NCBI GenBank assembly: GCA_951406725.2
Contig: OX597822.1
Location: forward strand, 17,484,001-17,548,000
DNA length: 64,000 bases
Direction: 5' to 3'
Source of the DNA: Octopus vulgaris
Taxonomy: Eukaryota
The number at the start of each line of letters is the position of its first letter. The first letter of the stretch is position 1. Below the pieces are notes generated by a model. That model had not been told where the DNA came from and made no database searches. It saw only the letters and a list, made by a program, of their open reading frames with translations. Made by a program: the position numbers and the translations under genes. Of the stretch, positions 1-64,000 are shown one piece after another.

Positions 1-1060
1 CAATGTGTGTGTATGACAGAGTAGAAATGTATTGAGAGAAAAGTTAGGCATTAGAGGAATCAGAGAAAACTGCATTGATTTGGTCACTTGATGTGTATGG
101 ATGAGGAAAATTATATAAAAAATAAGTGTATGGATTGAACTCATTTGAGATGTAGACTCAGGAAGACAGGGGAGGAAGTACTGAAGGCTGATCTCCAGAT
201 GCTGAGCCTTACAAAGGAGATATCAAAGGACCTAATGATTGACATTTTGCTGTGCTCAAGAAAACCTGCCCTTTACAGCAAAAACAATATCCTAAATTCA
301 CTCAGTTGTGCTTGTGCATGTGAGGCACTGTCCCTCTGCCACTCTTCTTTCTTCTTGTCACAGCAAGTATTCTGACCCCTATTTTCATCCCACTCCATAC
401 ATAGTACTAAGCAGCTGCATCACCTAGCTGAAAGCAGTATCTCCCCACCCCAATCAGTCTCCAGCACCTGGAACTATTTCCATTCCTCATCATCTTCCCT
501 CTGCTATACTCCATTCTAAATATCTCTGTTATCTACTATCATTCTTAACACCTAGCCATATCCTACCTATTATATTCCATTATGTATCCCAATATCTCCC
601 TCTCCACTGCTCCTGTACCTTGCACGTCATTCTACTATTTTGGCTTCTACTCTTTTTCTTGTGCCATTTCTATATCACCTGCCTTACAGACTGGTATTTC
701 CCACCATCTGAACAATCAGCCTTGTTCATCACTTATACACTAACCTCTGTCTCTGTCCTCACACTTTTATGAAAGCATCCACTCTCTCTATCTCCTCCTA
801 TGATCAACCTTCCATCTCCTCTCTCATTCTTTGAGAGTTTGTTCTAGCATCCCATCACTGCCTTCCTCTTATTTCCTTCAGCCATATATCACATCAAGAG
901 CAAGACCCTCACCCCTCTATCATACTTTAGCCTTTCAATGCCTATCAAACTGCCACCTACTTCCACCCTTTCCCTTCCAAATACTTCTTCTTAGTAGTAG
1001 AAGCTTTTTCCTTTATTCTTTTTTCTCTATTCTTTCCTGTCTTGCAAGTTAAATGGCAGC
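1..1060 (+). mobile_element. Decayed RTE-clade LINE 3' fragment (C-terminal coding remnant ~1-260, then a pyrimidine-rich tract, probably 3'UTR)
   Basis: 1-260 aligns by eye with the RTE remnant at ~39960-40230 (LREKLGI..., FGHLM.MDE, RKT..EVLK.DL). The C/T-rich tract ends in CCTGTCTTGCAAGTTA, similar to CCTTGTCTTGCAAAGTTA at ~34665, which precedes an RTE-type tail. Confidence 0.6.
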
Positions 1061-1124
1061 TTCACTCAAGCTTGAGAGACACTAGTCTTCCCAAAGCCAA
1101 AATTGTAACTGTTGGGTATGTGTA

Positions 1125-1589
1125 TTTACTCTTTTACCTGTTTCAGTCATTTGATTGCAGCCATGCTGGAGCACCGCCTTTAGTCCAGCAAATCGATCCC
1201 AGGACTCATTCTTTGTAAGCCTAGTAGTACTTATTCTATCGGCCTCTTTTTGCCGAACTGCTAAATTACGGGGACTTAAACACACAAGCATCAGTTGTCA
1301 AGCAATGTTGGGGGGGGGGGAAACACAGACGCACAAACATATACACGCACAAACATACACACATACATACACACACACATATATATATACATATATATAT
1401 ACACACACACACATACACATATATATGATGGGCTTCTTTCCGTTTCCATCTACCAAATCCACTCAAAAGGCTTTGGCTGGCCCGAGGCTATAGTAGAAGA
1501 CACTTGCCCAAGGTGCCACGCAGTGGAACTGAACCTGGAACCATGTGGTTGGTAAGTAAGCTACTTACCACACAGCCACTCCTACGCCT
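1125..1589 (-). mobile_element. tRNA-derived SINE, family A, with internal (CA/TA)n microsatellite
   Basis: Minus strand starts AGGCGTAGGAGTGGCTGTGTGGTAAG (A-box-like), has a GGTTCAGTTCC B-box and a CCTTGGGCAAGT CORE-like motif, and ends GACTGAAACAGGTAAAAGAGTAAA. It is very similar to the copies at 37039 and 62022. Confidence 0.9.
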
Positions 1590-1939
1590 ATTTTACTTTA
1601 TAAGTTCATAACCACTCCCATCAAAACATGTGAGTAACAAAAACAAGTCCAGGGAACAATATAATTTACATGGAAATGAATTATAATCTAATGAAAATAA
1701 ATTGGTCATCAAATTAGACAATCAACTAAGTGAGGGTTTATGAGTTCCTAACCACGACAGTCATTTAGGTGTGTCTATCTTTAAACAGAACATTCAGTCA
1801 ATTAATTGAAAAGTTTAGGCACAAGATCCAATGCTTCCTAGTGTCATCCCACTGTGCATCTCCTTGGCTCAGTCCCTTCTACATTGGTCTTGCAAATGAA
1901 ATTTTAGACTAAAGCTGTTCAGAAAACTTCTATTTATTC

Positions 1940-2300
1940 TTTTATTCTTATTTGTTCCCATTATTAGAACGCAGTCATACTGGGATACTGCAGTGAAGGA
2001 TTTAGTCAATCAAATCAATCCAGTACTTATTCTTATTGGAGTCTTTTTGCCAAACTGCTAAGTTGCTGGGATGTAAAAAATAGAGCAACACTGGTTGTCA
2101 AGTGATGCGAGATGAAAACAATCACAAAAAAGATGTACATGTACCTAAACAATAGACTTCTGCAACGTTTCCATCAACTAAATTCACTCACCTTTGGTTT
2201 AGTCCAGGGCTGTAGTAGAAGAGATTTGCCCAAAATGCATAAAAAGTGGCTGAACCCAATATCCCATAGTTGTAAAACGAACTTAATCCTGCAGCCATGT
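1940..2300 (-). mobile_element. Old, diverged family-A-like SINE
   Basis: Degenerate matches to the 1125-1589 copy (AGTACTTATT, CTTTTTGCCAAACTGCTAAG, GGTTGTCAAG, TAGTAGAAGA..TTGCCCAA). Confidence 0.65.
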
Positions 2301-2947
2301 CAAATATGACAGTCCATGTCAGTTTCCCTGCCAAGAAACTTGATGCGGAAGGCCATCATACATATATATTGTAGGATTATATCAGTGTTGGAATGAACAA
2401 GACTGGTGCATTGAACAGAGATGCCTTGCAATAATTCATATTGAGTTATCTTTCATGACACCACGAAGGAAAACTTGCTTTTCATTTACCATGAATCAAT
2501 ATAATTAATATCAGGCAAAGTATTGAAGAAGATATAATTGGCTAAAAACTATTCAAAGCAGTATAGCAGCATGGTTGCAGTCCAATGATTGAGACCACTA
2601 AAATAATGATATATGTATAAATAAAATGATTTATTCAATTACATTTCTATTAAGTATTTTAGTAAAATTCTATTTATAGCAATTTCAGTCAAATCTGTGA
2701 TTTGAGTTATTGTTCAAACATTTGGAATTAGATAATGCTGAGTTAAGCATAATTAAATCTCACATTTATTTTCTAAAATTTATGTATTTACAGAGAAGTT
2801 AAGATGCAAGTACAATAAACAAGACTTTATGGGCGTGTATGTGTTTACACAGACACACACACCTCAGTTCAATTCCTCTGCTAAATCAATCAGGGAAGAC
2901 CTGTCAAAACATATATACAATATGAAGTACTCTCTCTCTCTCTCTCT

Positions 2948-2983
<36 letters not shown>

Positions 2984-5386
2984 CACACACACACACAGAG
3001 ATATGTGTATATACATAATATGAAAGAGAGTTCAAGAAATCATTAATCTTCACAAAAATAAAAAACTTGCAGATTAGATACACCTTCTCAATTGCAAATG
3101 TTTAATATTAGAAAAATCCTATTAATTCAACTTGTTAGATAAATAAACCTGACAGTTAGATGCACATTTTTATATTTATCAAAATGCAATGAAGTCACCA
3201 AATACAGATATACCTAGACACATTTCACAAACACATACACACACACATAAATTAAACATTTTTAACAGTTATTTTGCTAGGAAAATAGAAAATATAGAAA
3301 TGCAGCATAATACATAATTAGTAAGCATTAAAAACTAATGACATGTTTCCTTATTCTTATATTTGTTTTAAACTTTACTTAATCTGGCAACCCAATGTTT
3401 CTAAGTAAAATTTCTTAAGTGTTGCACTTGTTTATATACTTAACAATATGCATCTACAGACACTTTAAAATTCACATAATACATGCAACTTTTCAATTTA
3501 ACTTCAGTGAGCCATGTTATTTTGCATAAATGATGAGGCATAAGAACTTAATCCTATACCAGAATTGTGTTTTTCTTAACTTCTAAAATGTAGAATTTAC
3601 AAAACTGAATGGCATGAAGGTAAATTTCAATACATAATATATCTAATTATACTGTTAGTTATCATTTTGAAATTAAACATTTAAATAATTACAAATTCAT
3701 ATATTCTTTAGATGAATTTCTATGTAAGTGTTTATACCAGCTTAACCACAATGTCACCGGTAACAGTTCCAATTATTTCAAAATTAATTGCATTTAATTG
3801 ACTTATAATTATTTGTAAGGTAGTGAACATTTGTGAATATATTAGTCAGAAATGCAGTAAATATTACTCATTGTGCTCCACCTACACTAACTGGAAACTG
3901 GAAAGCAAACTTTCAGAATAGCTGTCCCTTATAAGCTTAAATTTCCCTGCTTTGTTGGGATTTTGTAGGTTTTGCTTTTTGCCTTTGTAATCCCAAAACA
4001 ATAGATGACTTGTAAAATACTTACTAGACAAAAGATAACCAAAGCTCAAAACTTACAAAATCTGACTAAAAATATCATACAACTGTGATTGACATTATAC
4101 AAGTCATCAGCAGCATCCTCCAAAACATCATCAATGTAGTAACTTTATCACATTTCTGCTACAACAATATACATGGTCATCTGTATGAAAAACTGCCAGG
4201 GAATAAATATGACTGATACTTCTGATGCTGAGTATATTGATAGCACACTCAATCAAGCTAATCTTTTTATTACTGAAGTCCTGAAGAAGGGTAGATACTA
4301 CTCATATTTCTCACTTTAACAAATGAAAAATTCAATATGTTAGTGTTTGTAAGCAATATAAATTTAAATTTGTCAGCAAAATTACAAAGTCCCTTAGATT
4401 GACTATAAATAATAACTTAATTCTTAGTTCTTAAACATCTCAAGTAATCATTCTTGACAAATATGCAATCTAGAAGATAATTACTACTTAATTAAACTGT
4501 TGCATGTTTCTGGTCAAGTGATTTGATTTAAGAACCTCAAACTAACTATATAAAAATCACTTTCAATGCTTTCTTAATTATGCTGAAAGTAAAAGAGATT
4601 TAACAATCAATTTTGCAAGTATTCTTCTTAAAACTAAGGTTGATGAATATGTGTTTTTTATAATACATATCTTTTGTATTTACTACCTGGATCATCATTA
4701 ACAATAACCTGTTTGCCATGAACAAAATTTCAAAGAGGTAAAATATTGGCACCCTATCTCCTTAAACCCTTGCACAAAGCACTTGCACATTTTTTAGATG
4801 AAAACAGTTTGATGGGTTTTTTTTTTTTAAATAATCTAATTAAATTTATTTAATACAGAATATCAAAAAGTTAATTATATAGAGAGCATCTTTTATGAAA
4901 GAACAGTGAAAATAAAACTAACAAACAAAAATACTTTATTTGTAAAGAAAACTATTTGCATAAAAGAACCCATAAAAGAAAAAAACGAGAAAAGATTTTG
5001 TTTTAAGTAGGAAGCAATAAAGTTATAAAAAAGTTAAAGGAAAGCTTCAATATAAGTAAAATAATCTATTAGATATTTTTTATATTCTAATACAAAACAA
5101 ATCTCTTTAGTATAATTTAGCCCAAAGATCATTTAAAATATACTTATATAATTAATAATAGTCAAGGAAAGAAAAACATTGTTTCCTACAAAACAGTGTC
5201 AACTTAGATCGCTATAAGAACTGAGAAATTTCTTAAACTAAAATAAGACAACCCCTTCTAAACAAATATGTCAGAATCAGTTAACAAAAATAAGGTTATA
5301 TGTGTGCGAGTGTATGACTGTGAATATCTATACACACATACAAACACACACACGTATATATACACAAACATATATATATATATATG

Positions 5387-5450
<64 letters not shown>

Positions 5451-5847
5451 TTTGATTTTCCTTTAATTTCTGAATTACTACTATTTAGCGGTTTGAGTAT
5501 GGCTGCTCTTTCTAGTGAGACGAATGGCTTACCAGGGTCATTCCTTTATATTGTTGAATTTATATATATATAGTCTGCAACTATTTTCTCTTTCTCACTG
5601 GACCGCTGGTGGCGAAAAACTTTCTATTGAATTTTTTGCTAGCCTTATATTGATTAATATATATATATATATATATATATACAAATACACACACATATAT
5701 ATATACATACACACACGTTTTTCAATCTGAGAGGTTGTAAACTCTGTCTTTCTTCAGCTTCTCCTTTTCTCTACCCCTTGACAAAGGATTGAGTTCGAAA
5801 CGGATATTCCACTCCTCACAGTAAGTTCACTGCACTCCTTTCACTTT

Positions 5848-5878
<31 letters not shown>

Positions 5879-7878
5879 GCACACACATACATATGTATAC
5901 ACAAACTTACATACATAACATGCACACACACCCACACACACACAAGGATCACAAAATTAAATGACACTGATATGATAAAGTACCAAACTATTTCAAGTTA
6001 CAAATGTTCTTAGAAAATAGTATCAGAATCTTTCTCCTATCATGGAATTTTAAGACAAAAGCATTTAATGAAGAAACCTTGCTATAAGACTCACTCGGAT
6101 AGTTTCTTTTAAACGCTTAAGTCAATTTTCAGAAAGTTAAATTAATACTTCAAGAGCAATTATTAACTTCTGGTAGCAGTATTAATTATTAAGTAAAATC
6201 TTTTACAGATATTTGTTTGTTTGTTTTTTAAACAAATAAATCCTAAAAACAAGCTAATAGGATTGGATACAAAAAATTGCTATTTGTAAGCTTGAAGAAA
6301 ATGTAATTGGGAAAAAATGAAACTAAAGATAAAATAAATACATTCCCCTTAAAAATATTGATATTACATTAAATTCTTTCAAGCACATTCTTGAATTAAT
6401 TTCATGTACTATCATTTCACAACCATCCATAACAGAAAATTTTAAAATACAAAAAGATCACCTTATTTTTTTGCCACTTGAAACAGACCTGCAATTTAGT
6501 AGGAATATTTTAACCATTTTCCATCAGCTAAGAAGGGGAAAAATGGCTCTTTCTTGTACATAACAGGATAAGAAATAGAATGAGTAGGATATGAAACGTT
6601 TAAGATGAATTTTTCTATGTAGCGAAGTGTGTAAAAGCTATCATAGTTTATAGCAGCACAAAACAAAAGAAAAAAAAAGATGAAAAAATAAAATAAAAAG
6701 GTTTATCAAAATATGCAAATATCACCTAAAAGTTGATATCCCATGAGATCAATTAAGAGGGATTATACATTCTATACTGCAAATTTGACCCCAAAAGTAA
6801 AACAGGGCAAATCAAGATTTTCAAGATAGATTATAGTTGTAACAGCAACAATTCATCTCAGAAATTCAGACATTCAAGCATAAATCAATTAAATTGTCAA
6901 ATGATGTAGCAACTCTTTGAACTTTTTAAACCTCTTTAAACTACAGCTACTTTACTATCACTTACTTAAGTCCCAGCTGTAGTCATTATGTCACCTTTGA
7001 CACTCAACTAACCTACTATCTAGCAAGCAATCCAATCAGTCGATAATCTTCAATTTAAGCCATCTCATGCTATTAGCTACTTCATCATATCTGGTACATT
7101 TAAAGTTCCAGCTAGTTAGTTTGCCAGAGTACCTACTTGTCTTTCTGAATACTGATTTGCTGCTCACCAAGCTAGCCCGTTCTCCTTACATTAATGATCT
7201 GATGACAATTTACATTATAATGTATTATTATAGCAACTAAAACACATTATTTCTCACCTCAACTTTATGATTGCAATAGAATTGGTCTATATAAAGTAGT
7301 TTAAAAGAACTCTTTCAAAGATATGTTTTTGTTTCCAGGAGAATCATATTCAGATAACTGGAATATATTTTTAATACCATCCCAATAAATCCCTTTTTCA
7401 AATTCTTATACATGACTATTTACAGGGTCAAACATAAAAAAATTCTTTAGTAAGTTGATAATAACAAGTACTCCTGTTCTTCATAGGAGTACAGTATTCA
7501 TGATTCGCACATTTTCTCTAGTTTCTGCAACTCATTTTAACATAGTAGCTTTGAATATTGATCTTTAAAAAAAATATCAAAAGAAGAAAATAAAATCTGT
7601 TCCTCTATCAATCTTGTTGATTCAATTATCATATCTTTAATTTATTTAAAGATTTTGAAGCTTATTTACAAGAAAAATGTTGCATTAAAATCTATAGAAA
7701 TTATTTGCAAGACTCTGACTATTAATCAGATGAATCCTAGTATTGATTTTCTTCATACAACCATGATAGATGCTTCTTAATAATTTGCACTTTTCTCTGT
7801 GGCCATCAATTTTATATGATTGAACTGATTAGGTTAATCTGCAATTTAGCATATATAAATACATATATATATATAAAT

Positions 7879-7935
7879 GGCGGTGCCCCAGCATGGCCAC
7901 AGCTAGTGAGCTGAAACTAGATAAATAAGATAAAA
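7879..7935 (+). mobile_element. 5'-truncated SINE/LINE tail inside a (TA)n tract
   Basis: GGCGGTGCCCCAGCATGGCCACAG...CTGAAAC matches the 3' end of family-A SINEs (37329-37370). Confidence 0.7.
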
Positions 7936-7965
7936 ATATATATATATATATATATAAAAATATAA

Positions 7966-8011
<46 letters not shown>

Positions 8012-8101
8012 TTATATATATAAATAAATACATATATATATACATATATAAATACATATATATACACATATATATATACATATACATACATACATACATG
8101 C

Positions 8102-8134
<33 letters not shown>

Positions 8135-8442
8135 TATATATACATACATATATATATACATACATATACATATACAGATATATACATATACATATATACA
8201 TATATATATATACACATATGTATATATACATACATATATATACATATACATACATATATACATATACATATATATATATACACACACACACATATATTAC
8301 ACATACATACATATAAATACACATATACATATAAACATATATATACATACACACATATATATATAAATATAAATACATATATATATATACACACACACAC
8401 ACATATATATATACATATATACATACTTATATACATGTATAC
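7936..8442. repeat. ~500-bp compound (TA)n/(TACA)n/(CA)n microsatellite
   Basis: Seen directly; it is the source of the Y/I/M-rich pseudo-ORFs at 7903-8485. Confidence 0.95.
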
Positions 8443-9473
8443 ATAAGATCTGAATAACTATTCCATACAAGTCTCCCAACATCAAATCATAGTATTTTTC
8501 ACCTAATTATATCATCTATTCCAATAACATTTTCATTCCAGCATAGTTGTCTTATATACATCAACTTTATTGCTCAATTGCTTCTTTAACTTGTAAGCAC
8601 TCAAACGCTTTGCTAAGTTAATATTTCAAACTTTTTGTGTTATATAATTCTTTTATGCATTGCAACTGTTTCTACTTTACATCTTAGAATAAAAATATGA
8701 ACTACTGAAGTTGGTAATCTAAAATATTGCAATGAGGTATCAAGAAGCATGTCAGAATATGCAATGTCTAGGTACGAAAATGTACAGTTTTCTAGAATAG
8801 TTTATTAGAACTTAAGACATTTCTATTCAAATCAACAGAATAATCAGTTGACTTGAGATGAAATAAGCACCACAGTTCTCTATTTCCAGGTTTTATCAAA
8901 GTGAAGCAGAATACAAAATATTATAATTCATTGTTATTAGGTCTTAAAAATCATAGACTAGAAATGCATCAACCCACAGAAATCCATATTCTTAGGTTCA
9001 TTTTCAGTAACTATTGATATAGTTAAGAAAAACATTTGGAAAACTATAATCATAATATGACAAAATGTTACAAATGCCACTTCGAATATTTAAATACTAT
9101 ATTGAATAAAACTACACAGCAAGAATGCATTTCAAAGCTATATCTAATTTGGCTTATACCATAAATGGTAATTTTTTATGAAATCTAAAAGCTCAATGAA
9201 CAATACTTTGAAAAACAAAGTGCTTCAACTTAGTAATTTCCCTTTCACAAAGTAATTTTAACCACAAAAGTAATGAATTTTTACAGAAATTGCATATCTA
9301 ACTGCCAAATGTTGAAGAAATGTTAACAGTAGTCAAGATATCTTAATTTAAACTGTAACAATGGGAAGCACTCCGCAAATATAATACATGTATTAATTGG
9401 AATGTTCATTCAATAAAAAAACTATTTTGTAGTCAATTTATTACAGAGGTGTAGTATTCAATAGCATTGTCTA

Positions 9474-9890
9474 TACTCTTAGTATTTAAACAGGCCATAT
9501 ATGGCCACAATGTTCTACCTGCTTTATTTTCAAACAGGGCAGATCCTGCCTCTTACACCTACTTGACAATGTCATTCTGAAAATAAACAATCACATCATT
9601 AAAATCTTGAAACTACAAGATAATCCTTTCTGCTACAAGCACAAGGCCTAAAATTTGGTGGGAAGGGTTAAGTCGATTACATCAACCCCCAGTACTCAAC
9701 TGGTACTTAATTTATTGACCCAGAAAGGATGAAAGGCAAAGTCAACCTCAGCAGAATTTGAACTCAGAACGTAGCGAAGGGCAAAATACTGCTAACTATT
9801 CCATCCAGGGAGCTAACAATTCTGCCAGTTCGCCACCTTTGGAACCGCGAGATAATGACAGATTGGTACAAAACAATGAGAATAAATAAG
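9474..9890 (-). mobile_element. Short non-autonomous element (same family as 43550-43752) interrupted by a SINE
   Basis: 9474-9624 is the diverged reverse complement of 43620-43750 (CCTCTTACACCTAC...ACAATGTCATT...AAAATAAACAAT...CATTAAAATCTT); the match resumes after 9850. Confidence 0.65.
9625..9838 (-). mobile_element. tRNA-derived SINE, family B (possible MetaSINE-like central domain)
   Basis: Minus strand has TGGCAGAATTGTTAG (A box), GAGTTCAAATTC (B box) and central GCCTTTCATCCTTTCTGGGTCAATAAATTAAGTACC. It is flanked by imperfect ~18-bp direct repeats. The Meta-domain label is from memory and unverified. Confidence 0.8.
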
Positions 9891-11009
9891 GTTAAACTCA
9901 AAATGATCAATGTAATTAAATATTGATATTTTAAATTTTGCTGAGTGATTGCAACTCAACAGATTTAATATGTAAACAATATGATGTAGGTCAGCTTTCA
10001 TAAAGTTTATTTTATTTTGAGGAAAAAATTAGAATGAGGCATTGAGGTATTCTACCAAGCATATTTGTGATGGAAGCAAATTGAAATGTGTCCCAGAAAT
10101 AAATCAGCTTATACCAAAACATTTTACCATATGAAATATATAAATTCTAAATTGGTTTCTATTTTTCACAGAAAATTTTAGAATGTAGATTCTAATATTT
10201 ATGAAAAGAATGTAAAAAATAGGGACAAGATGAAAGAAATTAGGAAATTCCACTATAAAATGGCAATAATAAAAATTAAATACCTTTGTTTAAAGCATTA
10301 ACTTAAATTTGACATTGGATAACAAGAAATAATATAAATATCATGAATTTAATATTATTTTAAGCTTCAGTTTTAAGTTGGCTATTGTATTGAAAATATG
10401 ATGTTATTAAATATTCATATAATGATTTGAAATTATACATAAATATTTTAATGATATTGGTAAAATAAATTCAATTTACATCAAAAGGTATTTTTAGTAA
10501 ATCAGCTACGATTCTATATTTAATATCACTTAATTCTACAATTTTTAGATTAATTGTATTTAGGGACTTCCTAAGTTGATTTTCTTTTTCACCTCCATAT
10601 CTTTAATTGAAAGTCTTTCACTCAAGACACTTGTATTTATATAGCCCTATATGCATTTTTTAGTAAACTACCTTCAAAATAGAAAATAATGCAGGTTCAC
10701 TTACAAAGGACAATATATACAAATTTAACTATCATAAATTGATCCTTATTGATAAGTTTTATATGCAGTGCGTTTCTTTAATAATGTTTTGTTTAAAGTA
10801 TTGTTTGTTTCTTTGTCTTAAATTTCAATAAATTATATAAATAATCTTTTGTGTGTAGCATGTAAAAACCAATATTGATGTACAATTAAGTGTTTATAAT
10901 AAATTGCTAATAGCTAATTTACAGCTAAAATTAGTGTAGATAACACAACAATAAAAGCTCTAATTCATAAGTATGCACTTTAATTTTATATTAAAAAATG
11001 TTCATTTTA

Positions 11010-12225
11010 TGAGGGAGTACCCAAAAGAAACTGGAATTTTGCAATATTATTTTATTCACTTAGTTTTATATGTTTACACTTTTATCACCTTCAAAGTGTT
11101 CTCCATTTTTCTTCGCCTCTTCCACATCTGCAAAAAGTTTTCCTTTAAGGACGTTTTTCATTTGGGGGTGCAAAAAAAGTTGTAAGGAGCAAGATCGGGT
11201 GTATAGGGTGAGTAAGCGAGGTCATGCCATTTTTGGCAAAAACTGTCTAACAGTTAAGACAGTGTACACAGGCGCATTGTCATGATGAAACCACCACTCC
11301 ACACTTTGCCACAAGTCAGGGCGTTTTCATCTCACTGTGTCTAGCAAACGCTTCAGAACTGTCAAATAAAATGTCTGGTTAGCAGTCTGACCATGTGGAA
11401 CAAATTCTGTGTGGACAATTTCAGTTGTCAATGAAACAAATCAGTATTGCCTTGACATTGGACTTTACATGATGTGCATTTTTGGGGCATGGTGACACTG
11501 AATGCTTCCATTGACTTGGTTGCTACTTCGTTTCCTGGTCGTAACCATAACACCAGCTTTTGTTATCAGTGATGACCTTCCAAAAAAAGGTTTGAATCAA
11601 CTTCCAACTGTTCTTTCAGATCACAATGCACATACAGTCGTGACTGTTTTTGATCTTCCATGAGCAAGCGAGGCTCAAATTTTGCTGCAACTCATTTCAT
11701 TCACAATTCCTCACTCAAAATTCATTGGCAGGAGTTCCAGGCTACACCAGTCATATGAACAAGTTAATCAATTGTTCAGCGACAATCCTTGAAAATCAGT
11801 TCATGAATTTTTGTGATGTTTTCATTCATTCGGGTGGTCGACAATCACCTGATCAAGGTTGGTCTTCAAGTAACAAGTGACCATTCCTAAAGCTTGAAAA
11901 CCACTTATAAACTTGTGTTTTACTTGTGGCAGCATCCTTGTAAGCTGTTTGAAGCATGACAACTGTTTTGGCTACCGTTTTCCCCAGCAGAAAACAATTT
12001 CATAGAAGTATGCTGTTCCTTCATTTTAGCCATTGCAAAAATTGATGACAAAAGGGAGAAATAATGCAAAATAATGATGTACTATGTGGCAGAATGACTT
12101 GACTTGACACTGCTGGTTAGCGGACTGATGCATGAGGGTCACATCAAGTGGTTACTAGCAGTGGAAGCCTGAACTACAACAAGCTTGTCGGATAGAGCTT
12201 CCAGTTACTTTTGGGTACCCTCTCA
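11010..12225 (-). mobile_element. Full-length-bounded but decayed mariner (DD34D-type, irritans-like) DNA transposon
   Basis: 27-bp TIRs TGAGGGAGTACCCAAAAGAAACTGGAA / rc TGAGAGGGTACCCAAAAGTAACTGGAA, flanked by TA (11008-11009, 12226-12227). Minus-strand remnants AAKFEPR, VITDNKSWCYGYDQETK*Q, WFHHDNAP and YTPDLAP, with stops and frameshifts. Confidence 0.9.
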
Positions 12226-15200
12226 TATTTATTTGCATTTAAAATTACCAGTATTTGAAATTTTTGTCAGTGTATGGCAATAAATAAAAACTGAAGCAAA
12301 ATTCCTATTTTAAAAAAGAGGTATCTAATCCTACCTACATCAACTGGAAGTATGCTAAGGATACTGCCATGATCAACTACATTTTATTTTATAGACTTGC
12401 AGAATTTCAAATATGGGTTTTTCATTGATTTTGGCTTTAATATTATGAATGATATGTGACTAACCTTGGATTAACCTCCTTAAAAAAAATTAAAAAAATT
12501 GTAAGCCACATATAGTGAAAATAAAATGCATCACATCAATAAAGTAAAATGTGGAAGGAAAACATTTTCAGAAAAAGAATGATGGCTTAAACCTATGATT
12601 TCATACACACAGCGTAGACAAAATTCTTGAACGTATGTTAGTGGCTTTGGAGGTAAAGTGGTGAACAAATAATATATTACAGAAGACAAGAAAAACACAG
12701 AATCCATAAAAACATTGCAAGCTTCTGAAATTAAATCAGTCAGTGAATTTAGTTACAACTGACTTTGAAAGGTGGACCTTATGTTTGTAAATCTTAGAAT
12801 TTATAAATATAAACCTGTAACCTGTTCCTGTGCAGAGTAGTGCTGTGGCAGTACAACTGTAAATGCAGGAAATGGAAAATGCTTATATTTTAGCTTGTCA
12901 ATGAAGTGTGCCAAGTATTTATTTTTATGTTACTTAATAACTTTGTTCAAGCTCAAATTAAGCAGAGAAGCTCAAAATTAGTCAATTAAACTGACCACAA
13001 CTCTTGCCTGATATTTCACTGTTTTTACAAGGATGAAAAGATGAGATTGGAGGAATTTTTCAAAATCAGAATTTGAAAGCAAGTTGAAAGCAATTATTCC
13101 TTATGTTTTGAAATGACAAAAAGGATGAATGGTAACTTAAAAATAGGCAACGTTATTGAGAAAGTGATAGTGAAAAACATTGATTGGTAATGATAGTTCT
13201 TTTAGAAATATCTAAATTAAGGATCTTAATGTTCTACTCAGCTGTGAAGCCAGAACCTTATTTATTTATTTGTACAACATGCCCAACTCTATTCCACTAT
13301 TCAAAGTCATTAAAATTATTTCTCTAATGACTCTATTGTCTGTAAAATATACTTAATTTATAATTTATAAACAGTCAACACTGATGAAAGACTAGAAAGA
13401 TGACTGTTGAAATGGACATATAATGTGTCAGGAGAACAAGCTAAAGGAAACTGGAAGAGGAAGACAAAGGGAGATGGCAAAACAATACAAAATTAGTGCA
13501 TCACTCTGTTGGAAAGTGTTTATCCAATGCATGCAAGGTTAGATAAACAACTGTAAAAATGATGATAGTGGTGAAATGAAAATGATAACCACAACAGTAG
13601 CAATGTTGACAACAACAACAATGATGATGAAGACAACGACGATGGTGAAATGCATAAAAGTGCAGTGGCTGAAAGTTTTAACTAGCTTGAAACAACATTG
13701 TCTTCATTTGCTTTAAGTAGCTATATCTCTCTGATCATTTGTCCCAAAAACAAGTAGTCTGCAAGATTCCTAAGTTTATTCTCTCAAATTCAAATAAATC
13801 ATATTTTGTAGGTGCATACCCTTTTAAAACCAGATTTTTAACATAAATAAAAATTGTTTCTATGTATCTCAATTGGTGTTATTGATTCAAGTCACAATAA
13901 GATTTCCTTAGATGTTGATTTAAATATAAATAGAGACATTGGTACTGGAATGGCTAAAACACTCATATCGTCAACTATTTTTCTACAGATATTCTATGTT
14001 CTAACACAATTTTCAAGGAAAGGTGTAGGTGATTGAATTAACTCAGTTACTTGACTAGTACTTAATTTTATCAAAACCAAAGATTCTAAAGCAAAGCTGA
14101 CTTTACGAGGATTAAAAGTGAGAAGCATAACTAAATGCTGTAACATATTTTGATTGGTATTAAAACTGATGGCACTATTGCAATGCTATCTGATGAATGA
14201 ATTTATTTTTAATAGGAACCATTAACCTAATGAAGGAGTAATTGAGATCTATATAAATACTTTAATTGCACAATAAACAATCTGCACAATTTAACAATCT
14301 GGTGGCTATCCATGTTATATGTAATGATCCACTTCCATATTCAGTATTATTATCATCATGGAGGAGGATTAAAGGTGTAAGAAGATAATTCCATGAATAA
14401 GATTAGGATATCAGCTAAATTAAATAAGATCAGCTAAATTTTGAATCATTACCAAAATATAAAAAGTAAAGATAAGTCAGAAAATCAATCCATAAATAAA
14501 AGTGTCTTAAATGCAAAGCTGAAACCTAAAGATTTATCAAAAATCTTGACAGAGGAAAAGCACAAAGAAACATCAATACACTTCAAAATTACAGTAATGT
14601 AGTATGCAGATTTGAGTATCATAAAAAAATTCAAGCTACTCATGACACTTTCAATTATATAAAGAGAGGAAACCATTAATATATAAAGAAGGTAGAAATG
14701 ATAAATTCCAAATATAATTTCTGTAATAAACATGAAGTGTAATTACTGTATTTTCTATATGTAAATAAAAATATAGACCCTGAGAGCATTTAGAAAAGTT
14801 TCTAGCTAGTATTAACACACACATAATTCTGTAAAATTAAATTAGACAATATTAAGTAGAATAATGTTAATTTTAGATAATTAGAGAAACACATTATTGA
14901 AAATTGAAGTGATAAACCAATAATAATAGTCACAATTTTTGTCACAGATTTAAAAATTAATTAAGACTACAACAATATTTTTTTCTCATTATGTGTGAAA
15001 TTTATTGATAAGAATTATCTGATTAAAACCTTGTCAGGTAAAAATCATGAAAAAAAAAACCCATTTTTCAAAATGAATTATTTTTTGGCTGAAAACTGAT
15101 ATTTCAGAGAAAAAAGAAAATGTGAAAATACTCAAATGTTCTAGTTCTTCTGGATTTAAATAAAACAAAAAAGTTATTATCTTGAAGTAATTCTTATTCA

Positions 15201-15339
15201 TAAATCTTTGCTACAAAATTAATTTTGTAGATTTTATTAAATTCATATGATATTATAAGATTTACAACTTTAAACAATATATTTATAAAATGAATCCTCT
15301 CTGACATTCATCATCAGCTTCACCACCATCACCACCACC

Positions 15340-15570
15340 ACTGCTGCTGCTTCCACAACCAGCATTATGGCATTTACCTTTTATAGGTCAGATGAAATTT
15401 CTTGAGACAGATTTTCTATGGCTAGGTGCTCTTCCTGTCACCAACCCTCATCTGTTTCACAGCAAGGAAATATTTTCACATGCCCAGACATATTTTACAA
15501 AGACTGGAAACAAAGAACAACACTTGTGTAACTGACATTCACTTACAACCATCACATGATGTTAAGGTAA
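15340..15570 (-). mobile_element. Diverged SINE 3' half with RTE-type tail
   Basis: Reverse complement of the 61140-61355 repeat (AGATTTTCTATGGCT..TGCTCTTCCTGTCACCAACCCT); similar to 48990-49220. Confidence 0.6.
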
Positions 15571-15594
15571 GGGTACACACAAACACACAAATGT

Positions 15595-15906
15595 ATAAGT
15601 AACAAAGATGTACAGATGTCAATTCATTATGACTGTATCAAACGGTTCTCTTTAATTGATTAATGAAAATGTTACATCAATTTGAAAGAAACTGTTGTCA
15701 GATGAACACATAGACTTCAAACATAGAGGATAAACCATTTTTTGACAAATAGTTAAAAAATGGTTTATCCTTTATGTTTGAAGTCTATGCGTTCATCTGA
15801 CGAGAAGGGTTTCTTACATATTGATGTAATGTTTTCATTAATCAGTTAAATGGAGCCACTTAAAATGACTGTAATGAACAGACACTTGTACACCTTTGTT
15901 ACTTAT
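15595..15906. repeat. ~310-bp fold-back inverted repeat (hairpin MITE-like element)
   Basis: Arms start ATAAGTAACAAAGATGTACA and end TGTACACCTTTGTTACTTAT. The inner arms GTCAGATGAACACATAGACTTCAAACATAGAGGATAAACCATTTTTT and AAAAAATGGTTTATCCTTTATGTTTGAAGTCTATGCGTTCATCTGAC pair almost perfectly around a ~5-11-nt loop near 15750. Confidence 0.92.
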
Positions 15907-16293
15907 TTATATTCTGTTGACCTAACTTGGAATCTGCACTTTGGAAATACTATAGAAAGTACCTTTATAAAAAGTACAGGTCTGAATTACCAAGAGCAGA
16001 TATCTTCACTTAGCTGGGTCATGTTGTCTACACACACAACAAGAATATTGGGTGCACAGAGCCTTGATATCCAATATTCAAATAATATAGCTGGGGGGTG
16101 CAGATTATACCTAACTAGCAAGATGCCTCAATTTAAGTACCTAATTCAACTGAATCTTAATTATACATACATACATATAATGTATGTATGCATATATATG
16201 AAAGAAGAGTGGCATATTCTAGTCACAGATATATTTGTGGATAATTTTTAAATATCTAGAATATATCCTGCATAATGTATTTTTACATTCATT

Positions 16294-16329
<36 letters not shown>

Positions 16330-16353
16330 ATATGTATATATGTATATATATCT

Positions 16354-16392
<39 letters not shown>

Positions 16393-16404
16393 GAGAGCTC
16401 TTCT

Positions 16405-16738
16405 AGGTGCATGGCTCAGTGGTTAGAGCGTCGAGCTTATGATCATGAGGTTGTGAGCTCAAATCCCAGACCAGGTTGTGCATTGTGTTCTTGAGCAAGA
16501 CACTTTATTTCACGTTGCTCCAGTTCACTCAGCTGTAGAAATGAGTTGCAACGTCACAGGTGCCAAGCTGTATTGGCCTTTGCCTTTTCCTTGGATAACA
16601 CTGGTGGCATGGCGAGGGGAGGCTGGTATGCATGGGTGACTGCTGGTCTTCCATAAACAACCTTGCCCAGACTTGTGCCTGGGAAGGTAACTTTCTAGGT
16701 GCAATCCCATGGTCTCTGTCGTGACCGAAGGGGGTCTC
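16405..16738 (+). mobile_element. tRNA-derived SINE, family C
   Basis: TGGCTCAGTGGTTAGAGC (A box) and GAGCTCAAATCCC (B box), then TTCTTGAGCAAGACACTTTATTTCAC...CAGCTGTAGAAATG. A minus-strand fragment of the same body lies at ~22358-22500. Confidence 0.85.
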
Positions 16739-16764
16739 AGATACACACACACACACACACATAT

Positions 16765-16900
16765 ATGACAGGTTTCTTTCAGTTTTCATCTACTAAATCT
16801 ACTCATAACATTTTGGTAAGACTGAGCTGTAGTAGAAGACACTTCCCCAAGTTTCCACACAAAGTGACCGAACGGGAGACCACATGGTTTGGATCAGCGT
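16765..16900 (-). mobile_element. Diverged family-A SINE head
   Basis: TTCTTTCAGTTTTCATCTACTAAATCTACTCA...TAGTAGAAGACACTTCCCCAAG matches 1432-1515. Confidence 0.65.
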
Positions 16901-19278
16901 GAGTTGATATAAAGCAAAACAACAGGAGTTTAGGATAAAGCCTAAATAATGATGAAAATAGTTGCATAAGTACTTGATACTTTCATATATGAGACATGTT
17001 TAATGTTAAAGCATTTTCTAAACTAGAAAGGGTCAAGAAAATTTATGCTACAGTTTAATAACTAATTTGGCCAACATACATTTAGCTCTTAATTCTTCTT
17101 TGGTTGCAAGTCAGAATTGATGAAACAGACCTATGATTAATGATGTTCCACCCATAAACTTCCCTTCTCATCCCCCAAATTTAAGGCCTATATTATGCAA
17201 AATCCACTACTGCTTCTTTAAGATAGTAGGGTGTGATTGGAAGGTGAGTCAATTGTTATTTGTAGTAGATCAGGAAACCATGAAGAGACTTTCTTCTGGG
17301 CTCTCACTGGATTGGGTAGTGGGGACACTCACAATTAAACAACTTTAAACAATTGCAAGAGAAACTTCAGTCCCCTTTGGAATCTTTTTTACTTAAATTT
17401 TGTACAATATACAATAGATTTTAGTTCATATTGTTGCAATAGTTTTTATTTGAGAATAAAAATAAATTAGTAAGGACTTTCATGATACCAATTTTCTTAG
17501 TTCTTCAAATCTATTTGACTTGTTTAATGATACTCTACTGACTCCAGCTAATGGACTGTAGTCATGTGCGGGCATATTAAAATACATGTTTTTCTTACAA
17601 GCATTTAAATACAACATACTTTTAAGGTTTCAAAAATCTTAACATTATTAAACCAAATTTAGGAATACTTTTAAGCTGTTTAGAACTGAATCAGAACTTT
17701 CTAGATAGAGTTCCATTTGAAGTCATGCAAAAAGTCAAAATAAATAATTAATATTTCTTTAATCATATTTAATATTTCTGCCATTGATTCAGCAAAGTGC
17801 CTATATCTGTTTGCCTAACTATAATAACAACATCCAATGTCAATGGATTTTGATGCTTTCAAAGATAAGCAAAGACTGTGTTCAAAAGACAAATCTAGAT
17901 GCAATTTTTCATCAGGTTCTTGTTTAGTGATGGTGAAAGTTTTCAAAGGAAACTATCTCTTGCATATGTATGCAATGTTTATCATTTCTGTCTTTTCAGT
18001 GATAAGGATAAATTTTTCAGTGATAAGGATAAATTTGTTAGCAGTAAATATGAATTGAATGGGTTAATACAAAATAAAATCGCAGTATAAAGCATTAGCT
18101 AGTCTCTGTGGACAATGATCTGATTCTTTAGAACAAAGAAGGACACAATCAATAACATAGATCTACAAGCAGATAGAGCTTTTGGAATGATAATTGACAG
18201 TTGCTGGAAACAGTTTGCAAAGCTTTATTATTGTTTGACTGATTTAGAGCATAAATTCAATCTGAGTTATATAAGGGATTAGAATTTTCATCAATTCAGC
18301 AATTTTTTTCAAATACCTCATGTTCAAATAAAATGTTTTATCTACTGGATAAGTGATTTAAGAGAATTACCTAAACTTATTTTTGTTCATGGTGTTGTCT
18401 TCAAAGGTGAAAGATTCATTTAAATGAGAGTGAGAGAGGGAGAGAGAGAGACTGACTTTTTAAATAAGTGTCAATTTTATGGCAATTAGATGTGAAAGCA
18501 ATAAATCTATTTAATCCTGCATTTAATGTTTGTTTTCCACACAAAGAGTAAATTATTTCTCTTTCTAATAATACCTTAAACAGTGAGTGTGTTAGCTTTC
18601 CTTTTATTTTATATTTTCATATAGTTTAGTGACAGAGAAGTAGTCTTTGGTGTCCATGGCTTTTGCAGATCCCTCAACAGTGATGAAATTGATGAAATTG
18701 ATACAGTTAAATACTCAGTTTGAACACCTGTAAATCAGAATCTGAAGAAATAATGTGAAAGGAAGGTAATTCTACAGGAATACCATGTTGGAGAGAATGG
18801 CATGGGCAGCACATAGAGAGGATACAGTATAACATGAGAGGAGTGAAAAGTGTGTGTTGCATGGACCTAGATGGAGTAAATATGTAACTAGCTTCTTCCC
18901 TTGAATAGAGGTCAATGAGAGTTATAGAACAGGAAAATGAAGAGATAGAGTATCTGTGAGTAGTGTTTTGGTGTTTCAGAGAAAGAGAGAATGAGAGAGA
19001 GAGATAAAAATGTGAATGTGTGCACATAGGTTGTAAATCAAAATCAGAAATGCATCTAGCTCATGCCAGCATGAGAAAGATCTCAACAGATGATGATGAT
19101 GATGATGATACTTAGTTTCTTTACCACAAAGAGACATACTCAGTTGTCTTCAATATTGACATTACACTGATGAAAAAACAAGTGAAACCCAGCAAAATTT
19201 GAACTTAAAATAGTGATGAAATTTATAGCACTCAGCTATTCTACTAAAAAAGAACAGTCAAATCTCTTTTAAATCACA

Positions 19279-19352
<74 letters not shown>

Positions 19353-22300
19353 ACACATTGGATAATGTACTTCTAGATACATTTAAATGTCTAAAAAGAG
19401 ATGTGATTGTCAGAGTTGGAATGCCTTTGATCATAAGTTTACATGATAAAGCCTGATGACTCTTAGATGAGCTAACACAGGAACCTCTACAAGGTCATTG
19501 GGCATGCTAGGAATGTCATCTAGATCTCCCTCAAGTCACAAAGGAAGGATACTTTGGATAATAATAGTGCTGGATAGCACTATGTTTATGATAAAGTGCA
19601 GTATGGTCAAAAGTAAAACAGATTGACCTGGGGTTAAATAGTATTAAGAAACAGTTACTCTTGGAAACAGAAATATAGAAAATATTATTTTTAAATCATT
19701 GTCTACAGAAACCTGTATTTATACGTCTTTAAGCAAAAATTTTACATTGTAAGAAGTTTCGATGAATAAATGTCAGAAATACTGAAAGCAAAAGTTTGAA
19801 ATTACAGTGGAATAGCAATATGCATTCCTAAGAACAAGGTTCTTTTATGTAATAAAAGAAAAGAAATATAAAATTGAAAAAGTCATAAATATTTTGAAAA
19901 ATTATAAAACTAAGCATAAAATGGTTATATTTCCAGACTGACTTCTTTATGATTTTCAGAAAGAAACTTTGGTAGAACAATGAAACACAACGACCAAATA
20001 AAAGGGGTAAATATGTACAAATACCCACTTATGCTCATATACAATGTAAAATATTTCATTGAAAGTGTTTCGCCATTCTATACTTAAATTTGGAATTTTG
20101 AAAGAAATTTTATTTTAAATTGACTGAAACATTTCCATTAGCAAATAGGATCAATTCTTTTGTCTAATGGAATCAATACATTTAGTTTGTTTAAAATCTG
20201 AAAATATAAAAAGATTAGATATAACCTTATTATTAATAATGTGCAAGTGTTCACACTTGTTAACTTATGAATATATGTTTCAATTCCATATGAAAGGGGT
20301 CAAGAATTTGATACTGAGAGAGCAATCATTATATTAAGATATATGACCAATGAAGAAAGCATTCAAGATCACAGATGTTTCCTCACACATCGAAACAAGT
20401 TATACACCTGCAAAACATGTTAATGTTATTGATTTACAATCTAAGTATCGACATATTCAAGTGTCAGTATATTTTAAGCAATTTAAACTTGCAGATTTTA
20501 TTAATCTGTATACACCAAATATATAAGAGAGCATATTATTAATGAAAGTGATTGGGGTTTAACTTCATTTTTATATATGACTTTAGTCAATACAATTTAG
20601 AAATAAACAAGACAAGAAAATAATGAGGAGAAAATGGATATAAGTTTATCATTTATATGCACTGCAATTTTGGAAATAAAATGTTTCACAAAAAGATATT
20701 TTTAAAAATATCATTATTACAATTAAAGACTGCAACATTATAAAAAAAAAGAAACTTTAAATTTAGAAACTATGCATGAAATAAAAATTAAAAAAATATT
20801 CTATTTGATTTTAATTAAGAGAAGAACTGTCATTAATTAACTCTACAATGTCTATTGTTAATAGTTATTCTGTTATTATTTTGAATTTTTGGTATTTAAT
20901 TTATATTTCGATCCTGTATGTGTGCTATTTTTTTATATATATATTTTTCATTTCAGACATGTATACTCCCTACCTTTAAATAAGCAGTAAAATGCCAAGA
21001 AATAAATTTTTGCTGCATCTTGATAATTTAGGTGATATAGGGTTAAAAGAATTACAAGAACAAAGTTACATGAACCGAGAAAAGCAAATCATTCTCATCT
21101 TAATCATTTAGGATCAATACAAAGAAATTAATAAATAAATAAAGCTCATAAAGTTTATGAGTTTGTTGATGATCATTTATTTTTTTGCTTATATAAACTA
21201 TGAAATTTCTCACATAGAACTGGTTTGTATTTATTAAAATAAACGAGCAAATCTAAGGAGTTTCAATCACTTGGTATTCAACACATCTTGTCTTATTAAC
21301 AATTATTCTACATATACAAAACATTTTGTCAGCAATTTTATAATTCCTTAATGTTCAATGATGTAAAAGCCTTATGCTGTTAATCTTTTACAGACATATT
21401 GGACTATTACATTTCTTCAAGTTTTATATCACCAAAGAGCATTTCTTATTAGTAAAAGAATAAAACTAATTATAGAATATAAAAGGCATAAAAGCAAGGA
21501 ACAAATTTAAGATTTAAAATTGGGAAAGCATAAGAAAGTTGGAAGAGGTAAAAATGAAAAAAATAAAATAGCATCAAGAATAGAAAAATAAAAGTTGAGT
21601 GAGCATAAATATTCATATTTATGCTTCAGAGAGTAACCCAGTGAGCAGAATCTAAATTACAAAGGACAGCCCGTTTCTAATTCTAATTTTTCAAATCAAT
21701 ATTTACATACAGAAATGTAAAATGTATATATATTTTTTTCTTTTCTCTTTGAATAATAATAACAAAAAGTAAGAAAAACAATTTTTATTTCCAAAATAAA
21801 CAAAAAATTATTTCTTGTTCAAAATGGAAAAGAAATATTGAATATATTTGCCCATCCACTTGTAAATATTTTAAGATAAGGAAAAAGAATTTAAAATTAA
21901 ATAGGTAAATAAAATCACAACTAAACTGAATTTTATTAAAACTATATCCTCCGAAGATTGTACGAGAGTAAAAAAAATCATTTTGAATTTTCTATTAATA
22001 TCAAAGATTTTATCATTTGTTTTTTTTTTTGTTTTTTTGTTTTTTTTCCTGAGACTTATAAAATAGTACAGCTGAATTTGGCCACCTTTGTTTTATATTA
22101 TTTTTCAATCAAAGTGTTTATAAAATGGAAAGATATGTGAAGTGCAAAAATGCACCCAATACTTAAAATAATTTCTGAACAGCTTTAATTTCCCTTATTT
22201 TATGCAATACATTTGTAAAAATGAATATAATATGCTAAAAAGTTCATGTTTGCAATCATTCTCTCCTTTTCACTTATATCAAAAGATTCATATCAAAGTC

Positions 22301-23678
22301 AAAATAGCATCTATGTGAGGCCTATGCCAATCAACTTTGATCATTTTCTGCATCATATGTGCAGGTCTGGATGAGGTTTTTGTGGAAGAATGGTAGTTGC
22401 CTTTGTGTAGGCAAGTCTCTACTCATCATGCCACCAATGTTATCCAAAGAAAATATTGCCAATCTAGGGCCAACACAGCTTGGCACCAGTGCTGTTGTCA
22501 AAATAGCATAAACATAAAAAAATTTTACTAATCATTTTATTCATTGGAAACTGCAAAATACAGGATTTCAATCAGGAATCTTTATTACTAAACTAGTGTA
22601 GTGATATTCTTAACCCTTATTTGAATCAATTGAAACATAGTCTAGCTATGGATATTGTATGTGTTTACTCTAAAAGATAATATACAGAAAATCATGATAT
22701 TTGTAGAATTTTCAAATTAAAAACTAATATACACATACAAAACAATTTGAAAGTCAGTATGTAGAATTAGTGTAAATATAATAACAAGTAATCAGAGTAA
22801 TCAGGTCAGTTTTAGGATAGGTGAAATGAAACCACATTAAAAAGAACTTGAATTTTTAAAGTAATGATCAATTTTACATATCAGTGTAGACAAAAGATAA
22901 TAATAATGTGATAAGAGCAAACTTATCAAATCCTTATAAGGGTTAAGAGAACAATAAGAGAGTAGCCTGTTTATAAGACACTTTAAGATATCAAGAAAAT
23001 ATAACACCAACGGAAATGTTAAAATATTAAAACAATGATCCAATACAATTGTTACTTTTGCTCAATGCAAAAAAATCACAACCAATGATCAGAAATACAC
23101 CTCACTCAAAAAATTACACCTGATGAGCATAGGAACACTGAACTATTGCAGAATCAGCTTTACACTATTGGCAATGTTAAGAGAATTTGAACAACATACA
23201 GCTTATCATGCAAAATTTATATTTTTGCTCTAACAAAATTTGATTTAGACTACACATCTCAACAATGCACTTCTGCTCTATAGACTGTTGAAGATAGCAA
23301 GCAGAATATCCTTAAGGCTGTCTTTGATTCCTATCAACTCCAGGCATCTCTGTAGCAGTGCTGAAAATTACATATGTAAATGACATTTCTAAATAATTAA
23401 ACAATACATATCTCCAAATAAGTGTAAAAATACCAGTGCACTAAGTTCTCTTTCCAGTGAAGAAGCCAATAAAATACTTTGAAATATTTGTTAGGTTTCT
23501 CTCATATGCAGCAGCATACTAATGTGTTGCTGTTATTGACTTCAGAAGAATATATGTGTAACAATAAAATGTAACAAAACTAGAATTTGTATGCAGATAA
23601 CAAATCCCATTTAGCACAACTGCCAAAAAAAAAAACAAAAAAAAAAAACAGTAAGTTGCTTGCAAGGCACGCACGCAC

Positions 23679-23721
<43 letters not shown>

Positions 23722-23732
23722 TATGTATATGT

Positions 23733-23970
23733 GGAGGCACATGACATAGTGGCTAGGATGTTGCACTCCTGATCGTATGATTGTGGTTTTGATTCCTGGA
23801 CTGTCACTGCATTGAATTCTCAAGCAAAAAACCTCATTTCACACTGGCCAAGTCCACTCCTCTGGAAAAAATGAATAATCATGTGACAGACCAGCATCCC
23901 ATCCAGGGTTAAATATACACGCCACAAAATTCAGGAAATTGGCACTATTAGCCTATGGCTCATGGAGGAC
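23733..23970 (+). mobile_element. Diverged tRNA-derived SINE (family-C-like head)
   Basis: GGAGGCACATGACATAGTGGCTAGG, GGTTTTGATTCC and TTCTCAAGCAAAAAACCTCATTTCAC resemble 16405-16540. Confidence 0.55.
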
Positions 23971-24751
23971 CATTTGTTGTTTGATGTATGTATTTGTATT
24001 TATATATGCATCATATCATCATCATCACTATCATGTTTCAGCATCTATTTACCCATGCTTACATGAGTCACACAAGAAATATAATGTGCCAAAGTTGTCT
24101 ATTGCTAGATGCCCTTCTTGTCACCAACCCCCATTTCTTTCCAAGTGAGCTAATAATCTCCTATTGTATATATATGTATATTAATATGTGCAGTAAGTGT
24201 ATGTGTCTAGCTACCGATACATACATTTATATGTAAGTACATACATAAATGTACACACATATATATATATATACAATTATGTGTGTGTGTGTGTGTGTGT
24301 GTATCCAGAAATACATATACATATATATATGCATTTATGGATATGTGTGCATGTATTTAACATGTGCATACAAATACAGGCAGGCATAGACACACACATA
24401 CATCTAGTGTAATGAACAGCAAAACCCTGGACATATTTATATGGAGAACTGGAAATAAAAACACCATATGAATGAGCTTTTGTTTATAAAGAAGGTGCAA
24501 CATGTGAAGGTATGTCAAGACGTCCATACATGCTGACATTGTGCACTAAAAATAAGTGATAGCAGTAATGAAGGCCTTGTTTACAATAAGTGAAAAAATA
24601 TACATGTAGAGACAAACACTTGCACAAACACCACACACTGACACAAAATGCACACACACACACACACTCACAAACAAACATCTATGCCTGCACATATGTA
24701 TCTATAGAGAACTTGTAAAATGATGATAATGATGATGATGATATACACTTA

Positions 24752-25546
24752 TCTCTCTCTATATAAACGGCAGTTTGTCTGTCTGTGTGTCTGTCTGTCA
24801 GGTTGTACCCTCACCCTGACCACGGCTTTCAACCGATTCTGATAAAACTTGACACACACACATAGCCCAATGTCATAATTCAAAACTAACGCAGCGAAAA
24901 TTTTGAAAAGTTTCCCCAGTTCTGAAAAAAATTGATAAATTCGACATGGGCTCGAGAATCTAAGCCTTTTATATGCAACACATTTTCTGTTGTAGTTTTC
25001 ACAAGTTGCAATCGATTTTCACCAAACTCATGGTGAAGCTTAATGTTACCCTAAGAAACTTAATTCTGACGTTAGTGTTTCATGCAATACCTTACCATCA
25101 GAAAAAATCGATAAAATCATGCCATTTTGGGAAATCGCATTCAAATTCAAGATGACATATTTTCGACAATATCTTTCACAAATTGGCAGGAATTTTTTTT
25201 TAAATTCACAGCGAGCATCATATCTGCTCCAAGGAGCTATATGGCCCTTTTTATTCCAATAGGATACTTTATTACTGGAAAAAAATCAATTAATTAAATC
25301 ATATGTGACACACATAGCAAACCGATTTGTGTATTAAACACAAACCACAGACTGTCTAAGGGACGCAACTCGACCTTTTTATCGCCCAGCTAGGAACATC
25401 GTATACACAGAAGTATTCGAGTGAAGAGAAGACATTGCAACCTACACATGCACCTTCGTTCCCTAGAGGGAAAGGACTAGATTGGGATTAGTCGTTGCCT
25501 ACTAGGGGCTCTTACATACCCGGGCAACGCCGGGCTATGCTGCTAG
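24752..25546 (+). mobile_element. Complete non-autonomous Helitron
   Basis: 5' A|TC start, (TGTC)n tract, 3' GC hairpin CCCGGGCAACGCCGGG (25519-25534), then CTAG|T (25543-25546); no TSD. These are canonical Helitron termini. Confidence 0.9.
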
Positions 25547-25874
25547 TGCATAAATAAATACATATAGTGTTTTAAATAATTTTACTCGAAACACATATTT
25601 TCACCTCTAACCCACTAAATGATTTAATCTAGAAATAACAAAAGATAGATGCAACCTATCAGGAGAGCCTCAATAGTTCTGGGTGCAGTAACCCAGCTGA
25701 AATGTTTTCTCTCTCCTGCTGTAAGTGGAAAGTTATATTTAGAGTAAGACTAAATAAACATTTTCATGCACAATTCATATGCTCCATAGTAATCTCATCT
25801 CACTCTATTTTATAAGCATACACATACATGTATACACACAAACACATATATTTATGTAAATGGACCCTCTTTTC

Positions 25875-26182
25875 AGTTTCAGTGAGGAAAATTCCAGTTG
25901 GTCAATCAACTGAGCAACCAACTCATAGAATTATAGAGTAACTGTTCAGTATTCCTCAGACACTTGTGCCTTTGATATAAATCATGGGCAGAATCAGCAA
26001 GAAACAGTTTGTAACCAGGCCATCCCGCTGAATTACTGAGATAACCAATGTTGAGAGACAGTTTCTCATAGATCAATCGAAGATTGAGGTAAAAGACACT
26101 TATCCAACCTGCTATGTAGTGGGATTGAACTTGGGGCCTCATAGTTATACAGTAAACTCCTTAGCCACTAAGCCGTGCCTGA
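25875..26182 (-). mobile_element. Diverged tRNA-derived SINE
   Basis: Minus strand CAGGCACGGCTTAGTGGCTAAG...AAGTTCAATCCCAC...GGATAAGTGTCTT is a family-A-like head on a different body. Confidence 0.6.
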
Positions 26183-29100
26183 AACCACATGCATATAACA
26201 TATAAATATTCACTCATATTTAATTGAAAGGAATATGTAACAGTGCCATGTCCGTTGAAGTTTTTCCAGACAAGTGAGATTGACATTGATGACTGAGCTG
26301 CTTGTACTTGTAACAGTAGGGCCATCACAAACACTCTAAAAGAGGTTGAATTTGAGAGTACCAACAGAGCAGCCCTGATGTGGATCAGACGTGAGATATG
26401 TAAACAGCAATTCAAAAGAGCTGGAGTATTTTCTCAACCTTAGTCATTTGGGTGTACTTTTGTGAAGCTATGTGTGTCAGGATATCATGGAAAAATTATC
26501 AGATTGTGAGCAATTGTATTTGAAGCAATGATAGTGATGATATGTAACCTAGTAGTTAGGGCGTTGGGCTCATGATCATAATGTGCATTCGATTTCTAGA
26601 TTGCTTAGAATGTGTCCTTGAGCAAGAATTTATGCCAGCATGGAAAACGGACGTTAAACGATGATGATGATGTTAATGATAATTATTCCAGTCTACTCAA
26701 GGGGAATGTGCACCAGTCAAGTGCCAAAGCAATGCATTCTCTCCTTTCAGTTTTCACTTCCTGGATGCTTCACCGAGTCATAAAAGGAGGGCTGAGATGT
26801 TCATGTCTACTCACAAGGCAGCTAAAACAATTAGCAAAAGCATAACACATTCTACCAAGGTATATTTGCTTGCATGTACCAGCCGTTTTTCATTTTTTGT
26901 TAGTGATGATAAGATTTCAGTTGCATGCTGCCCAAAGTCCTCAAGAATGAGAGACCACTTGAACATGATCAAAGCCAAGTCTATAACAGATTTAGCTCTA
27001 TAAAAACCTTGGTCACTGAATAAATTCTGAAGTGTAATGTTTGAAGATTAAAGAAACACTGTAATTTAGTTGCAGCAATCAGGGAAGTTTATACAAGTAG
27101 GGGAAAAAATAGAATGGAAGAAGAAGAATTTCAGGGGACTTTTATTGTGTTTGCAATTGGAAAGAAAATGAACAGTAAATACACTGATTTTATCTGCAAG
27201 AGTGATGCTTCCAATAGGAAGATTCTACAAAAGCAGTACAGACTTTCTTGGTAAGAACCAGAGGCATTGGCTATGTTTTGAAAGATGAGAAAGCTTGCAA
27301 ACTATATGATACATCAAAACATCATTCGCTACACAGGCAGCTATCTTGTAAACATTCAAATGGTTAGCAAATGGCTTTCATGGTGTGATAGTGGATGACT
27401 TTCTCAAGGTCCTTGGTAATGTTCTTTTCTTACAAATTATTAATCTGAGGGTTGTGCACTAAATTATTCAAAGAATATAAAAGGTTATAACTATTATCAT
27501 TATCTGTTTGGCTGTAAGGTCACACAGAGAAACAGACATATAGTATTACATACTTAGTGCAGAGAAGACTTGTTAACACTGTTTAGTGTAATTCAAGCCA
27601 ATTTATTAAGTAATGTAAACTGATGTTTCAACTTTCACATCTTCAAGATACTGATCATATAGGAAGTGACTTAATCTTGAAACAAAATATCTTAAAAATC
27701 ATTCATTTGTTTTTGATGGTTGTTTATTAGGTCCATTAAAAATTTGAAGCTTAAAAGCTAACCAACATTTATTGCTTGTAATTTTATTGATAAATTGAAT
27801 CAAGTTAATGCCTAGAAGGTAAATTATTATTTTTCAATGATATTTGAATTAAGTATTTTCTCTTGACTTTTTAATAGTGACACAAAACTGAAAAACTACT
27901 TAAATGCTAATATAATAGTCATAAATATTTTGCAATAACAGAATTATAGAAAAGCCAATCATATAACTGAAGTATGAAATCAAACAATGAATACAAATTT
28001 CAAATGTGGAATTACCTGGAAATGTGTGAATGTCTGCCACTGACTTATTTAACAGCTAAATAATTTTACATAATTTTCAACTAATTTATCTAAAACCAAC
28101 AGCTAAGAATTGAAAAGAAATATCATGGAATAATCATTTAAAAATAAAAATAGAAGTCTTAAAATTAAAGAACATAATGACTTTGTTAATTAATAAACAG
28201 GGAATCAAAATTCCTTTAGCACACAAACACCTTGACACCAGAGTAAACATCTTCACGAACCATTGTGGGTGCTTCCAAGCCACCAGATTCTATGAAAGAA
28301 AAGGAAATCTTGCTATCAAAACCTTGTTCTGTACCTGGGACAGTCAGTTGGAAGTGAATGCCATACTACACTGGGTATGGACCAGCAAACTAGGCCAAGC
28401 CTACTATTCTCAGTTTTGATTGTGATTAATCTGTCATCTGACATGTGGCACACTGTGAGACCTATACAATGTTGATATATTCCTCCTCTATGGTACTACT
28501 TATATTACACATTAAAACAGAAAACTTTTCAGCAGTAATGTAACTTCCATATTTTAAACAGAATTCTTTTAAATTGAATAATCACTTTTAAACAATGAAG
28601 TGTATAGCCATACACCAGAAGCATGATAACAGAATTAACAATTGCTATTGGATGTATTCGCTACACATACAGTACTTCATAGCTGCAGGCGATTAAGTAT
28701 AAACATACATATATGTTAGTTGGCTGAAGGCTATCATATCCAGTATCTTCTTTTTTATAGGTTTGTTGTTGCATTAAGTTTTTCTTTTTATATTCAAGTA
28801 TAATGCTCCCTGCTACTCCCTATTCTGACCCTAATTTCATTTGTATCAAATTTTATACATTATAGGCAAGTAAGTACGGCAATTTGAATTAAGGTGTGAA
28901 ACTAAGATTTTAGAAATGTTTACTGAGAAATAATCAAGCGTTATCACTGTTTATATTAGTGAACATCTCATTGTGTTTACAGCAGTGAACAGCCATTGTG
29001 ACTTATTTCCTTGGTCATACATAGAGTAGATCTACCTCCTGCTATTTGTGGCTCATAGAGGTAATAATACAAGAAACTAAATTGCTAAAAGATCAATTAA

Positions 29101-30489
29101 ATGATAAATTTTCATCATTTCCAAATGTACTTTGCTATCATGAATTTAGAAAACCATGAGATGATACTACATTGTATCAGCTCTGAATAAAATAGCAATT
29201 TTAAACCTTCCCATATACATTTTCCCCACTGCCAACTCAAAGCAATTTTGTATCCAGTATTTCTTATCCATATAAATAGTTAATAGTGCTGTGTGGAAGC
29301 AAACTAAAAAATATTTTAGGCTCTCCTTCGCTGATAACACTGTCATGACCTCCATAATCATGGCCACTACCAACTCTCTTTATAATTATTCTATTGCTGA
29401 ACCCATGCTATGGAAACATACATGTCACTCAGTTAATGCTTAGCCATTTAAACTAGAGTCTCTTTAATCTAGCTTATACCAACACTAGATGACTGTTTAC
29501 AGTCTGATGAGATAGCATGTGCTTTTGATTAGATTAAAGCAAAAGAAATCAAAAGTCAATGTGGGAATCTTCTGATCGTCACAGAAGCATTCTCCAACTT
29601 TTATTTGGGATTTTAACCCTACAAAGTTTCTTTACTATAAAATTGTATGTTTTATACATAACTAGTCAATTCCTCACCTTTGGAAAGACTTCACCATCAG
29701 AGCCAATAGTTATTCCTAAATGAATCCATTGCAACTTTAATTCACTGTGCTTAGATGCAAATATTCATTGATGTGCACTACTTAACTGAGATTCTCTCTC
29801 ACACTGATCACAAGCTTCAGATAATCATTCTAGTTTACAAGTCAGGCTGAATACTAACTTAAATATTGATGCATTAGATACTTCATTTACCTGCAATCAA
29901 CTAGTTTAATGTTCAGAATGTGGTTAAGGCAAAACAAATCTTTATTCTGACAGGTATAAATCATCTACATAAATGCAATGCGTTACATATGTATATACAT
30001 TGAAAGATGAAATTGTATGATGCTCAAATCTGTTTCAAGCATATTAGAGATATTTGTGTACAAAATAATTACTAAGAAGAATCAAAATTGGAGTGCAGAA
30101 TTGGCTGGTGAAGCGCAATTATTTCTTATGCTGAGTAGATGAAGAATCTTTTATCAACGTCATTTCCAACTTATATCTAATGGCTGTCGGTTTTATGGTA
30201 ATTTAAAAATATACACATCTTGATATACCCATGCCACTCATCCGATCCTTTGGTGCCTTTAGTAAAGTTTCCTCTGTTGTATGCATAAAAATCAGAATGC
30301 TTAGCCCTCCTCAAACCATTTTTTTTCTGTACTGAATGCATCAACCAGACCAATAAGGAAGGGCCTGAAAAGATTAAGAGCACTGTCTTTCCTTTCCCCG
30401 ATTAACTTACAACAAAATACACACAGTCACATACAATTAAAGAAGTGAAGATTAAACATATCAGGAAAAATGACACCAAATTATCTGCA

Positions 30490-31098
30490 GCATGTGCATC
30501 ATCGAAAATGGAAATGCAAAGATCCTATGGGATTTTATGATTCAGTGCGACTATGAGATAGAGAATAGGAAGCTGGACATAGTCTTAATTGAGAAAGGAA
30601 ACAGACTATGCTGGATCATAGATATAGCATGCCCAGCTGACAACAAGGTATGTGATAAGGAAGAAAAAAAAGTTGAGAGATATGACAGGTTGAATTGAGA
30701 AGTTAAACAGTTGTGGTCAATGAAAACGGTAGCAGTAGTACCAATAATTGTCAGAGTCCTGGGAACTGAGCAAAAATCTTGAGAAGTATGTGGAACAAAT
30801 AACAGCTGCAATAAGGGTGGAGCACTTGCAACGAGGAGAGTAGACATAATACCAATAGTAACTGGGGCACTCAGAAATATTAGCACTCAACTACCAACAT
30901 GGTTCAAAAAAAGACTGGTACAAATATAAAGAAAGAACACCTACAAAGAACAGCATTGCTTGGAACTGGAAGAATTCTTTGCAGAGTTCTTGAAGCATGA
31001 CCAATAAAGAAGTGTCACCTTAGTCTGCTGGCTATGGACAGCATACACTTTCCATCATACCCAGCAAAATAATCTGAGAGTTTTCCTCAAATAATAAT
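30490..31098 (+). mobile_element. 3' end of an RLE-type non-LTR retrotransposon (R4/Dong-like), decayed
   Basis: ENGNAKILWDFMIQCD...RKLDIVLIEK...CWIIDIACPAD...KEEKKVERY..L...VVPIIV...LQRTALLGTGRILCRVLEA* is the PD-(D/E)xK restriction-like endonuclease pattern typical of R4/Dong. A short 3'UTR ends in AATAATAAT. Confidence 0.85.
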
Positions 31099-31290
31099 CC
31101 TTTCTACTGGAGGCACAACGCCTCAAATTTGTGGGGAAGTGACAAGTCGATTATATTACTTAATTTATTGAACCCTAAAGGAAGAAAGACAAAAGTGACC
31201 TCGGCAGAATTTGAACACAAAACATAGCAATGGGAGAAATACTGCTAAGCATTTCATTCAGCATACTAACAATTCTGCCAGCTCGCTGCC
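31099..31290 (-). mobile_element. Family-B SINE (internally deleted); a partial plus-strand copy follows at ~31313-31395
   Basis: Matches 9625-9838 (GGCACAA.GCCT.AAATTTG, AAGTCGATTA, CCTCGGCAGAATTTGAAC, CTAACAATTCTGCCAGCTCGC). Confidence 0.8.
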
Positions 31291-32642
31291 TTAATAGGGT
31301 TAGGGTTGGGTCTATAAGTACCTGTTGAGCACTGGGGTCAATGTAATCAGCTTACCAACTCCTGCAAATTTGCTGGCCTTGTGCCAAAATTTAAACGCAT
31401 TATTACTTAGTTACTTTCCTAAGGATTAGGTTGATGTATTGAACTATAACACTTGAATTAAGGAAATTTCTTAGCTCGCGACATTAACTACAAATCATTA
31501 CTTTGCATGTAATAAATCAGCAAAGAATCCCACTTGATGCAAAAATTAGAATATCTTAATAGACTGCTTTTACTGAAGACAGTCTTATCCTGAAGTATTG
31601 TTGCATATTCATTTACACAGCTCAATGAGCTCAAATCCATATTTTTAGCTTTTCTGCTCCATGTATTCTGCACTCTGAATATGAAAAAAAGTAGAAACCT
31701 CTTGCAAATTCAAGAACTATATTTATGCACTCATTCAAAAGAAAACTATTTTGAGTGATGTAACTACATATACAAAAATTTAAACCTTATCTAATTAAAG
31801 TTGGTGAACCTTTCAATTAAAATAACATGCTTCTTTGTTTATATTTTTCCATTTTCTTTTTTCAATTCAGTGAAGCAAAAGGTATCCTTGGATATCATAT
31901 AAATAATGTTTCAAATTGATTTAAATGCAATTTTCTTTCCAAATAAATCAAAGATAGAATATATCTTCAAGAATTCATTTTATTTTTTAATGGAAACTCA
32001 TTCAAGGGAGAAAAATGTAATAAAAATATTCATATGTTTTAACAATCATGAACGCATTTCTAAAATATTTTCTTCCATTAGTGCAACAAAATAATTCCTG
32101 GATTCATTTTTATCCTATTCTATGTTAGCTTATAATTTTCAAATTTCATCAATATTTTTCAATTTTGTATTTTATTTGGAATAAAGATTTAAAATTGCCT
32201 ATTTTCAGTACAGTTCTCCCCACCCAATACCTTCTGCATTTTTCATTTTTTTTTTGTGTGTGTGTATTTGTTTACTTTGTTATATAGCCACTGATTTTCG
32301 TCTGAGTAATTTTATGATTTGTGTGAAACTAGCTGCTAATCAGACATACTATAGCTCATATTATCAAGCAATTTGTGAAAGAAAACAATAACAGGAAATA
32401 CTCATACTTTCAAACAAATTGAAGTGCATCAGTTGTATGTGGTAGATTTCCCTTATTTCATACAACTACACACACACACAAACAAAACAAACTGCACATA
32501 TACATACATAGAAAAAACCATGTTGTTGATGTTGAAATTCCAATGAAGAAGCCTTGGATCAAGGTTAGAAACCGGCTCCTACATTAACAAGAAATCTTGA
32601 AATAAAACTGAATAATGACATACATTTACAAATGAATGACTA

Positions 32643-32743
<101 letters not shown>

Positions 32744-32789
32744 CAATACACACACACTCACACAGGCCTAGAGTGATGTGTGTGTGTGT

Positions 32790-34072
32790 GTGTTAGCCAG
32801 ATTGACTACATTCTCATCAGAAAGTGTGATTCATGGTTGCTCATAAAGACAAAGACCTTCCCTGGTGAAGCATGTACCCCTCAGCATAGATTAAACATTA
32901 GTGATTTCAGACTACAGGCAAGAAGGATTCCATGAACCAAGCCAGTTTGGAAAAGAAGGACCTAGAAGCTTAAGGATTCTCTGAATAGTCAAAGATTTAG
33001 AGACGTCCCTAATTGAAGCATTTAAGGAAAAAGAGGAAGAATTAAAGAAATGTACCATAGAGGATAAGTGGAAGTTCCAACAAGACAACTTATTGAAAGC
33101 CACAGACAAAATTTGTGTCTGGTGCAAAGTCTCAACTAGACCTAGGGTGACATGGTGGTGGAACAGAGTAGTTGACAGGGCCATTAGAGCAAAGAAGCAG
33201 GAGTGGAAGAGTGGCAGTAGCAATGAACTGTATCAGGTAGCATGAAGGGAAGCTAGGAGGCAGGTATACTCAGCCAGGAGGGAAGCAGAGAGGAAGAAGT
33301 TAGCCAATGGTCTGCAGCATGAGAACCAGCAGCTTGATATGTTTAGGCTTGCACGACAGTGTGCCAGGGAAAACTGTGATGTTGTTAGAGAGAATACACT
33401 TCTTCGCATGGATGATGGTTCACTTGCAGTTAAGACTCTATAAAGAAAGAGGTTTGGAAGTCCATTATGAAAGGCTGCTGAATGCAGAGGGCTCTTGAGA
33501 GAAGGAGATTCTGTCTAAGGTGAATCTAACACAGGGATCTGCTATGTGAATAGACAGTAGCTTGCTACATAAAGCCATGAAAGATATGAAGACAAGAAAA
33601 GTCCATGGCCCATCTGGAATCACTGCTGAGATGCTTAAAATATCTGGTGAGGTGGGTTATGGTCTCATCACTTGTATAGTTAATCAGTTTGTACACAAGG
33701 GAGTCATACCCTATGACTGGTGTAGCAGCAACATAATCAACTGCCACAAAGGCAAACGTGATGCTTTAGACAGAAATACTTACAGAGGTATCAAGTTGCT
33801 GGATCAGGTGATGAAAGTTACAGAGATTGTAGCCTAATTAATTAGGGAGAGAGTTAGGCTAGATGAGATGCAATTTTGTTTTGTGCCAGGGAGAAGCATC
33901 AATGATGCTATATTCCAGGTAAGGCAGCTGCAGAAGTACCTAACCAAAAATAAACCTCTATGCTCAGCTTTTATTCACATGGTGATGGCCTTTGACAGAG
34001 TCTCCCACTCCCTAATCTGGTAGTCATTGCAGAAACCAGGGATAGAGGAGCGGCTGGTGAGAGCTGTACAAG
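32790..34072 (+). mobile_element. Decayed RTE-clade LINE, end of AP-endonuclease through N-terminal RT domain
   Basis: QIDYILIRK, FPGEACTPQHRL, GPSGITAEMLK, IPYDWCSSNIINCHKGKRDALDRNTYRGIKLL, QFCFVPGRSINDAIF and AFDRV motifs, with multiple stops. Confidence 0.9.
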
Positions 34073-34129
34073 CATGGGTAAGTGGACATTAAAAGGATGA
34101 TGATGATGAAGATATATCAAAAACAACAC

Positions 34130-35008
34130 CATCCGAATGTGATTGATGCCAGTGCCACCTGAATGGCTCCTGTGCCAGTGGCACATAAAAAAACACCCAC
34201 TACACTCTGGTGGTTGGCATTAGGAAGGGCATCCAGCTGCAGAAACCTTGCCAGATCAGATTGGAGCCTGGTGCAGCCTATTGGCTTGTCAGTCCTCAGT
34301 TAAACCTTCCAATATATGCCAGCATGGAAAGCAGACATTAAACAATTGTGATGATGATGATATCTATTGTCTTCAGCAGCACATCTATTTCTGCCCTCAT
34401 TCTCAATCTTACACACACGCTCTCTCTCTCTCCCCTCTCTTCTTGCTCTTCTTTCCAGCTAGGTAACCATCTATCTCCTTTACAGCAGTACACCTGTTCC
34501 TGTCCTCTTTCTTGCTATCTCTCTCTCTCTCTCTCTCTCTGACCGAGTAACCATGTATCTCTTCTACAGCTAGACACCTGTTTCTGTTTTACAACCACAC
34601 TCTAACCATTCATCATCTGACACAAGATCACCTCCTTCAAATCCCCCTCCCCTCTCAAAGATTCCTTGTCTTGCAAAGTTACCAGGAGACCTTGCCAGTG
34701 CTGGTGCCAATTAAAAAGCATCTAGTCCAAACCATAAGGTGGTTGGCATTAGGAAGGGCATTCAGCTGTAAAAACCATGCAAAACAGACACCGAAGTATG
34801 GTGCAGACTGTCAAAACCATCCAATCCATGCCAGCATGGAAGGAGGACATTAAACGATGATGATGATGATGATGATGATTATGATATATATATATCATCA
34901 TCATCTTCATCATCATCATCACCATAGTTTAACATCCGTATTCCATGCTGGCATGGGTTGGACAGTTTGACTGGGGACTGGCAAGCCAGGAGGCTGCACC
35001 ACGCTCCA
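34130..35008. mobile_element. Cluster of RTE-type 3' tail elements ending in (ATG)n: + copies ~34130-34360 and ~34665-34880, - copy ~34896-35008
   Basis: Shared motifs GGTTGGCATTAGGAAGGGCAT.CAGCTG and CCATGCCAGCATGGAA...TTAAAC(GAT)n. Confidence 0.8.
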
Positions 35009-37038
35009 AGAACTATTTACAAATTCATGTGACCTTAGGAATTTTACAGTTTCTAGCTTTTTGTTTCTGCTAGGAAATGAAAGTGGGTAAGTAGTTTACT
35101 ACATCACTGCTTTTGATTGAGTATATAGTCTGTCAACAAAAAACCTCAAACAACCACTTCTGACGAACTGAACACTCATTTTCCTGATGCAATATACTTG
35201 GAACAGCAGTTAAAAGCTCATGTGATCATCTAAATAGTATGCTGAATGATTTGGTTCAGCCATATCTATGTTGTATAATTACTTTCGGTTAATCCCTGAG
35301 ATTTAACTTTCAAAGATCAGATCTACAAACCTTGGCCATGGTAGTTTTGACCTCACATTTTTCTGACAATCTTATTTTACTCTATCTCTAATAATCTGCC
35401 TTTATAGTCTATGTTTACCTAGTATCATTCTTTTGATATGGACATTTACTCTATAAGTAAAAGATAAAAGTTTGACATCATATATAAGTAGGAATCCGCT
35501 AAACTTCTTACAGTCTTTGAACTCCAGAAACTCCAGACTATGGTATCACTACCTTCTCATATTCCTAATTAGATTACTCCCTTAATTGAACATAGATTTC
35601 AACAAATTAGAATAGTAATCTATAACTTTTCTATATTGTGTACAGACTGAATTTGAAAATGAAAGTAGGTCTACAAATAACTTTTATAGAACCTTGGTCC
35701 TGCATTCCACCTAATTTGAATAATACTTTGCCCTTATCTTAAACACTTATGAGCTCACAATACACAAAAAGATGTCAAATTGCCAGCATGATTATTACAT
35801 GGGAAACACTCAAACCCTCATTTTTTCTTTTTCTTTCTCCTATTATCCCGCTTAAAATTTATTTGCTGCAATTTCTTTCACTTATTTTACAGTATGATAA
35901 TAAATCTGAAATTTCAATAGTAAAAAAAAAGCTATCAATAGGCAATTTTAAACAATCAGTAAATCATATGGAAAATGTCAAAACTTGGTTGCAAAACAGC
36001 TTTTTTTAACAATAATATTAAATATATATTTCCATAGTACATAAACTGTTCAAGCAGGTTATTTTTATTTAAACATCTAAATGATTGCAAAATAATCCAG
36101 TCTGAATATATTGTATAGATAAAATTGCCTCCACTGCATATGAATGAGCATAAGATTATATTATCAAGAAATATGTAATAATTAATTCTGTGATCTCAAC
36201 ACTGAAAACATTTCCTTTATAGCTAAAGTAGTAAATCATATTTTCATGGACATTTCTCACTGTAATGCAAATATAGTACGAATCTTAGCTTAAATATATT
36301 TGCAGAAAGTAATATCCAATACGATGAGAATTAAAGCTTTATCATTATTTTAACATATTCATTCAAGTCTCTGGTTCACTGCATGTTATATGATCATTAT
36401 AAACTTAATTTCGTAATTCAATTAAGTTTTTATTTGAGTGTATTATGAGGCACATCAGCCTAACTTTATTGCTTTATTTCTAATTTTTAACAGTTTTCTG
36501 TTTACAAATAAAATTACTTTTTTAATAATTTTGTTAACACAAGAAATAATATTTTGATATCTAGTTTGTTACTGATAAGTATCCACGACAAAGTTTATTA
36601 GGAGTCCTTCTTTGAAGTCCAGATAAGATTTTAAATAAAAACAAACATTGTCTATTTTATATGTCTGTATCTATAACTGTCTATGTTGTATATATCTGTA
36701 TGTATGTAAGTTATGTGTAAAATTTCATCTAGAATATACAATCCTTTAATTAATAAAATATGTTTAAGAAGATACAATGTACCTGTTGCTATTTGAAAAC
36801 ACAGAAGGTAACAGCAATTTTAGATATATCAACTAATGTGCAAAGCAAGAGAAAAAGGGAATGGAACTGTGTCACCTCTTGGATTTACAAAAAAAAAAAC
36901 CTATTAATACAAGGTCAGCAACTTAAGATAAATTATTTATATTTACTGTAGAAAAAAAAAAAATTAAAATCTGAAGGGTAATATTCTTAATATAAGCTGT
37001 CTTTATAACACTATAAAAAAAAGACAAAAAATAAAAGT

Positions 37039-37392
37039 TAGGAGTGGCTGTGTGGTAAGTAGCTTGCTTACCAACCACATGGTTCCGGGTTCAGTCCCAC
37101 TGCGTGGCATCTTGGGCAAGTGTCTTCTACTATAGCCTCGGGCCGACCAAAGCCTTGTGAGTGGATTTGGTAGACGGAAACTGAAAGAAGGCCGTCGTAT
37201 ATATGCATATATATATATATATGTGTGCGTGTATGTCCCCGTCACTTAGCGGTTCGGCAAAAGAGACCGATAGAATAAGTACTGGGCTTACAAAGAATAA
37301 GTCCCAGGGTCGAGTTGCTCGACTAAAGGCGGTGCTCCAGCATGGCCACAGTCAACTGACTGAAACAAGTAAAAGAGTAAAGAGTAAAGAGT
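37039..37392 (+). mobile_element. Young family-A tRNA-derived SINE
   Basis: AGGAGTGGCTGTGTGGTAAG...GGTTCAGTCCCACTGCGTGGCA...; CpGs are retained; tail is (AAAGAGT)n; it lacks ~35 bp after the internal microsatellite relative to the 62022 copy. Confidence 0.92.
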
Positions 37393-39529
37393 ATGCAAAA
37401 AGAAGCAAAATATTGATCCTGCATAGAAAGGTGAATTTGATGAGAAAGAGCAAATAAAAAAAAAGGGGAGATTTCAATAATCCTCTTGTATCAGCTGATG
37501 ATTCCATCTTATCTACTTATCTAGAATTTTACAACATACTACCTAGTTGTAGCAATGAAGACATAAATATATTTCCAAGGAATAGTATGGTTTTAAATTT
37601 TATAATTTTTATATCTGTTATTATGATACCTAACACAAGTAATATAATATTTTAGCAGTGTTTACGAGTCATTTAAGTAGTCCATAGTTGATACGTTGTG
37701 GCTTTCTTTGCTGGAAAAGCTGGAAAAGACTAGCCTTAAACACTTCATTAAGTGATAGGATTTGGTTAATTATTGCAATCTGAAGGGTTATATACAAATA
37801 AAATAAGTACTTGTAAGGTGGGAAAAAAATTACCTATAATTTTGATTGAGTAATATTTTTCACCAGAAATTTAGCATAGCTTGTACAATATTTCTAAGAC
37901 TTTTAGTACAGTCAATTAGGTGCTTACTTGCATTGCAAAGACAGCTTATGATATTTCAGTTTTATTGCTGACTGCATTTAATTCTCTTAATCTGTACTCA
38001 GAAAATTTCAAGAGGCTTCATCTCTGCCTTATAGTATTTCTATTTTATCAAATATTCAAGCCAAATAAGCCAAATGTGGACTTTTAGAGTTAATAATATG
38101 TTTTACATGAACTTAACCAGTCTGCATAATTCAGTTTGCTGTGTAATATTTTAATGTCATTTTCACTGAAAGGTTGAATAGCATCATTTGCAAAACTTGT
38201 AACATTATCCATGATACTTGTGTAAATCTTGAGTTGTGATTAAAGACCGAGAAATAAGAGAAATGGGAGAAAAGGAAACCAGAGGTGAGACTAACAAAGA
38301 AAAAGCTGATGGAGAGAAGAGAAAGAAAGGAAAAAGAAGAGAGTTATAACAAACCCAAGGTCTTCTGTGAGAATCAGCTTACTTACCTAAAAATAAAGAG
38401 ATAAAATTTTATCAACATCTTTTTCAAACCTGGAAAGATTTAGAGATGAATGCAATTCAAATATGTAACTTAACATGAAAGCAAATTAATTTACATGGAT
38501 GCTGACTAGCTAAGAAAATGTGAGTATTTTGTTCATTTAAGAAATAATTAATCAGGTATCATTATCAGCAAATGAAGAGACATTTGTATTTCAATAATGT
38601 AAGCAAACCTATTTGAAAAGAGGTAATAATGAATTATATAATTAACAGAAGTATAAAAGATAAAACAATTTCTTTTCCAGGAAATGGAATTAAGAAAATG
38701 AGGTGAAAATTTAAATTTATTGAAAATTCATGTTGTAGTTTAAATTTAACATTCTTTATCTAAAAACATAATTCTATGGAAATATCTCAGAAACAAGACA
38801 TTGATGCACACTATTATTTATGGTATTCAAAAGTCACAATGATCTTAATTGAACATATTTTTCCATGCAAACTTCATAGATTAATTTTTTTCAGTACAAA
38901 GGCGAGGCTAATATTATTTTGACACTAAATCATTGTCAATGTTTTAATTAATATGGTAATAAATTCAAGAACTGAAGTTAATTATTTAAATATTTGTGCA
39001 AATAATTATTTTAAATATATAAATATAAAATACTAAGTAAATACATGCCAAATGCTTAAGGAGCTTGCTTTGTAACCAGATGCTTTCAAGTTCAATTCTA
39101 CAACACAATATGCTATTTCTATAGCATCAGGGTTGACCAATACTTTGTAAATGAAATATAGGCAACAGAAACTTCTCATCATACATACATATATATGTAT
39201 GCATGTATATGGTCGGTCGGTAGGTAGGAGGGTGGGTAGATGGATGGATGGATGGATAGATAGATATAGATATGTACTTATATAATAAACACTTTCATCA
39301 TAATACATTTCTCTACTTTTCTATGCTTGCTTGAAACAAATGTACTTGCACTGAGGCAGAGTTTTTCTAGTCATCAGGTCTTTCTGGTGCCAATCCTTGC
39401 CTGTTTCCGAGCAAAAATATACATGCCCATGTGTGTGTGTACATACACATATATACGTATGTATGTAGATACATGTGTATGCAAAAATATATACATATGT
39501 GCATATCTTTAAGTGTTTACATTTATGCA

Positions 39530-40240
39530 ACCAACAATTTTTAGACTGGTGCATCTCTGACCCCAAATGGTGTACCCAATGCAAGCTATGGATACAAGAT
39601 GTGACAGTTGTACAGGAAGGTTAAGAGAGAAAGTTGTATTTGTGTGATGCAGACATGCAGGTACAGTAAACGCAAGGAATGTACAGAAGATAGACTCACT
39701 CAAACGTCCAGGGGTAAGGTGGGGTAGATACTTAGAAGAAGTAGATAGTTTCATTTATTTAGGTGACCAAGTTAGCAGTGGAAGAGGAAGCTATGAAAGC
39801 ATTGTTGCTAGAATAAGAATGGGCTGGGCAAAGTTTGGAGTGAAAGGCAGATTGTATGATGCTTGTGTGTGAACAGCCATGCAACATGGCAGTGAAACAT
39901 GAGCCATGACTACAGAGGACATGTGAAGGCTTGAAAGAAATGAAGCCAGCATACTCCACTGTACAACTTAATGCAAATGATTTAAGAGAAAAATTGAGTA
40001 TAAGAAGCATCAGTTGTAGTGTGCAAAAGAGAAACTGCACTTGTATGGTTATATGATGCATATGAGTGAGGACAGCAGCATGAAGAAGTGATGACATCTA
40101 ATTGTGGAGGGAACTTGTAGAAGAGACAGACCCGGGAAGACATGGGGGGAAAATGGTAAGAAAAGGATCTTCAGAAGATGGACCTCATTGAGAAAATGAC
40201 AAGGAACCAAGACTTCTGCGATTTGCTGAGAAGACATGTC
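39530..40240 (+). mobile_element. Decayed RTE-clade LINE, C-terminal part
   Basis: VDSFIYLGDQVSSGRGSYESIVARIRMGWAKF, VKGRLYDACV*TAMQHGSET, LREKLSIRSI and RDRPGKTW motifs. Confidence 0.85.
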
Positions 40241-40329
40241 AAGCTAAAATCATGTCCATCCATACATAGAAGCATGTCCTTAATGGTCATGCCCCACATT
40301 ACTTCTCTCAACCAAGAGGTCTTGTGAGC

Positions 40330-40646
40330 TTGTGGGTGCTGGTACCATGTAAAAAGCACTTGTGACAGTGTCATGTAAAAACCAACTGTACCTGTATCAC
40401 AAAAAGGGCTGCTATACCAGTGCTATGTAACAAGCATCCGTGCCAGTACCACATAGAAAGCACCTGTACTGGTGCCACATAAAAAGCACCCAGTATGCTC
40501 TGTAAAGTGGTTAGCATCAGAAAGGGCATCGAGCCACAGAAACCATGCCAAAATAGATAACTGGAGCCTGGTACAGCTCTCCAGTTCGTAAGCTCCTATC
40601 AATATGTCAGTATGGAAAATGGATGTTAAATAATGATGATGATGAT
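40330..40646 (+). mobile_element. RTE-type 3' tail with tandem CAYRTAAAAAGCAC subrepeats and (ATG)n end
   Basis: About five copies of the motif, then GTGGTTAGCATCAGAAAGGGCATC and GTATGGAAAATGGATGTTAAATAATGATGATG. Confidence 0.75.
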
Positions 40647-41189
40647 ATGCTTGATTCAGCTCATGAAGGCAGTGCTCCGACATGGCCACAATTTACTGAC
40701 TGATTGCAATAAAAGAATTTATTTTTCTAGGTTTCCCAATAATAAGTTTTAAAAAATAAACTGTTGCTAATTTTATTTCTCACAAAACATCTTGAAGTAA
40801 CAGCTGGTGTCCATAACAAACTTAAAAGGAATTTTCAAGCTGGATTGAAATTTTTACTCTCCACTATTATCTAATTAGATTAATTATATTTCCTTTCTTA
40901 ACAAGTAAAATCAAGTGATAACACACTGATGAAATAAATTATTTCAAAACTGATATTATAGCTACTACTAAAGAAGTACATTTTTACATTTTCAGCTATT
41001 TTATTTTTCAATCCAGTTTCAATATAGACTATTTAGAGGGGCTGAGATGTGTAAAATCTAAATGATTTAGCACATAACAAATATTAAAGAGGATTTCTAG
41101 TTTAAGATCAGCAATAATATAATCTAAGTCAAAATAAGATATAAATACAAAATGTAAAAGATGAGTGTTATCAAAAAAAAAAAAAAAGA

Positions 41190-41600
41190 TGAGGTAGCAA
41201 TAGGCCTATAATGGATTTTTTTTTTTTACTTTATTTCTGGAACACACAAAGACATCCAAGACAACATCTACAGAAAGCCCGTTCAACTGAGTGGCATAAA
41301 ACTACTAATATACACCCTCCAGCCTCTTACCCATGGGCTTGCTCTCTCTCCTCCATCTATTTTACAGCAACTATAATGGCCTCTGCCCCTTAGTGTTTGC
41401 TGGTTTTGTGCTCCCTCCTTTTATGAACTCTCAACCCATTCATCTCTCCTCTTCTTCTTTGTTGTGCTCAATCTTAGAAGCCTGACACTAACCAGTACTT
41501 TCAAGTCCTTCTTCTCCAGAACATTAACTTCCTGGAATCTCCTCTCTGCAGGTGCTAACTTACAAAAATCTAAGTCATTAATAACATCAGTCTCACTTTT
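41190..41600 (+). mobile_element. Highly decayed CR1-like (Zenon-type) LINE 3' end
   Basis: Remnants RPIMD.., LQPLTH.., YNGLCP and SFFSRTLTSWNLL follow the order of the CR1-group C-terminal pattern RP.MEY...LQPL..RR...Y.G.C...SFF.RT...WN.LP. Confidence 0.5.
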
Positions 41601-42498
41601 AGAAGGCCATGGGTACAGTCCCTTCCTCCAAATTCCTTTAGTAATATATATATATAAATATATATATTTTTAAATGTTTAACACAGCTTTCACTGTCATT
41701 ATAGAAAAAGTAAAGCACTAGGATGATCATATGTTCCTACTTCTCATTGTTTTTCATAGTTAGCAATATGCTACATATTAAAGCTCTACTCTTAAGTAAA
41801 AACTATCTCTTAATCAGAACAATTTAAAATAATTTCATTCAAATTACTTTTCTCTATATCAAAGCAACACAATCAGAATGAATGCAATGCCTTCATAACA
41901 TAGTAACTTTGGTGAAGGAATTATTTTCATTTACAAGAAAACATGCTTACATAGCACCAGAAGTTTTATTATAATTGGTTTTTGCTCTATGCATTTAGAC
42001 AACTGAAAAAAAATTTTGACTAGTGTTTTACTTTATCAACTTTGAATTATGTAAAGTAAAATTATAAAACAAGAAGATTTGAGCTCAAAAAAAAAAAAAA
42101 CATGGTATGAAATATATTGTATTCCATCAAGTTCTCCAATCTACTGTTTGCACAAACTGCAGTATGCTATAACATGAAAACAATAACCACAGAACTAAAC
42201 TATAATAAATAATTCTTAAGATTCCAAAATAATTATCAAAGGAACATTGATCCAGTATCAGCTTGGATGACCAAATCAAATCAATGCCCATACAATAGAA
42301 AAAGAAAAATATACTGAACAAAATGAAAGAAGCCTCTAAACTTGGAATCTATTGCTGACCTAAATCAGAAAATAGTTTACAAACTTAACTCATCAAAAAA
42401 TAAAAAGAAAAAAATATTCTTTTCTTTATATCCATCCATCAAAGCAAGAATTTTTTCTTAAGTGACAAAATCGTATGTTGGTATATTTTTCTTTATTT

Positions 42499-42531
<33 letters not shown>

Positions 42532-42833
42532 TGTGTGTGTGTGTGAGAGAGAGAGATAGTGTGTGTGAGAGAGAGAGAGTGAGTGAGTTATATACAAAAG
42601 TTGGTTGCATTTTTTCCAGCCTTTTTTTTCAAAGACGGTGGTCCAAGAAGGCACTGTCAACTTTTCATGACATAAACAACGTCAGCTTTGAAAGTATGAC
42701 TGATGCTGCTAATATGATTAATGCAACAGAGAAAAAAAAACAAAACGAAATAAAACGCACAATGAGTTTAAATATGTATACTCATGGATGTTTACACAAA
42801 ACTACACACATACACGTGGATGTGTGCATGCAA

Positions 42834-42877
<44 letters not shown>

Positions 42878-43549
42878 ATGCATGTATATTTACATACACA
42901 TCCACGAGAAATAAAAAATATATTCTAAATTCAATAGGTAAAATGCAGAAATAAGAGAACAAAATGTATATAACGAATTTAATTAAGTAAAAGCCAATAA
43001 ATATGATACTTATTGAGACTAAATAAAAATCTTGCTCAACTTCAAAAATAGAAAGAAGATAACATTTATTATTTTGATAGTTGCATTCCACAATCAGATT
43101 CTTTTTATTTATTAATTTACTTTTTTGGTGAAAACTGTATTTTTATTTTATCAGCAATATTCAGTATTTAGTGAGCCAAATTTACCACCAACATTTTTTA
43201 AAAAAGAGGACATATTAGAGAATATAGTGAAGATACTGAATAGGGTGATAATGCACCAAATTCAGCCAATGCAACAACAACAACAACAACAACAAAAATT
43301 ATTGAAAAATATTTCTATATTGAATGATTAACAATCTTTGCAGAAAGAATTATATATAGTTGACTCTCAAAAGATTTGGCTACTTAGGTAGAAAAATATT
43401 TGACTTTCAAGTCCTTTTTCACCCTTATAGTAAAACTTGCATTATTCTACAAATTTGTTATTTTCTACTTTTGTCTTTTAACTTTTTACAGCTTTAAAAT
43501 GATATTTCAACTGTTGTAGTCAGTTGACTATTCTCAAATGATACAAATT

Positions 43550-43752
43550 TTAACCCTCTAACATTCATATTACTTGGTCAAATAAAATGCTTATTTATTC
43601 ACATTGCTGTAGCATTAAGATTTTAATGATATAATTGTTTATTTTTACAATGACATTGTAAGGTAGGTGTGAGAGGCTAGATCAGGTCAGTTCAAACATA
43701 AAACTGGCAGAATTTGAGCCAGATAAAGCTGGTTTAAATGCTAAAGAGTCAA
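43550..43752 (+). mobile_element. ~200-bp TTAA-bounded MITE-like element
   Basis: Termini TTAACCCTCTAACATT and AATGCTAAAGAGTCAA match as inverted repeats at 12/16 positions. A second copy lies at 9474-9890. Confidence 0.6.
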
Positions 43753-44159
43753 ACAAGTATGACCTGTTTTGACTGCCAAACTGAGGCAAGTAAACTTACA
43801 TGCCTATATCAGAGCCACAACAAAATGGCTGTTAAAAGGACAGCACTCATGTCTAGGAGATTAATAATGAAACATTGCAACTCCACAGCAATTGCGGCTC
43901 CATATGTATACATATAAATAATTCTCTATTTATATATTTACATGAATATCAGTTAATGAATATTATATTTTCAAATGGCTTTTAGCAAAATATGATCTTA
44001 CATGGCATATTTACAAGTACTTGAAACATAGTTCATAGCACAATCGTAATTTCATATCAAAATAAACAAATTTCAAAGAGATCTAAATTAGTATAACTCC
44101 ATCATATAGCTAAGGATTTTAAAAGGAACACATCATTTTTCATAGTTGGCAAAATGATT

Positions 44160-44259
44160 NNNNNNNNNNNNNNNNNNNNNNNNNNNNNNNNNNNNNNNNN
44201 NNNNNNNNNNNNNNNNNNNNNNNNNNNNNNNNNNNNNNNNNNNNNNNNNNNNNNNNNNN
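44160..44259. other. Assembly gap (100 N)
   Basis: Run of N. Confidence 1.
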
Positions 44260-46610
44260 ACAACTTCATTTATATCTGGAATTGTATCAACAGACTTGCA
44301 AGTGTGTATAGTGCCGGGAAGAGAATGCATTAGCTGTTGATTAATTTTGTTAACAGCGACGTTTTTTGGAGCTAATATTGCTCTTTCACACAGCCAATTG
44401 TGATTTTGGTAGTTTTGTGTCAAGTTGGGAAAGACTTTGTTTTTGAGGTCATCTACAGAATTAACAACAGAGGAAAATGACCACACTTCTATTTGTCCTG
44501 CAGCATCGAGAGGCATCTTGCCTTCACCAAGTGTCAAAATGTCCTGTGCAAACTTTGTGGACATTTTATCGCCATGTAGCTGAGCTCTCATGTTAGTGGT
44601 GAGACTAAAGATTGTAACATGATGCCACAGGGTAGAGGACTTTAGGCATGCTTGGACTTCATCTGCTCTAGTGCCTTTCGGAATGACAGGAAGAGTTTGC
44701 CTGAAATCACCTGACAACAGAAGCGTTACACCTCCCATTGGAGCCTGACAGTCTCGAATGTCTTTCAGGGCTCTATCTAATGCTTCCAAAGCTCCCTTGT
44801 GAGCCATAGTGCACTCATCCCAGACAATTAGAAGATACATTTTAAGTACTTGTCCCTGATCTGAGCTTTTGTTGATGTTGCATGAAGGCATTTCGGATGC
44901 TGCTAAATTGAGAGGGAGTTTAAAAGTCGAGTGTACTGTCCTGCCACCAGGTAACAAAGTAGCTGCAATGCCAGAGGAGGCTACAGCTACTGCAATGTCC
45001 TGATGCTGCCTAACTTCTGCAAGGAGAAGCTTTGTAATAAATGTTTTTCCTGTCCCTCCAGGAGCATCGAGGAAGAAGATTTGTCCCTCGCGTTGGCGTA
45101 CACTGTTAAGAATAGTTCTGTAGGCCTGCAGCTGGTCCGGAAGTAATTTAGGCTCATTTTCAACAATGCACTTTGAAAGCGCTTGAGTGTCGTAGGTAGT
45201 TTCATGAATGACAGCAGTGGGAAGGCTATTTGACCCTGACCTGAATGCTTGTGGCAGGCCATACGTCAACAATTCATTTCCACCCAGTTTAGCAATTCTG
45301 TCTTCAATGTCAATGAGTATTTTGTTATAGATTTCATTGCTGATACCCTCCATGTCAGGATAGAGCAGTTGAGCTTGGCGCTGAAAGTCTTCAGCCAGGT
45401 TGTCTCTATATTTGAGCCATAGAGTGGCCGGATCACACAGTTCGCATGCGTGTAGTAATACTGCAAATAGTGCCCTGAGACTTTTAGGTGATTGTGATAA
45501 AGCAGCCTCTCCTAAAGTTGCATCCCATTGTGCACCATCTTCTAACAGACCTTGTCAATAGCAGGCTTCTCTGTATGTTGTGCAGACATGTCCATGAACA
45601 GTTTTTAGGGCCTGGAAAGATGTTGGCCCTCTGACCTCATGCAGTAGTAGATGAAGGTAGAAGCACTCTTGTTAAGTGGGATGCACTGTGTATACTCGTG
45701 CAAGGCAAGTGTGAAACTTAATGCCAGGGTATCCATGAACATTTTGATCTGCTTTCCGTGGGGCCCATTTTTTTCCATTCCAAGTGTAGTACGATGGAAT
45801 CTGTGGATGTGGATACAGCAAGTGTGCTATCCCTTGGTTCCTCTGCCAACAGAGAAGCATTAGCATCGGTGAAGTACACTCTTTGACCATTTTCCAGGTG
45901 CACTGCAAGCTGTTGAATGGCGGGGTGTCGTTGGTGAATTGGAAAGCCAAAGATGCGCCAGAAAGCCTCGTTGCTACTTATGTACCATCCCACCTGATAA
46001 TGCATCACCTCATCCTGGCAGTATTCTTGTTGAAGTCCAAACATTGCAGCGTCAGAACCCTTGTTTACATATTTGCAAACGTACTTGATGGATTTAACAG
46101 AGTTGCAAAACTCAATGTTGATGTGGGCATTGAAAGTCTTTGACAGGAGTGGGCAGTATGGAACAATCATTCTATTATCAATAGCGTGCTGTCCGATAGT
46201 TACTGTGAAACCTCTGTCTTCTGGTTTTCTGCGTCTGTATGATGGACACCCATCAGCACCTGTCTGAGTTTCTTGTAGGAACCTCCTTGGAAATCTTTTT
46301 GAACATATGCTGTCCTTCAAGCAAGGTGTGTTTATGTTGAATCCACGCCCACATGGACCATGTACCATGTTTGCTTTAACTATTTCCTATAGTTCTTTGC
46401 CTAAAGCTGGATCAGGAAGCTCTGCAGAGATTATCTTAACGAAGTCATTGGAATTGATCTTCGCTGAGAGCCAAAGCAGGATATGAGCATGTGGAAGGCC
46501 CCTTTTTTGCCACTCGATTGTGTACATGTCACATTGTATGGGCCCAAAGACTTGCCCTTTTTGTATGAGCTCCATGAGAGAGATTAACTTCAGATGGAAA
46601 ACTCAGGCGT
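44260..46610 (-). pseudogene. Helitron RepHel (HUH endonuclease + PIF1/SF1 helicase), disrupted
   Basis: Rep motifs IEWQKRGLPHAHILLW, MVHGPCG and IKYVCKYVNKG; linker FYLHLLL..VRGPTSF..EACY*QGLL; helicase motifs FFLDAPGGTGKTF, VASSGIAATLLPGGRTVHS, IVWDECTM, SGDFRQTLPV and RAILAPKN. The helicase frame is open from 45353 to the gap; the Rep part has stops and frameshifts. Confidence 0.95.
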
Positions 46611-47133
46611 TGAGATTCCGGTTCGAATGTAAGGCTGGTTTGAAAGTGTTCCCAACAGTTATTAGTTGTTGTAGTAGAGTGTTTATGCTGAATATGTACG
46701 TATGCAAGTATATATATATGTAGTATGCCTGTATATATGTACAAAATCCACTGTATATATGTACAAAATCCACTGTAGCATATAAGACCATATCGGATCT
46801 TCTAGCAAAAAGGATGATCACTATTAATGGTTCATCCCTGTTATATAATACTTTCACTTTATTAGTTTCAGTATTAAAATGAAAGTGTCTGCATTACAAA
46901 AGAGAGATGTTTTTGTTTTACTTTTAACACGTAATACTGAAATAGTGGAGAAGATATGATATTGCTGTGGGGTCGCCCTAGGGAAAAAGTTAAGATTTTT
47001 TTTACCGATGACACTCCCCGGACCTTAAGTCAGGCATGTGTAAAATTTGAATGAAATTGGTTGTGTAGTTCTCAAGTTTTAGGGAAACACACAGACAGAC
47101 AGACACACATTCTCAGTTTTATATATATAGAGA
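44260..47133 (-). mobile_element. Helitron derived from an autonomous element (internally deleted; 3' end lost in the gap)
   Basis: 5' A|TCTCTATATATATAAAA at 47133 followed by a (TGTC)n tract; Rep and PIF1-helicase coding remnants lie downstream. Confidence 0.92.
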
Positions 47134-47198
47134 TAATAATAATAATAATAATAATAATGATAATAATAATAATGATAATAATAATGATAATAATAATG

Positions 47199-47252
<54 letters not shown>
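47134..47252. repeat. (TAA/TGA)n trinucleotide microsatellite abutting the Helitron 5' end
   Basis: Seen directly. Confidence 0.95.
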
Positions 47253-50200
47253 GTTTGGAGAGGAGTACATCCACAAAATTTATTTTGTAGTCATATACAG
47301 CATATTATAATGGCCTACACATATTTACTCTCTACTATTATTGCTATTAATATACACTCCAGACAATTTTTACTGTCCAGTGAAGATAACATAGAATTAC
47401 CTATTGGAAGAATCCAAGGAGTAACTAACAACTACATGTAGTCACAGACATTAGATATTGACTGTTGTGGTTAGCTGATAACTGGAAACTAATACAGTAT
47501 CCGCATGGATAATATATCCCTCCAAACTCAATTGTGTGTGTGTGTGTGTGTACACACAGTATGCAGATATTTTCAACCAAGATGTTACAACCATATCTGA
47601 TTGTTCAATTGCTTCAATTCTGTATAAGTACACACACACACACACATATACTAAATTGCTGACATTTATCAATGGTTTCTCCTACTGTGATGTGCCATTT
47701 TCTACCATTAAGAAAACTGTTGGAAATTTTGATGACACGTGTATGCCAGTATGTCAATAAATATTTAATAGTCTATACAGCTATTCATATAATTATTGAT
47801 TTTATTTAATACATTTTCTTCGTTTTTTTTTTTCAAATCTTGAACTTATCAACTTTTGAAATGAGTCTCAGTCACATATTCAATTACAATTTCATACAAC
47901 TTAGTGCAGTACATTATTTGAACTATCAGTTGAATACCTTTATCACTGAAAATAAATTTTGTAATTGCTTAATTAATACAAGCTAAATTTTAATAAGTTT
48001 CATTATTTATAACAGGAAAATCTTGAGATCTCTGGTTGTTATTGGGATGCTGAAGGTTTAATAATAACTGTGAGTGCAACAAAAGAGCAAAATATCAAAA
48101 TATTTTTTTTTTAATCTTTAATATTAAAATATGAACACTTTGTATGTTTATTCTTATTCTTTACATGCATGCAAATTTTTAAGACTTAATGAAAAATTTT
48201 TTAAAAAACCCACTTAAATCAAATAACTCATAAATAAGGATATAATGCTAAATCAGTAACACAAAATTAAGAATTATTTATTTATTTAATCAATTCAAAT
48301 GTCTGCTGGTAAGACTAAGGAAGGTACATAGTAACTTTATGCAAAAGAATAAACTACAAAACATAAAAACTAAGAAAAAGAGAACAAAGGGAGAAAGATG
48401 ATGAGTTAGATATTTCTGTTGTTATATCTTTTTGTAATCTCCATGAATTAGAGAACCTATTTATGCTGGTAGATATTTTAAAATAAATTACCCTTCCAGC
48501 CTTGGTTTTTATGAATATACATACTATATCAATGTGTAATTTATATATGTGAAACAAGAAAATGGTTTAATTCCATTATTATCTTTTGACAAATGGAGAA
48601 AGAAATTCAAATATATTTAACCTTTGTTTAGCATCATGAAGTATTAAATATGACTTATGACCACTACAAGGATACCTTTTAATAATTCATGGCATGTTAC
48701 TGCTTCACTGTTCAAACTAATGGATAAGCTGGAAATAGCTTTGAAAAAGTTGAACACAATCAATCACTTAATAATAAATGGATGATTAATAATAAGCATA
48801 ATGCTTAAAATAGCTCAGCCACAAGCAAAGTTTAGCCTATGAACTATAACTCTTGCAATGACAAGTTGAAAATAGAGAGATAATATTTGGTAGCAATACA
48901 ACAAAGTAGAAGCCCAAGTTAATTCAGAATCTCAATCAGAGTGAGCTAAAAAATGTTATGATACATTTTTGCTTTCATTTTCTACCTCCACCACTGTTTC
49001 AACATCCACTTTTCTGTTAGCATGGGTCAGATGATAACCTTACTGAAACATTTTCTGCAGCTGGATACTCTTCCTGTCACCAAACCCCACCTGTTTCATT
49101 TAAACCAACAAAGAACAAATATCCCAGACATGCTTATACAGAGGACTGTAAACAAATAACACTTTTTGTATGAACATTGACTTTCTATGCACAATCACAG
49201 CACACAAGTCAAGACATGGGGAAAACATACTCATTCACACACACTGGGATTTTAGAAGTTTCTATCAACTAAATTTCACTCACAAAGCATTGGTAAAAAC
49301 CCACAGCAATAGTAGATGATCAGTTGACAGTGTCTATGCAGTGAGAATGAACTATCAACCATGTGATTCTGAATCAAACTTCTTAAACACATGGTCATGC
49401 TGCAACTTTTAAGTCATGACAAGTTGTATTCAACATTCACACCAGTTCAAACATAACTAAACCAACACAAACAATCAGTTGTAAACATACCAAGCACATG
49501 GATTTGACTAGGGCAGGGAAGCAGGGGTGCTACTTAGAAAAAATAACAAAAAGAAAAAAAAAGAAAAGATTATCAACTTGGATACTCTGAGTGTCTGTTT
49601 AAAGACAGAAATCAAGTTAACCAGTAGGAACTATACAAAGAGGAAAAGTAATTTGTTTTATCAATTTGAATTGGGACAAGGTGTGCGTGTGCACGTGCAC
49701 ATGCACACAAGTCAGCATTACAAGTCTTTATCCCAAACAAAAAAGTTATCTTAACCAATCTAGAAGCAGAGATCAATAAACAAAGTACCGGGCAAAGTAC
49801 TGAGGTTGATACAATCAACTAAAACCCTTGAAGGCAGAGGTCCCAGCAGAGCCACAGTCCAAAGACTGAAACCGGTAAAAGAATACATAAATAAAATAAT
49901 ATATCACAGAATATATAAAATAAGAACATTGATTAGAGTAAATTTTGAATCATAAAAGAAACAGAAACTTTTTGAAATAAATGTTAACTGGTTATCTGAA
50001 AGGTCCTAAATTGTAAAATTTTCACTAAAGACTAGCTGGTAGCTTTTATCTCTTAACTAGAAAATTATTTGCTCATATTTAGAATTTTACTGCTAGCTAT
50101 AGCCTTCTTCTAATGGAGCATAATGGATGAATACATATTTCAAAGTTAAAATAAGAATAGCACATGTAATTACATATGTAGGATTTGAAATGTTGTATGA

Positions 50201-53200
50201 ACAGCAAGAGAAGGAAAAGAGAAAAACCAGGAAAAATTAAACCGAGAGAAAACTGAAGAAATATAAGAGACTAAGAAAGCAAGGAGGATAAGTTGAAAGA
50301 AATAGAAAAGAAAGCGAATGATGCAATCATGTAATAACTCTAATATGAGTTTTGATATTTCCATTATAAACCTCAACCATATATATAAACCGAAGCTGTT
50401 AAAATATGAATGGGATAAAATGAGATAAAATCTATATAAGAAACATGGGAACAACAGCTTTATATAATGCATTCTGAGGAAGGGACAAGACCCTTGGCTT
50501 TTAACAGACACAAGTAAAGCTATGCTAAGAGTTTGTTTACTGTGCATTTTCTTTACTCTAGTAGTAAAGAAAATATACAAAAATTTTGAACCACAAAAGC
50601 AACCAGAAAAATTCTTGGAATATGAAATAGTAATCTGTGTAAAAAAAAAACAACAAAGACTGATTAAAAACATTACTCTAAAATTTACATGTAAAATAAA
50701 GTTATTACAGAGTATTTAAAAAAAAAAGGAATTTAAAAAAAAAAAGAAGCTTGAGAAGAATACGGTTAGATTATAAGAGACTAAATAATGGTAGAAAATG
50801 AGTTAATGGAATGGAATGGAATTTTTTTTAATTGTAATATCAGAAAGATATTTCATAAATACACAGTCAATTGATTTTTCAAAAATTGTATCCCAATTTT
50901 CTTATAGATTATTCAAGTTTTGAAGCAAGCTAAAATAAAGTTAAGTTTGTACAAAGATTTTGGTGAACTTTTCATAGATTTTTCATAGATTCTTTCACAA
51001 ATTTAATTAAAATGCCATCTGAGACAAAAGACACAGCTCAAATTATTTGTTAACTCCTATAATTTAACATTTTAGAAAGCTGAATTCTTTATGTTATTTA
51101 GTCTTGTTTTGTAATCTTCAACTACATTCACAAACATCTTTTAAAAAACATAAAGCTGTAGGAAGTTGAAGATCAAAACATTTGATTAGAAAGGTCCTAT
51201 TGTATATTGCTAAAGTAAAATATTGTGTTTCTAGATAATTGAATATATAAAATAAAGACTGTAAACAATGCATATAAAACTGTTGATCTATTTAAAGAGT
51301 ATTAAAATGAATATTAAATTTTGTACTGACAGTAATTCTAATAAGAAAATGTAAAAGTTTATTGTCTTGAATATAAATAAAGCAATAGCTATTCTTTAAC
51401 AATATAATTTCTTCTGAAAACAGCTTCAACAAACACAAAATATACAATTCTCCATTCCAACATTTAAATGTCATACTAAAGTCAAAACCTGCATGAATTT
51501 AAAACTAATTCAATGAGCTACTCACCCCCCCCACACACACACACATACCACCACCACCACCACCACCATACTCATTAAAAGATGATGAATAAAACACCAT
51601 AATTCAATCAATATTTATTACAAAATTTTATGAGTAACTTAGCTTTGAAGTAAACCAATAGCACTCTATTTAAAACTGTTGGTCTGGCATGGATGATATC
51701 AAAAATTCAACTTTTCTTTTGTTGCTGAACAAATGAGTAAACTATCCTAGAATTTCTAATTACAGCATCTTTTTGGAATGCCATTTATTTCTGTTAATAA
51801 GTATTCAATTGCTAGAAATAACAGCTGTAACAATTATAATACTTTATTGAATATGTGATTAGTCAGGGACTGCAAAGAATACACTAATTCATCACAAAGT
51901 GGTCTCTAGAGATAAGCAAGTTCAATGTAAATAAAAGCTTTATGAGGTTTGTCCATTGCTATATGGAGTGCTTATGTGTAGCTAATAATCAATAACAAGT
52001 AATTTTATATCAAGTATCAAATACTTCCTAATTGTTTGATAAAAATTGAAATTTAGATGATGAAATGAAGACAAGCCATTAAGTAAACATTTAAATGAAG
52101 TCAACAAATAAATAAAATATCAATAAGTAAACAAACATGAAAAACAAGACAATTTTATATTCATTTTTGCATCATTAGAAAGATTTTTTTCTTTTCATTT
52201 GTTTCGACTTCAATGAGCTTCATTTACTTTTCTAGTGAAATCAGTAAGAACAATATTTAAAGAATATAAAGATATACAAAAATTAAATGTACTCATTCAC
52301 AAGATTTTATTTACATAATAATTAATGATTTCTTACCATGACACAAAGCCAAGAATTCAATGGGAAAGGGAACAGCTAATCATATCAGTCCTGATGCTTG
52401 ACTAGTACTTATTTTATGAACCTTGGATAGATGAGAGGAAAAGTCCACCTTGTTGGGATATAAATTCCTGAACAGAAAGTACTAATACTACATAAGGCAT
52501 TTGACTACTGCTCCAACAATTTTACAAATCCACTGTCCTAATTTACATAATAATTAATAGAAGGGAAGAGCACAAAATACAAAATTTGTTTAGATTTTAA
52601 GAAATCTCTGCACAGAGACAGTACTGTTTTTATTAGCCATTTCTTTACATAAAAAATTCCTTTGAAGCCTATCTTACCTGGCCATTCAGTCAATCTGTTT
52701 AACACACATATTTTTACAATGTTACTGTTTCTATAAACCTTTCTTAGCAATCTTCAATGCTTATATGTATATCTTTATGCAATAACCCCTGCTGAAATAC
52801 ATTTCTGAAACACTCATTCCACAGAAAATACACTCTTTCACCATATCCTTGATAAAGAAACTTAGGTTGTGCTCATGTTGTTCAATAACGCTTCCCCCAT
52901 ATTTTTCTATCTGCTTTATTCTTATTCGTCTTTCTTATTAAATGAATTCTATAAAGCAGATACACAAGCTCTTTACAACTTAGTGAAAGCAATTCAACTA
53001 CGAGAGAGAATCTTCCAGAATAAAATTGATATAGATAGCACAGAGCAGCAGTATCTCTATAAGTGATATCAAAATAAAACTTATTCTGTCCCCGTTTTCA
53101 CAGCAATTGATAATAAAAGATACTACAAGTATTATGAGATTCACCCACATACAAAATACTGCCAAGAGCATTAAGGGGGAAAACAGGCATTGTAAATATT

Positions 53201-54174
53201 GTGCATGTTAGTAACAAGTGTAGGCAATCCTAACCATCATCAAATAGTTTCACTATCAATTATCATTTCATCAAATTGGTTATTGATCCATTGATATTTA
53301 AATAGATACAATGAGATATTGAGCAAAACAAGTAGTAGAAATACTGATACAGTTGAAGTGTGTTATATGTAGGAAATACAATGGAAATAGTCTTTCAGTT
53401 AAATAGATCACAGAGAAAGAGCATAACTTGAGTAAAAATCAATCCTTGTAATAAAATATCAGCCTAGTGCTTAAAAGCAGAGGATTTTTAAAACTACATC
53501 TGGTAAGATACAGGTCTACAACAGGTAAAATTCCCTGGATATGTGTTGCTTATTATTGATGATAGGTTGAACTGAGACATGTCTTATCATTCTGTTACCA
53601 AGTACAGAAAGAATATGTTTCAGTAGATTTTTTATATGAATCTGCAGAGCGTTTAGTCTGATTACTTTATCTTCGATGTTTTATTTTAACATGAATAAAT
53701 TGCCTTAGTAGGATTTGATCCTTGCAGCTAAATGCTATTTACACACACCACACTGGTATCAGGCCATAATAATATTTCAAAAGAGTAAAGAAAGTTATCC
53801 GCATCAACACAGATACATGGTCACCAACACTCAGACATGTTCTTTCATCTGAATTTAATCCATACAAATATATCCAGTGTCAATTAGTTCAAAAAGACCA
53901 GCTATGTGGAGCTGTCAAGCCTTTATAGTAATACCAATATGATATGAAAACATTCAAAATCTAAAGATACTAAAGAGTTTTACATATCTCACATTTAGTA
54001 TAGGAATATTAATAAATAGTTAGGCACTGTATGGACAAATGTTTCACTTAATAATAAGGTGCTGCGTACTGTCTTGTGCAAACGTGATAACTCCTATAGC
54101 TCAGCTTGACCCATAACATTTGAGTACGACCAGGTAGATGGAAACTGAATAGAAACTCATTATTTGGATTAACC

Positions 54175-54814
54175 TGTAACTGAAAAGGTAACTATGTCAC
54201 ACACCTGTAGCAAGACAGGAAAGACCTATTCTGTTGCTGTGGCATAGTCCAGTTGGGCTGTGGACGATTCCAGCCAATCAGAGCTGGTGGGTATATGAAT
54301 AAAATTGCAGTGATCTGCCTTAGCTGAAGAAACTCACTACAGCAGTGAAGCAGCAGTTTCAAACCAGTTGCAGATTTGAAGACATAGAAGCAACATCGCT
54401 TTCTTTGACAGGTCACATTTGCTGTGTCCACCAGAAAACTCATTTGATTAATATAAAATGTTGTGTCCACACACAACTCATTTGATTAATATCAGCTTCC
54501 ACTTATATAGTAAGTCATGCAATTTCCCTGTCTCGCATACACATATATTTGGTTCCCATTCATATGCAAGATTAATCTTTGTTACCACTTGCTAGCACTC
54601 ATTACACTACTGAATAAATTTCAATGGTTTTGTTTTATAAATTTGCCTTCTAAATATTCTTTATTCATGCCTCTTTAAGAAATCACTGAAAATGGATTCT
54701 TTCCATGAACTGTCTTTAAAAAAATGCTAACTACACACATTATGTTACAACACAAACGCATTACATACTAGGAGACATTCCTTCAAACTTCCATTACTGA
54801 CTCACTCTGTTACA
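54175..54814 (+). mobile_element. Putative 5' LTR of a Ty3/Gypsy-like retrotransposon
   Basis: Termini TGTAACTGA ... TCTGTTACA form an 8/9 inverted match. Inside are the CCAAT box CAGCCAATCAGAG (~54271), a TATA-like TATATGAATA and AATAAA. T+TGGTGACCCC follows immediately. Confidence 0.7.
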
Positions 54815-54815
54815 T

Positions 54816-54830
54816 TGGTGACCCCCATGT
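54816..54830 (+). other. Primer-binding site, tRNA-Trp type
   Basis: TGGTGACCCCCATGT versus the tRNA-Trp PBS TGGTGACCCCGACGT: 13/15 match, first 10 identical; it lies 1 nt after the LTR-terminal CA. Confidence 0.7.
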
Positions 54831-55799
54831 TGGAATATTTCCCCGCCCCAAAAAATAATTTTGTAAAGCAGTGCTCTGTTACACACTGTATCACACTGAT
54901 ACTGCCTGGGGATTATGTTACAGATGTGTCTGTAGAATACTCAGCCACTTACAATTTAATTCAGGAGTATGTAATTCAGTTAGATCAAACAACTGAATCC
55001 TCATCATCAAACAGCAGAGATCCACCACTAATAAATAGACCTCTATAGTTATAAAAGAAAAGGTTATTTTTATCTGAGCACACATAAACTTGCTACTGAA
55101 ATCTTACTAACATGTTTGAACCTGATGACACCAAATGAAAGACAAAAAGCTCAAGGAAACATAACATAAATAGGTATGTATAAATAGCTAGACACATTGC
55201 TTCTGCTATAAATTTGATAGACTTCCTTTCATGTCTGCAAACAAAGTCATATTTTTCTTTTATTATTATTATTTTTAACCATACCTATTATCCTACTTCA
55301 CTTTCTTCTTTTTTCCTCATTCCTAACCTTTTCTTTATCTATCCTCTAGCAAGCGATGTGTTATTTACATAACAAAGTGAATTTATAAAGTTTATCAGCC
55401 ATTTAAATGAAGAGTTTCATAAACATTTTGAATTTAGAACTTATGAAAACAACATTTTTTGAATTAGCTAACACCATTTCAAGGTCATTTTCTTTTTTTT
55501 TTTTAACCGACTTTACTTCAGATTTTAATGCACTTAAGCTGTGCTTAGAAACTACCTTCTCACCATTCTACCATAGTGTTTGTAGTCTCATTTTACAGTT
55601 CACTTTTGTATCTCAAGTTACAAATTTAGTCCAGGACTTTACAAAAATTTTTCTTTACAATTCTTCACATAATGTCTAATGTACATTCGTAAAATTTTCT
55701 CAGAAGCATAGCATCAAACTAGTTCTTCCTACTACAAAATCACCAGTTATTCACATGATTCTTAGATACTTCCTTGAAATGTCAAAAATATCCACATAC

Positions 55800-56772
55800 G
55801 CCAAGTTCAAAAATAGAAATTTTGACCACAAAGATGCACCTCATTCTGACCGTCCAGTTGCGTTCGATGAAGAGCAATTAAATTAACTTCTGCACGAAAA
55901 TTTTCGTCAAATGACAAAGGAGCTGGCAGAGAAAATGAAATGCTCCCACACTGCTATAGAGAAGCATCTTCACTCGATGGGAAAGGTTCAGAAGTATGGA
56001 GCATGGGTTCCACATGCTTTAAGTGACAACAGCAAAAATCAACAAGCCATAATCTCCGCTGGTTTGCTTGCACATCACTGCTCAACTCATGGACACAAGC
56101 AACGATTTCTTTACCAAATCGTTACTGGCGACGAAAAATGGTGCCTGTACATCAATATAAAGTAGTGTAAGGAATTGCTCAGCACAGGTAAACAAGCAAC
56201 ACCGCACGTGAAACAAGGATCTTCATCCACGTAAAATGATGTTGTGCGTATGGTGAGACTGGGAAGGGATTATCTATTACAAATTGCTTGAATGGAACCA
56301 AACAGTCAAAGCGGAACTCTATATTCACCAGATGGAGCAACTCAACACAGCTATTCAAGAGAAAAAGACCTAATCGGCAGCATGGAGTCCTGCTGCACAA
56401 CAATGCCCACCCTCATATCGCCAATTTGACCAAAGAAGCCATTCAAACACATGACTGGGAAGTGCTGCCACACCTGCCGTACTCCCCTGATTTGGCACCA
56501 ATGGATTTCCACCTCTTTCGATCTCTTTCAAATGCTGTGCGTGGAGTTTTGTTCAATACTGATGCAGAATTGAGAGCTTGATTGGATCAATTTTTCAAGT
56601 GGAAATCGGGTGATTTCTACCAATGAGGTATTGAAAATTTTGTTGAACAATGGGAAGAAGTTGTAAACAACAAGGGTGAATACATTATTGATTAATTAGT
56701 TGTCATTTCGTATTAGACCTTTTAAAAAATTTAAATCTAAAAAAAACAGCGGGAACTTAGTTGCCAACTCAA
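55800..56772 (+). mobile_element. 5'-truncated, decayed mariner (DD34D) element
   Basis: GAWVPHAL, IVTGDEKWCLY, LHNNAHPH (second catalytic D changed to N) and YSPDLAPMDFHLF. The right TIR reads TTGAGTTGGCAACTAAGTTCCCGC on the reverse strand, followed by TA at 56773-56774. No left TIR was seen. Confidence 0.92.
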
Positions 56773-58284
56773 TAGTAAGAAAAAACTTGTAATTGGTAGT
56801 GTATGATGATTCTTTGCTATAATGTACAAAGATTAATTAATTAAAATTTTTACATGAATACTTTCTTTGTAAATATTCCTAAAATATAACTACACCTGAA
56901 ATATTTGACTATATCTTTTACTGAGACTAATGTCTGAACACTAATCTGATATTTGATTATTACTAGCAAGTTGTACAGTGCCCTTGAGCAAAGAACTTAA
57001 TTTACTGTTGTTCTACTCCATTCAATTGTGATGAGTACCAGATGGATGCTGGTGCAGCCATCTTCCTTACCAGATGCTACATCCTGGACATTCTTTTCAG
57101 ATGAGGGTTAAGGAGTCACATGGGTATTTGTCTGTTGGCACATAAAACAATGAGTGGAATCCTGGTACTTTACCAAGCCATATTAACTCAGAATTGGTGG
57201 CTAGCTGCACTTGTTGATATGCATTAAAGTTAATTTCAATTGAAAGAAAACAAAAAAGGAATAAGCTGTTGGCAAAATATTAAACTAAATAAAACAAAAT
57301 AAAACAGAAATAAGTAGATAAACTTGTGTAATACATGTATACATGTATCTGTATTTATGTCTGTATTAAAAGTTTCAAAGTTTGCCATGACTAAAAGGAA
57401 ATTACTCTTAACGCAAACAATAATGTATTTATTGGCATATGTGTAGATTTATCAGTCATTATGCTAGTGAAGAGTGTGTGTGTGTGTGTGTGCATGCATG
57501 TGTGCACATGCTGGTACAAGTGCATGCAGGCACACAGCTAAAAGCTAAACATTTAGCAGAAATCCATAATATTGTGATGATTAAAAAAGGGAAATATAGT
57601 TCAAATGTTAACCTAATATTTAAGTTCAAATTATGCAACAGAAGCAGCTCAGTAACATAAACATTATTAATACCACATACTAAACATATATGTGTTGTTC
57701 AAGTACCAAGAGCTGCAGTTTTTCCTCCTAGAAAAATCCTGAAAATCCTTTCGAAGACATGTAGTGTTGAAAAACATAATATACTTCAAAGCTAGGCAAA
57801 ATGAAATCACCCCAAAGTGAGGTGCACAATAGAAGGAAAACAAATGACATACAAGTAGTATAAGAATTAACACTGGTAAGTGATGAGCAAGGCATTGAAA
57901 GGAACAAGAATGCATGTGGATTTTATGAAATAAATCATTTTCCCATTATTAATAAATTCAACCATTCAAATAATTATTATTTCATTTTTAAAAAGTGGTG
58001 GCTGTAATTTCCATGATGAGTTTATTTTCAAACATATTGCCTAAAAATATCCTTGATATACACTACCGTCGGAAATTAATTAGCACCCTTGATTTGCTCT
58101 TCACTCAAGGTATGTGCTGTCACCTAGTGGCCATATCTCGAACTATTGCTTTGTTGCGAGTTCACTGTTGCGCAGAACGATGACGTAACTTTGTTTGCAG
58201 AGCGGTTTGAGAGTCTACAGCCTAATGATGTTGACATAGCAGTGCAACAACAACTTGGAGTGCGGATGCAGACAAATCTTCCTT

Positions 58285-58860
58285 TCATCATCATCATTAT
58301 CATCATCATCATCATCATCGTTTAACGTCCGTTTTCCGCGCTAGCACGGGTTGGACGGTTTCGACCGGGGTCTGGGGAGCCAGGGGCTGCCCCAGGCTCC
58401 AGTCTGGTCTGGCAGTGTTTCTACAGCTGGACGCCCTTCCTAACGCCAACCACTCCGCGAGTGTAGTGGGTGCTTTTTACGTGCCACCTGCACAGGTGCC
58501 AGAGGGGTCTGGCATCGGCCACGGTCAGTTGGTGCTTTTTATGTGCCACCTGCACAGAAGCCAGTCGGGGCGGTGCTGGCATCGGCCACGTTCGGATGGT
58601 GCTTTTTATGTGGGGGGAGGGTGCAGAAATATAGGGGAGCACCAGTGAGGAGGGGTGTTCGGAGAAACGATGACAGGTTCTAGACAAGTAGAACGTAGGA
58701 TATCACGAGAGGGGTAATGCATGGTGAAATAGCGTATTGAAGAGGGGGGTTCGAAGAGTAGACACCTATAATGGTGGTGGGAGAAGCGACATCCGGTATA
58801 GATGGAGCAAAAATATAGAGATATCCGGTATTGGTGGTGGGGGTGGGCAAGGGCGGGTGC
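58285..58860 (-). mobile_element. Young RTE-type 3' tail (plus probable pyrimidine-rich 3'UTR) nested in the Tc1 left arm
   Basis: (CAT)n followed by CGTTTAACGTCCGTTTTCC...CAGCTGGACGCCCTTCCTAACGCCAACCAC and three GGTGCTTTTTAYGTG subrepeats. It is the same family as the 34130-35008 and 40330-40646 copies but with CpGs intact. The boundary beyond ~58612 is uncertain. Confidence 0.8.
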
Positions 58861-58865
58861 ACCGG

Positions 58866-59571
58866 GAATATGCGACGGTTGAACTTGACGGGCTGGCTTA
58901 AAAATGCTCTTAGCAATGGAAGGGGGGAAAGGAAGAGGGGGGGAGGGCAGACAACGTAAAAGAGGGAGAGAGAGAGAGAAGGGAATAGTGGAACCCCGCG
59001 AAAATCGGCTGCCATTGAAAAACCCCTGTATGGAGAAACTTAAATATAAATATCTATTCTGTATTTAGCAAGACACAAAGCCGGAAACCGATGGTCAACA
59101 ATAACTAATAAATTATACAGAATATGCAATACGAGGCGAAACTGAAAATAATAATAATAATAATACTAATAAACAAATTGTCGACTGGGGGTCAAAGGGA
59201 TAATACTAATACTAATAATAATAATAATAAACAGCTTAACCACTAGAGATCAGACAAATTTGCATGAGAATATTACTGGTACAGATTACGGGATGAATTA
59301 GATTAGAAAGATTTTCTTATCTTGGGAACATTTCGTTTTTCGGCCTGACACGGCGAATATGCGAAGGTTGAACTTGACGGGCTGGCTTAAAAATGCTCTT
59401 AGCAATGGAAGGGGGAAAGGAAGAGGGGGGGCAGACAACGTAAAAGAGGGAGAGAGAGAGAGAAGGGAATAGTGGAACCCCGCGAAAATCGGCCGCCATT
59501 GAAAAACCCCTGTGTGGAGAAACTTAAATATAAATATCTATTCTGTATTTAGCGAGACACGAAGCCGGAAA
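58866..59571. repeat. Two ~220-bp direct repeats (58866-59087 and 59355-59571) with a 267-bp spacer
   Basis: Both run GAATATGCGA.GGTTGAACTTGACGGGCTGG...GACAC.AAGCCGGAAA, with only a few substitutions and G-run indels. Confidence 0.95.
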
Positions 59572-59722
59572 TTATACAGATATAGGTAGCGCCTCGCAAG
59601 GACCAAAATCACACCATACTAAGTTTTCTCATCGCGTAAGACGTTTTGAACAGCTCGTAGGTTAATTGATTTGTGTATTTGCAAGATTTTTTTTCCTCAC
59701 AAATTCTCCTACACTCTGCTTC

Positions 59723-59739
59723 GTGACGTCACTTCCGGT
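59723..59739 (+). promoter_or_regulatory. Overlapping CRE-ETS promoter motif upstream of the transposase
   Basis: GTGACGTCACTTCCGGT contains a palindromic CRE (TGACGTCA) overlapping an ETS core (rc CCGGAAGT), ~30 bp upstream of a splice donor. Confidence 0.7.
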
Positions 59740-59770
59740 TCACAAAACTTTCTGTTATACATCAAATAAG

Positions 59771-59897
59771 GTGAGAAATTCTGCTTTCTTTCTTTTTTGT
59801 TTAATGAATAATAACTCATAGCAGTTTTGTTATAGCATAACATTATTCAAATGAATAGTTTTAATGAAAATAACTGGTTTTTATCGTTCATTCCTAG
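59771..59897 (+). other. Putative 127-bp 5'UTR intron of the transposase transcript
   Basis: Donor AAG|GTGAGA, AT-rich body, and acceptor TTTTTTATCGTTCATTCCTAG directly abutting the ATG at 59898. Confidence 0.65.
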
Positions 59898-60917
59898 ATG
59901 GGCCCAAGACCTCGCATGACCTTGGAGAGATGGTACGAGGCTCTCTCGTGGTGTGGGAAGCTGTCGGAGGCAGCAATAGCCAGAAAATTTGGTGTAGCCA
60001 GGCGCACAATTCGGTGCTTATTTAAGAAATACGAGGAAACCGGATCAGCAGCTGACAAAAAGGGTAGGGGACGGAAGAGGCTGACGACCCAGCAGGAGGA
60101 CCGGATGCTGATCCGAAAGTCACTGAACAACCGAAGGGCAACGAGCCGGCAACTGGCGGAGGAGATGCAAAAGGTGACAGGGAAGCAGTTGTCTACAACC
60201 ACCGTCAAGACCAGATTACTGGAAGCTGGTCTAAAATCCTGTAGGGCCGCCCGTAAGCCGCTCCTTACAGCCCAAAACCGGAAGAGGCAGCTGCTCTGGG
60301 CCCGTGCCCACAAGACATGGACCATGCAGCAGTGGCGGACAGTGATGTTCACTGACGAGTCACGATTCAGTCTCGTCAGTGACAAGCCTGTCCATGTGCG
60401 ACGCCGCAGGGGTGAGAGCTTCAACAAAGACTGCATTGCTCCCACCATGAAGCATGGTGGGGGTGGTCTGATGGTGTGGGGGGCATTCAGCTACAGTGGT
60501 GTTGGGCGGCTCTATGCCATCGAAGGCAACATCAACGCAGCAAAGTACGTTGAGATAGTACGGAATGCTGCCCTACCCTCTGCGGGATACCTCTTTGGTG
60601 GCGAGGAGTACGTGCTCCAGCAGGACAACGCGTCTCCCCACACAGCCAAGCTCACAACCGGTTTCTTCAAGGACCATGGGGTGACGGTCATGGACTGGCC
60701 TGGCCAGTCACCTGACCTGAACCCTATTGAGAACCTCTGGAGTCGATTGGGTAGGGATTTGAATGTGCAGCAATACAGGAACCGACACGAGCTGTTTGGG
60801 GCACTTCTTGCTGCATGGAGGGCCATCCCTGCACAGTACCTGCAGGCACTCATAGACAGCATGCCGGCCCGCATAGCAGCTGTCATTGCTGCCAAAGGAG
60901 GAGCAACAAGATATTGA
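59898..60917 (+). CDS. Intact Tc1-like transposase, 339 aa (paired-like HTH + DD34E catalytic domain)
   Basis: HTH region (AAIARKFGVARRTI), GRKRLTT (GRPR-like), RKPLL, VMFTDESRF (D), GGGGLMVWGAF, LQQDNASPH (D), WPGQSPDLNPIENLW (E, with 34 residues between it and the second D) and C-terminal AKGGATRY. No stops; AATAAA at 60967-60972. Confidence 0.96.
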   Translation: MGPRPRMTLERWYEALSWCGKLSEAAIARKFGVARRTIRCLFKKYEETGSAADKKGRGRKRLTTQQEDRMLIRKSLNNRRATSRQLAEEMQKVTGKQLSTTTVKTRLLEAGLKSCRAARKPLLTAQNRKRQLLWARAHKTWTMQQWRTVMFTDESRFSLVSDKPVHVRRRRGESFNKDCIAPTMKHGGGGLMVWGAFSYSGVGRLYAIEGNINAAKYVEIVRNAALPSAGYLFGGEEYVLQQDNASPHTAKLTTGFFKDHGVTVMDWPGQSPDLNPIENLWSRLGRDLNVQQYRNRHELFGALLAAWRAIPAQYLQALIDSMPARIAAVIAAKGGATRY

Positions 60918-61139
60918 CTAAATTTCACGATTAATAACAATTATGTGGTATGCTGGGATATGTTTTAATAAATTTTTGATTAAAAACGAGTTCGTTTCTG
61001 ATAATAAGTTAATTAAATTAAGAAAATGTAAGAAAATGTAGAAATTTGAGAAGTGCTAATTAATTTCTGACGCAAGTGTACATGTATGTGTATCTGTGTG
61101 AGTGTTTAAGTATGAGCATGTGAATATGTATATATTTGC

Positions 61140-61357
61140 ATGTCTTTGTCTTGGTATAACATATTTGATGTAAATGACTGTCATTTATATCCAATATTCC
61201 GTGGAAACATGTCTGGCCATGGGGAAAAATTAACTTACTTAGAAACATGTAAGGGTTGGCAATGGGAAAAACATTCAGCCATAGAAAATCTGCCTCATTA
61301 AACTCTGTCTGACCCAAGCAAGCATGGAAAAGTAGATGTTAAATGACAAAGATGATA
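61140..61357 (+). mobile_element. Old SINE 3' half with RTE-type tail
   Basis: CATGTCTGGCCATGGGG...AGGGTTGGCAA...CAGCCATAGAAAATCTGCC...AGCATGGAAAAGTAGATGTTAAA. Confidence 0.65.
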
Positions 61358-62021
61358 ATTGATCTTTTAATTCATTACATCAAAAAGAATGTTCTTCAGG
61401 TCTCCATCTACTCTGCTTGTTTTTAAATTCCATTCCCTTATGCACACATGCTCACTGTTCTCTCATTAAAGACATTTTTTTTTCTTTGATCATGAACAAA
61501 CACAAAGGAAATTATATGGGCCCATTAAATACCTTTTATCATTGAAGTGGGCAATAACCTATATTAGTGTTGAGAATAAGCAATTCATAAGAAGGTCACT
61601 GGATTCAGTTTGGTCAAGAAATCTTATGTTGTTCAAATGGCAGGAAAGTAAAATGTAGTCCAAAGAGAATGAAGAAACATAAGATTCATGGTATTTTGTT
61701 GTTAATGAAATGTTCAATAAAAATGTATTTAATAGCCACATATTAACATACAGGTAGGTATAGGATCTTACATCTGAAGATAATGTTGAATGTTTAAGTC
61801 ATAGTTAAATGAAGACTAATGAATGTGTTTAATAAAAGCATGAAGGTGAATGAGTAGTATTTTAAACAATACTTGAATGATAAAAACGCTGCATAGCTGT
61901 TGATACAACTAAAGGAAGAATAAATTAAGTCTTTAGCTATCAAAATTATTATTGATTTCATACATAAATATAAATTCCAGATCATTAATCAAAATTAGTT
62001 TAAATTAATTAAAAACATAAC

Positions 62022-62410
62022 AGGAGTGGCTGTGTGGTAAGTAGCTTGTTTACCAACCACATGGTTCCGGGTTCAGTCCCACTGCGTGGCACCTTGGGCA
62101 AGTGTCTTCTACTATAGCCTCGGGCTGACCAAAACCTTGTGAGTGGATTTGGTAGACGGAAACTGAAAGAAGCCTGTCGTATATATGTATATATATATGC
62201 GTGTGTGTGTTTGTCCCCCTAGCATTGCTTGACAACCAATGCTGGTGTGTTCATGTCCCCGTTACTTAGCAGTTCGGCAAAAGAGACCGATAGAATAAGT
62301 ACTGGGCTTACAAAAGAATAAGTCCCGGGGTCGAGTTGCTCGATTAAAGGTGGTGCTCCAGCATGGCCGCAGTCAAATGACTGAAACAAGTAAAAGAGAA
62401 AAGAGAGAGT
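62022..62410 (+). mobile_element. Young family-A tRNA-derived SINE
   Basis: Highly similar to 37039-37392 and to the reverse complement of 1125-1589. Possible TSD AAAA(C)ATAACA on both sides. Confidence 0.92.
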
Positions 62411-63204
62411 AAAATAACAAAGGGCTAAAAATATGGTAACTATGTCATTTTTTAGAATATCATTTATTTGAGTTCTTAAATCTTCAAAAGTTACTAAATT
62501 TCAGTGGTAGATTAAATGCAACTTACTGTCTGTATACATGAAAGCAACCCTAATAATGATTAAATATTTATTACTGAAATCAAAGAAAGATAAGATGATG
62601 GCTATGATGCAGAATCTTTTCAGTATCTTTCTAGCAAAAAGTTATTCCAACATGAAATATATTTAGAAATAGCATGAACAAAATTATGGATTTTGAAAGA
62701 AATTTCCATTTCTACAATATTGTAAATTTCACTTCAAACTGCTATATACAGTTAGCTTTAATCTAAGAATTAGCCTAACAGTTTAGCTAAAGAAAAATCA
62801 AAAGATAACCATACAATATAGAAATAATAAACAATCCATGGAAGACTCGTATTTGAATATTACTGTGTAAATGTATTTCATAATAAAAGGCAAAATTAGA
62901 ACAAAAATGAATTATGAATCAGTAACAGGGAGTTTTATATGGGGAAAAGATTGTGATTATAAGTTTCTTTATAGTGACCCCACCACCTGACCCCACCCAC
63001 ACACACACTGTTAAAAGCATTCAAGACCAGTCTTCAGTGGGAAGGTGACCCATGAGTTGTGGTTTATTCTTTTCTTTTCCCCTTACCAGCCTTGAAAGCT
63101 CTGCAATAAAGTCAAGGTGCTGGCTTCCCTTTTTTAAAAAGCCATTAAAACATATACACACACAGACATCAATGGGAGAAACATTTTACACATCTTTTAT
63201 CTTT

Positions 63205-63360
63205 AACTCATTTCAATCACTTCTTACAACAATCATTCTGGGGCACTGCCTCGAAGAGTTTTAGTTGAATAAATCAACTCCAGGATTTATTTCTTAAAGC
63301 TTAGAACTTATTTTATCAGTCTCTTTTGCTGAACCTCGAAATTATGGGGACATAATCACA
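63205..63360 (-). mobile_element. Diverged family-A SINE 3' fragment
   Basis: ACTTATTTTATCAGTCTCTTTTGCTGAAC...TTATGGGGACATAA matches 1228-1280. Confidence 0.6.
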
Positions 63361-63556
63361 CACACACATACATACATAATATAAGTTAAAATTAAAATTT
63401 GAAATTTGTGTTGGGTATGTCCCTAGTAGTATACTGATAAAGTGCATTCACTGCCTATGGCTACCTGGTGTCATCCATGGTAACCGCACAATCATCACTG
63501 GATCTACATTAGGAATTGAGTATAACAGAAACAATAGAGACAGAAGATGGAATATA

Positions 63557-64000
63557 CTATCTATCTATCTATCTATCCACTCAGTCGAAGTCGACTCACG
63601 GTTACTTGTTGGAACAGTGTCCTCCAGTCAATTCTATCCTGGGCCGCTTCTTTCAGATTGGCTATGTCCATTCCGGTATCCCTCTTGATGGTGTCAAGTC
63701 AGCGGATTCTTGGTCGGCCTCTTCTTCTCTTGCCACTTACCATTCTGAGCATGATGTCCTTCCCCAGGGATTTTCTCTGCATAATATGACCAAAATATGC
63801 CAATCCATGCTTGGTGATCCTAGCTTCTAGCGACATTTTCGGCCTGATCTGCTTAAGAACTTCTCCATTGGTGAGCCTCGCTGTTCATGGAATCCGTAAA
63901 AGTCTTCTCCAACACCAAAGCTCGAATGCATTAATTCTCTTCTGGTAAGCTTTCTTTAGTGTCCAGGTCTCGCATCCATATGTTGCAATTGAGAAGACAA
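63557..64000 (-). mobile_element. RTE/BovB-like LINE 3' end with (TAGA)n tail; continues beyond the window
   Basis: Minus-strand translation: VFSIATYGCETWTLKKAYQKRINAFELWCWRRLLRIP*TARLTNGEVLKQI...LAYFGHIMQR..SLGKDIML..VSGKRRRGRPRIR*LDTI...AQDRIDWRTL..VTVSRLRLSG*. This is collinear with the BovB/RTE ORF C-terminus and has two W-to-stop changes. Confidence 0.92.

Follow-up and report, generated by a model that had tools for sequence, protein, structure and literature searches.

The 64,000-nucleotide stretch of Octopus vulgaris DNA analysed here (the window) carries a Tc1-like element with paired terminal inverted repeats (TIRs), a TA duplication and an open 339-aa DD34E frame, and the question raised by this locus is whether the element is a recent invader that may still be mobile, as the original prediction had it. 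All three structural features were confirmed. The answer we favour, with a probability of about 0.82, is that the element is an inserted copy of a 1.73-kb DD34E Tc1 family of the octopus, which reached 3.0 kb when a retroposon later landed in it, and that it is now likely immobile and without a working transposase.

Table 1. Features of the Tc1 locus (positions refer to the window).
Feature	Position	Strand	Remark
Left TA target-site duplication	58059..58060	.	Matches TA at right end
26-bp left TIR of the family's left-end type (CACTAC...)	58061..58086	+	779 exact genome matches with TA
Tc1 5' non-coding part ahead of nested insertion, common to 380-bp MITE	58061..58282	+	
Nested 5'-truncated non-LTR retroposon, antisense to Tc1	58283..59577	-	Also occurs independently on many contigs
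Overlapping CRE/ETS 15-mer (exact match), predicted promoter element of the transposase	59724..59738	+	Exact in 23/42 copies
Predicted 5'-UTR intron, 127 nt (AAG|GTGAGA ... TTCCTAG|ATG)	59771..59897	+	
Tc1 transposase ORF, 339 aa, without internal stop	59898..60917	+	11 derived amino-acid changes
Codon 131, Gln in window, Arg in founder type	60288..60290	+	CpG transition, likely disabling lesion
26-bp right TIR of the family's right-end type (CACTTG...)	61053..61078	-	777 exact genome matches with TA
Right TA target-site duplication	61079..61080	.	Matches TA at left end

The TIRs with their TA flanks are not a product of chance: exact matches to either end together with the TA number in the hundreds genome-wide (Table 1), and reversed controls gave 0. 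The three mismatches between the two TIRs had been ascribed either to asymmetric ends or to early immobilisation. The former is supported, the other family copies also having CACTAC on the left and CACTTG on the right; immobilising damage was rejected, since two of the three mismatches are shared by the whole family and the remaining position is variable in the left and the right TIR among copies.

By its triad, motifs, TIRs, TA target and unit length the transposase would belong to the Tc1 (DD34E) family of ITm, Sleeping Beauty being the only named reference compared. The triad is formed by D153, D243 and E278, with 34 residues from the second D to the E. The motifs GRGRKR (at 56), RKPLL (at 119) and SPDLNPIE (at 271, containing E278) are present, some of which we take to be the GRPR-like motif, the KPLL linker and SPDLNPIE of the usual nomenclature, and the Pfam domains HTH_Tnp_Tc3_2 (PF01498, E=9e-18), for the paired-like HTH region at the N-terminus, and DDE_3 (PF13358, E=1.4e-15) both exceeded the curated cut-offs. 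The 28 copies without the insert have lengths within the usual Tc1 unit size of about 1.3-2 kb. The inverted repeat stops after 26 bp, which places the element outside the IR/DR subgroup (Sleeping Beauty type), whose TIRs are long and contain internal direct repeats. Sleeping Beauty (SB100X; PDB 5CR4) was the sole solved relative found (E=4e-46 over residues 116-339). As far as the accessible text of the cited papers goes, it shares the DD34E spacing (triad D153, D244, E279; PMC11626015), the KPLL linker (PMC4820933) and a TA target with ATATATAT-like preference (PMC8934666), and it differs in having IR/DR ends (PMC5224488) where the octopus family has short, slightly asymmetric TIRs. The octopus copy is also natural and decayed, with a predicted 5'-UTR intron, whereas Sleeping Beauty is a reconstructed enzyme.

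The frame is indeed richer in GC and CpG than its surroundings (GC 0.559 and CpG o/e 0.58, with GC3 0.632, vs 0.332 and 0.29 in the whole window). It is uninterrupted as claimed, but the accompanying statement that every other coding transposon remnant in the window is broken could not be upheld in full. Among the remnants, which were inspected via frames of at least 130 aa, a PIF1-helicase (Helitron-like) frame at 44133-45554 on the minus strand is a candidate counterexample; its 473 open codons end at an N gap, and the window by itself gives no ground for counting it as broken.

The unusual 3.0-kb size turned out to reflect a second mobile element inserted into the Tc1. The window copy measures 3,018 bp, whereas all 28 other two-ended copies lack the insert and span 1,690-1,732 bp (the family element being 1,732 bp), which excludes the size as a trait of the whole family. 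The 1.29-kb insert, unique to the window copy among these two-ended copies, has an (ATG)n tail at about 58283-58320 (CAT on the plus strand) and contains a unit of ~485-bp period twice; at its insertion site 7 nt of Tc1 are missing and there is no TSD. Members of its family start in common at the tail and have 5' ends at many different points. Such a short tandem-repeat 3' tail with variable 5' truncation is as expected of an RTE-type non-LTR retroposon, which the insert may be. Its first 279 nt match at 86% the DNA directly behind a frame at another locus (L084) that ends WYGHVLRM...GRGRPRKTW, presumably an RTE C-terminus, where Pfam returned a weak AT-hook alone. No long coding frame was found within the insert (58283-59577), and a search of four 9.9-kb loci for an autonomous parent revealed no RT frame continuous with it. 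The idea that the insert is cargo captured and carried by Tc1 was rejected, the insert occurring in none of the 28 other Tc1 copies and Tc1 sequence at none of 19 insert-family loci.

The family has at least 779 left ends, most of them belonging to 380-bp MITEs. Copies with the ORF number 138 or more, a subset of which was read in the one assembly surveyed. Each of the 42 aligned long copies differs from the majority sequence by 0.94-2.97%, the closest pair being 0.98% apart. One founder type spread into TA sites of TATATA-like context (in the TIR-picked copies the flanks were T in 77/78 and A in 76/78 cases) and gave rise to deletion lineages and to 380-bp and 560-bp MITEs, which now outnumber the coding copies. 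Since the copies are just 1-3% apart, the founder sequence is easily inferred. The idea of a young Tc1 burst from a single founder with a GC-rich ORF, neither domesticated nor ancient, is supported. In the TIR-picked sample (40 places fetched, with L107 dropped as its TIR had been missed and the long copy L012 skipped) 30/39 were 380-bp MITEs; with L012 the counts become 30, 4 and 6 of 40. The 30 MITEs are on average 0.61% from their majority (0.53% at non-CpG sites), and three of them are unmutated, about the Poisson expectation at a mean of 2.3, hence unmutated copies are not overrepresented in this youngest subfamily. The burst would have run roughly 1-4 My ago and is probably over.

The window copy itself differs from the founder type by 17 changes in 1,725 nt (1.0%), 12 of them at CpG. 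Its ORF accounts for 14, namely 11 replacements and 3 silent changes; a neutral simulation gave 9.8 expected replacements (P(<=11)=0.85), and non-CpG singletons across the family yielded an omega of 0.91 (p=0.54 against neutrality). The frame thus decays neutrally. Changes of this kind leave it without a stop codon with a probability of 0.44, and its openness may be chance survival. Open frames were present in 4/42 long copies, 0/20 further copies and 0/5 long copies of the TIR-picked sample, and the other three carry R131W or an 18-residue deletion. The window copy is the least damaged coding copy among those examined. In the tree it sits on a terminal branch of 0.0095 with neither sister nor daughter, its nearest relative among the 42 long copies is 1.77% away, and a sequence pattern combining two of its private changes has a single match genome-wide. 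Alignment, tree and pattern search thus revealed no daughter among the copies examined, nor were the near-identical copies at other loci that mark an active transposon seen among the 42. Since its insertion the window copy has drifted, mostly by CpG transitions.

At the protein level the likely disabling change is R131Q: the homologues have Arg at this site in 113/114 cases and Gln in 0. The DNA-binding region bears five more changes, including R66Q at a site that is Arg in 87/113 homologues. Judged by conservation, R131Q, R66Q and the other four likely cripple the protein. Full-text search of the Sleeping Beauty literature and term look-ups in Sleeping Beauty papers retrieved no mutant data for the R131 equivalent. 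P246S was considered as a lethal change, a candidacy weakened by the aligned Sleeping Beauty P247S, which keeps 73% activity according to the accessible part of PMC8934666.

The window copy retains its triad, its two TIRs and the promoter-like motif undamaged, the insert lying upstream of that motif. The motif, an ETS-CRE 15-mer located 160 nt before the ATG, has 93 exact matches in the genome, 83 of them in this Tc1 family. The predicted intron next to it has a GC content of 0.25 and encloses three upstream ATGs; across the 42 copies its donor is exact in 28 and its acceptor with ATG in 37. The accessible text of PMC3464117 describes the composite ETS-CRE motif, bound by GABPa and CREB, in mammalian gene promoters. 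The likeness lies in the exact 15-mer adjoining a predicted first exon-intron junction; the difference is that it stands here in an octopus transposon, its promoter role being predicted from sequence. None of the listed sequencing runs is recorded as RNA; those that we guess to be RNA contain about half of the queried words, which are not attributable to the window copy and speak neither for nor against its expression. With at least 83 exact motifs scattered genome-wide, the family is a possible source of new promoters. In the mechanism we propose, this promoter and the short 5'-UTR intron would have served transcription of the founder transposase, which would bind the 26-bp ends and cut and paste full-length copies and, in trans, MITEs, until the burst ended with the decay of the coding copies.

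Occupancy of the locus was followed in contigs of other sequencing runs. The left flank continues into the TIR in runs X1, X2 and X15, and the right TIR into its flank in X1 and X15; the left junction in X15 is the sole joint that passes a bridging rule of 31 letters, the assembly may derive from X2, and X1 and X15 share flank variants. None of the 15 joints listed, beyond which lie 230 more, is an empty site, in contigs that drop rare variants. For that reason the finding that the private alleles of the window copy are mostly invisible in them is uninformative. Family sequence in organism D (run X14) was dismissed as a sign of transfer, flank cover being absent. The filled site, the missing daughters, the neutral decay, the loss of a near-invariant Arg and the lack of excess unmutated MITEs together argue against continuing mobility.

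Whether horizontal transfer brought the founder into the octopus lineage a few My ago, as opposed to its revival from an older resident lineage, is a question independent of the present activity of the window copy, and we lean slightly towards transfer. A single founder with near-star radiation, a founder-type ORF of GC 0.57 and GC3 0.64 within a window of GC 0.33, and an empty gap in the listed homologues between those at 86-97% identity, which without exception bear the label O. vulgaris, and the rest at 64% or less are in its favour. The best 120 + 120 rows of annotated proteins held no other named cephalopod, and the annotated proteins listed included no non-octopus relative above 50% (near-length) or 64% (fragments). 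Against transfer stands that no donor-like sequence was found. The protein collection searched covers annotated proteins, for which genomes are commonly repeat-masked, and older resident relatives may be missed by a genome search in which the best 119 of 21,907 candidates were scored.

It is unlikely that the window copy is a weak live source of transposase, perhaps the last in the genome, transcribed from the ETS-CRE motif and moving MITEs in trans. Such a source, if real, would be relevant where transposons are claimed to be active in octopus tissues. Its least damaged frame, intact triad, TIRs, motif and predicted splice signals, the tolerated P246S equivalent and the youth of the MITEs speak for it; R131Q with the five changes in the DNA-binding region, the MITE spectrum and the lack of daughters speak against. 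The window copy may nevertheless have been sound while MITEs moved, as its non-CpG divergence from the founder (5 in 1,567; 0.32%) is below the MITE mean. Still harder to credit is the combined reading of a horizontally acquired Tc1 with a mammal-type ETS-CRE housekeeping promoter (about 9/10 of the genome's exact motif copies) that survives at this locus as one weakly active source moving hundreds of octopus MITEs. Ongoing domestication, with the frame kept open by the host for its own function, is very improbable: the frame is open although the majority of copies have lost theirs, three runs bearing three different organism labels show an occupied site and the promoter-like motif is intact, but a domesticated gene should be single-copy, stripped of TIRs and under purifying selection, and this one belongs to a family of at least 138 ORF-bearing copies and has both TIRs with TA flanks, no deficit of replacements and an openness readily expected by chance.

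The reading of a decayed, immobile family copy fits the Tc1/mariner life cycle of burst, deletion derivatives (MITEs) and vertical inactivation. Short non-autonomous copies and deletion lineages outnumber the coding ones here too, with neutral decay after insertion, and the family is a clean small example of that cycle; it differs in a detail, two fetched MITEs having right-type TIRs at both ends. Literature searches on octopus Tc1 transposases and O. vulgaris mariner elements returned no account of this family. For O. vulgaris, 73 Tc1-Mariner families with 1,553 insertions at <=2% divergence have been reported (Bonar et al. 2026, PMC13282606); the present family falls within that divergence definition and is likely among the 73, and in the accessible parts of the paper and its supplement the families are not described individually, nor are the state of their ORFs or tests of activity given. 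The use of the element as a host-native transgenesis tool, also proposed originally, is less needed, since stable transgenic cuttlefish have already been obtained with Sleeping Beauty and Minos, according to the accessible part of a preprint (bioRxiv 10.64898/2026.09.23.753964).

The repeat, domain and composition checks bore out the paired TIRs, the TA duplication and the uninterrupted DD34E frame, richer in GC and CpG than its surroundings, described in the original prediction. The ends are inverted repeats of 26 bp that mismatch at three positions. The transposase ORF is open throughout its 339 residues, contains the Pfam domains HTH_Tnp_Tc3_2 and DDE_3 (both scoring over their own cut-offs), aligns with Sleeping Beauty SB100X at E=4e-46 and carries the triad D153, D243 and E278. 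Its GC content is 0.559 vs. 0.332 in the window, and its CpG o/e is 0.58 vs. 0.29. The TIR asymmetry is a family trait, as had been offered as an alternative explanation of the mismatches: the left end read CACTAC and the right end CACTTG in all other copies whose ends were legible, bar two with an altered terminal base, and the third mismatch site varied among copies at both ends. The 3.0-kb size did not hold as a trait of the element, since the 28 other loci with both ends measured 1,690-1,732 bp and the extra 1.29 kb is a nested repeat. At 29 other loci, element position 1518 follows almost directly on the first 225 nt. The right flank of the Tc1 is itself a high-copy repeat, judged by depth in the run contigs.

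Features of the studied Tc1 copy and neighboring sequences (window coordinates unless a locus is named)
Feature	Position	Strand	Remark
Tc1 left end	58059		TA-CACTACCGTCGGAAATT...
Nested insert	58283-59577	antisense	replaces 7 nt of Tc1; target duplication absent
CRE/ETS overlapping motif	59724-59738	+	TGACGTCACTTCCGG, exact; between insert and ATG
Predicted 5'-UTR intron	59771-59897	+	donor 59770/59771, acceptor immediately before transposase ATG
Transposase ORF	59898-60917	+	
Tc1 right end	61080		...GACGCAAGTG-TA, matching left end
High-copy repeat	61150-61460		right flank of Tc1
Helitron-like remnant	44133-46386	-	
Unrelated LINE frame	L084:3393-5732	-	780 codons, endonuclease and RT domains

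The nested insert looks like a 5'-truncated non-LTR retroposon in antisense, because many matches of its family (40 scored of 7,358 first-look candidates) begin at the (CAT)n tail and stop at differing points, and because this is a separate repeat family with Tc1 sequence at 0 of 19 loci. Its tail end matches DNA just behind a reading frame in genome locus L084; the C-terminus of that frame is presumably RTE-like by its motif, and a Pfam search of it was uninformative. Against the majority sequence of six close copies, the insert differs by 0.61%. Having been hit by it, the Tc1 copy must have stayed put long enough to be struck. The retroposon family (L032-L050, L081-L084) is non-coding and has a very high-copy 3' part of ~300 bp preceded by ~485-bp tandem units, about three in the longest copies, in which no RT frame was found; its usual landing sites are (TA)n runs.

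A search of the 2.8-Gb genome for exact TA+TIR patterns located 779 left ends and 777 right ends, against 0 for the controls. One 20-mer from the ORF, chosen free of CpG, was present 138 times, and the insertion flanks were TATATA-like. Among 39 places on contigs C1 and C2 selected through their left TIR (one known long copy and one further place left out), 380-bp MITEs accounted for 30, 560-bp MITEs for four and long copies for five. Both MITE types are internal-deletion derivatives; the shorter, in which founder 1-327 is fused to 1689-1732, accounts for some three quarters of the family ends (L085-L122, C1 and C2). The long copies sort into lineages by common deletions, the biggest sharing a 22-nt frameshift (14/30 rows), and therefore broken copies were mobilised in trans. 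Two 380-bp MITEs (L125, L126) have a right-type TIR at each end and hence perfect TIRs, through conversion or as a small sublineage. At L127 (G000:C2:131912200-131913400) two family pieces, each apparently short of ~50 nt internally, lie back to back with outward-facing left ends ~150 bp apart. The deletion derivative L151 (G000:C4:17302800-17303900) matches the family majority at 99.0% identity across 910 nt, which places it with the least diverged of the long pieces examined.

Forty-two long copies were aligned (the studied copy, 28 of L002-L030 and 13 of L052-L080), leaving out duplicates and loci without a readable end. Because they were selected by likeness to the studied copy, intact ones are favored; distances to their majority sequence range from 0.94 to 2.97%. 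This spread speaks for the young family that had been proposed, but not for continued mobility: the closest pair is 0.98% apart and a 39-mer carrying two private changes of the studied copy occurs once in the genome. The nearest relative of this copy differs by 1.77%, and in a star-like tree, with bootstrap not fully settled, it forms a solitary branch of 0.0095. MITEs lie 0.61% from their own majority, a distance slightly lowered by exact-TIR picking, and 3 of 30 are unmutated, near the Poisson expectation. At 0.0036 changes per site per My, as used in PMC13282606, the rough age of the studied copy is ~2.7 My from all sites or 0.9 My from non-CpG sites, and that of the MITEs and the nested insert ~1.7 My; a rate of 2.4e-9 per generation (PMC13669787) gives somewhat greater, also rough, ages. 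Judged from these comparisons, the Tc1 family is real, young and most likely spent, and the studied copy most likely a well-preserved fossil bearing a nested retroposon.

The claim of an intact, potentially active transposase stood in part: the studied copy is less damaged than any other coding copy examined, but it carries R131Q at a near-invariant Arg. Relative to the founder type there are three silent changes and the replacements R12W, R19C, L31F, Q39R, R66Q, R131Q, V143M, R174S, V208I, P246S and V326I. Neutral simulation with the same numbers of CpG and other changes predicted 9.8 replacements and P(no stop)=0.44, so selection is not needed for the open frame. Position 131 lies in the helix that follows the KPLL linker; 113/114 homologues have Arg there, and we infer that it would be essential; the Sleeping Beauty literature searched yielded no mutant data for it. 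SB P247S, the equivalent of P246S, is reported to retain 73% activity (PMC8934666). Frames were open in 4/42 copies, the other three having, along with further changes, R131W or a deletion of 18 residues; 0/20 further copies and 0/5 long TIR-picked copies were open, and a protein search of the genome (119 candidates scored) returned the same four.

Transcription and splicing of the transposase are predictions. An overlapping CRE/ETS motif, of a kind reported to bind GABPa and CREB in mammalian promoters (PMC3464117), was first spotted by eye; composition predicts 2e-6 occurrences. The insert probably spared this putative promoter, given the position of the motif. The MITEs lack it. The predicted intron is AT-rich, spans 127 bases and includes three upstream ATGs; its signals are kept in most copies. 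Genome-wide, the exact motif matched 93 times (control, 2); 79 matches coincide with listed family places (matched by hand) and four of the remaining 14 are family copies, which makes 83 in the family. The ten outside the family stand in CpG-containing contexts and may be host promoters. CpG loss is uneven among copies (3 to 21 hits), which would fit the location of a copy within a methylated gene; methylation in octopus is reported to fall on gene bodies, not transposons (PMC9476566).

About half of the queried words were present in 20 listed runs (four organisms, nine studies). The left flank runs unbroken into the TIR in contigs of runs X1, X2 and X15 (25, 25 and 37 letters inside), and the right end into its flank in X1 and X15, starting 19 letters inside; the 31-letter junction rule is satisfied by the X15 left junction only. 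X2 may be the source of the assembly, and X1 and X15 have flank variants in common. No empty-site joint appeared among the 15 joints listed, a further 230 being unlisted. Altogether, this suggests that the insertion is common or fixed.

The single founder, the high GC3 and the gap between octopus copies and all others fit horizontal transfer, which we favor slightly as the way the founder arrived. The closest proteins are fragments of 86-97% identity, all labelled Octopus vulgaris; non-octopus relatives among the proteins listed reach at most 50% near full length, or 64% for one fragment. The protein search found no donor, and older resident relatives may have escaped it. The literature searched on octopus Tc1/mariner transposons yielded no description of this family; PMC13282606 counts 73 Tc1-Mariner families in O. 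vulgaris, which contribute 1,553 insertions diverged by less than 2%. Transgenic cuttlefish have already been obtained with Sleeping Beauty and Minos (bioRxiv 10.64898/2026.09.23.753964). Public O. vulgaris gene models P0123 and P0248-P0252 are fragments of the Tc1 transposase, some misnamed N-acetyltransferase 6, and protein P0025, a transposase part fused to a PF00858 (ASC channel) part, is likely a mis-annotation. In the Helitron-like remnant of the window, a frame for a PIF1 helicase stays open over 473 codons until an N gap, and there is a separate upstream frame.

What the first reader, a model, noticed from the sequence alone, without database searches (positions are those of the whole stretch)
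59723..59900. Transposase expression cassette built like a host gene: exact ETS-CRE motif, short non-coding exon, and an intron ending at the ATG
Seen: GTGACGTCACTTCCGGT, then AAG|GTGAGA about 30 bp later, and ...TTCCTAG|ATG. Established: the overlapping motif CCGGAAGTGACGTCA is a proximal-promoter element bound by GABP/ETS and CREB in mammals. Inference: this Tc1 may use a cAMP/CREB-responsive or housekeeping-type promoter and a spliced 5'UTR. That would be an unusual design, could make it portable between hosts, and could link transposase expression to signalling or neuronal activity.
Basis: partly seen in the sequence, partly recalled or inferred. Interest (0 to 1): 0.7.

Follow-up and report, generated by a model that had tools for sequence, protein, structure and literature searches.

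The report
Octopus transposon mimics ribosomal-protein promoter
An octopus jumping gene carries the same 16-letter promoter word as the octopus's own ribosomal protein L10 gene, in a matching layout, so it likely drives its transposase like a housekeeping gene; the splice site just before its start codon works, because in a sister copy it is joined to the first exon of the host gene amphiphysin.

Summary
It lies in a young octopus DD34E Tc1 family.

The exact ETS-CRE 16-mer (59723-59738) is beyond chance: 1 of 20,000 shuffles, and 93 genome hits against 2 control hits. Of the 93, 83 are this family and 10 are unique CpG-rich loci. One is the RPL10 gene, with the same orientation, a pyrimidine run at the same offset, and a predicted short exon and intron ending 8 nt before the ATG. 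An unrelated Tigger-like transposon carries the motif core too.

The AG|ATG acceptor works. In 2 of 6 runs (two studies), amphiphysin exon 1 is spliced in frame onto a sister copy in its intron, predicting a 151-aa fusion with the transposase DNA-binding part.

The element's own donor and start site are not shown: 0 of 4 runs had the 59770-59898 joint, and copies lose the motif by CpG decay. A housekeeping reading fits better than a cAMP or neuronal one. Acceptors abutting transposase ORFs are known; I found no report of an ETS-CRE Tc1 promoter. The scan earlier noted a similar fusion (SMARCE1-mariner) on other DNA of this genome.

The parts
58061..61078 (+). Tc1-like DNA transposon copy (about 1.73 kb without the insertion), flanked by TA at 58059-58060 and 61079-61080
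58061..58086 (+). left terminal inverted repeat, 26 bp, imperfect match to the right one
58107..58115 (+). second donor-like site AAG|GTATGT near the left end (this variant in 25 of 55 copies); use not shown
58181..58188 (+). second, imperfect CRE-like site TGACGTAA; cut off from the ETS-CRE by the insertion in this copy
58286..59577 (.). 1.29-kb foreign insertion specific to this copy, with internal direct repeats
59723..59738 (.). exact ETS-CRE 16-mer, identical to the one upstream of octopus RPL10
59739..59770 (+). predicted short non-coding exon, no ATG; candidate start at C59748 (pyrimidine run at the same offset as in RPL10); TATA-like TATACA at 59756-59761
   Evidence: start site inferred
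59771..59897 (+). predicted 127-nt 5'UTR intron: GTGAGA donor, T-rich tract, three out-of-frame upstream ATGs (59804, 59851, 59864), branch-like TAAC near 59873, 37-nt AG-free zone, TAG acceptor
   Evidence: acceptor use shown in sister copy L014; donor use not shown
59898..60917 (+). transposase ORF, 339 aa, HTH_Tnp_Tc3_2 + DDE_3, D153-D243-E278 (DD34E)
60967..60972 (+). AATAAA, candidate polyadenylation signal
   Evidence: inferred
61053..61078 (-). right terminal inverted repeat

Best explanation
This is the 5' control region of a young octopus Tc1 family: its splice acceptor abutting the transposase ATG is used in octopus transcripts of a sister copy, and its ETS-CRE motif likely acts as a constitutive, housekeeping-type promoter that would start a short non-coding exon, which would be spliced onto that ATG. 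Steps: (1, inferred) ETS and CREB/ATF-type factors bind the overlapping motif when it is unmethylated and start transcription a few bases downstream, as predicted for octopus RPL10. (2, inferred) The 127-nt intron is removed. This deletes three out-of-frame upstream ATGs and changes the start context from TAG-ATG-G to AAG-ATG-G, so translation would depend on splicing. (3, shown) The same acceptor captures host exons when a copy lands in an intron in sense: amphiphysin exon 1 is joined in frame to copy L014. (4, decay shown, cause inferred) Most copies have lost parts of the cassette, the motif mainly by CpG decay consistent with methylation. Whether this particular copy is transcribed is unknown.
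For: Motif beyond chance. All 10 non-family exact hits lie in CpG-rich unique sequence: 16-36 CpG per 500 bp against a background median of 3 and 90th percentile of 14.5 over 156 tiles; the motif supplies 2. One is RPL10: same 16-mer and orientation, C of a pyrimidine run at the same offset, donor at +43 (Tc1 +32), T-rich intron start (0.60 vs 0.55), ATG 8 nt after the acceptor. Another lies about 270 nt before a THAP-domain ORF on the other strand. An unrelated Tigger-like family (DDE_1) carries the core or a decayed form in 10 of 15 aligned loci, same orientation, 136-175 nt before its ATG in 9 of them and 60 nt in a deleted copy. The acceptor is functional: junction contigs in 2 of 6 runs from two studies, host side ending at a genomic GTAAGT donor 31 kb upstream. 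A strong donor in range is unlikely by chance (155 of 20,000). A distant Tc1 (L282) also has GTAAGT...TTTTTAG|ATG. Literature: 60% of human core 11-mers lie in housekeeping DHS (PMC3464117 passages); upstream GABP sites, a polypyrimidine initiator and an intron between leader and coding sequence typify ribosomal-protein genes (PMC554972 abstract, sections 7-8).
Against: The element's own joint 59770-59898 is listed in 0 of 4 runs. All four instead have contigs that read through the would-be intron unspliced and begin upstream of the motif, as read-through RNA would (contigs cannot prove absence). The motif is not better kept than the rest among copies: 17 of 30 have the 15-mer, 18 of 30 the donor, 27 of 30 TAG|ATG, 10 of 30 all three; motif CpGs decay at 10% against 5.5% in the ORF. 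The candidate initiator fits only 6 of 10 positions of the ribosomal-protein consensus (RPL10 fits 9 of 10), and the offset match was noticed after the fact and rests on one gene. RPL10's own start and first intron are predicted from sequence. The design is not general: no ETS-CRE in 19 loci of 6 other octopus Tc1 families, no AG|ATG in the 5 of those families inspected, AG|ATG in 0 of 43 and 1 of 21 distant relatives. The shorter 13-mer is only 311 against 129 control hits, and 11 of 40 sampled hits were codons of a Penelope-like ORF. No binding or promoter activity was measured.
Confidence: 0.6

Rival explanations
1. The motif is a promoter relic from the founder element or an earlier host and is silent in octopus now. 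The family is transcribed only by read-through from host genes, and the acceptor serves as an exon trap.
For: All family contigs seen are unspliced read-through or host-exon chimeras. Motif CpGs decay freely. Most copies are broken: 2 of 119 scored candidates have 339 codons without a stop. Transposase GC3 is 0.63 against 0.45-0.47 in two RPL10 exons, a weak hint of foreign origin.
Against: The identical motif sits at octopus host gene starts, so octopus likely reads it. The family amplified recently (1.15% mean non-CpG divergence) and needed transposase. A pure trap does not explain a matching donor 127 nt upstream. This reading does not exclude the design, only its present use.
Confidence: 0.18
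2. It is a signal-inducible CRE/TATA promoter: TATACA or TATAAA at 59756-59761 is a TATA box, transcription starts near 59786 inside the supposed intron, and cAMP or neuronal activity induces it.
For: Perfect CRE plus a second CRE-like site. TATAAA in 6 of 55 copies, one clade that includes three copies with no stop codon (L036, L037, L039). CRE/TATA promoters are the activity-induced class in mouse neurons (PMC5740062 passages). Tc1-like RNAs are neural in Xenopus (PMC3144230 passages).
Against: 49 of 55 copies, including this one, lack the canonical TATAAA. This start would leave three out-of-frame ATGs in the leader, two overlapping the main ATG, and leaves the donor unexplained. The one verified co-oriented host analogue is a ribosomal-protein gene.
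Confidence: 0.17
3. The motif and the donor are chance matches in a transposon leader, fixed in the founder and copied passively.
For: All copies descend from one founder, so 83 hits count as one event. The motif was picked after the fact. Short cores do arise by chance, for example in Penelope-like coding sequence.
Against: 1 of 20,000 shuffles for the 11-mer, and the element has the full 16-mer. A second, unrelated DNA transposon family has the core at a similar place. The acceptor is demonstrably real.
Confidence: 0.05

Closest known systems
Host-transposase fusion by transposon-supplied acceptor (KRABINER, SETMAR, CSB-PGBD3; Cosby et al., bioRxiv 10.1101/2020.05.07.082677, passages read)
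   Same: [quoted passage not shown]
   Different: Mollusc rather than tetrapod; very young family; the host part is the amphiphysin N-terminus (recalled as a membrane-binding helix), not a chromatin domain; no evidence of selection or of protein.
Mammalian ETS-CRE composite element bound by GABPA and CREB1 (PMC3464117 abstract and passages; PMC4555227 passages)
   Same: Exact 16-mer with the precise overlap needed for cooperative binding; found at CpG-rich host loci in octopus too.
   Different: Here inside a DNA transposon, which supplies 83 of the 93 exact 15-mers in the genome; binding by octopus factors untested.
Ribosomal-protein gene promoter design (PMC554972 abstract and sections 7-8; PMC8047918 passages); octopus RPL10
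   Same: Upstream GABP-type site, pyrimidine run, short non-coding first exon, intron before the coding sequence; same motif and offset as octopus RPL10.
   Different: Initiator fits 6 of 10 consensus positions, with purines at -2 and -1; ATG abuts the acceptor; start site unmapped.
'Blurry' Tc1/mariner promoters (Bari, Sleeping Beauty, Hsmar1; PMC6446368 passages)
   Same: Promoter predicted between the left TIR and the ATG; proposed link to portability between hosts.
   Different: Those are AT-rich with weak motifs, and the paper's main text has no occurrence of intron, splicing or CREB; this one has a sharp, CpG-containing composite site and splice signals.

Membership tests
Tc1 (DD34E) transposons | TA target duplication and terminal inverted repeats | tested here: met
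   TA flanks, 26-bp imperfect TIRs
Tc1 (DD34E) transposons | paired-like HTH plus DDE domain with DD34E spacing | tested here: met
   (PF01498, PF13358 over cut-off); invariant D153, D243, E278
ETS-CRE composite promoter element | exact overlap (C/G)CGGAAGTGACGTCAC | tested here: met
ETS-CRE composite promoter element | located at a transcription start in unmethylated, open chromatin | tested here: inconclusive
   host hits are CpG-rich and one precedes RPL10; no start site for the element; copies show CpG decay
ETS-CRE composite promoter element | cooperative binding by ETS and bZIP proteins | not testable with these tools
   needs EMSA or CUT&Tag in octopus
Ribosomal-protein (TCT / 5'TOP) promoter | initiator (Y)2C+1TY(T)2(Y)3 | tested here: not met
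   6 of 10 positions at C59748 against 9 of 10 for RPL10; it resembles this class but is not filed as a member
Ribosomal-protein (TCT / 5'TOP) promoter | upstream GABP-type site | tested here: met
Ribosomal-protein (TCT / 5'TOP) promoter | intron separating the non-coding leader from the coding sequence | tested here: inconclusive
   acceptor used; own donor joint in 0 of 4 runs
cAMP/activity-inducible CRE/TATA promoter | full CRE with a canonical TATA box close downstream | tested here: not met
   CRE present; TATACA in this copy, TATAAA in 6 of 55 copies
cAMP/activity-inducible CRE/TATA promoter | induction by cAMP or depolarisation | not testable with these tools
   needs a reporter or stimulated-tissue RNA
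Host-transposase fusion gene (amphiphysin-Tc1 at L014) | in-frame spliced junction using the transposon's own acceptor, beside the parental transcript | tested here: met
   27 codons, phase 0, onto a 124-codon open frame; 2 of 6 runs
Host-transposase fusion gene (amphiphysin-Tc1 at L014) | purifying selection on the captured domain | tested here: inconclusive
   frame is open, but so are the first 120 codons in 22 of 30 copies; too young to test
Host-transposase fusion gene (amphiphysin-Tc1 at L014) | stable mRNA and protein product | not testable with these tools
   only a 60-nt junction contig and, in X5, the copy's deletion joint were seen
Blurry Tc1/mariner promoter | AT-rich, no sharp motifs | tested here: not met
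   sharp 16-mer in a 39% GC stretch

The most novel reading that the evidence does not exclude
Octopus DNA transposons have converged on the host's ETS-CRE housekeeping module. This Tc1 copies the ribosomal-protein gene design closely enough that its mRNA starts with a pyrimidine tract, needs splicing to be translated, and is tuned to cell growth like ribosomal-protein mRNAs. Its acceptor has already created a common amphiphysin isoform that joins a membrane-binding N-terminus to a transposase DNA-binding domain.
Probability: 0.15. Interest if true: 0.75.

Novelty: new variant of a known kind. Interest (0 to 1): 0.5.

Why it matters
How DNA transposons get expressed in new hosts is open, and the current model for Tc1/mariner is a motif-poor 'blurry' promoter. 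A sharp, methylation-sensitive housekeeping site shared with a ribosomal-protein gene, plus a spliced leader, is a different and directly testable strategy. It would also explain why acceptors sit right before transposase ORFs. The family has spread at least 83 exact copies of the motif and many acceptors through the octopus genome. One acceptor diverts part of amphiphysin splicing, which offers a host-transposase fusion at its earliest stage. The cassette is also a compact candidate promoter for cephalopod transgenesis.

Tried and rejected
No RNA holder was listed on record (kinds are guesses). The four runs laid on the host exon were spliced there, with no cover in the intron.

The native joint was absent in contigs of 4 runs; contigs drop rare forms.

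Within-family conservation as a test of function was rejected, because copies evolve neutrally after insertion.

Selection against the donor was rejected: the G-to-A change at 59770 is mostly one clade (7 of 10), and G-to-A changes recur at many other sites.

The 110-nt gap before the ATG in Tigger-like copy L237 looked like intron loss, but it is a deletion between TGTG repeats with no AG.

A CTCF-like site at 58119-58130 (consensus recalled) is not above chance: 38 of 100 shuffles.

The Pfam BAR search missed the C4 gene and exon 1 alone had no PDB hit; exon 2 identified the gene.

Viral contigs held no relative. Of 80 metagenome and 46 genome-contig loci, 37 and 25 were dropped for lacking the 5' end or an in-frame ATG.

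Predicted octopus gene models that join host exons to this ATG (P0025, P0035) were not counted as evidence. No annotated amphiphysin fusion appeared among 4 short hits.

Literature searches (listings only) showed no paper on an ETS-CRE or TCT-type Tc1 promoter or on an octopus amphiphysin-transposase chimera. Subscription papers and Repbase were not searchable, and the Cosby preprint's supplements are closed and may list comparable leaders.

Look-ups in earlier scan notes by sequence and by words found nothing.

Full report
Observation. The ATG opens an uninterrupted 339-aa frame with Pfam HTH_Tnp_Tc3_2 and DDE_3 and a D153-D243-E278 triad. The element runs 58061-61078 between 26-bp imperfect inverted repeats and TA dinucleotides. 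This copy carries a 1.29-kb insertion at 58286-59577 that 29 of 29 sisters lack. The nearest named proteins are from Octopus vulgaris, and the nearest proteins outside the family are at most 50% identical. Fifty-five aligned copies differ from the majority by 1.15% at non-CpG sites, so the family is young. Most copies are broken: 2 of 119 scored candidates have 339 codons without a stop. The deepest family contigs in four runs are a short derivative that skips 59673-61034 and so lacks the motif.

Is the motif chance? The 11-mer core appears in 1 of 20,000 shuffles of a sister's 552-nt leader. The exact 15-mer has 93 genome hits against 2 for the reversed control. Of these, 83 belong to this family: 27 of the first 30 by alignment, 46 assigned by eye from coordinates, and 10 of 17 fetched. 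The 83 descend from one founder and count as one event. The other 10 are unique and all CpG-rich: 16-36 CpG per 500 bp against a background median of 3.

One of the 10 is the start of RPL10 (Pfam Ribosomal_L16 exons downstream). It has the same 16-mer in the same orientation and the C of a pyrimidine run at the same offset. It also has a donor at +43 (Tc1 +32), a T-rich intron start, and an ATG 8 nt after the predicted acceptor. Another hit precedes a THAP-domain ORF on the opposite strand. An unrelated Tigger-like transposon has the core, or a decayed form, in 10 of 15 aligned loci, 3 of them exact, in the same orientation before its ATG and next to an RFX-like box (label recalled). The looser 13-mer is less specific: 311 against 129 control hits. 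Of 40 hits sampled from the first 100 listed, 11 were codons of a Penelope-like ORF (likeness recalled) and 5 belonged to another repeat.

Do the splice sites work? The acceptor does. In runs X5 and X8 (two studies, two coded organisms) a contig breaks off exactly before 59898 and continues with the same 30 foreign letters. These map once in the genome, to C4:17334481-17334510, and are followed there by GTAAGT. Laid on that exon, all four runs show splicing to a normal second exon. X8 and X5 also hold the 60-nt junction to the transposase ATG, at mean word depths of 17.2 and 13.2 against 48.9 and 30.9 for the normal joint (a crude measure). The second exon lies 65.5 kb downstream and matches amphiphysin (1uru, E 3e-6).

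Sister copy L014 sits in that intron in sense, 31 kb from exon 1. It has lost the catalytic part and the element's AATAAA but keeps a 124-codon open frame with the HTH region. X5 also shows L014's deletion joint and one of its alleles at a similar depth. Exon 1 has 27 codons and a phase-0 donor, so a 151-aa fusion is predicted. The junction was seen in 2 of 6 runs laid. The open frame is no sign of selection, since 22 of 30 copies are open over the first 120 codons. The nearest AATAAA is about 1 kb past the stop (after correcting an offset in the printout), so the RNA may be unstable.

The element's own donor and start are not shown. The joint 59770-59898 is listed in 0 of 4 runs. Contigs cross the region unspliced and begin upstream of the motif, as expected for read-through of many dead copies. 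Indirect support: a MAG|GTRAG donor in range occurs in 155 of 20,000 shuffles. The interval is 25% GC with a branch-like TAAC and a 37-nt AG-free zone, and it holds three out-of-frame ATGs that splicing would remove while placing A at -3 of the start codon (Kozak rule recalled). Among 29 protein-selected copies plus this one, 17 keep the 15-mer, 18 the donor, 27 TAG|ATG and 10 all three. Motif CpGs decay at 10% against 5.5% in the ORF. This is neutral decay and neither supports nor refutes the founder's design.

How general? Not very. Six other octopus Tc1 families (19 loci) lack the motif, and the five inspected lack AG|ATG. Among distant relatives with an assignable ATG, AG|ATG occurs in 0 of 43 and 1 of 21. 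That one, L282, has a 92-nt GTAAGT...AG interval and no ETS-CRE.

Mechanism. Most likely (0.6) the founder element used the motif as a constitutive promoter and a spliced leader to make transposase, and the same acceptor traps host exons. In human, 60% of core 11-mers lie in housekeeping DHS, and CpG methylation inhibits ETS and CREB binding (PMC3464117, abstract and passages); binding is cooperative only at this overlap (PMC4555227, passages). Ribosomal-protein genes typically have upstream GABP sites, a polypyrimidine initiator and an intron before the coding part (PMC554972, abstract and sections 7-8; PMC8047918, passages). The Tc1 initiator candidate fits 6 of 10 consensus positions, so it resembles that class without being a member. 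The cAMP reading needs a TATA box (PMC5740062, passages); TATAAA occurs in 6 of 55 copies and not here. It stays a rival at 0.17. A silent relic with only exon-trap activity is at 0.18 and chance at 0.05.

Comparison and novelty. Acceptors immediately upstream of transposase ORFs and their capture of host exons are known (8 of 9 cases; Cosby et al., passages). In zebrafish embryos 95% of DNA-transposon transcripts are multi-exonic (PMC12006353, passages). Described Tc1/mariner promoters are motif-poor (PMC6446368, passages). Seven literature searches (listings only) showed no ETS-CRE Tc1 promoter and no octopus amphiphysin chimera. An earlier scan note describes a SMARCE1-mariner fusion elsewhere in this genome (unchecked). 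Verdict: new variant of a known kind, interest 0.5.

Noticed in passing
G000:C4:17334481-17334561 (L031) joined to L014 (C4, about 17303200): Amphiphysin exon 1 is spliced in frame onto a Tc1 copy in intron 1 in 2 of 6 runs, at roughly a quarter to a third of the exon's joint depth; predicted 151-aa fusion with the transposase DNA-binding part.
   Followed up: yes
G000:C23:29127445 (L217, L223): Octopus RPL10 has the exact ETS-CRE 16-mer 9 nt before a TCT-like run and a predicted short non-coding first exon.
   Followed up: yes
L235, L237, L315-L333: Tigger/pogo-like DNA transposon family with an RFX-like box directly followed by the ETS-CRE core, about 95 nt inside its left end.
   Followed up: partly
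window 59672 joined to 61035: The most abundant family form in all four runs is a short internally deleted derivative (MITE-like) that lacks motif and ORF.
   Followed up: no
window 58286-59577: 1.29-kb insertion inside this copy, starting with a CAT microsatellite and holding a duplicated block of about 230 bp; part matches a repeat seen beside other loci; identity not determined.
   Followed up: no
L081, L232, L242/L243, L246: ETS-CRE motif or core near other apparent host gene starts: a THAP-domain ORF (Pfam), an ATG 19 nt downstream, and caspase-like and RILP-like ORFs (likeness recalled, untested).
   Followed up: partly
L251, L252, L253, L261, L262: A repeat of about 1.1 kb with direct terminal repeats of about 185 bp that carries the ETS-CRE core internally; type unknown.
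   Followed up: no
L282:320-412: A distant Tc1 on a contig filed in a bacterial MAG (likely eukaryotic contamination) has a 92-nt GT...AG interval ending at the ATG, without ETS-CRE.
   Followed up: partly
window 44136-45554 (-): 473-codon open frame with a PIF1-like helicase domain, likely a Helitron fragment.
   Followed up: no
proteins P0025, P0035, P0174: Predicted octopus gene models combine host sequence (ASC channel, a repeat protein, SEFIR) with this transposase; in P0025 and P0035 the join falls exactly at its ATG. No RNA support was checked.
   Followed up: partly
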